Assembly (NCBI GenBank): GCA_018060305.1 | Contig: JAGOWF010000001.1 | Location: forward strand, 1 to 31,321 | DNA from: Pyrinomonadaceae bacterium | GTDB taxonomy: Bacteria; Acidobacteriota; Blastocatellia; Pyrinomonadales; Pyrinomonadaceae | Direction: 5' to 3' | Length of the DNA: 31,321 nucleotides | Part shown: positions 1-31,321 of the stretch, in pieces | How positions within the stretch are numbered: position 1 is the stretch's first letter | Layout: each line of letters begins with the position of its first letter | Program-made: the position numbers and the translations under genes | The notes under the pieces: generated by a model | What the model was told of the DNA's origin: nothing | Database searches by the model: none | The model's input: only the letters and a program-made list of their open reading frames with translations

Positions 1-817
1 CTAAACCTAAAACTCGCTCCGTGGCCGCTTTTGCGCGGCGGGCGACCTCGAATGGGTCCTGCTCCCAATACTCAGGCCGAAAGATCTCGATGCTCACCAT
101 GCGGTCGTAACCGATCTTGTCGAGGTGCGACTTTATCTCGGCGAGCGGCAGGATGCCCTCGCCGGGATAGAGCCTTTGGGCGTCGGTCAATTGCTCGCGC
201 GGCAGGTCTTCGGCGTCGTTTATGTGAAAAATAAATAATTTCCGAGCATCGAGCGCGTCTATTGCGTCAAACGTCGAGCCGCCCGCGTAGAAGTGGAACG
301 AATCCAGCACGAGCCCGACATTGTAACGGTCAACTTTTTCGATGATCTCGCCGGCAAGATCGAGCGTCTGCACGGAGCAATCGGTCTGGCCGAGAAACTC
401 AAAGGCGAGCGACACGCCGTGCTCGACGGCGATGTCGCCCATTTCATTCAAAACGCGGACCGACTCGGTGATAATGGTCTCGCGCCGGACGCCGGCGGGC
501 AGTTTGCCCGGCACGACGACGATATACGGGCAGCCGATGCGGCCCGCGAGCGCGGCGAGCGTCTCGCATTCGGCGAGCACCTTGTCATAATCATCGATAC
601 CGCGAAAGGTGACGTGCTCGATGGAGTTTATCGAATAGGGATCGACGTTCGCGGCGATCAATTCGGCGGCAAGCGCATCGATCGCGTGTGTTTCGAGATA
701 GCGATACAGCTTTGCCGACCATATTTCGATCAGATCGTAACCGGCGGCGGAGGCGGCCAGAATGTCGGTCGAGAGGTCGGCGTGCATTGTGGTGGCGCCG
801 TTAAGAGCGATCTTCAT
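1..817 (-). CDS. iolI: Sugar-phosphate isomerase/epimerase, IolI (2-keto-myo-inositol isomerase)-like TIM barrel; 3' end runs off the window
   Basis: Manual translation from ATG at 817: MKIALNGATTMHADL...LAFEFLGQTDCSVQT...NVGLVLDSFHFYAGGS...IFHINDAEDLP...RLYPGEG...VSIEIFRPEYW. Frame is open to base 1, so it is absent from the ORF track. Motifs closely follow B. subtilis IolI (ALEFVGHPQCTVNT, NVGLVLDSFHF, VELFRPEY). Confidence 0.8.
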   Translation of the reverse strand, partial: MKIALNGATTMHADLSTDILAASAAGYDLIEIWSAKLYRYLETHAIDALAAELIAANVDPYSINSIEHVTFRGIDDYDKVLAECETLAALAGRIGCPYIVVVPGKLPAGVRRETIITESVRVLNEMGDIAVEHGVSLAFEFLGQTDCSVQTLDLAGEIIEKVDRYNVGLVLDSFHFYAGGSTFDAIDALDARKLFIFHINDAEDLPREQLTDAQRLYPGEGILPLAEIKSHLDKIGYDRMVSIEIFRPEYWEQDPFEVARRAKAATERVLGL

Positions 818-916
818 TGCGGATTAGTCTAGCACGACACGCGGCAACCGAAAGCATTGCCCGGCCGTCTAAAACTCGGTATCCTGTTTAAGAACGCCTC
901 GCCTGAAGTAACCGTT

Positions 917-2290
917 ATGAAAAAGCTTTCTATCGCATTGCTCGTGATGATCTTCGCCGCCTCCTTTGCCGCCGCGCAGTCTGACGCTGAGCTTCGCGCG
1001 GTGGTCGCAAAGGACAAAACGAGCCGCGACGCCGCCGGCAAACTCCTCTCGCTGACCGCCGCGGAGCACGCCGAGCGAGGCGAGGTCTATTTTGAGAATC
1101 GCCACTTCCCCGAGGCGCGTGAGCATTTTCAGATCGTGCTCGACAAATACGCCGACGACCCTTTGTTTGCCCGCGCGATGTTTGTCGTCGGCCGCTCTTT
1201 TATGTGGGAGCGGCAATATGCCAACGCCATTGTCTGGCTCGATCGTGTTTCGCGCGAGTTTCCGGCGACAAAGGACGGCCGCGAAGCTCTCGCGTTCAAG
1301 GGCGCGTGTCATGTTCGGCTCAATAAACACGCCGACGCCGCAAAGATATACGAGCAATACACCGTAATGTATCCGACGGGCGAGCGCCTCGATTCGGCGT
1401 ATCTCAATACCATCGACGCTCTTCGCGAGGCGGGCAATTATGATGGCGCAAACACTTGGGTCGATAGGGCGCAGCAGCGTTTTGCAGGCACGCCAATCGA
1501 GACAAACGCCCTTCACGCCCGCGTGCGAATGGAGATCTATCGCCAGCGTTGGCCCGAGGCCGTTGCGGCCGCCGATGTGATGCTCGCGCACGCCGCGTTT
1601 GGCGGCTCGATGTCCACAATGGACGAGGTCAAATACCTAAAAGCCTTTGCGCTCGAAAAAAGCGGGCGCCGCGCCGACGCGATGGCTGTTTACGCGTCGA
1701 TCCCTGAGAATTCGGCCTCGTATTACGCCGGGCTTGCTGCCGATAAGCTCGCCGTGCCTGACAAGCGCGTCCGGCGCATCGTCCAGATATCGCCGAGCGT
1801 GCTCGCGGCGTTTCCCGCTGCCTATCGCGACGACGTTTTGCGTTACGCAAAGAAAAAGCACGTCGATCCGCGATTTGTTTTGGCGATAATGAAGCAGGAA
1901 AGTGCCTTTCGCCCGGGTGCAAAAAGTCCGTCTGCGGCTCGCGGGCTGATGCAGTTCGTCTTTGACACCGCCATAAAGTACAAGAATAAGGCCGGTTTCC
2001 CCGCGCTGCAGCCCGACGACCTTTATCTGCCCGCCGTCAGCATCGCGCTCGGCGTGGAATACATCGCCGCGCTCCGCGATCAGTTTGGCGGCCTTAACGA
2101 GGCCATCGCCGCGAGCTACAACGGCGGCGAAGATAACGCCGCGCGCTGGCTAAATCGCTCAAATCCCAAAGAGCCCGCCATCTTCGCCTCCGAAGTCGGC
2201 TTCGCACAGACAAAGGATTACGTCCAAAAGGTGCTGGCCAACTACCGAATCTACCGCGACCTATACGATGACAACCTCGTGCGGCGATAG
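917..2290 (+). CDS. Secreted lytic transglycosylase (SLT domain) with N-terminal TPR/BamD-like repeats
   Basis: Signal peptide MKKLSIALLVMIFAASFAAA from ATG 917 (track ORF starts 857); TPR-like helices; SLT motifs AIMKQESAF (catalytic Glu), SAARGLMQ, ASYNGG, TKDYVQKV. Confidence 0.9.
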   Translation: MKKLSIALLVMIFAASFAAAQSDAELRAVVAKDKTSRDAAGKLLSLTAAEHAERGEVYFENRHFPEAREHFQIVLDKYADDPLFARAMFVVGRSFMWERQYANAIVWLDRVSREFPATKDGREALAFKGACHVRLNKHADAAKIYEQYTVMYPTGERLDSAYLNTIDALREAGNYDGANTWVDRAQQRFAGTPIETNALHARVRMEIYRQRWPEAVAAADVMLAHAAFGGSMSTMDEVKYLKAFALEKSGRRADAMAVYASIPENSASYYAGLAADKLAVPDKRVRRIVQISPSVLAAFPAAYRDDVLRYAKKKHVDPRFVLAIMKQESAFRPGAKSPSAARGLMQFVFDTAIKYKNKAGFPALQPDDLYLPAVSIALGVEYIAALRDQFGGLNEAIAASYNGGEDNAARWLNRSNPKEPAIFASEVGFAQTKDYVQKVLANYRIYRDLYDDNLVRR

Positions 2291-2347
2291 ATCGTTTATT
2301 GCGGCTTGTCGCCTCTCATTTCGGCCAGGCTTGCCTGACCCCTGCCT

Positions 2348-2494
2348 ATGAATTGCCACGCACTTTAGAGCGTGGAGAGCGATCCTGTTAGCTTTCGCGG
2401 CTTTAGCCGAATGCGGGGCGGGCAAAAGAGGTTGGGCGAAAGCCCCAAATCTCCATTTGACCGCGACCACTAGCTAAAGCTAGTGGCAATTCAT
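2348..2494. repeat. REP-doublet (REPIN-like) element, family 1
   Basis: Terminal inverted repeat ATGAATTGCCAC (2348)/GTGGCAATTCAT (2483-2494). Hairpins CCACGCAC-TTTA-GAGCGTGG (degenerate) and CCACTAGC-TAAA-GCTAGTGG (2467-2486). Inner pair CGGC-TTTA-GCCG / GGGC-GAAA-GCCC. Confidence 0.75.
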
Positions 2495-2515
2495 ATAAAT
2501 CTGGTGGCAATTCAT

Positions 2516-2598
2516 GTCCCTGAAAGGGACAAATGTAATAGCGTCGGGAGAATCCCGACGAATCGCGGCCGCGGGCGTTTCGCTCCCTGAAAGGGAGC
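2516..2598. repeat. Cluster of short REP-like hairpins
   Basis: GTCCCT-GAA-AGGGAC (2516-2530), ATAGC-GTCGGG-AGAAT-CCCGAC (2543-2559), GCTCCCT-GAA-AGGGAGC (2582-2598); same motif order as 14144-14187. Confidence 0.7.
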
Positions 2599-2625
2599 AA
2601 TGATCGCGTCGATAAGTGGTCCCAA

Positions 2626-2746
2626 ATTGCCGTTGCCTTTAGGCAACGGCTGCCGGCTCAAGAGCGGATCGGGCTTTAGCCCACGCTTTTGTTGGGCTGA
2701 AGCCCATTGTTGAGTGATAGGACCGTTGCCTAAAGGCAACGGCAAT
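2626..2746. repeat. 121-bp REP-doublet (REPIN-like) element, family 2, copy A
   Basis: Perfect 24-bp terminal inverted repeats ATTGCCGTTGCCTTTAGGCAACGG / CCGTTGCCTAAAGGCAACGGCAAT, each itself a hairpin. Inner pair GGGC-TTTA-GCCC / GGGC-TGAA-GCCC. Followed by the 11-bp spacer TGAAGAGACCG. Confidence 0.92.
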
Positions 2747-2757
2747 TGAAGAGACCG

Positions 2758-2878
2758 ATTGCCGTTGCCTTTAGGCAACGGCTGCCGGCTCAAGAGCGGA
2801 TCGGGCTTTAGCCCACGCTTTTGTTGGGCTGAAGCCCATTGTTGAGTGATAGGACCGTTGCCTAAAGGCAACGGCAAT
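2758..2878. repeat. 121-bp REPIN-like element, family 2, copy B (identical to A)
   Basis: Base-by-base identical to 2626-2746; period 132 bp. Confidence 0.92.
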
Positions 2879-2929
2879 GTGAGTTTTCGCCGTCGAAAAA
2901 TGAGTTTTGCGTCCGCAAGTGTAAGTTTT

Positions 2930-3223
2930 CACTGGTGATAAATGACTTTTCACTGGTGATAAATGACTTTTCACTGGTGATAAATGACTTTTCACTGGTG
3001 ATAAATGAAATTCCACTGGTGATAAATGACTTTTCACTGGTGATAAATGAAATTCCACTGGTGATAAATAAAATTCCACTGGTGATAAATGAAATTCCAC
3101 TGGTGATAAATGACTTTTCACTGGTGATAAATGAAATTCCACTGGTGATAAATGCCTTTTCACTGGTGATAAATGAAATTCCACTGGTGATAAATGGCTT
3201 TTCACTGGTGATAAATGACTTTT
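2930..3223. repeat. Tandem array of 14 x 21 bp, CACTGGTGATAAAT-(GACTTTT/GAAATTC), ~33% GC
   Basis: Units start at 2930 and every 21 bp to 3203. First 14 nt invariant; last 7 nt alternate between two main variants. Degenerate in-register units upstream (GAGTTTT at 2881 and 2902, AAGTTTT at 2923). Confidence 0.97.
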
Positions 3224-3314
3224 TGGCAAACATTTCCCTTGCAGTCGGCCCGAAATGGGCGTAAAATCCCTCCGAAACTACGAAATACTACTTTTTTACA
3301 AGGAGAAAACTACT

Positions 3315-4016
3315 ATGGCCGGTATCAGTTGGATGCCTACGACGTGGGCGGGAAAGGCGGCGATGTTTGCGAATGTCGGTGCGAAGATCGGGAACTACGC
3401 GGCGGCGCTCGGGCTGACGCCGGCCGAGGTTTTGGCGGCGGTTGGGATGTGCGATCAGTTTGCGGCGCAGTATTCGTTTATCACGCAGACACAGGCGTAT
3501 TCGCAGGCCGCGACGCAGTGGCGCGATCTGGGAATGTCGGGCGAACCTGAGGGCGACCCGCTCGGCGCGCCGCCCGCCGCGCCCGTGTATAATTCGCCCG
3601 GCGGCGAGATCATCGGCCTGCTCGACGCATTTCGCGCCGAGCGCGACCGCTGGGTCGCGGCCGCCGGTTACACTCAGGCCATCGGCGAAGACCTGATGAT
3701 CGTCGCCACATCGGGTCAGGGATTCAATCCCGGCGACGTCACGCCGACCATCGCCGTTTCTGCCGCGCAGGCCGATTATTTGTTTGGAATAACGGTATCA
3801 AACCGCGCCGATTCCGATATGTGGACGGTGCAGACAAAGCAAAAGGGCGGCAGTTGGCAAAATGTCGGCAGCTTTACCGGCAAGACCGCCGATATCACCG
3901 TCTCGCCCCTCGCCGACGGCGACCCCGAACAGGTCGAGGTCCGCGTTCAATTGCGAAAAAATAACGAGAACTACGGCAACGTCTCGCAAACCGCCACCGT
4001 TACCGTAAATCCGTAA
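3315..4016 (+). CDS. Uncharacterised 233-aa protein: Ala-rich helical N-domain, Pro linker, GYTxAIGEDL motif, beta-sandwich (FN3/Ig-like) C-domain
   Basis: AAGGAG RBS before ATG 3315; open to TAA 4016; no signal peptide. Fold assignments are inferred from residue patterns only. Confidence 0.85.
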   Translation: MAGISWMPTTWAGKAAMFANVGAKIGNYAAALGLTPAEVLAAVGMCDQFAAQYSFITQTQAYSQAATQWRDLGMSGEPEGDPLGAPPAAPVYNSPGGEIIGLLDAFRAERDRWVAAAGYTQAIGEDLMIVATSGQGFNPGDVTPTIAVSAAQADYLFGITVSNRADSDMWTVQTKQKGGSWQNVGSFTGKTADITVSPLADGDPEQVEVRVQLRKNNENYGNVSQTATVTVNP

Positions 4017-4138
4017 ATTGCCGTTGCCTTTTGGCAACGGTTGCAGGCTGACGAGCGGATCGGGCTTTAGCCCACGCTTTTGTTGGGCTGGAAGCCCACT
4101 GTCGAGCCATAGGACCGTTGCCTAAAGGCAACGGCAAT
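4017..4138. repeat. REPIN-like element, family 2, copy C (~92% identical to A/B)
   Basis: Begins at the base after the TAA of 3315-4016. 9 substitutions plus 1 inserted base vs copy A by hand alignment. Followed by CGAAGAGGCCG, a homologue of the A-B spacer. Confidence 0.9.
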
Positions 4139-4163
4139 CGAAGAGGCCGCGCGCAGGCGCGGA

Positions 4164-4364
4164 CTTTTGCCGCGAAGCGGCTGAAGAAGGTAGCCAGACG
4201 TGAAACGTCTGGGAAGATCGCAAACCTTCGCGTCTCGCCCTGAAAGGGCGAAACGGCCCATCGCCGCTCACATTCGCCCGCACCTTCAGTGCGGCGGCGG
4301 TTGTGACGCATTTCCAGACGTTTCACGTCTGGCGACCGTCTTTAGCGGCTCCGCCGCGCAAAGG
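4164..4364. repeat. Composite GTAG-type REP doublet, family 3
   Basis: GTAG-CCAGACGT-GAA-ACGTCTGG (4190-4212) and inverted copy (4314-4336). Inner hairpins CGCCCT-GAA-AGGGCG and CCGCAC-CTTCA-GTGCGG; outer GCGG-rich flanks. Homologous to 14262-14459. Confidence 0.85.
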
Positions 4365-4394
4365 CACGGCTTGGCGGATCGCCCGAATATTTCC

Positions 4395-5627
4395 TTAATT
4401 CTCCCAATCGCCGTGGCCTTCGCGGGTGATGTGATAGCCGGCGGCCTTTAGATGTGAGTGAATGGCGAGGGCGTGGTCGTTATCGCGGACTTCGAGAAGC
4501 ATTTCGATGCCGACATGACCGAGCGGCGCGAGCCACATTGCCCGACGGTGAAAAACCTCTATCACATTCGCACCGGCCGCCGCGACCGCGTCGAGCAGGC
4601 CTGCGAGATTGCCCGGACGATCAACGACAAGCACGCTGAACATTACATAACGCCCGTGACGCACGAGGACGTGTTCGAGAACGCGCGTGAGCAGATTGGC
4701 GTCGATATTCCCGCCGGCAAGCACGACGCAGATACTCTCGCCGGGCGCGATGGCAATTTTACCTGAAAGCACGGCCGCGAGCCCCGCCGCGCCCGCGCCC
4801 TCGACGACGAGACGGTTATTCTGCACGCTGTGAAAGATCGCTTCGGCGATCTCTTCGTCATCGACCTCGACGATCTCGTCAACGTATTCGCGAATGATCG
4901 GAAGGGTGAGTTCGCCCGGCGTCTTTACCGCAATGCCGTCGGCGATCGTCGGCTTGGTCGCGGGGATCACCGCGCGGCCCTCGACGAGCGAAGGCTTGAC
5001 CCACGAAACGGCCGCCGATTGAACGCCGATGATGCGCACCGAGGGCTTTAGCGACTTTGCCGCGATCGCAATGCCCGACATCACGCCGCCGCCGCCGATC
5101 GGCACGATGATAGTCGTGACATCGGGCAGAGATTCGACGATCTCCATGCCGATAGTGCCCTGCCCCGCGATGATCCGCTCGTCGTCGTAAGCGTGGACGT
5201 AGGTCAGGCCGTTCTCTTTTTGAAGTTCCTTAGAGTAAGCGACCGCCTCGTCAAACGTCGCGCCCTTTAGGATAACCTCCGCGCCATAACCGCGCGTCGC
5301 ATTCACCTTTGTCAGCGGTGCAAACTCAGGCAAAACAATGGTCGCGGCAATGCCGACATAGCGCGCCGCCAGCGCCACGCCCTGCGCGTGGTTCCCGGCC
5401 GAGGCAGCGATCACGCCGCGCGACTTCTCGTCGTCAGCGAGTTGAGAGATCTTGTTGTAAGCGCCTCGGATCTTGAACGAGCCACTCTTTTGCAGGCTCT
5501 CGGCCTTGAGATGGACGCCCGCGCCGGTCTCGCGCGACAAACGCGCGTCCGCGATCACCGGCGTTTGATTGATAACGCCCGCAATCCGCCTGCGAGCGGA
5601 CTTGATATCATCGAGTGTGACAGCCAT
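4395..5627 (-). CDS. ilvA: Threonine ammonia-lyase (PLP-dependent) with C-terminal ACT domain
   Basis: KAESLQKSGSFKIRGA (PLP Lys), ASAGNHAQGVA, PIGGGGVMSG, ACT domain DRPGNL. Confidence 0.95.
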   Translation of the reverse strand: MAVTLDDIKSARRRIAGVINQTPVIADARLSRETGAGVHLKAESLQKSGSFKIRGAYNKISQLADDEKSRGVIAASAGNHAQGVALAARYVGIAATIVLPEFAPLTKVNATRGYGAEVILKGATFDEAVAYSKELQKENGLTYVHAYDDERIIAGQGTIGMEIVESLPDVTTIIVPIGGGGVMSGIAIAAKSLKPSVRIIGVQSAAVSWVKPSLVEGRAVIPATKPTIADGIAVKTPGELTLPIIREYVDEIVEVDDEEIAEAIFHSVQNNRLVVEGAGAAGLAAVLSGKIAIAPGESICVVLAGGNIDANLLTRVLEHVLVRHGRYVMFSVLVVDRPGNLAGLLDAVAAAGANVIEVFHRRAMWLAPLGHVGIEMLLEVRDNDHALAIHSHLKAAGYHITREGHGDWEN

Positions 5628-5699
5628 GCGTGTGACGCCGATTATAGCAAAGACGCCGCGAATGAGATATATTGACGTGTATCAATCAACGGAGGTCTT

Positions 5700-6713
5700 A
5701 TGCCCGAAATTTTTGGTGTTGGTGCCATTTTTCTACTATTTCTCGGTATCGCGCTGCTCGTCGTCGCGTGGAAAACGATAAAGATCGTCCCGCAATCCAG
5801 CGTCCTGCTCATCGAGCGGCTCGGGCGCTTTCACCGTGTTGCCAACAGCGGGCTGAATATAATCGTGCCGTTCTTCGAGGCACCACGCGCCGTTTACTGG
5901 ACAAACCAGCGGCCGGGCGTGACGTTTGTCGATCTTCGCGAACAGTTCATCGATCTGCCGCCGCAGAGCGTTATCTCTCGCGACAACGTGATGATGGGCG
6001 TCGATTCCGTCGTCTATTGGCAGATCACCGACCCGACAAAGGCCACATACGAGGTCAACGACCTCGTCGGCTCGATCGTGCAGTTGACATTTACCGGGAT
6101 GCGCAGCGTCATCGGCAAGCTCGACCTCGACCACACGCTTTCAAGCCGCGATCAAATCAACAACGAGCTGCGAATGATCCTTGACGAGGCCACAGACAAA
6201 TGGGGCGTCAAGGTAACACGCGTCGATATCAAGAACATCACTCCGCCCGAGGACGTTCGGATCACGATGGAAAAGCAAATGACCGCCGAACGCAATCGCC
6301 GCGCCCTCATTCTCCAGGCCGAAGGCGACAAACAGGCCGCCATAACCCGCGCCGAAGGCGAAAAGCAGGCCAACGTCACCCGCGCCGAAGGCGAAAAGGC
6401 ATCTGCCATCCTCGAAGCCGAGGGCGCCGCTCAGGCTCGCCTCACCGCCGCCGGCGCCGAGGCACAAACCATCGCCCAGATCGCCACCGCCATCGGCGAT
6501 CCCGGCCAAACCGCTCAGTATCTGATCACGGCGAGATATGTCGATTCAATGCGCGATATGGCCCGAACGCAAAACAGCAAGGTTATCTTTATGCCCACCG
6601 AGACGTCCGCCGTTCTGGCGAGCGTCGGGGCGTTTAAGGAAGTATTCAGCGAGACCGGCAAGGACGCGGCAGAATTGCCAAAACCGCGTAGCCCGCGTGA
6701 ATTGGACAAATAG
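5700..6713 (+). CDS. SPFH/Band-7 stomatin-like (QmcA-type) membrane protein
   Basis: N-terminal TM; IERLGRF; VDLRE; ISRDNV; LDHTLSSRDQIN; WGVKVTRVDIKNITPP; coiled-coil AEGEKQA repeats. Confidence 0.93.
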   Translation: MPEIFGVGAIFLLFLGIALLVVAWKTIKIVPQSSVLLIERLGRFHRVANSGLNIIVPFFEAPRAVYWTNQRPGVTFVDLREQFIDLPPQSVISRDNVMMGVDSVVYWQITDPTKATYEVNDLVGSIVQLTFTGMRSVIGKLDLDHTLSSRDQINNELRMILDEATDKWGVKVTRVDIKNITPPEDVRITMEKQMTAERNRRALILQAEGDKQAAITRAEGEKQANVTRAEGEKASAILEAEGAAQARLTAAGAEAQTIAQIATAIGDPGQTAQYLITARYVDSMRDMARTQNSKVIFMPTETSAVLASVGAFKEVFSETGKDAAELPKPRSPRELDK

Positions 6714-7316
6714 ATGATAAAGATCCTCGTCGTCATCATTATTATTGTCGGTCTCGCCGCCGCCGCCCTGGCCTATCGCTACGGCCTTATTCTCAATCCG
6801 ACGCCGACCGCGCCGCCGCCGCAAAAGTCCGTTTATGAGTTCACGATGAAAGATATCGACGGCAACGACGTCAGCCTCGACACTTATCGCGGCAAGGTCG
6901 CGATGATAGTCAATGTCGCGAGCAAATGCGGCTACACGCCGCAATACGAGGGCTTAGAGAGTATCTACGAAAAATATAAGGATCGCGGCTTTGTTGTGCT
7001 CGGCTTCCCGGCAAACAATTTTCTCGGCCAGGAACCCGGCACCGAGGCCGACATTAAGGAATTCTGCCGGCTCACCTACGGCGTCTCATTCCCGATGTTC
7101 TCAAAGATTTCCGTCACCGGCAGCGATCAGCATCCGCTTTACACGATGCTGACGAGCAAGCAGTCGAATCCCGAATTCGGCGGCGATATTACGTGGAACT
7201 TTAACAAATTCCTTCTCGACAAAACGGGCCGCGTCGCCGCGCGTTTTGGCACAAAAGATATCCCCGAAAGTGATGTGGTGACGACCGCCATCGAGAAATC
7301 CCTCGCCGCCGACTAG
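6714..7316 (+). CDS. Glutathione peroxidase family (Cys type) with N-terminal membrane anchor
   Basis: VNVASKCGYTPQYEGL, VLGFPANNFLGQEPG, WNFNKFL; hydrophobic N-terminus plus PTPTAPPP linker. Confidence 0.93.
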   Translation: MIKILVVIIIIVGLAAAALAYRYGLILNPTPTAPPPQKSVYEFTMKDIDGNDVSLDTYRGKVAMIVNVASKCGYTPQYEGLESIYEKYKDRGFVVLGFPANNFLGQEPGTEADIKEFCRLTYGVSFPMFSKISVTGSDQHPLYTMLTSKQSNPEFGGDITWNFNKFLLDKTGRVAARFGTKDIPESDVVTTAIEKSLAAD

Positions 7317-7337
7317 GATCATTTACACATTTTTCTG

Positions 7338-8414
7338 ATGAGCCGCATCCTCACCGTGTTATTCCTGTTTGTCGCCGTCGCGGTCACCGCCGCCTGCGGC
7401 GTTTCGTATTGGGCATATTCCGCCGTCACCGCGCCGCATCAACACGACAAGGCGGGCGTCTATATCAAGATCGAAAAAGGTTCGACGCCGCCCGAGATCA
7501 TCGCAAAGCTGGCCGCCGAGCGCATCATCGGCAGCGAGACCGGCGCGAATCTTTATCTGCGGCTTTTCGGCGGCGGCAGCAAACTTCAGGCGGGCGAATA
7601 TCAGTTCGCCTCGCCTATCTCCGTCATACAGGTGCTCAAGCAACTCGAAAAGGGGCAGGACCTGACGATCAAAATGACGATCCCCGAAGGGTTTACTCGG
7701 TTCGATATCGCCAAGCGGATCGCGGAGAAGTTCCCGCAAACTCCGCCCGTCGATGACAAGGCGATCCTCGCAATGATGGACGACGTATCGCTCATCAAGG
7801 ACAGCTCGCCGACCGCGACAAACCTTGAGGGCTATATGTATCCGACGACATACAGCTTTGCCCGCGACGCAAAACCGCCGGAGATAATCAGGGTGATGGT
7901 CGAACAGTTTCGCAAATTCTGGAAGCCTGAGTGGACCGAGCAGGCCAGATCCGCCGGCCGCACCCCGCAGGAGATCGTTACCATCGCCTCACTCATAGAG
8001 ACCGAGACCGGCGTCGAAAGTGAACGTCCCATCGTAGCGGGCATCATTAACAATCGCCTCGCCCGCAACATTCCACTGGGCATCGACCAGACCAACGTCT
8101 ATATCGCCAAGATGCGGGGCAAATGGGACGGCACCATCCACAAGAGCGACCTTGAGGTCGATTCGCCCTACAACACGCGGACCAAAACGGGCATCCCGCC
8201 CGGCCCGATCTCGTCCGTCACCGAAAGCTCGATCCGCGCCGCTCTCAATCCGCAGCCGAACGATTACCTCTTCTACGTCCGAAATGTCGATGCAAACGAC
8301 GGCTCGCATTGGTTCTATTCATCGGCCGCAGAGTTCGAAAAAGGCAAGGCTAAGTATCAGCAATGGCTAGAACAGCAACGAAATGAAAAGCGTGCCGCAA
8401 ATACCGACCAATGA
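7338..8414 (+). CDS. mltG: Endolytic transglycosylase MltG (YceG-like)
   Basis: N-terminal TM; LQAGEY; TIPEG; LEGYMYPTTY; IASLIETE; SPYNT; GIPPGPI; YLFYV. Confidence 0.93.
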   Translation: MSRILTVLFLFVAVAVTAACGVSYWAYSAVTAPHQHDKAGVYIKIEKGSTPPEIIAKLAAERIIGSETGANLYLRLFGGGSKLQAGEYQFASPISVIQVLKQLEKGQDLTIKMTIPEGFTRFDIAKRIAEKFPQTPPVDDKAILAMMDDVSLIKDSSPTATNLEGYMYPTTYSFARDAKPPEIIRVMVEQFRKFWKPEWTEQARSAGRTPQEIVTIASLIETETGVESERPIVAGIINNRLARNIPLGIDQTNVYIAKMRGKWDGTIHKSDLEVDSPYNTRTKTGIPPGPISSVTESSIRAALNPQPNDYLFYVRNVDANDGSHWFYSSAAEFEKGKAKYQQWLEQQRNEKRAANTDQ

Positions 8415-9280
8415 TAAAACTCCTTGCACTTGACCTCGACGGAACGACTCTCAGCTCGGGCGGAGATATCGATGCGGCAAACCGTAATGCCATACGGGCC
8501 GCCGAATCAGCCGGCGTGCTCGTGACCATCGCAACCGGGCGGCGTTTTCGTGACGCACGCCCCGTGGGCCTCGATCTGGGCCTGAATGCACCGTTGATCA
8601 CCCATAATGGAGCTCTCCTCAAATACGCAGATTCGCTTGAAACCATCCACTATTCTCTCCTCTCGTCCGAGACCAGCCGCGAGATCGTCCGCGCCGGAAA
8701 ACAGCTTGGCGGCGACGCATTGGTAAGCACCGATCCGCATGGCCACGGGCGTTTGCTTTACGATCGCATCTCGGATGACAATGTCCCGCTGCAGAAATAT
8801 GTCGCGTGGGCGACGCGGCTTCACGGCGACGAGGTCGACGCGTCTGTCTGTCATGTTGACACGCTCGAAAGCGTGATCGAGGACCATGAAATTGTCCACA
8901 TCTCATTCTCCGGCAATTGCGCGGGGATGCTTGAGCTTGAAAACGACCTGCGACGGGAGCTCGGTTCGGCAGTAAACCTGCTCGCCACCATCTATCCCAG
9001 ACTCGACTTCACCTTGATCGATATCCTTCCGCCCAACGCCTCGAAAGGGCACGGTGCCGCGCGACTAGCCGAGATCGAGGGACTCGCCCCCGACGAGGTC
9101 ATGGCGATCGGCGATAATTTCAACGATCTCGAGATGCTCGAGTATGCGGGAACACCCGTCGTGATGGGAAACGCCGACCCAAAGTTGCTCGAACGCGGCG
9201 AATTTTATACAACATTAAGTAACGACGAGGGCGGCGTCGCGGCCGCCATAGAACGATTTATCTTGAGTCAGGAGAAATAA
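8411..9280 (+). CDS. Cof-type HAD-IIB hydrolase
   Basis: LLALDLDGT, IATGRR, ITHNGA, SKGHG, IGDNFNDLEML, VMGNA. Confidence 0.93.
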   Translation: MIKLLALDLDGTTLSSGGDIDAANRNAIRAAESAGVLVTIATGRRFRDARPVGLDLGLNAPLITHNGALLKYADSLETIHYSLLSSETSREIVRAGKQLGGDALVSTDPHGHGRLLYDRISDDNVPLQKYVAWATRLHGDEVDASVCHVDTLESVIEDHEIVHISFSGNCAGMLELENDLRRELGSAVNLLATIYPRLDFTLIDILPPNASKGHGAARLAEIEGLAPDEVMAIGDNFNDLEMLEYAGTPVVMGNADPKLLERGEFYTTLSNDEGGVAAAIERFILSQEK

Positions 9281-9283
9281 TTA

Positions 9284-9778
9284 GTGGGAAACAAGATCGC
9301 TGTTATCGACACAAACCACGGCACCATCAAAGTAGAACTGCTGGAGAAGGACGCACCGAAGACGACCGAGAACTTTCGGCTGTTGGCCGATAAGAACTAT
9401 TACGACGGCGTGATCTTTCACCGCGTCATCCCTAACTTTATGGTCCAGGGCGGCGACCCATTGGGCGAAGGGTACGGCGGCGAATCGGCGTGGGGCGGCA
9501 AGTTCGACGACGAGATCGACCGCGGCTCGATGCTTTATGCGGGAATGTATGAGAAAGGGACAGTCGCAATGGCAAACTCTGGGCCGAATACCAATGGCTC
9601 TCAGTTTTTTATAATGCACGTCGATTATCCTCTGCCGCCGAGCTACACAAAGTTTGGCCGCGTTGTTGAAGGCCAGGAGGTCGTAGATTCCATTGCGGCT
9701 GTTGCCACCGGCCCGAACGACAAGCCGCTCGAACCGGTCGTGATGAACAGCGTCCGGATCGAGGAAGGAATGTGGTAG
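9284..9778 (+). CDS. Cyclophilin-type peptidyl-prolyl isomerase (cytoplasmic)
   Basis: [52 protein letters not shown]; GTG start. Confidence 0.95.
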
Positions 9779-9782
9779 CAGG

Positions 9783-10232
9783 ATGCGCGCTGTCGTCCAG
9801 CGAGTCTCGCGGGCCAAGGTAACGGTTGCCGGACGCGTGACAGGCGAGATCGAACGCGGACTGCTCGTTCTCTTGGGCGTTTCGACAGTCGATACTGGAT
9901 CTGACGCCGACTATCTCGTTGACAAGATCGCCAACCTCCGGATATTTGAGGATGACGGCGGTAAGATGAATCTATCGCTTGCCGATATCGACGGCCAGAT
10001 GCTTGTGGTATCGCAGTTCACGCTCTACGGCGATACTCGACGAGGACGACGGCCTTCATTCATCGCGGCGGCGGGAGGCGAAAAGGCGAAGACGCTTTAC
10101 GAATACTTCGTATCACGATCGCACGAAGCCATCCAGAAGGTAGCAACCGGCGAATTCGGTGCAATGATGGATGTTGAACTCATAAACGACGGCCCCGTCA
10201 CGATCATTCTCGACAGTGAGAAGACGATATAA
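9783..10232 (+). CDS. dtd: D-aminoacyl-tRNA deacylase
   Basis: [38 protein letters not shown]. Confidence 0.97.
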
Positions 10233-10237
10233 CAAAT

Positions 10238-10873
10238 ATGAATAGAAAAGTCCTTATCGCATTAGCAATGGCTGCATTCGCGGCCGCATCCTGCAGCACG
10301 CCAGCAAACAATGCACGGCCGACAACGGCGTCGAAGGCTTCACCTGAGGTCAAGAAAGCCGTTGCACCGGTGGCTGACTCCGAGGTGGCCCTGATCGAGA
10401 TGGAGAATCCTGCCTACGGCACTATGAAGATGGAGCTTTATTCAAACATCGCGCCCAAGGCGGTCGAGCGCTTCAAGGAGCTTGCCAAGGAGGGCTATTA
10501 CGAGGGCATCATCTTCCACCGGGTGAACGACACAGTCATCCAGGCCGGTAACGCTGACACGAAGCCCGGAAAGTCGCCAAACCCCGCCAAAGAAGGTGAT
10601 TCGGGCAAGCCTAATGTTCCCGCCGAGTTCTCTGACGTGCCATACGACACCGGGATCGTCGGCGCGGCGCGCCTGGGCAATGACGTGAATTCTGCCAACG
10701 CTCAGTACTTTATCATGCTCAAACGGGAGGCTGCGTTTGATAAGAACTACACGGTCTTTGGCAAGATCATCGACGGGATGAACAACGTCCGAACGATCGC
10801 CGGCGCTCCGCGTAATGGCGAACGTCCGACTGAGGCGATACGCATCAAGAAGATCACGATCGTTCCCCGCTAA
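10238..10873 (+). CDS. Cyclophilin-type peptidyl-prolyl isomerase, probable lipoprotein
   Basis: Lipobox-like AAASC after a hydrophobic leader; APKAVERF, YYEGIIFHRV, ANAQYFI, YTVFGKI. Confidence 0.88.
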   Translation: MNRKVLIALAMAAFAAASCSTPANNARPTTASKASPEVKKAVAPVADSEVALIEMENPAYGTMKMELYSNIAPKAVERFKELAKEGYYEGIIFHRVNDTVIQAGNADTKPGKSPNPAKEGDSGKPNVPAEFSDVPYDTGIVGAARLGNDVNSANAQYFIMLKREAAFDKNYTVFGKIIDGMNNVRTIAGAPRNGERPTEAIRIKKITIVPR

Positions 10874-10883
10874 CCAGCCGAGA

Positions 10884-10892
10884 TGCTATAAT
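10884..10892 (+). promoter_or_regulatory. Extended -10 promoter (TG-c-TATAAT) for tRNA-Arg
   Basis: TGCTATAAT ends 12 nt before the tRNA 5' base. Confidence 0.65.
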
Positions 10893-10903
10893 CCAATGCG
10901 TCG

Positions 10904-10979
10904 GCTCGCGTAGCTCAGTGGATAGAGCGCTTCCCTCCGGAGGAAGAAGTCGCAGGTTCGACTCCTGCCGCGAGTACCA
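10904..10979 (+). tRNA. tRNA-Arg(CCG)
   Basis: Acceptor stem GCTCGCG/CGCGAGT; D arm; anticodon arm CTTCC-CTCCGGA-GGAAG; GCAGG-TTCGACT-CCTGC; encoded CCA; 76 nt. Confidence 0.97.
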
Positions 10980-10986
10980 GATTAAG

Positions 10987-11015
10987 AAGGCGTTCCGCGG
11001 TGGAACGCCTTTGTT
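10987..11015. terminator. Intrinsic, probably bidirectional, terminator
   Basis: AAGGCGTTCC-GCGGT-GGAACGCCTT followed by TGTT, between the convergent tRNA and C25 gene. Confidence 0.75.
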
Positions 11016-11028
11016 GTCAAAGAGCTGT

Positions 11029-13662
11029 TTATCTCACCTTTAGCGCAGGATCGCCCAGCAGCACCCACGAATAGCCGACGTCGCTGCCCGCGATCGTTGA
11101 CTTCGCAGATTTGACGAGATCGCCGATCCGCTTGATGTTGCTGGCTCCGATCTCGTTATAAAACCGTGCACCCATCGTAAACTGAAAGTCGGGCGTCGTT
11201 TCCGTCGTCGAGGCCCATGTGATCGCTCCGCCGCCATTCTGGGCAAACAAGAGCCGCTCAGAAACCGAGTCCGCAAGCGGGCTCGATCTAAAGAATACGC
11301 CGTTATAGCACGTCAGCATCGTAAATATTGATTGCCGGTTGCCATTGGTAAGCAGCGCCGCATCGTTCGCATTGAAAAAATCTACGTTTCCCCAAACACC
11401 AGATGTCCCATGGCCGGCGAAGTTGGCGATATATTTGCCAGTGTTCAGGGCATTCATCAGGTTCGTATGGGCCTGCGGGTCCGGGGTGCCCTGATTCGGT
11501 GGCGGAAGGCCTCGTGAGATCAGGACCGTAGGAGTTCCCGGCGGCAGTTCGTTGTGCAAACCAAGGCACATCCCCTCGAAATCGAAACCGGCTGGAAGGT
11601 CGTAAGCGCACAACGCACCACGGTTCAAACTTTGATTCTCCAGAGTTTCAAAACCCATGGACTTGTTCAACACCGTTAATACATCAAAGGCGCTTCTGGC
11701 CGGCACCCTGCCGATCGGCATCTCTGCCAGGCCGTCGTGGTTGAAATCCGCAAGGGCCTCGTCGCTCCCGCTCTCCTCAAAGATCAGTTCAAGGAACTTG
11801 GTGGGCACGAGATCCCAGTTGCCAAAGCCATCATAATTCCTTGGATCATATGAACCATCACCGAGCAGGAGCACATACTGGGGTGAGCCGTCCCAACTCT
11901 TATAGGCGTACTCAAGAAAACCCTTCAGAGCCTCAGCGGAGAGCGACCCATAGCCAAATTCGTCAAAAATATCGGCAACATCGACAACCGCCACTGAGAA
12001 CCGTCCACCCGCGGTCGTCTCTCGAAAGGCCTTCCATTGCTGCGCAGCGTTCAGAAAGTCCGGGGCGGAATGGGAGATGATCAGATACTGGACCACATGG
12101 CCGGGTGTCGACCAATTGGACGGATTATTGAAAGTCACCGAAAATGGTGAGAGAAGCGACGAATTCTCAGCCGCGTACATCACCATCGCTCTGTGCGACG
12201 GCAGCTTAGCAGTGAAGGTGCCTCCGTCCTGAACAACATTGAGACCGACCACTTCCTGCGGAAGCCCGGGGTATGTGGTATCGAATACACGGACGTTTGC
12301 GGTCGAGAAGCCCGCAACATCAACCTTTCGATATCCGGGCGTATAGTATGACAGCCGATCAGCGGATGCATCGAAGCGTCGGTTAAAGGTGATCTCGACC
12401 TGATCAAAGTAGCTCGCACTCGAGGAGTTCTCCTCGGTCAGATCTACAAGGTTATTGCCCTCAACAAGAAAGCTCGTCGGTATCGTCAGGGTCGCCTGAT
12501 AGACCGTATTCCCGACGGCGGGCACAAACCCGGCTTCATTCCCGTTAACAACGACCTTAACATTGTGGGTCGATCCCTGAATCCCCTGAAGTTTCACGCG
12601 GATAAGAGCGGTTGCAGCAGCCGGATCGATACGGTTGAGAAAGACGCCGATCGGCGTCACCATTGGAGTATCCGTTACGGGACGGCCCCAGAAGTTCTCA
12701 GCGTCGCCGTTTTTGATCATTCCGTTATAGCCGCTGGTTCTCTCCCGCTTCTGGACGGTTGAGCGATAGCTCTGAGCAACCACTGCCCCGCCGACATTAC
12801 GGATGACCTTGGTCTCGATACGGCGTCCGGGATTCGAGTCGGCAAGCAGATAATACACCCGCGTATCGCTCTCACGCGTATCCCGGCCCGTGCCATAAAA
12901 TTCGATATATTGGTCGCCGGCACCGACGTTGATAGCCTGCTCGTTGCCTTCCATAAAGAGCCGCCAGTTTGCCGATGGTGCATTGACGTTAAATCCGGCC
13001 GCCTCAAGCTGCGCCCTTGTCACGCGATAGAAGCCCTCGAATTTGACCGCGATCTTGGCTCCCGGCTGCGAAACCACCCAGCGGTGCGTGTTAATGTCCG
13101 CTTCAGGTGTGGCACGCTCAATGATCTCGCTCAGATCCTTGCCTACGGCCAGATCATTACGCAGGACAATGCCGGTCTTGGCTGAGGTCGCACGCATACG
13201 CTCAAGATCCTCGCTGGAGCGTCCCGATTCGATCTCAAGATCCTTTACAGAACGAACACCAAATGGCGAACTGCTTGATACGCGACCGCCAACAAATGTG
13301 TTGTCGATCACGTAAACCGTGTCAAACCGGCCTGCCGGATCATACAATTCGTAGTCTTCGCCACTATGGCCGGGCAGGCTGCGCTTAAAGACCGAGCCTG
13401 TTATCAGTGTCTCGTTCACTAATTCGCGGCCGCTCGACGTGATCCGATACACATTGAACCCGAAATTCTGTGTTTCTACCGACGTGTGCCATCGGATCAA
13501 GACGCCCTGGCCATCGGTGACGGCATCGATGCGCTCGTAGGTGATCGTTGCATCGACCGCGGCGGGCTGGATCGCCGCGCGGCGGCCCTTTTGGGCATAT
13601 GACGGAAGCGATCCCGAGATCAACAGGGCAAGCAACAAAGTAATCGACGCTGTTCTTTTCAT
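11029..13662 (-). CDS. Secreted C25-family (gingipain/PorU-like) cysteine peptidase
   Basis: Signal peptide; N-terminal WxTxxE..NFGFNVYR Ig-like module; YVLLLGDG, PIGRVPA, catalytic FAGHG and LTCYNG, terminal LLGDPAL; no domain after the C25 core. Confidence 0.9.
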   Translation of the reverse strand: MKRTASITLLLALLISGSLPSYAQKGRRAAIQPAAVDATITYERIDAVTDGQGVLIRWHTSVETQNFGFNVYRITSSGRELVNETLITGSVFKRSLPGHSGEDYELYDPAGRFDTVYVIDNTFVGGRVSSSSPFGVRSVKDLEIESGRSSEDLERMRATSAKTGIVLRNDLAVGKDLSEIIERATPEADINTHRWVVSQPGAKIAVKFEGFYRVTRAQLEAAGFNVNAPSANWRLFMEGNEQAINVGAGDQYIEFYGTGRDTRESDTRVYYLLADSNPGRRIETKVIRNVGGAVVAQSYRSTVQKRERTSGYNGMIKNGDAENFWGRPVTDTPMVTPIGVFLNRIDPAAATALIRVKLQGIQGSTHNVKVVVNGNEAGFVPAVGNTVYQATLTIPTSFLVEGNNLVDLTEENSSSASYFDQVEITFNRRFDASADRLSYYTPGYRKVDVAGFSTANVRVFDTTYPGLPQEVVGLNVVQDGGTFTAKLPSHRAMVMYAAENSSLLSPFSVTFNNPSNWSTPGHVVQYLIISHSAPDFLNAAQQWKAFRETTAGGRFSVAVVDVADIFDEFGYGSLSAEALKGFLEYAYKSWDGSPQYVLLLGDGSYDPRNYDGFGNWDLVPTKFLELIFEESGSDEALADFNHDGLAEMPIGRVPARSAFDVLTVLNKSMGFETLENQSLNRGALCAYDLPAGFDFEGMCLGLHNELPPGTPTVLISRGLPPPNQGTPDPQAHTNLMNALNTGKYIANFAGHGTSGVWGNVDFFNANDAALLTNGNRQSIFTMLTCYNGVFFRSSPLADSVSERLLFAQNGGGAITWASTTETTPDFQFTMGARFYNEIGASNIKRIGDLVKSAKSTIAGSDVGYSWVLLGDPALKVR

Positions 13663-13891
13663 TTCTTTACTCCAATCCTGCCGGGAAGGGACGGCGCGGG
13701 ACGGTCTAGTCTGCTCCTTAGAGATTCTGTAAATCTATCACTTAGTGCCGGATAATTCAACATTTTTTCGGGATTCAGCGCTTTCTATCGGCTGGCCTGA
13801 AAGCGCCAAAGTCGTCCCAATATTCCCAAACCGACCCCAACCTCAATTGATGCAAGAGTTACGGCCGGATCATGCGAACATTACAAACTCG

Positions 13892-13951
13892 CTGTCCAGT
13901 GCCTGTCCACCGGCTTGTCCACTCGGTGTCCACACCTGGTGAGTGGACACC
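13892..13951. promoter_or_regulatory. Phased TGTCCA(C) motif array plus 9-bp inverted repeat; candidate operator or DnaA-box-like cluster
   Basis: TGTCCA at 13893, 13904, 13916 and 13927 (spacing 11/12/11), inverted TGGACA at 13944; GGTGTCCAC-N9-GTGGACACC. Confidence 0.45.
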
Positions 13952-14143
13952 TAACCTGCTGATTCCACGTGACTTAAAGTTACATTTTGCCCGAAGACCA
14001 GGCATTTTTGAAAAAAACTTCGAGCATCCGTTTTCAACCGAGTTCTGCATGTGCAACATCGTATCACAGTATCAACACATTGTCAAGGAATTTATCATGC
14101 GGCGGCGGACTCTGGTGGCGTCCTAAAGCTGTTGGTGCTGCCC

Positions 14144-14546
14144 GTCCCCGACGGGGACCACTGCAATAGCGGCGGGTGCAACCCGCCGGAAAAGCATCAA
14201 GATCGGTGCGTCCCTGTAAGGGACGACTGGCCCGTGTAAAGAGTTTGTCTGAAAAGTCGTTCTTTCGCGGCGGAGCCGCAAAACGATAGTAGCCAGACGT
14301 GAAACGCCTGGAAAGATCGCCTCCAAGGCATCTCGCCCTGAAGGGGCGAAAAGTCAATGTTTACGTGTCTGCCGCACCTTCAGTGCGGAAATCATCGTCC
14401 GCAACTTTCCAGACGTTTCACGTCTGGCTACCGTCTTTCGCGGCTCCACCGCGTGGAAGCAGATTTTTCAGACATCCTCATCTCGCTTCGGCGATTCCCT
14501 CGTCGGGTTTCACCCAACGCTATTACAGCCGTCCCCGTTCGGGGAC
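14144..14546. repeat. Nested REP-doublet cluster (BIME-like), ~400 bp
   Basis: Outer inverted pair GTCCCCGACGGGGAC..ATAGC-GGCGGGTGCAACCCGCC (14144-14187) / 14502-14546. Inner family-3 element (14262-14459) with GTAG-CCAGACGT-GAA-ACGCCTGG (14289-14311) and its inverted copy (14409-14431). Confidence 0.85.
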
Positions 14547-14578
14547 AAGATCGTAACACCACTGGATTAGGACACTAA

Positions 14579-17452
14579 CTATGCCGACTCTTGCCCAAGC
14601 AATTGCCTGAGAACGTATGGCAAGATCCCGCCGTTTCGGTAGTATTCGATCTCGATGGGCGTGTCGATGCGAAGAGTAACTGCCGTTTCCGCCGTTGAGC
14701 CGTCAGCCCGGGTTATTCTGAGCGTCACATCCTGCCGCGGACGCACGTCGCCGTCAAGCCCGACAAGATCGAATGTCTCGGTCCCGTCGATTCCCAGCGT
14801 CTGCGCGTTCTCGTTCTCCTTGAACTGAAGCGGCAGAACGCCCATTCCAACGAGGTTCGAGCGATGGATCCGCTCAAAAGACTCAACGACGACTGCCTTT
14901 ACGCCCATCAGGGCCGTTCCCTTGGCCGCCCAATCGCGCGAGCTGCCGGTGCCGTATTCCTTGCCCGCGAAGATCATGAGAGGCATATTTTCGCCCGCGT
15001 ACTGGATCGCCGCGTCGTAGATCGACATCTCCTCGCCGTCTGGCTGGTGCCTGGTAAAGCCGCCCTCGGTCGGTGCGGCCATGAGGTTCTTTATGCGAAC
15101 ATTGGCAAAGGTTCCACGCACCATCACGCGGTCGTTACCGCGCCGCGAGCCGTAGGAATTAAAATTAGCCGGCTCAACGCACAGTTCCTGCAAATATTTG
15201 CCGGCGGGAGAGTTAGGCTTGATCGCACCGGCGGGAGAAATGTGGTCGGTTGTTACAGAATCACCAAATACTGCGAGAGCCCTCGCCCCCGCGATATTGC
15301 TGAACGCTCCTGTGTCCATTGAGAAGCCTTCAAAGAAAGGCGGCTCCTGAATGTATGTCGAATTCGGATCCCATTCATAGATCTTGCCGGTGCTCGACTC
15401 GATCTCGTTCCAGAGCGGATTTTGCTCGGCAAACTGGGCATAAAGTGTCTTATAGGTTTCCGGATCGAACGCGGCCTGAAGCATCGCCTTGACCTCGTCC
15501 AGCGAAGCCCAGATGTCCTTTAGAAAGACGTCATTGCCATCAGAATCCTTCCCGATCGGGTCCAAATAGACATCCTTAACGACGGTCCCGGCGAGTGCAT
15601 AGGCCACAACCAACGGCGGCGACATCAGAAAATTCGCCTTAATGTTCTGATGAACGCGCGCTTCAAAATTGCGATTGCCCGACAGGACCGAGGCGGCAAC
15701 GATATCGTTCTCGACGACTTGGTCCTCGATCGATGGATCGAGCGGGCCGGAATTGCCGATGCACGTCGTGCAGCCATAGCCGACCAGATTGAAACCGATC
15801 TCGTCCAGATACTTTTGCAGGCCTGTTCGCTCGAGATATTCCGTTACGACCCGCGAGCCGGGAGCCAGCGAGGTTTTTACATACGCAGGCACCTTCATAC
15901 CGCGTTCGGCGGCCTTTTTGGCAACAATGCCGGCGGCGATCATGACTGACGGATTACTCGTATTTGTGCACGACGTGATAGCCGCGATCAGGACGTCGCC
16001 ATTTCCGATCGTAGTGCTGACTATCTCGTCATCGCTTTTGGACAGGTCGACGCGATCCGGTGTGGGCCGGTTATTCATCATCTCGACCTCGGTAGTGATA
16101 TTAGTGTTCTCTGGTGAAACGGTTGAATGCAGCGGGTCGGGCACGGTCATCGGCCTTTGCTCACCGCCGCCGGTGACGATCCCGTTCTCACCAAGTGTCA
16201 CAGGAAAACGCTTCTCCAGATCGTCCGACGTTTTACCGTAGCCGCCATCCGCGACAGAATTTGTGAAAAGCTCGACAAAACGATCATCAAGCTGAGAAAG
16301 TTCGATCCTATCCTGCGGGCGCTTTGGCCCCGCTACGGCAGGGAGCACCGTTGAGAGGTCAAGGTCAAGAGTTGTCGAGTAATCGATCTCATCTGCCCGC
16401 GGTATCCCAAACATGTGCTGTGCGGTGTAGTAGTTGCGGATCGTATCGATCTGCTCATCCGACCGGCCGGTATTCCTGTAGTAATCAAGCGTTTTCTCAT
16501 CCGTCGGGAAAAAGCCCAGTGTGGCTCCGTATTCGGGGGCCATATTGGCTATCGTCGCCCGGTCGGTAGCATTGAGTGCCGCGGCACCTTCGCCAAAAAA
16601 CTCGACGAATTTGCCGACGACATTAGCCTTGCGAAGCATCTCGGTGATCCTGAGCACGAGATCAGTCGCGGTTGAGCCTTGCGGCAGTTCGCTGGTCAGG
16701 TTAACGCCAACGACATCAGGTGTAAGAAAATAGACAGGCTGGCCGAGCATTCCGGCCTCAGCCTCAATACCGCCAACGCCCCAGCCGACAATGCCGATGC
16801 CGTTGATCATCGTTGTATGCGAATCGGTCCCGACGAGCGTGTCCGGGAAATATACGCCATCGCGCTCGAAGACGCCGCGAGCGAGATACTCGAGATTAAC
16901 TTGATGAACGATACCGATGCCCGGCGGAACAACGCTGAAACCGCTGAACGCCTGCGTTCCCCACTTCAGAAAGCGATAACGCTGATCGTTTCGCTTAAAC
17001 TCCATCTCCATATTTCGCTGATATGCGGCTTCGCTGCCGGCGAAATCAACCTGGACGCTGTGATCGATCACAAGATCGACCGGCACAAGCGGCTCGATCA
17101 ACGACGGGTCTTTACCCAGCCGCTTGACCGCCGAACGCATCGCAGCAAGATCGACGAGCAACGGCACGCCTGTGAAATCCTGCAAAATTACGCGTGCGAC
17201 AACGAAGGGGATCTCTTCGGTGCGTTCGGCATCGGCTTGCCAGCCTGCGAGTGCTCGGATACTCGCCTCGCTCACTTTCTTTCCACCGTCGAAATTGCGC
17301 AAAACGGATTCGAGAACGATGCGTATCGAAACTGGAAGCCGCGATATATCACCCAGACCCTCGGCCTCAAGTTGAGGTAGTGAATAGAACGCACCCGTGC
17401 GTCGGCCTCCGCATTCGAAGGTCTGTCTCGTGTTGAATAGTTCGTGTGTCAT
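14579..17452 (-). CDS. acnA: Aconitate hydratase A
   Basis: [85 protein letters not shown]. Confidence 0.98.
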
Positions 17453-17522
17453 AGCTATCGGCCAAACTTGCCTAAACTATTAGTTTATGAACGGTGTTGA
17501 ATGAGGTCAAGGTATCGGCCGT

Positions 17523-17939
17523 TTACGTCGGCACGGTCGCGAACGATTGCACTTGGAAGGGCGGTGGCGGAATAATAGGCTGCATTAGCAATCGACTTAG
17601 CGTCGGCACGAGAATGTCGAGATCCTCAGGTTTGGCGAGGTAAGCATTGGCACCGGCAAGCTCGGCCCGCTCGCGATCTATCGGACGATTCATCGCCGTT
17701 AAAAATACGATCGGCGTCGAACAGCCCGCTTGCCGAAGCAGCCCGCAAAGCTGAACACCCGTCATATCGGGCAGTGCGTATTCAAGAATGCACAGGTCGA
17801 ATCGATCGTCGAGAACCAACGAGAACGCCTCGCGACCCGTCCGCACCGAGATAAACTCGACACCGACGCCAGCGGGGCTCAACAACGCTCGAATCCAGCT
17901 TGCGGTCTGAACGTCATCATCGATGCACACGATTCGCAT
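17523..17939 (-). CDS. Single-domain response regulator receiver, atypical (phosphoacceptor Asp replaced by Glu)
   Basis: MRIVCIDDD, FDLCILEYALPDMTG, FLTA, YLAKP. Start may be 17939 (chosen) or 17990. Confidence 0.85.
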   Translation of the reverse strand: MRIVCIDDDVQTASWIRALLSPAGVGVEFISVRTGREAFSLVLDDRFDLCILEYALPDMTGVQLCGLLRQAGCSTPIVFLTAMNRPIDRERAELAGANAYLAKPEDLDILVPTLSRLLMQPIIPPPPFQVQSFATVPT

Positions 17940-18065
17940 ACGAGTAACTTTCCGTGGCCGGTGTCTAATAGTCTGTATGGCGGATGACACAATCGCAGGC
18001 GCGGCGGCGCTAATCTTGACTCACGCCGAAATTCTTTGCGGCAATCTTCAGTTGGAGTTAACTAA

Positions 18066-18446
18066 ATGCAATCAACAACAAATTCGCGATCGTATCGATT
18101 CAAGGAACTGTTCTACTTTCTCGCCGGGGGCGCGGCCGGCGCGGCGACTGCCCTTCTATTGGCCCCTAAATCCGGGACAGAGTTTCGCCGCGACCTGGCG
18201 GCGTCAGGCCGGCGAAGCCTGGACGGCACATTTAGGACGGTCCGTGACCTTAAGGAACGTTCATTGAATGCCTACAATCACTTGACAGATCATCTGATCG
18301 AGGTGAAAACTGATCTCGTGCATGACCTAATGCCGGAGGCCGAGGCCGTGGACGGGAAAAGCCCGAATGCTACGGTCACACCCGCGCCACCGCCCGCCGC
18401 GACGCGGCCGGGGAACGGTGGCCGCCGCCCAAGCTCAATTGTCTAA
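18066..18446 (+). CDS. YtxH-domain protein
   Basis: FLAGGAAGAATALLLAPKSGTEFRRDL matches the YtxH signature G..GA..ALL.AP.SG.E.R. Confidence 0.85.
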   Translation: MQSTTNSRSYRFKELFYFLAGGAAGAATALLLAPKSGTEFRRDLAASGRRSLDGTFRTVRDLKERSLNAYNHLTDHLIEVKTDLVHDLMPEAEAVDGKSPNATVTPAPPPAATRPGNGGRRPSSIV

Positions 18447-18448
18447 AG

Positions 18449-18736
18449 ATGGTTCCGAATAAACTAAAAGAAGAACTCGAACTCTATAACAACACGTCCC
18501 CCGAGATCACCGGCGGCGACGTGGATGCCGATTGGCAAGATCCTGCGGATGGTGAAGAGGCTGTCGGCGGCAGTGTCGTCACACCCGACCAGGATATTGT
18601 CGAGGAACTCGGGCGGGCACTCGGAGTCACATATCAGGACAACGAACCGCTTGATCCAGTCAAGAAGATCGAAAAAAGGGACAGAGACCGCTGGGAACTC
18701 GATCCGGCATCCGCCGACGAAACTGACACGTCTTAG
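18449..18736 (+). CDS. Small acidic protein, DUF6335-like
   Basis: SPEITGGDVDADW, GEEAVGGS..TPDQDIVEELGRALGV, RDRDRWELDPAS; family assignment from memory. Confidence 0.7.
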   Translation: MVPNKLKEELELYNNTSPEITGGDVDADWQDPADGEEAVGGSVVTPDQDIVEELGRALGVTYQDNEPLDPVKKIEKRDRDRWELDPASADETDTS

Positions 18737-18753
18737 GTGAGCAGGACGACAAA

Positions 18754-18782
18754 TTGCGCCTTGAGGTTGTTTATTCTATACT
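18754..18782 (+). promoter_or_regulatory. Sigma70-type promoter for tRNA-Glu
   Basis: TTGCGC-N17-TATACT, ending 17 nt before the tRNA 5' base. Confidence 0.6.
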
Positions 18783-18798
18783 CGTAAATCAACCTTGG

Positions 18799-18873
18799 GG
18801 CGCCTTCGTCTATCGGTTAGGACGCGAGGTTCTCAACCTCGAAAGACGGGTTCGATTCCCGTAGGCGCTACCA
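18799..18873 (+). tRNA. tRNA-Glu(CTC)
   Basis: Acceptor GGCGCCT/AGGCGCT; anticodon arm CGAGG-TTCTCAA-CCTCG; ACGGG-TTCGATT-CCCGT; encoded CCA; 75 nt. Confidence 0.97.
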
Positions 18874-18882
18874 CCTTGACCC

Positions 18883-19200
18883 ATGATCGTTACTACAGGA
18901 TTTGAAGTCGATGGCCGCCCGGTGGCCGAATACCTTGGCGTCGTCCGCGGCATCGTTGTGCGTGCGACGGGCATTGGCCGCGGGATCATCGGCGGGCTTA
19001 AATCGATCGCCGGCGGTAATATCGAGGAATGGACGGTTGTATGCGAAGCGGCCCGAATGGAAGCATTCAACCGGATGGTACAGCACGCCCATGAGATAGG
19101 TGCCGATGCCGTGATCGGGATGCGATATGACGCTACTGAATTCACTCAGGGTTCGACCGAGGTGCTTGCCTACGGCACCGCTGTAAAACTCCGCCAATAA
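18883..19200 (+). CDS. ybjQ: YbjQ/UPF0145 family putative heavy-metal-binding protein
   Basis: MIVTTG..EYLGVVRG, GGLKSIAGG, GADAVIGMRYD, EVLAYGTAV. Confidence 0.92.
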   Translation: MIVTTGFEVDGRPVAEYLGVVRGIVVRATGIGRGIIGGLKSIAGGNIEEWTVVCEAARMEAFNRMVQHAHEIGADAVIGMRYDATEFTQGSTEVLAYGTAVKLRQ

Positions 19201-19238
19201 TTGAGCAGACCGACGTCTTAGGGAGCCGCCTTTTCTTC

Positions 19239-19715
19239 ATGGACACGATCCTGACCGCGCTCGATAGCCAATTCGTATTGATCGACGGACGGTCTCGCCA
19301 GCTACTTGCATTACTCACGGATCAGATCCTCTACGAACGCCCGACCGGGACGGCCGCTTCGATCGAGCCGCTGTCTTGCGGCGAATTCATCGCACGCTCG
19401 GCAGCCGAGGTCGAAAGAACATTTGGCGGACTAACGACACGCCTGTGGGATGATCCCTATGAATGGACGCTGCCCGAGAAACTCAGTAGTATTGCTTCCC
19501 TGCTGACCTACCTAGACGAGGTCGAAGCCACACGGTCACGAGGCTTTCTTTTTTTCGTCTCAGACACCGATCTTAAGCGAGAGATACCCGCGCCCGTCAC
19601 TCTTCGTCCGATCATCGACGTCCTCCTCGATACGCTCGCTCGTTCTGCTCATTTCCAGGGTCGGGCGTTCGAGACGTATCGATCAGTTACATCTCAAAAG
19701 CCACCGCGCCTTTAG
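19239..19715 (+). CDS. Hypothetical protein, DinB-like helical bundle
   Basis: Clean ORF in operon context; E..FGG.T.RLWDDP.EWTLPE and a late HFQGRA motif. The DinB-like call is an inference. Confidence 0.6.
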   Translation: MDTILTALDSQFVLIDGRSRQLLALLTDQILYERPTGTAASIEPLSCGEFIARSAAEVERTFGGLTTRLWDDPYEWTLPEKLSSIASLLTYLDEVEATRSRGFLFFVSDTDLKREIPAPVTLRPIIDVLLDTLARSAHFQGRAFETYRSVTSQKPPRL

Positions 19716-19727
19716 CCGATTGCAAAC

Positions 19728-19753
19728 GCAACTTTTTCGTGACAAAATTCGTT
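19728..19753 (+). promoter_or_regulatory. Candidate ECF-sigma promoter
   Basis: GCAAC-N17-CGTT, matching the generic ECF AAC-N16/17-CGT pattern, ~33 nt before ATG 19786 (GGAGA RBS). Confidence 0.3.
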
Positions 19754-19785
19754 ACGATTACGACCCGTTTTTCCGGAGAATCTGA

Positions 19786-20322
19786 ATGCACTGTCCAAGC
19801 TGCGGACAACAACAGGTCTCGAATGAGACCAAATTCTGTTCCAGATGTGGAATGCCGCTCAGCGTGGTCGCGGAGGTGGTAGCCCAAGGCGGCTTTCTGC
19901 CTCAGCTTGACCAACTCAACGCAAAGAAAACGATGCTTACGCGTCGAAACGGCATTGGATTTAGTGTCATCTGGTGCCTTTTCTTCCTGTTGATAATGGC
20001 ACCGCTTTGGGGGATCGCCGAGATCGAGGAGCTCGCGGGAGTTTCGGCCGTGATCGGTATTTTTGGCGGACTCATTATGCTGATATCGTCGCTGATCTTC
20101 CTAAAGAAGCCCGATGTTTTCTATCGCAGTCTGCAATATCCTCAAGCCCCGCCGGCATTATACGGCCAGCCGCAGCGATCGGCCCTTCCGCCTCAACAGT
20201 CGATACCGGCTTCCCATTTCGGGCCGCCGCAGGCGGGCCATTGGCGAGACACGAAGGATCTGGAACCTACGAGCGTGACCGAAAGCACAACTCGGCTGCT
20301 TAACGATGAAGAGCGGCGGTAA
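19786..20322 (+). CDS. Zinc-ribbon / 2-TM / Pro-Gln-tail membrane protein, paralogue A
   Basis: CPSC...CSRC, two hydrophobic segments, C-terminal DTKDLEPTSVTESTTRLL. Confidence 0.85.
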   Translation: MHCPSCGQQQVSNETKFCSRCGMPLSVVAEVVAQGGFLPQLDQLNAKKTMLTRRNGIGFSVIWCLFFLLIMAPLWGIAEIEELAGVSAVIGIFGGLIMLISSLIFLKKPDVFYRSLQYPQAPPALYGQPQRSALPPQQSIPASHFGPPQAGHWRDTKDLEPTSVTESTTRLLNDEERR

Positions 20323-20324
20323 CC

Positions 20325-20864
20325 ATGTTTTGCCCAAACTGCGGCCAGGAAAAGCTCTCACCGGATACCAACTTTTGCTCACGGTGCGGATTTCTGCTCA
20401 CCGGCACGCTTGAACTGCTTCGATCGGGCGGCAACTCGCAGGTGGCAGCCCCCGGCTCCTCGCCTCGAACCCGCGGCCTCAAGCAGGGGCTTTTTATCTT
20501 TTTGATGACATTTTTGGTCGTCCCGATAGTGGCGATCTTTACGGTTGCGATCGATGCCGCGCCATTTGCGATAGCTATCTCCGCGATCGCACTATTTGTC
20601 GGCGGCCTGCTTCGAATGGCGTATGCGCTGATGTTTGAGGAGGCGGAACCGAGAACGACCGCCACATCGGATGACTTCCTTGCTGCCGCGAAACATCACT
20701 TAGGCAAACAGTCGGCCGGAGCACTGCCCCCACAACGGGCTGTCCCGGCTTCGACTTATGCCGGACCTAAACCTTCGGCCCCGCGAGATACAAATGACCT
20801 TCAGCCGGTCAGCGTAACGGAAGGGACGACGAGGCTGCTCGATAAGAATCATCCCGATCAGTAG
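20325..20864 (+). CDS. Zinc-ribbon / 2-TM membrane protein, paralogue B
   Basis: CPNC...CSRC, two hydrophobic segments, C-terminal DTNDLQPVSVTEGTTRLL. Confidence 0.85.
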   Translation: MFCPNCGQEKLSPDTNFCSRCGFLLTGTLELLRSGGNSQVAAPGSSPRTRGLKQGLFIFLMTFLVVPIVAIFTVAIDAAPFAIAISAIALFVGGLLRMAYALMFEEAEPRTTATSDDFLAAAKHHLGKQSAGALPPQRAVPASTYAGPKPSAPRDTNDLQPVSVTEGTTRLLDKNHPDQ

Positions 20865-22582
20865 CCAACAGCTTCTCCGTCGCTCCGTCCGTCGATCGCA
20901 CCTATCCTCACGCCTTCAGTGTCGATCATGATCGCCGTCGCAGATGCGATGTATTGCGGCGAACTCAGAGTATGCCCATACGAGGCGAGGATCCCCCGCG
21001 TATCGGGCGACATACCAAATGGCTCATAGATGATCTCGTCGGGCAGCCATTGATGATGGATCCTCGGTGCATCAATCGCCTGCTGGATGTCCATATCGAA
21101 GTCGATCACGTTCATTACGGACTGAAGCACCGCGGAAATGATCCTTGGCCCGCCGCGCGCGCCGAGGGCAAACCAGACAGAGCCGTCCTTTCGCAACACT
21201 ATGGTCGGCGTCATCGACGACAGAGGTCGTTTCCCGGGCTGAATCGCATTTCGCTCGCCCTGGACCAAACCATACATATTCGCTCTGCCGGGCCGTGCGG
21301 CAAAATCATCCATTTCGTCATTAAGGAGAACACCCGTGCCCTTCGCGGTCACCCGCGACCCAAACAGGTCGTTGATAGTGTACGTATTCGAAACGACCAT
21401 TCCGTCGCGGTCAACGACCGTAAAGTGTGTCGTCTCGGTCGGCTCGACGCCGGCCGGCGTTCCGTGGCCAACGTCACGGCTCGATGAAGCTCGGTCCGGT
21501 TTGATTGTCTCGCGCCGACGTCTCGCATAGTCCTTATCGATAAGCTCCGCAGCCGGAATGTTCGCGAAGTCGGGATCGCCCATAAACTCGGCCCTATCGG
21601 CAAATGCCCTTCGCATCGCCTCGGCCACGAGATGATATTTTGCGGCTGAATTCTGCTCCAGACGTCCGATGTCATACGCTTCCAGAATGTTGAGGGCCTC
21701 GAGCATTACAATCCCTCCCGAACTCGGCGGCGGCATTGAGATGATCTCGTAACCTCGATACGTCCCGCGAAGCGGCGCGCGTTCCTTGGCGACGTAATTC
21801 TTTAGGTCAACAAGGGTAATCAGACCGTGGTTACGCTTCATATCTGCCGCGATCAGCCGCGCGGTGTGACCTGTGTAGAATTCCCTTGCACCAATGCGCT
21901 CGATGCGGCCAAGCGTTGCGGCCAACTCGGGCTGACGAAGCACGTCGCCCTCCGCATAAAACCGCCCGTTGTTCAAAAAGATGCGACGGCTGTCGTCATA
22001 CTTCGTCAAGGTGTCTGCGTAGTCTCTGAACCTTTCTGCCAGCCGATGCGAGAGGACATAACCATCCTGTGCAAGCAGCCTGGCAGGCCGCACGATCTCG
22101 GCCCATTTGACCTTGCCCGATCCGTATTTGTGAAATGCCAAGTCGAAGCCCGCCAATGTGCCCGGAACGCCCGCCGCCCGATAACCGACGGTTGACGAAC
22201 CTTCGCCGGTTTTAAGCTTTCCACTGCTGTCTATATACAGATCGCGGTCGGCTGCACTAGGCGCCATTTCGCGATAGTCGATCGCATGCGTCGCGCCGGC
22301 CTTGTCTCGAATGAGCATAAAACCACCACCGCCGATGTTGCCTGCCTCCGGATACACCACAGCCAGAGCCAAGCCGACCGCGATGGCAGCATCGACGGCG
22401 TTGCCGCCACGTTTGAGGATGGAAACGCCGACCTTTGACGCCAATTCGTGCTGCGAGGCGACCATCGCGTGCCGCCCGCGCGCGGGCGCCGACCCGGCGC
22501 TGATCTGAATGGGCAATGCCGTCACAAGCAGGGCAACTCCCAGGCTCAGCACGCGCCAGCGACGATCTCGGTGATTTCTCAT
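20858..22582 (-). CDS. ggt: Gamma-glutamyltransferase precursor
   Basis: GGNAVDAA, GNIGGGGF, DYREMAP, PPPSSGG, autocatalytic ETTHFTVVD, LLNDEMDDF, PLSSMTP, GGPRII. Signal peptide after ATG 22582 (track start 22672). Confidence 0.96.
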   Translation of the reverse strand: MRNHRDRRWRVLSLGVALLVTALPIQISAGSAPARGRHAMVASQHELASKVGVSILKRGGNAVDAAIAVGLALAVVYPEAGNIGGGGFMLIRDKAGATHAIDYREMAPSAADRDLYIDSSGKLKTGEGSSTVGYRAAGVPGTLAGFDLAFHKYGSGKVKWAEIVRPARLLAQDGYVLSHRLAERFRDYADTLTKYDDSRRIFLNNGRFYAEGDVLRQPELAATLGRIERIGAREFYTGHTARLIAADMKRNHGLITLVDLKNYVAKERAPLRGTYRGYEIISMPPPSSGGIVMLEALNILEAYDIGRLEQNSAAKYHLVAEAMRRAFADRAEFMGDPDFANIPAAELIDKDYARRRRETIKPDRASSSRDVGHGTPAGVEPTETTHFTVVDRDGMVVSNTYTINDLFGSRVTAKGTGVLLNDEMDDFAARPGRANMYGLVQGERNAIQPGKRPLSSMTPTIVLRKDGSVWFALGARGGPRIISAVLQSVMNVIDFDMDIQQAIDAPRIHHQWLPDEIIYEPFGMSPDTRGILASYGHTLSSPQYIASATAIMIDTEGVRIGAIDGRSDGEAVGY

Positions 22583-22734
22583 AGAGCAAACTCTACCAAA
22601 CGATGATGCGCCGACCAAATAACGGCACAATACGGCCCACTTTCTCTTTTTGCCAAAAAAGTTTATAGTCATCTTTCGCGTCGCTCGACGCGTCTGTTTT
22701 TGGTAAGTATGAACGACGACGGCAGTAGTAGAAA

Positions 22735-24036
22735 ATGCTCAAACGCCTGTCTCCAAGACCGTTTTTGCAGCGGGTGCGCCGCTTGCCGTCGCGCCTCCGT
22801 CGAAGTCTGTCTGAATACCGCTTTTACGCCTACCTTGCGATAATCGGCCCCGGGATCATCTCCGCTAGTTCGGGAAACGAAGTCAGCGGAATTGCCACGT
22901 ATTCCATTGCCGGATCGGAATACGGCTATTCGCTCTTGTGGACATTCATCCCGATGACGCTCTTTTTCATCGTCGCACAGGAGATGTGTGTGCGAATGGG
23001 CATCGTAACGGGCCAAGGCCTCGCCGATCTGATACGGGAACAGTTTGGCGTCCGTTGGACCACAATGGTCATGCTCGCACTGCTTGTCGCAAATGCCGGC
23101 ATAATCATCGCCGAATTCATCGGCATCGCTCAGGCGTCTGAGCTATTTGGCGTTTCTCGGTATATTTCCGTTCCTCTGACGGCACTTATCATCTGGTGGC
23201 TCGTGGTGAGAGGAACGCCTAAGAGCGTCGAGCGCATCTTCCTCTTGATGTCACTGGTCTTTCTGGCTTATGTTTTCTCTGCGTTTTTAGCAGAACCTGA
23301 CTGGACATCCATAGGGCGCGAGTTTGTCACGCCAAGCTTCCGACTCGACACTGCTTACCTTTTCACTGTGATGGCCCTCATCGGAACGACGATAACGCCA
23401 TTTATGCAGGTCTATGTGCAGAGCTCCGTTGTCGAAAAGCGGCTCGACAAGGACGACCTTAAGATCGCACGGCTGGATGCGATCGGCGGCGTAATTTTTG
23501 CGAATATCATCGCGGCGTTCATCGTTATTTCCACCGCAGCAACACTCCATTCCAGCCATGTTCAGATCGATTCGGCAACGGACGCGGCAAAGGCCCTTGC
23601 GCCGGTTGCGGGTGAATATGCGTCCGTTGTTTTCGGTGTAGGGCTGTTTGGGGCCGCGATGTTGGCGATGGGCGTTTTGCCGCTTGCGACGGCTTACAGC
23701 CTAAGCGAGGCGCTGGGTTTTGAAAAAGGCTTGTCGCGGTCTTTTCGCGAGGCTCCGATCTTTCTTGGCATATTCACATCGCTGATCGTGCTGGGCGCGG
23801 TGGTCGCGATGCTGCCAAATATCCCTCAGTTTAAGCTGTTGCTATTAACACAATGTATCAATGGTTTGCTACTGCCCGTAATGCTCATTGCGATCGTGAA
23901 CCTCGCAAATAATGTCGAAATAATGGGCGAATACCGAAACAAACTGTTTCACAACGTCCTCGCGGTCGGCACGACGTTGATCGTATCCATCCTCTCGCTA
24001 TTATTGATTGCAAAAACGATTGCTGATATGTTTTAG
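22735..24036 (+). CDS. NRAMP/SLC11-related divalent cation transporter, NRMT (Mg2+)-like subgroup
   Basis: GPG..S.GNEVSGIATYS.AG, QEMCVRMG.VTGQGL, GTTITPFMQ; about 11 TMs; lacks canonical MntH DPGN and MPHN motifs. Confidence 0.85.
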   Translation: MLKRLSPRPFLQRVRRLPSRLRRSLSEYRFYAYLAIIGPGIISASSGNEVSGIATYSIAGSEYGYSLLWTFIPMTLFFIVAQEMCVRMGIVTGQGLADLIREQFGVRWTTMVMLALLVANAGIIIAEFIGIAQASELFGVSRYISVPLTALIIWWLVVRGTPKSVERIFLLMSLVFLAYVFSAFLAEPDWTSIGREFVTPSFRLDTAYLFTVMALIGTTITPFMQVYVQSSVVEKRLDKDDLKIARLDAIGGVIFANIIAAFIVISTAATLHSSHVQIDSATDAAKALAPVAGEYASVVFGVGLFGAAMLAMGVLPLATAYSLSEALGFEKGLSRSFREAPIFLGIFTSLIVLGAVVAMLPNIPQFKLLLLTQCINGLLLPVMLIAIVNLANNVEIMGEYRNKLFHNVLAVGTTLIVSILSLLLIAKTIADMF

Positions 24037-24045
24037 CTCAAACAA

Positions 24046-25560
24046 ATGGCATCGGAACTACAGAAGCGAAGTGTCTATTTCCTCATCTGGGCAGGCGTCC
24101 TGACGCTGGTTCTCGTTCTTTTTCCGTTCGTTGAGGACTGGATAAAGATCGTTCTCACCGACCTGCTTGGCGTCGCGATCAATCCCGACGGGACACTCAC
24201 ACCTGTGGAAGGCCGGACGCCGGCAATGATGACCGAGACGTGGATCAGCCTCGTCGTGAATGTGCTCCACATCCTAAAGATAATCCTCGGGATGGTGCTG
24301 GTCGTAATGATCGTCCGGTATGTCGGCTACCTGGTGATAAAGACCGCATCACGAAAGAGTTCTGACCGTGAGATCTCATCTCTGCTCAAAACGGTCATCT
24401 CGGTCGTAATTTATATCGTCGCTTTTTTCATTATTTTTCAGTCACAGTTTCCCAGCGTCCAGCTCGCGCCGCTGTTTACGGGATCGACCATCATCGGCAT
24501 CGTCGTCGGTCTGGCATTGCAGGACACGCTCGGTAACTTATTCTCAGGATTGGCGTTACAGGCCGACCAGCCATTCGTGGTGGGTGACGTGGTTATCATC
24601 CACAGCCGCGGCGAAGGTGTCGTCGAGTCGATCTCGTGGCGAGGCGTCAAGATCCGCACATTCCAGAACAAGCTGCTCGTGCTGAGTAATTCTGTGCTTG
24701 GCAAGGAGCTGATCGAGGTCGCCCCGAAGGACAATCTCAACGCCAAGACCGTCTTTTTTAGCTCGCTTTACACACACTCGCCGGCTCGTATCATCCAGCT
24801 TGTTCGCGATGCTGTGCGTCAGGTGGAGAACGTCAGCCCAAAGATCCGTCCCAACGTGCGCATTCGCAACCTCGGCGGCGACGGGATCGAATGGGAAGTA
24901 AAATACTGGCTCGAGGACTACCGCCAACAACACGACACCGACGCCCTGATACGACAGCGTGTCTGGTATGTCTTTCAGCGCGAGAAGCTCCAGTTTGCCT
25001 TCCCGACACGCACCCTGCACATTGAAAAACAGGCCGAAGAAACACCGGTCGAGGAGGTAGTCAACACCTTTGCCGAACGGCTCGGCCGTGTCGAGTTGTT
25101 TGCTCCGCTGTCAGATGAGGAGATCGAGAAACTTGCAAATTCTTCCACATCACGCATTTACGCCCCCGGCGAGGCGATAGTTCGCATGGGCCAGGAAGGC
25201 AACTCGATGTTCGTCGTCGTCCGCGGTATCGTTAAGGTCCAGATACCAGAGCGGACGTATCAAAAGACCATCAAGACGCTGAAGGAAAATGATTTCTTTG
25301 GCGAAATGAGCCTCCTCACGGGCGAACCTCGAACGGCCAACGTCGTCGCATTCGAGGAATCTGAAGTCCTACGTATCGACAAAGCCGGCCTCAAACCGAT
25401 CCTCGCAAGCAATCCCGTCCTCGTCCAGACCATCTCCGAACTCGTCGAAGAACGCCGCGCCGCATTGCAAAAGAGCGAAGAAGAGGCCGAGGAACAAGCC
25501 GAAGCCGCAAAGCGCAAAGGAGTGATGAGCTCGATCCGCGGCTTTTTTGGGATCAAATAA
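24046..25560 (+). CDS. MscS-family channel fused to a cyclic-nucleotide-binding domain (bCNG-like)
   Basis: TGSTIIGIVVGLALQDTLGNLFSG, PFVVGD, ISWRG; C-terminal cNMP domain (GQEGNSMFVV, FFGEMSLLTGEPRTANV). Confidence 0.93.
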   Translation: MASELQKRSVYFLIWAGVLTLVLVLFPFVEDWIKIVLTDLLGVAINPDGTLTPVEGRTPAMMTETWISLVVNVLHILKIILGMVLVVMIVRYVGYLVIKTASRKSSDREISSLLKTVISVVIYIVAFFIIFQSQFPSVQLAPLFTGSTIIGIVVGLALQDTLGNLFSGLALQADQPFVVGDVVIIHSRGEGVVESISWRGVKIRTFQNKLLVLSNSVLGKELIEVAPKDNLNAKTVFFSSLYTHSPARIIQLVRDAVRQVENVSPKIRPNVRIRNLGGDGIEWEVKYWLEDYRQQHDTDALIRQRVWYVFQREKLQFAFPTRTLHIEKQAEETPVEEVVNTFAERLGRVELFAPLSDEEIEKLANSSTSRIYAPGEAIVRMGQEGNSMFVVVRGIVKVQIPERTYQKTIKTLKENDFFGEMSLLTGEPRTANVVAFEESEVLRIDKAGLKPILASNPVLVQTISELVEERRAALQKSEEEAEEQAEAAKRKGVMSSIRGFFGIK

Positions 25561-25583
25561 GGCGTATCCGCTTTTTTTCCGAA

Positions 25584-25647
25584 TTGTATCGACAAAGCCC
25601 GAATATTTGAACGCATTGTATCGACGGCGACGAGCCTTTGTATCGAC
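25584..25647. promoter_or_regulatory. Three phased TTGTATCGAC direct repeats; candidate regulator sites
   Basis: Exact 10-mers at 25584, 25616 and 25638 (spacing 32 and 22 bp); further TATCG at 25666, 25682 and 25692. Confidence 0.55.
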
Positions 25648-25774
25648 TGGTTGACGATGGCCTGATATCGGTGATCGCAGCTATCGTCATTTATCGTTTC
25701 CGTTGCCACAGTCGCCTTGGTCTCACCGGACCGATCTTTTAGCGGTGATCACCATGCCCTTGACTCTCCTTGTA

Positions 25775-28700
25775 ATGAGGTTTAGATTGAAAGCGAACCT
25801 ATTAGCTCACGGTAAGCCCGTTAAAGACTTCCGAGGAGGGCGCATCGCAAACGGTTTGATCCAAAAACTCCCGGCCAGATTAGGCATTGCGGTATTTCTG
25901 CTGCTCACGGCCATGTCCGCCTACTGGCTTCTGCCCTCGTCCGCTGCGACGGGCAGGTCAAGCGAGCCGCCCGAGGACGGACCGGGCTGTGTCGTAAATC
26001 CAACGCCAACATATACAACGTATACTTTCAGCAACGAGGCACCCATCGTCCCGGCGGATCGTGTGAGCAACGATCCGGGCACGGATCCAGGCCTCCCGTC
26101 TTTATATCCATCGGTGATCCAAGTCGGCGGGGCTGCCCCGGAATCCTGCGTGCTGACCGAGGTCAAGGTCACTTTTGCTGTCACCTCGCAAAGGCCTGAC
26201 GATCTGGACATGCTTCTTATCGACCATCGAGGCAGCAGATCTATCCTGATCTCAGACGCCGGAGGCAGTAACCAGTTGACCGACGTCGTCTACGCGATAT
26301 CGCTTAATCGTCCAACCTTTCCAGATGAGACCGCCCCGCCGTCGGGAACCTATTCTCCCGGCCAGTATCCGGGACTCGTGGGGCCAGAGCCGGACGGATT
26401 CGATAATTTTCCGGGCGTGAACGGCCTTGCGAGCTATCCTTCTGACTGGTGGGCGCTTTTTTCGCACTCCGGACTGGCCGGGGCATGGAAACTATACGTC
26501 GTCGATGACGAGACTGGCCATGCCAGCGGCCTGCCAACCGGCTGGACCTTGCAATTCGTCTTCATGTGCACTACTCCGCCAATGATGTGCACACCGACGC
26601 CGACGCCGACGCCGTCTTGCCAGCCGGGAGTCCTGGATCCGACGTTTGGCGGTGACGGCCTGATGACAACGTCTATAATGGACGGCTTTAGTGTCGCAAC
26701 ATCGATGGCGATCCAGCCGGATGGGCGTATCGTCGCGGCTGGTTACGCATGTGCCGAACCTGGCGGAAACTGCCAATTCTATGGAGCCCGACTTAAGTAT
26801 GCGCTTACGCGCTATTTAGAGAACGGCGCTCTTGATGGTTCCTTTGGGACAGGCGGGATCGTGACGACAGAGTTCTATGGCATTGACCGTGCGAATGCCC
26901 TCGCACTCCAGCCTGATGGGAAGGTCGTCGTCGCCGGGCGCAGCATAGCACCAGGCACGCCCGCAGCGTTCGCACTCGCTAGATATAACGCTGACGGCTC
27001 GCTCGATGCTTCATTCGGCACAGGCGGAAAGGTCACGACCACATTCCCAGACAGTATCGGAGACGGCGCATATTCGGTGGCGATTCAGCCGGATGGCCGC
27101 ATCGTAGCCGGCGGCGGAACTAGGGACGCAGGTTCTTTGGATGCCTTTGCACTTGCCAGATATAACGGCGACGGAACCCTTGACCCTTCCTTTGGAACCG
27201 GCGGCCTGGTCAAACTGAGCATCGATGGCCGAGAGAGCGAGGCGCGAGCGATAGCCTTGCAGCCCGACGGCCGCATTGTCGCGGTCGGTTCTGTTATTCG
27301 CTCTCCGGGCCCAGACGGCGCCTTGTTTGCCGCAGCCAGATACAACTCCGACGGCACGCTGGACACTTCATTTGGGACCGGCGGCACGGTAACAACTGAG
27401 ATCGGGCCTTTGGCGGATGCAGCATTGGCCGTTGCGATGCAGACTGACGGAAAGATCCTAGCGGCATGGATCGCCTATGTCGGAACCACCCCTCACTCAG
27501 ACTTCGCTCTCGTGAGGTATAACCAGGACGGAACGCTCGACACGACGTTTGGCACCGGCGGTAAGGTAACAACCGCGATCGCTCCCGAAACCGGGCTCGA
27601 TTCCCTGGAGGCGATCGCGATTCAGGATGACGGACGCATCGTCGCTGCAGGTGATTCCGCATCTGATATTTCTTTCGCCCGATATAACCCCGATGGCACG
27701 CTTGACACGTCGCTGAACGGCACGGGACTGATCACCACAAACCTCGAACCCAACTTCTCAGGCGCCACCTCGGTCGCGATCCAGGAGGACGGCAAAATTG
27801 TTGCCGCCGGCCGCGGGTTTGGTGGCACGAACTACGATGTGGCGGTCATGCGCTATGGCGCGCCGTGCGGGACGCCCACACCCACGCCGACACCCACGCC
27901 AACCCCGACCCCGACACAGAGTTTGGGGACGTATGCGGATGTAGTCGTCCCGTTGGGTGGAAACGCGAGCCTGGTCCCGTCGGCACCGCCGACCGGGGTG
28001 ACAAATCTCGCGGTAACGACGTCAACTAGCTTCAACGGCGAACTCACCGCTGACCCTACGACAGGAGTTGTCCGGATAACGAACGCTCATCCGACAAACA
28101 TAACACCATCGTCATACGCGGTCGAGGTTCGCGGCTTCGGTCCGGGCGGTACGGTCTCACAGACCTTTCAGTTGACGGTTACGAGCGGAAACGCGTGCGG
28201 CGGCGTCAGCGGATTCACTGCACCCGCAGTGCCCGAGGTTACGGTCGGAGCTTTTCCCCACGACGCAGCTGTCGCTGACTTTAACGGCGACGGCATTCAG
28301 GACATTGCCGTCGTAAACAAGAATTCGACTAACGTCTCGATACGGCTAGGCAACGGCACCGGCGGTTTTGTTTCGCCTTCCGTGCCAGAGGTCGCGGTCA
28401 GTCAAAATCCGCAGCGTATCGCAATAGGTGACTTCAATGACGATGGCTACAGCGACATGGCGGTCACCAGTTTTGACCTGATAAGAGTCTCGATAAGGCT
28501 GGGTGACGGAGCCGGAGGATTTACGCTGCCTGCAATTTCTGAGGTCTTGGTTCCGTTTGCCCCGCGGGCAATTGAGGTTGCCGATGTGAACGGCGACCGG
28601 CATGACGATCTGCTGGTCGGAATGGGCGGGTCAACCGTCTCGGTCCGTCTGGGTGACGGGGCCGGGGGATTCTCAGCCCCATCGACCCCGACGGTAACAG

Positions 28701-30991
28701 TAGACGGCCGGCCGCATTATATCGTCGCAGGAGATTTTAACAGCGATGGAAACGCTGATTTTGCGACGGCAAACGACAACACGGACTCGATTTCCATACG
28801 ACTGGGCGACGGTCTTGGCGGTTTTTTGGTTCCGGGCGGCACTATTCTAGCCGTTGGGTCTCCGAGCGAAGTTGCGATCGGTGACTTTAATGAGGACGGT
28901 ATTCAGGATCTGTTATCGGGCGGTCAAAATTCTATCGGTGAGGCCGCGATATCGGTCCTGCTCGGACAAGGTACCGGCGGATTTATCCCTGCGCCATCGC
29001 CTATGGTTCCTCTGCCCTCGGGACCGGGTGGCGTTCGGATAACTGACCATAATAACGACGGCCATCAAGACTTCTTAACTGTGAATCCTAATGTCAACAA
29101 TGTATCTTTGCGAACCGGAAACGGATCGGCAGGATTCATCCAACCCGTGAACGCTCAGATCGCGGTCGGCTCAATTCCGCTACGAGTCGTAATAGCAGAT
29201 TTCAACGGGGACGGGCGGCAGGACTTTGCAACCGCGAACTTCGCCTCCGGGAATGCATCCATCCGCATGGGGTTCTGTAACATTTCAACGCCAACGCCAA
29301 CTCCGACGCCTACGCCGACTCCAACGTCCACGCCTACGCCACCACCCACGCCGACGCCACCGCCAACCGGTCCCTGCAATTACGTCAACGGCGGACTAAA
29401 TCCCGTGACCATATCCCTCAGCGGTGTACCCGCCCCTTCCGGGTCATTCTGGAGCGAGGTGCAGAATAACGCGGGGAACCTCACCGAGTCCAATACAACG
29501 TTAGGCTTTGAGACCAAACAGGGCCAATTTGTATACGATTCTGACCGGCTGGCGGACGATTTCGTTACCCAGGTACCGTGTACGATCGACTCGGTCGTGG
29601 TTCACGGCTATTCAGGTAGCGGTACCACGAGTCCGTTTACCGCGCACACGCTTCAGATTTGGAATGGCCGTCCCGGCGACCTGGAAAGCACGATCGTGTT
29701 TGGTGACACTACAACTAACCGGCAGGCATCGAGTACCGACACGGGCACCTTCCGTATCTCTAACACCGTCGTGCCGCCGCTGGTCACGCCGACGGCCACC
29801 CGAAGGGTCTGGAGAAATACCATTGCGGTCGCCACGACGCTGCCGCCTGGACACTATTGGATCGACTGGACCGCGACCGTCAATAATAATCCGGCTACGT
29901 CGAACTTCGCGCCGACGAGAACCATGGCAGGGCAGAGAAGCGATTGGCGGGATAACGCGATACAAAGGGGCGAGCTTGCCAACTTTCAGTATTCTGACGT
30001 CATCGATTACGGAAAGCCGTCATCGGCCGGCAATGTACCACAGGATTTTCCATTTGAGGTCGTCGGAACGCCCGCTGGCGGCCCGACGCCGACGCCGAGT
30101 CCGACCCCAACGCCGCCTGCGTATCGCGCACGGGCCGACTTTGACGGTGACGGAGTTTCGGACGTATCCGTCTATCGGCCGACCGCATTTGGTTCCAATC
30201 TGAGCGCGTGGTATGTGAATGGCTCTACGGCCGGGTTCTCAGGGGCGCAGTTTGGGCTTGCCACCGACGTACCGGTCCCCGGAGACTACGACGGCGATAC
30301 GAGGGCCGACCTGGCGGTCGCACGCTTTACGACACATCCCCAGATGCCGGATTTCTTTATTCTGCGGAGTGCAACGAACACAATGATTTACGCGAATTGG
30401 GGACAACCGGACGACGTCCCGAGCCCCGGCGACTATGACGGTGACGGCTTGACGGACGTCGCCATCACCCGCGATTGGTCGACATACATTATCAAGAGTA
30501 CCGGTGGCACCATTCAAAGAGATTATGGTCGGCAATCCTCGACTCTGGGCTTCAGGCCGGTGCCGATCCCGCTGGACTTCGACGGGAACGGCCGAACAAA
30601 TATTGTATTTTTCAACGAGGGAATGTGGAGGATCATCGACGACGACCTGTTAGGCGGCCAGACCACGATCGAATGGGGCCTGCCGACGGATATCCGCGTG
30701 CCGGCAGATTACGACGGCGACGGTTCCGACGACATCGCTGTATTCAGGCCCAGCAACGGCGTCTGGTACATACTTAAGAGCTCAGACAGGCAGCCGATGA
30801 TAATCCAGTGGGGCCAGGACGGCGATGTACCTGTTCCGGGCGATTACGATGGGGACCAAGTTTACGATGTTGCGGTCTATCGTTTCGGCATTTGGTACAT
30901 CAACGGCTCGACTGCGGGGCCAAGAGCCGAGGGATTTGGCTTAGATTTTGATATTCCGGTTCCGAGGTCTTACCGGCCGCATTTCCCGTGA
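25775..30991 (+). CDS. Large mosaic surface protein: P-domain-like, delta-60 repeats, Ig-like, FG-GAP/VCBS, unknown beta-sandwich, C-terminal FG-GAP-like domain, joined by PT linkers
   Basis: Repeats LDxSFGTGG.VTT / QPDG(K/R)IV.AG / LARYN.DG (26620-27860); DFNGDG..D repeats (28200-29275); DFDGDG..D.SVYRP / PVPGDYDGD repeats (30125-30985); four PT tracts. Start uncertain (25703/25754/25775). Confidence 0.9.
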   Translation: MRFRLKANLLAHGKPVKDFRGGRIANGLIQKLPARLGIAVFLLLTAMSAYWLLPSSAATGRSSEPPEDGPGCVVNPTPTYTTYTFSNEAPIVPADRVSNDPGTDPGLPSLYPSVIQVGGAAPESCVLTEVKVTFAVTSQRPDDLDMLLIDHRGSRSILISDAGGSNQLTDVVYAISLNRPTFPDETAPPSGTYSPGQYPGLVGPEPDGFDNFPGVNGLASYPSDWWALFSHSGLAGAWKLYVVDDETGHASGLPTGWTLQFVFMCTTPPMMCTPTPTPTPSCQPGVLDPTFGGDGLMTTSIMDGFSVATSMAIQPDGRIVAAGYACAEPGGNCQFYGARLKYALTRYLENGALDGSFGTGGIVTTEFYGIDRANALALQPDGKVVVAGRSIAPGTPAAFALARYNADGSLDASFGTGGKVTTTFPDSIGDGAYSVAIQPDGRIVAGGGTRDAGSLDAFALARYNGDGTLDPSFGTGGLVKLSIDGRESEARAIALQPDGRIVAVGSVIRSPGPDGALFAAARYNSDGTLDTSFGTGGTVTTEIGPLADAALAVAMQTDGKILAAWIAYVGTTPHSDFALVRYNQDGTLDTTFGTGGKVTTAIAPETGLDSLEAIAIQDDGRIVAAGDSASDISFARYNPDGTLDTSLNGTGLITTNLEPNFSGATSVAIQEDGKIVAAGRGFGGTNYDVAVMRYGAPCGTPTPTPTPTPTPTPTQSLGTYADVVVPLGGNASLVPSAPPTGVTNLAVTTSTSFNGELTADPTTGVVRITNAHPTNITPSSYAVEVRGFGPGGTVSQTFQLTVTSGNACGGVSGFTAPAVPEVTVGAFPHDAAVADFNGDGIQDIAVVNKNSTNVSIRLGNGTGGFVSPSVPEVAVSQNPQRIAIGDFNDDGYSDMAVTSFDLIRVSIRLGDGAGGFTLPAISEVLVPFAPRAIEVADVNGDRHDDLLVGMGGSTVSVRLGDGAGGFSAPSTPTVTVDGRPHYIVAGDFNSDGNADFATANDNTDSISIRLGDGLGGFLVPGGTILAVGSPSEVAIGDFNEDGIQDLLSGGQNSIGEAAISVLLGQGTGGFIPAPSPMVPLPSGPGGVRITDHNNDGHQDFLTVNPNVNNVSLRTGNGSAGFIQPVNAQIAVGSIPLRVVIADFNGDGRQDFATANFASGNASIRMGFCNISTPTPTPTPTPTPTSTPTPPPTPTPPPTGPCNYVNGGLNPVTISLSGVPAPSGSFWSEVQNNAGNLTESNTTLGFETKQGQFVYDSDRLADDFVTQVPCTIDSVVVHGYSGSGTTSPFTAHTLQIWNGRPGDLESTIVFGDTTTNRQASSTDTGTFRISNTVVPPLVTPTATRRVWRNTIAVATTLPPGHYWIDWTATVNNNPATSNFAPTRTMAGQRSDWRDNAIQRGELANFQYSDVIDYGKPSSAGNVPQDFPFEVVGTPAGGPTPTPSPTPTPPAYRARADFDGDGVSDVSVYRPTAFGSNLSAWYVNGSTAGFSGAQFGLATDVPVPGDYDGDTRADLAVARFTTHPQMPDFFILRSATNTMIYANWGQPDDVPSPGDYDGDGLTDVAITRDWSTYIIKSTGGTIQRDYGRQSSTLGFRPVPIPLDFDGNGRTNIVFFNEGMWRIIDDDLLGGQTTIEWGLPTDIRVPADYDGDGSDDIAVFRPSNGVWYILKSSDRQPMIIQWGQDGDVPVPGDYDGDQVYDVAVYRFGIWYINGSTAGPRAEGFGLDFDIPVPRSYRPHFP

Positions 30992-31015
30992 TCGCGACCC
31001 AGACATTGAGATTCA

Positions 31016-31072
31016 GAGTGCAAGCTTTAGCTTGTTCCGGCGTGTCTTGGGAATAAGCTGAAGATTGCACTC
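31016..31072. repeat. Short REP doublet between convergent genes (may also terminate transcription)
   Basis: GAGTG-CAAGC-TTTA-GCTTG-TTCC (31016-31038) is an imperfect inverted repeat of GGAATAAGC-TGAA-GATTGCACTC (31050-31072). Confidence 0.7.
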
Positions 31073-31082
31073 CTAACAACGC

Positions 31083-31321
31083 TTAGCCGGTGTGTTCATC
31101 GTAGATGTCGTGGAGGACTTCGGAGATGGTCTTGCGGTCGGAGGCGGGAGCGGCCGAATCCTTTCGGCGTTTAGTGGAATCTCGTTTTGCTGTCGCAGGA
31201 TCTCGCTCGTCGGGCTGCATGAATGAGACCACTCTTGACGGAATCCGGTCGCTACGGCTCCCGGTTCTGAATCGAGTGTCGTCATCAACGGGCTCTACTG
31301 CGGAGACGGCGGTGACGGATG
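31083..31321 (-). CDS. 3' part of an unidentified gene entering from the right edge
   Basis: Frame from 31319 is open to TAA at 31083: [78 protein letters not shown]. The other two minus frames stop early. Not in the track. Confidence 0.6.
   Translation of the reverse strand, partial: SVTAVSAVEPVDDDTRFRTGSRSDRIPSRVVSFMQPDERDPATAKRDSTKRRKDSAAPASDRKTISEVLHDIYDEHTG
31243..31270. repeat. REP-like motif inside the partial CDS
   Basis: TCAGAACCGGGAGCCGTAGCGACCGGAT on the minus strand (imperfect CCGG..GC-CGTA-GC..CCGG hairpin); alternative-frame readings EPGAVATG / PVATAPGS resemble a repeat I recall from related genomes. Confidence 0.5.

What the first reader, a model, noticed from the sequence alone, without database searches (positions are those of the whole stretch)
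2626..4149. REPIN-bounded cargo cassette (21-bp array plus orphan gene) with base-precise junctions; candidate REP-mediated gene-cassette system
Seen: the segment 2879-4016 lies between direct copies of one 121-bp nested-hairpin element. Copy B ends at 2878 and the array lead-in starts at 2879; the gene's TAA (4014-4016) abuts copy C at 4017. Copy A is followed by TGAAGAGACCG and copy C by its homologue CGAAGAGGCCG, but copy B has the cassette in that position. Established: REP/REPIN elements are processed by HUH-family RAYT (TnpA-REP) enzymes acting on ssDNA hairpins. Inference: this layout is what integration of a [cassette + REPIN] unit into a resident REPIN would leave, i.e. an integron-like cassette using REPINs instead of attC, with the enzyme supplied in trans (none in the window). 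It sits between the convergent housekeeping genes slt and ilvA.
Basis: partly seen in the sequence, partly recalled or inferred. Interest (0 to 1): 0.82.

Follow-up and report, generated by a model that had tools for sequence, protein, structure and literature searches.

The report
Repeat-array gene module among REPINs
The hairpin repeats (REPINs) around this gene are bystanders; the real unit is a strictly 21-base repeat array, a promoter and a gene for an unknown 233-residue protein, and that package recurs at many different places in soil and sludge Acidobacteria.

Summary
Three copies of a 121-bp hairpin element sit at 2626, 2758 and 4017, with base-exact junctions to a 21-bp array and to a 233-aa gene. 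The spacer lies between slt and ilvA.

The integron-like REPIN cassette reading does not hold.
- The gene is not an orphan: a profile search finds 1130 clusters at 50% identity.
- 30 of 37 non-redundant homologue loci, in different genomic contexts, carry a 21/42/63-bp phased array upstream. Downstream controls gave 0 of 34 and random windows 0 of 400.
- Only 3 of about 35 readable loci have any REPIN near the stop codon.
- The motif after copy C is the gene's own terminator, split from the stop codon by REPIN insertion. A REPIN-less joint exists in metagenome contigs.
- B and C belong to different REPIN subtypes, and neither is chimeric.

Three relatives have an empty slt-ilvA spacer (20-50 bp), so this spacer is an insertion hotspot.

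The genome is REP-rich: 15 Y1_Tnp hits, at least 8 RAYT genes with their own REPs, and 29 exact copies of this REP.

The array belongs to the known but unexplained bacterial repeats of constant 20-21 nt size and variable sequence. This scan had already noted the same array-gene package on other DNA. The functions of array and protein remain unknown.

The parts
917..2290 (+). slt-like lytic transglycosylase (TPR + SLT domain); the ORF is open from 857 and the likely start is the ATG at 917
   Evidence: Translation. Pfam SLT E 3.6e-25 plus TPR families.
2347..2495 (.). A second REPIN-like doublet of another REP family (ATTGCCACGC.. / ..CTAGTGGCAAT), followed by an extra REP at 2496-2515
   Evidence: Inverted repeat I11 and direct repeat D3. 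The CCACTAGC hairpin flanks the RAYT on contig C257. An 88% copy lies at C18:8984-9128.
2510..2757 (.). Duplicated block: small GTCCC/GCTCCC-TGAAA hairpins, REPIN A, and 11 nt of a relic terminator
   Evidence: 98% identical to C18:8624-8871. In C18 the 11-mer continues as a GC hairpin.
2626..2746 (+). REPIN copy A (type I)
2758..2878 (+). REPIN copy B (type I), 100% identical to A. It forms a 132-bp tandem with A and abuts the array in phase with the array's units.
   Evidence: Junction GGCAAT|GTGAG compared with the C18 array unit GCAAAT GTGAG.
2879..3235 (+). 21-bp phased tandem array: two lead-in units of the C18/C21 type, 14 units with a CACTGGTG core in two alternating variants, and one degenerate unit that reaches the -35 box
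   Evidence: TRF. Stacked units. Lag-21 identity 0.93.
3239..3267 (+). Inferred sigma-70-type promoter: TTGCAG, 17 nt, TAAAAT
   Evidence: Nucleotide homology with the 92%-identical homologue L014 begins exactly here. The same box survives in the C18/C21 remnants. The simple consensus scan does not call it.
3315..4016 (+). Gene for a 233-aa acidic protein with two domains: an N-terminal helical domain and a C-terminal FN3-like sandwich. It belongs to a large uncharacterised family.
   Evidence: dN/dS is 0.12 against L014.
4017..4138 (+). REPIN copy C (type II), inserted between the stop codon and the terminator
   Evidence: The same junction occurs at C18:9502 and C21:259. A joint 4014->4141 without the REPIN is present in runs X1 and X4.
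4139..4172 (+). The gene's own terminator-like GC hairpin with a T run (GAAGAGGCCGCG...CGCGGACTTTTG)
   Evidence: The same element directly follows REPIN-free homologues (C228; L052 and L077). The simple scan does not call it.
4150..4376 (.). A third REPIN-like doublet: 66-nt inverted arms carrying the GTAG-CCAGACGTG REP
   Evidence: Inverted repeat I1. The REP flanks the RAYTs on C253 and C99. Copies lie on C228, C201, C266 and other contigs. Sub-threshold Acido-Lenti-1 match.
4395..5627 (-). ilvA-like threonine dehydratase (PALP)
   Evidence: Pfam PALP E 2.5e-81.

Best explanation
The 2.1-kb slt-ilvA spacer is an intergenic hotspot that holds two unrelated kinds of element.

(1) A gene module. 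It is one copy of a multicopy, patchily distributed module of Blastocatellia (Acidobacteriota). The module consists of a strictly 21-bp-phased, fast-evolving tandem array, a sigma-70-type promoter that the array abuts, a gene for an acidic ~230-aa helical + FN3 protein, and a GC-hairpin terminator.

(2) REP/REPIN elements. At least three families are present, and their RAYT (Y1 HUH transposase) genes lie elsewhere in the genome. These elements have inserted and duplicated around and inside the module.
- REPIN C went in between the stop codon and the terminator, before the module was copied to at least two further loci that have since decayed.
- REPIN A with its relic terminator is left over from another module copy.
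- REPIN B is a 132-bp tandem copy of A, joined to the array at a microhomology (GGCAAT / GCAAAT).

The REPINs are therefore bystanders, or at most portable stretches of homology. They are not the cassette's recombination sites.

Shown: the module recurs without REPINs, relatives have empty sites, and the two REPIN subtypes are distinct.

Inferred: the array works in cis as DNA, not as RNA and not as the binding site of its own protein. It would be a platform phased at two helical turns, giving coherent bending or same-face binding of an unidentified protein, that modulates the adjacent promoter. Its sequence turns over by satellite-like amplification of variant units.
For: Module recurrence.
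- 20 close homologues and 1130 profile hits.
- 0-9 copies per genome, found in 23 of 41 congeners at scattered loci.
- 30 of 37 loci have a 21/42/63-bp array upstream, against 0 of 34 downstream controls and 0 of 400 random windows.
- Distant homologues L129 and L130 also start inside 21-bp units that abut the -35 box.

Gene and array evolve separately.
- Window and L014 align only from the -35 box to the stop codon (84.7% nt, dN/dS 0.12). Their arrays are unrelated.
- An array of the L014 unit type sits without a gene on contig C201 of this genome.
- The window's array starts with two C18-type units and then 14 copies of a new unit, which indicates amplification.

The REPINs are incidental.
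- Downstream regions of homologues are plain terminators or heptamer hairpins. REPINs occur near the stop at only 3 loci.
- Subtype alignment.
- REPIN-less joint 4014->4141.
- Terminator homology.
- 29 exact REP copies here against 0-4 in each of 40 congeners.
- 15 Y1_Tnp hits, with 8 or more RAYTs each flanked by its own REP.

Hotspot. Empty spacers in G010, G007 and G002, and unrelated inserts in other congeners.

Protein. pI 4.4, family median 5.1, which makes it an unlikely DNA binder.
Against: - Within this genome the gene 3' end, the type II REPIN and the terminator occur together at three loci (C300, C18, C21). Here a REPIN did travel with the module, so REPIN-assisted movement by homologous recombination is not excluded.
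- The exact abutment of B to the array is explained only by a microhomology argument.
- No clean occupied-versus-empty pair at base resolution was obtained. Relatives are 55-73% identical in protein, and the G014/G048 comparison gave another variable island.
- Nothing shows that the array is functional. Orphan arrays exist (C201, and the G016 spacer), and 7 of 37 loci lack a clear array.
- The promoter is inferred from conservation, and a simple scan misses it.
- The A-B tandem and the number of array units rest on a short-read MAG assembly.
Confidence: 0.7

Rival explanations
1. First reader's model. A RAYT acting in trans integrates [cassette + REPIN] units into resident REPINs. This would be an integron-like system with REPINs in the role of attC.
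For: Base-exact REPIN junctions on both sides. Many RAYT genes in the genome. A RAYT flanked by this REP in congener G032. Empty site in relatives. The same stop-codon/REPIN junction at three loci.
Against: - Only 3 of about 35 readable homologue loci have any REPIN nearby.
- The flank of C is the module's own terminator, and homology with C21 runs across the outer edge of C.
- B and C are different, non-chimeric subtypes.
- A REPIN-less joint exists.
- The unit has its own promoter.
- No other cargo was found between pairs of this REPIN; C18:8861-9501 holds REPs plus a decayed copy of the same module.
- The cognate RAYT is not in the assembled 82% of the genome.
Confidence: 0.06
2. REPINs as portable homology. 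Within this genome the module, with the REPIN that had landed in it, was copied or moved between REP-rich spacers. The mechanism would be ordinary homologous or microhomology-mediated recombination between dispersed REPIN copies, with no dedicated enzyme.
For: - A 248-bp block including REPIN A is 98% identical between C300 and C18. The second REPIN family appears in swapped order at the two loci.
- Gene end, type II REPIN and terminator are shared by three loci.
- B joins the array at a GCAA(A)T microhomology.
- The joint 2908->3933 shows that the deleted paralogue is present in the same sample at similar depth.
Against: No reciprocal products or empty donor sites were seen. C18 and C21 could be strain variants of one locus, because they overlap at about 95% identity. 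This model explains movement within this genome only, not the spread of the module across genomes that lack these REPINs.
Confidence: 0.2
3. Assembly artefact. The contig is a chimera joined through 121-bp repeats and a collapsed or expanded array, so the 'REPIN-bounded' layout does not exist on one molecule.
For: The MAG has 321 contigs, and other contigs end inside this REPIN (C18) or inside an array (C21, L129, L130). Logan contigs do not bridge A-B, B-array or the array interior. Word depth in the array is 2-3 times that of the flanks.
Against: Unique segments left of, inside and right of the repeats have equal depth in run X1: 17.2, 16.7 and 16.5. The gene-to-C and C-to-terminator junctions are reproduced at C21 and C18. 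The repeat is shorter than the k-mers of 127 that are common in metagenome assemblers (own knowledge; the assembler used here is unknown).
Confidence: 0.08
4. The array has no function. It would be a selfish or neutral minisatellite that arises next to this gene family's promoter by slippage, and its 21-bp period would be a mutational by-product.
For: Unit sequences turn over completely between 85%-identical genes. Orphan and inverted arrays exist (C201, G016). Dyad symmetry is only modestly enriched: 4.7 against 3.5 for the longest perfect arm.
Against: The period stays at exactly 21, 42 or 63 over up to 17-25 units even when identity is only about 70%. The position relative to the promoter is kept across homologues down to about 25% identity. 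Constant size with variable sequence is seen in many bacteria (PMC8161180). These points argue for selection on phase.
Confidence: 0.25

Closest known systems
REP/REPIN elements with RAYT (TnpA-REP, Y1 HUH) enzymes, as in Pseudomonas and Enterobacteria (own knowledge: Nunvar 2010; Bertels and Rainey 2011)
   Same: Copies A, B and C are doublets of an inverted 24-nt palindrome that fold into one long hairpin. The REP is extragenic, dispersed (29 copies) and expanded in this lineage only. RAYT genes flanked by their own REPs are present.
   Different: The central 73 nt carry a further palindrome. The cognate RAYT was found only in a congener. Several REP families with covarying stems coexist. 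Nothing shows that they mobilise cargo.
Integron gene cassettes (attC x attI, IntI)
   Same: Folded single-strand hairpin sites next to a discrete gene unit, and an empty site in relatives.
   Different: There is no integrase or attI. The hairpin site does not travel with the gene across genomes. The unit has its own promoter and terminator. The flanking 'target' motif is the gene's own terminator.
Bacterial tandem repeats of constant size (20-21 or 52 nt) and variable sequence (Subirana and Messeguer, Int J Mol Sci 2021, PMC8161180)
   Same: Strict 21-nt period, non-coding, several unrelated unit sequences within one genome, function unknown.
   Different: Here the arrays are tied to one protein family and abut its promoter. 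The paper does not report this as far as I read it: 'promoter' occurs 0 times in its text.
Plasmid iteron and centromere arrays next to their binding-protein gene (F sopC 12 x 43 bp, R1 parC)
   Same: Phased direct repeats, often with internal dyads and a 42-bp super-period, directly beside a small gene.
   Different: The arrays are chromosomal, multicopy and scattered. No ParA or Rep partner is nearby. The adjacent protein is acidic with an FN3 domain. Nearly identical proteins have unrelated arrays.

Membership tests
REPIN (REP doublet) | Two inverted copies of a short palindromic REP that fold into one long hairpin | tested here: met
   Arms of 24-25 nt with 100% complementarity. Folding energy -45 kcal/mol, z = -8.7.
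REPIN (REP doublet) | The REP is dispersed in many extragenic copies in the genome | tested here: met
   29 exact copies on 18 contigs, with 0 for the reversed-pattern control. 0-4 copies in each of 40 congeners.
REPIN (REP doublet) | A cognate RAYT (Y1_Tnp) gene flanked by the same REP | tested here: inconclusive
   Found in congener G032: Y1_Tnp E 4.9e-26, with REPs on both sides. Not found in the 82%-complete MAG, where the best RAYT is 49% identical and is flanked by other REPs.
Integron-type gene cassette | The recombination site travels with each cassette | tested here: not met
   Only the window, L024 and L052 have a REPIN near the stop codon. The other readable loci (about 35 in all) have plain terminators or heptamer hairpins.
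Integron-type gene cassette | The cassette boundary coincides with the edge of the recombination site | tested here: not met
   Homology between C300 and C21 continues through C into the terminator. The flanking 11-mer is the terminator's 5' half. A REPIN-less joint exists.
Integron-type gene cassette | A site-specific integrase and a primary attachment site at the platform | not tested
   No ORF of that kind lies in the 2.1-kb spacer. The whole genome was not screened for IntI.
Constant-size 20-21-nt tandem repeats (PMC8161180) | Constant 20-21-nt period with different unit sequences among arrays of one genome | tested here: met
   Own genome: arrays on C300, C18/C21, C104 (two types) and C201, all with period 21 and different units. 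30 of 37 homologue loci have period 21/42/63.
Iteron / partition-centromere array with cognate binding protein | The adjacent gene product binds the repeats, and a Rep or ParA partner is present | tested here: inconclusive
   No Rep or ParA among the neighbours. The protein is acidic, pI 4.4. Proteins 92% identical have unrelated arrays.

The most novel reading that the evidence does not exclude
The 21-bp array would be a cis-acting architectural promoter element, inherited together with one large uncharacterised protein family (helical + FN3, about 230 aa). Its sequence would be free to turn over by satellite-like amplification, while its period is held at two helical turns. If so, this module would be the first gene-linked, experimentally tractable case of the unexplained bacterial repeats of constant 20-21 nt size and variable sequence. 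A second, less likely reading is that REPINs which land inside the module help to copy it within a genome.
Probability: 0.35. Interest if true: 0.6.

Novelty: new variant of a known kind. Interest (0 to 1): 0.4.

Why it matters
The proposed REPIN-based cassette system would have been a new mechanism of gene capture, and the evidence here argues against it. What remains is smaller but real. A protein family of at least 1100 sequence clusters, with no annotation, is almost always preceded by a strictly 21-bp-phased repeat array whose sequence is hypervariable and which touches the promoter. Bacterial tandem repeats of fixed 20-21 nt size and free sequence have been described as enigmatic (PMC8161180). 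A consistent gene partner and promoter position make the question testable with reporter fusions, pull-downs and array-length series. The locus also shows how REPINs can imitate cassette boundaries by inserting between a stop codon and its terminator.

Tried and rejected
- Function of the protein. Pfam gave only a sub-threshold DUF11 match. PHROGs, PADLOC and NCBIfam gave nothing. Foldseek against PDB and the viral library matched only the FN3 domain.
- Clean empty site for another copy (G014 against its closest relative G048). The corresponding place holds a different 2.4-kb insert, so it is uninformative.
- Horizontal-transfer test by comparing L014's neighbours with this genome. Orthologues were not assembled or were too distant, so the test is inconclusive.
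- A conserved 'leader' at the far end of arrays. It is shared only by C18 and C201.
- Structured-RNA reading. Rfam gave only chance miRNA-like hits on the hairpins and a sub-threshold Acido-Lenti-1 hit on another REP.
- Transcription evidence. The metatranscriptome contigs cover only repeated REP parts, so they are uninformative.
- A universal dyad in array units. The enrichment is only modest.
- Literature search for 21-bp arrays upstream of promoters in Acidobacteria. Nothing relevant was found.
Full report
**Observation**

- The repeat finder and TRF give two identical 121-bp copies at 2626-2746 and 2758-2878. Together they form a 132-bp tandem unit present 1.9 times. A third copy lies at 4017-4138, 92% identical with one indel.
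- Each copy is a doublet of an inverted 24-nt palindrome around a further palindrome. As single-stranded DNA it folds at -45 and -43 kcal/mol, z = -8.7.
- The first array unit begins at 2879. The TAA at 4014-4016 touches copy C.
- The array has two odd lead-in units, 14 units with a CACTGGTG core in two alternating variants, and one degenerate unit that runs up to a TTGCAG box.
- The gene is 3315-4016, 233 aa.
- The neighbours are an SLT/TPR transglycosylase and a PALP threonine-dehydratase-like gene, arranged convergently.
- The window is the longest contig of a MAG: 2.56 Mb, 321 contigs, 82% complete, 55.7% G+C.

**The gene is not an orphan**

- A word-indexed search found 20 relatives at 36-92% identity.
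- A profile of these found 1130 clusters at 50% identity with E <= 1e-3, and 431 with E <= 1e-10. Nearly all are 225-240 aa long.
- Named genomes that carry the family are Chloracidobacterium, Pyrinomonadaceae and other Blastocatellia MAGs.
- Of 41 genomes of the window's genus that were sampled, 23 have it. Copy number is 0-9 per genome, at scattered loci.
- The AlphaFold model has pLDDT 85. It shows an N-terminal helical domain and a C-terminal FN3-like sandwich. Foldseek matches only the FN3 part.
- No family library names the protein.
- The protein is acidic, pI 4.4, and the family median is 5.1.
- It is under purifying selection: dN/dS is 0.12 against its 92%-identical relative.

**The array travels with the gene; the REPIN does not**

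I compared the 900 bp upstream of 37 non-redundant homologue loci.
- 30 loci have their strongest self-similarity at a lag of 21, 42 or 63 bp, with identity 0.5-0.95.
- The same test gave 0 of 34 for regions downstream of the same genes, and 0 of 400 for random windows of this genome.
- Arrays usually end 15-230 bp before the start codon, directly upstream of a promoter-like box.
- Very distant homologues behave the same way: contigs L129 and L130 begin inside 21-bp units that abut a TTGATT or TTGCAT box.
- Unit sequences differ completely from locus to locus.

In contrast, the sequence after the stop codon is a plain GC hairpin with a T run, or a heptamer-repeat hairpin, in almost all loci. 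A REPIN is nearby only in the window, L024 and L052.

**Gene and array evolve as separable parts**

- The closest relative, L014, lies between ftsY and a DUF4013 gene, not between slt and ilvA.
- It aligns with the window only from the -35 box (3237) to the stop codon, at 84.7% nucleotide identity. Upstream of the shared CCTTGCAG there is no similarity.
- An array of L014's unit type is present in this genome on contig C201. There it has no gene; the array is followed by a relic -35 box, a terminator and a REPIN-like element.
- Contigs C18 and C21 carry arrays of a third unit type. These are followed by the promoter, a deletion, the last 81 nt of the gene and the REPIN.
- The window's array starts with two units of that C18 type, so the CACTGGTG units look like a recent amplification.

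**What the REPIN flanks really are**

An alignment of the six copies separates two subtypes.
- Type I comprises A, B and C18:8740.
- Type II comprises C, C18:9502 and C21:259.
- The diagnostic differences are spread over the whole element. Neither B nor C is a recombinant.

All type II copies follow the same stop codon, and the same sequence follows them.
- That sequence, GAAGAGGCCGCG...CGCGG with a T run, is the family's terminator. It directly follows REPIN-free relatives (C228, L052, L077).
- Homology between C300 and C21 runs from gene position 3933 through C to 4217.
- Copy C is therefore an insertion between stop codon and terminator, made before the module was copied within this genome.
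- Logan contigs of two metagenomes contain a joint from 4014 to 4141 that lacks exactly these 126 bp.

The 11-mer after A is the start of the same kind of terminator. It is complete at C18 and cut off in the window by B. B meets the array at GGCAAT|GTGAG, where the array unit reads GCAAAT GTGAG. I read this as a microhomology junction; that step is inference.

**A genome full of REPs**

- The genome has 15 Y1_Tnp matches.
- At least eight of these RAYT genes are flanked by their own tetramer-plus-hairpin REP. Two of those REP families also sit in this spacer, at 2347-2515 and 4150-4376.
- The CCGTTGCC REP occurs 29 times here, against 0-4 times in each of 40 congeners.
- Its cognate RAYT was not assembled here. 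Congener G032 has a Y1_Tnp gene flanked by exactly this REP.

**The spacer is a hotspot**

slt and ilvA are adjacent in most congeners that have both genes on one contig.
- The spacer is 20-50 bp in G010, G007 and G002.
- It is about 295 bp of heptamer repeats in G013.
- It is 0.7-1.1 kb in G014, G015, G016 and G009. The three spacers I read (G014, G015, G016) hold unrelated small genes on the other strand. None of the four holds a homologue of the 233-aa gene.
- It is about 5.7 kb in G001.
- None of these spacers holds a homologue of the 233-aa gene.
- G016 has an orphan 11-unit 21-bp array there.

**Mechanism**

Shown:
- The array-promoter-gene-terminator module recurs without REPINs.
- It occupies a hotspot that is empty in relatives.
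- REPINs of two subtypes have inserted around it.

Inferred:
- The array acts in cis as DNA. The conserved promoter lies downstream of it, and the protein is acidic.
- Any repeat with a period of two helical turns adds up whatever bend each unit has, and puts any site on one face of the helix. That would explain a fixed size with free sequence.
- I therefore favour an architectural or protein-docking role at the promoter. The neutral minisatellite reading is the main rival.

The literature describes bacterial repeats of constant 20-21 nt size and variable sequence as unexplained (PMC8161180).

**Earlier notes of this scan**

Earlier notes had already reported the same array family in Pyrinomonadaceae, including 'upstream of the promoter of an unknown 229-residue protein'. 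My tally agrees with them. It was made on my own loci after I had seen the pattern myself.

**Limits**

- The A-B tandem and the number of array units are not verified independently.
- In the probable source run, the unique segments have equal depth (17.2, 16.7, 16.5). Contigs there break at the repeats, and array words are 2-3 times deeper than the flanks.
- No base-resolution pair of empty and occupied sites was obtained.
- There is no transcription evidence.

Noticed in passing
window 4168-4212 (-): A sub-threshold Rfam match to Acido-Lenti-1 (25 bits; gathering score 37) falls on the GTAG-CCAGACGTGAAACGTCTGG hairpin. That hairpin is the REP flanking the RAYT genes on contigs C253 and C99. 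The Acido-Lenti-1 motif may therefore be a REP rather than an sRNA.
   Followed up: partly
L050 (G016:C2) about 2020-2230, in the slt-ilvA spacer of a congener: An orphan array of about 11 units of 21 bp (GGCAGACTTCCAAACGCCTTC) sits in the same spacer. It ends at the stop codon of an unrelated small lipoprotein-like gene, and no family member is nearby.
   Followed up: partly
G000 contig C104:2096-2460: Two consecutive 21-bp arrays (12 and about 7 units) share constant flanks (GGCTT ... GAATTAC) and differ in a 7-nt core. A run of N follows, so the downstream gene is unknown.
   Followed up: no
G000 contigs C66:3377-3443, C253:8935-8988, C266:3558-3630: Three units spaced at 21 bp, each containing TTGTCGATACA, lie upstream of three unrelated genes. 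Distant homologues L126-L128 and L068 have GTATC-N7-GATAC-like dyads upstream. This looks like a regulon operator used in 21-bp phase.
   Followed up: no
G000 contig C228:209-245 and 475-500; L043 (G013 spacer); L026, L035, L060, L079 downstream regions: Runs of 7-bp repeats (for example GTGACAA, GGTAAAT) and their inverted partners form long hairpins after genes. An earlier scan note (e1-4097583) described the same for Pyrinomonadaceae.
   Followed up: no
L129:1-45, L130:1-65, G000 contig C21:1-142: Metagenome contigs that carry family members often begin inside the 21-bp array, about 100-140 nt before the start codon. Short-read assemblies therefore break at these arrays and under-report them.
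   Followed up: partly
window 2347-2602: Several REP families in one spacer share loop and tail grammar (TAAAG or TGAAAG loops, CAAT or AAAT tails) while their stems covary. Each stem type matches a different RAYT locus of the genome.
   Followed up: partly
window 6318-6398; 27871-27917; 29286-29367: Other tandem repeats reported by TRF: 33 bp x 2.5, and 6-24-bp ACGCC-rich repeats that are probably coding low-complexity sequence.
   Followed up: no
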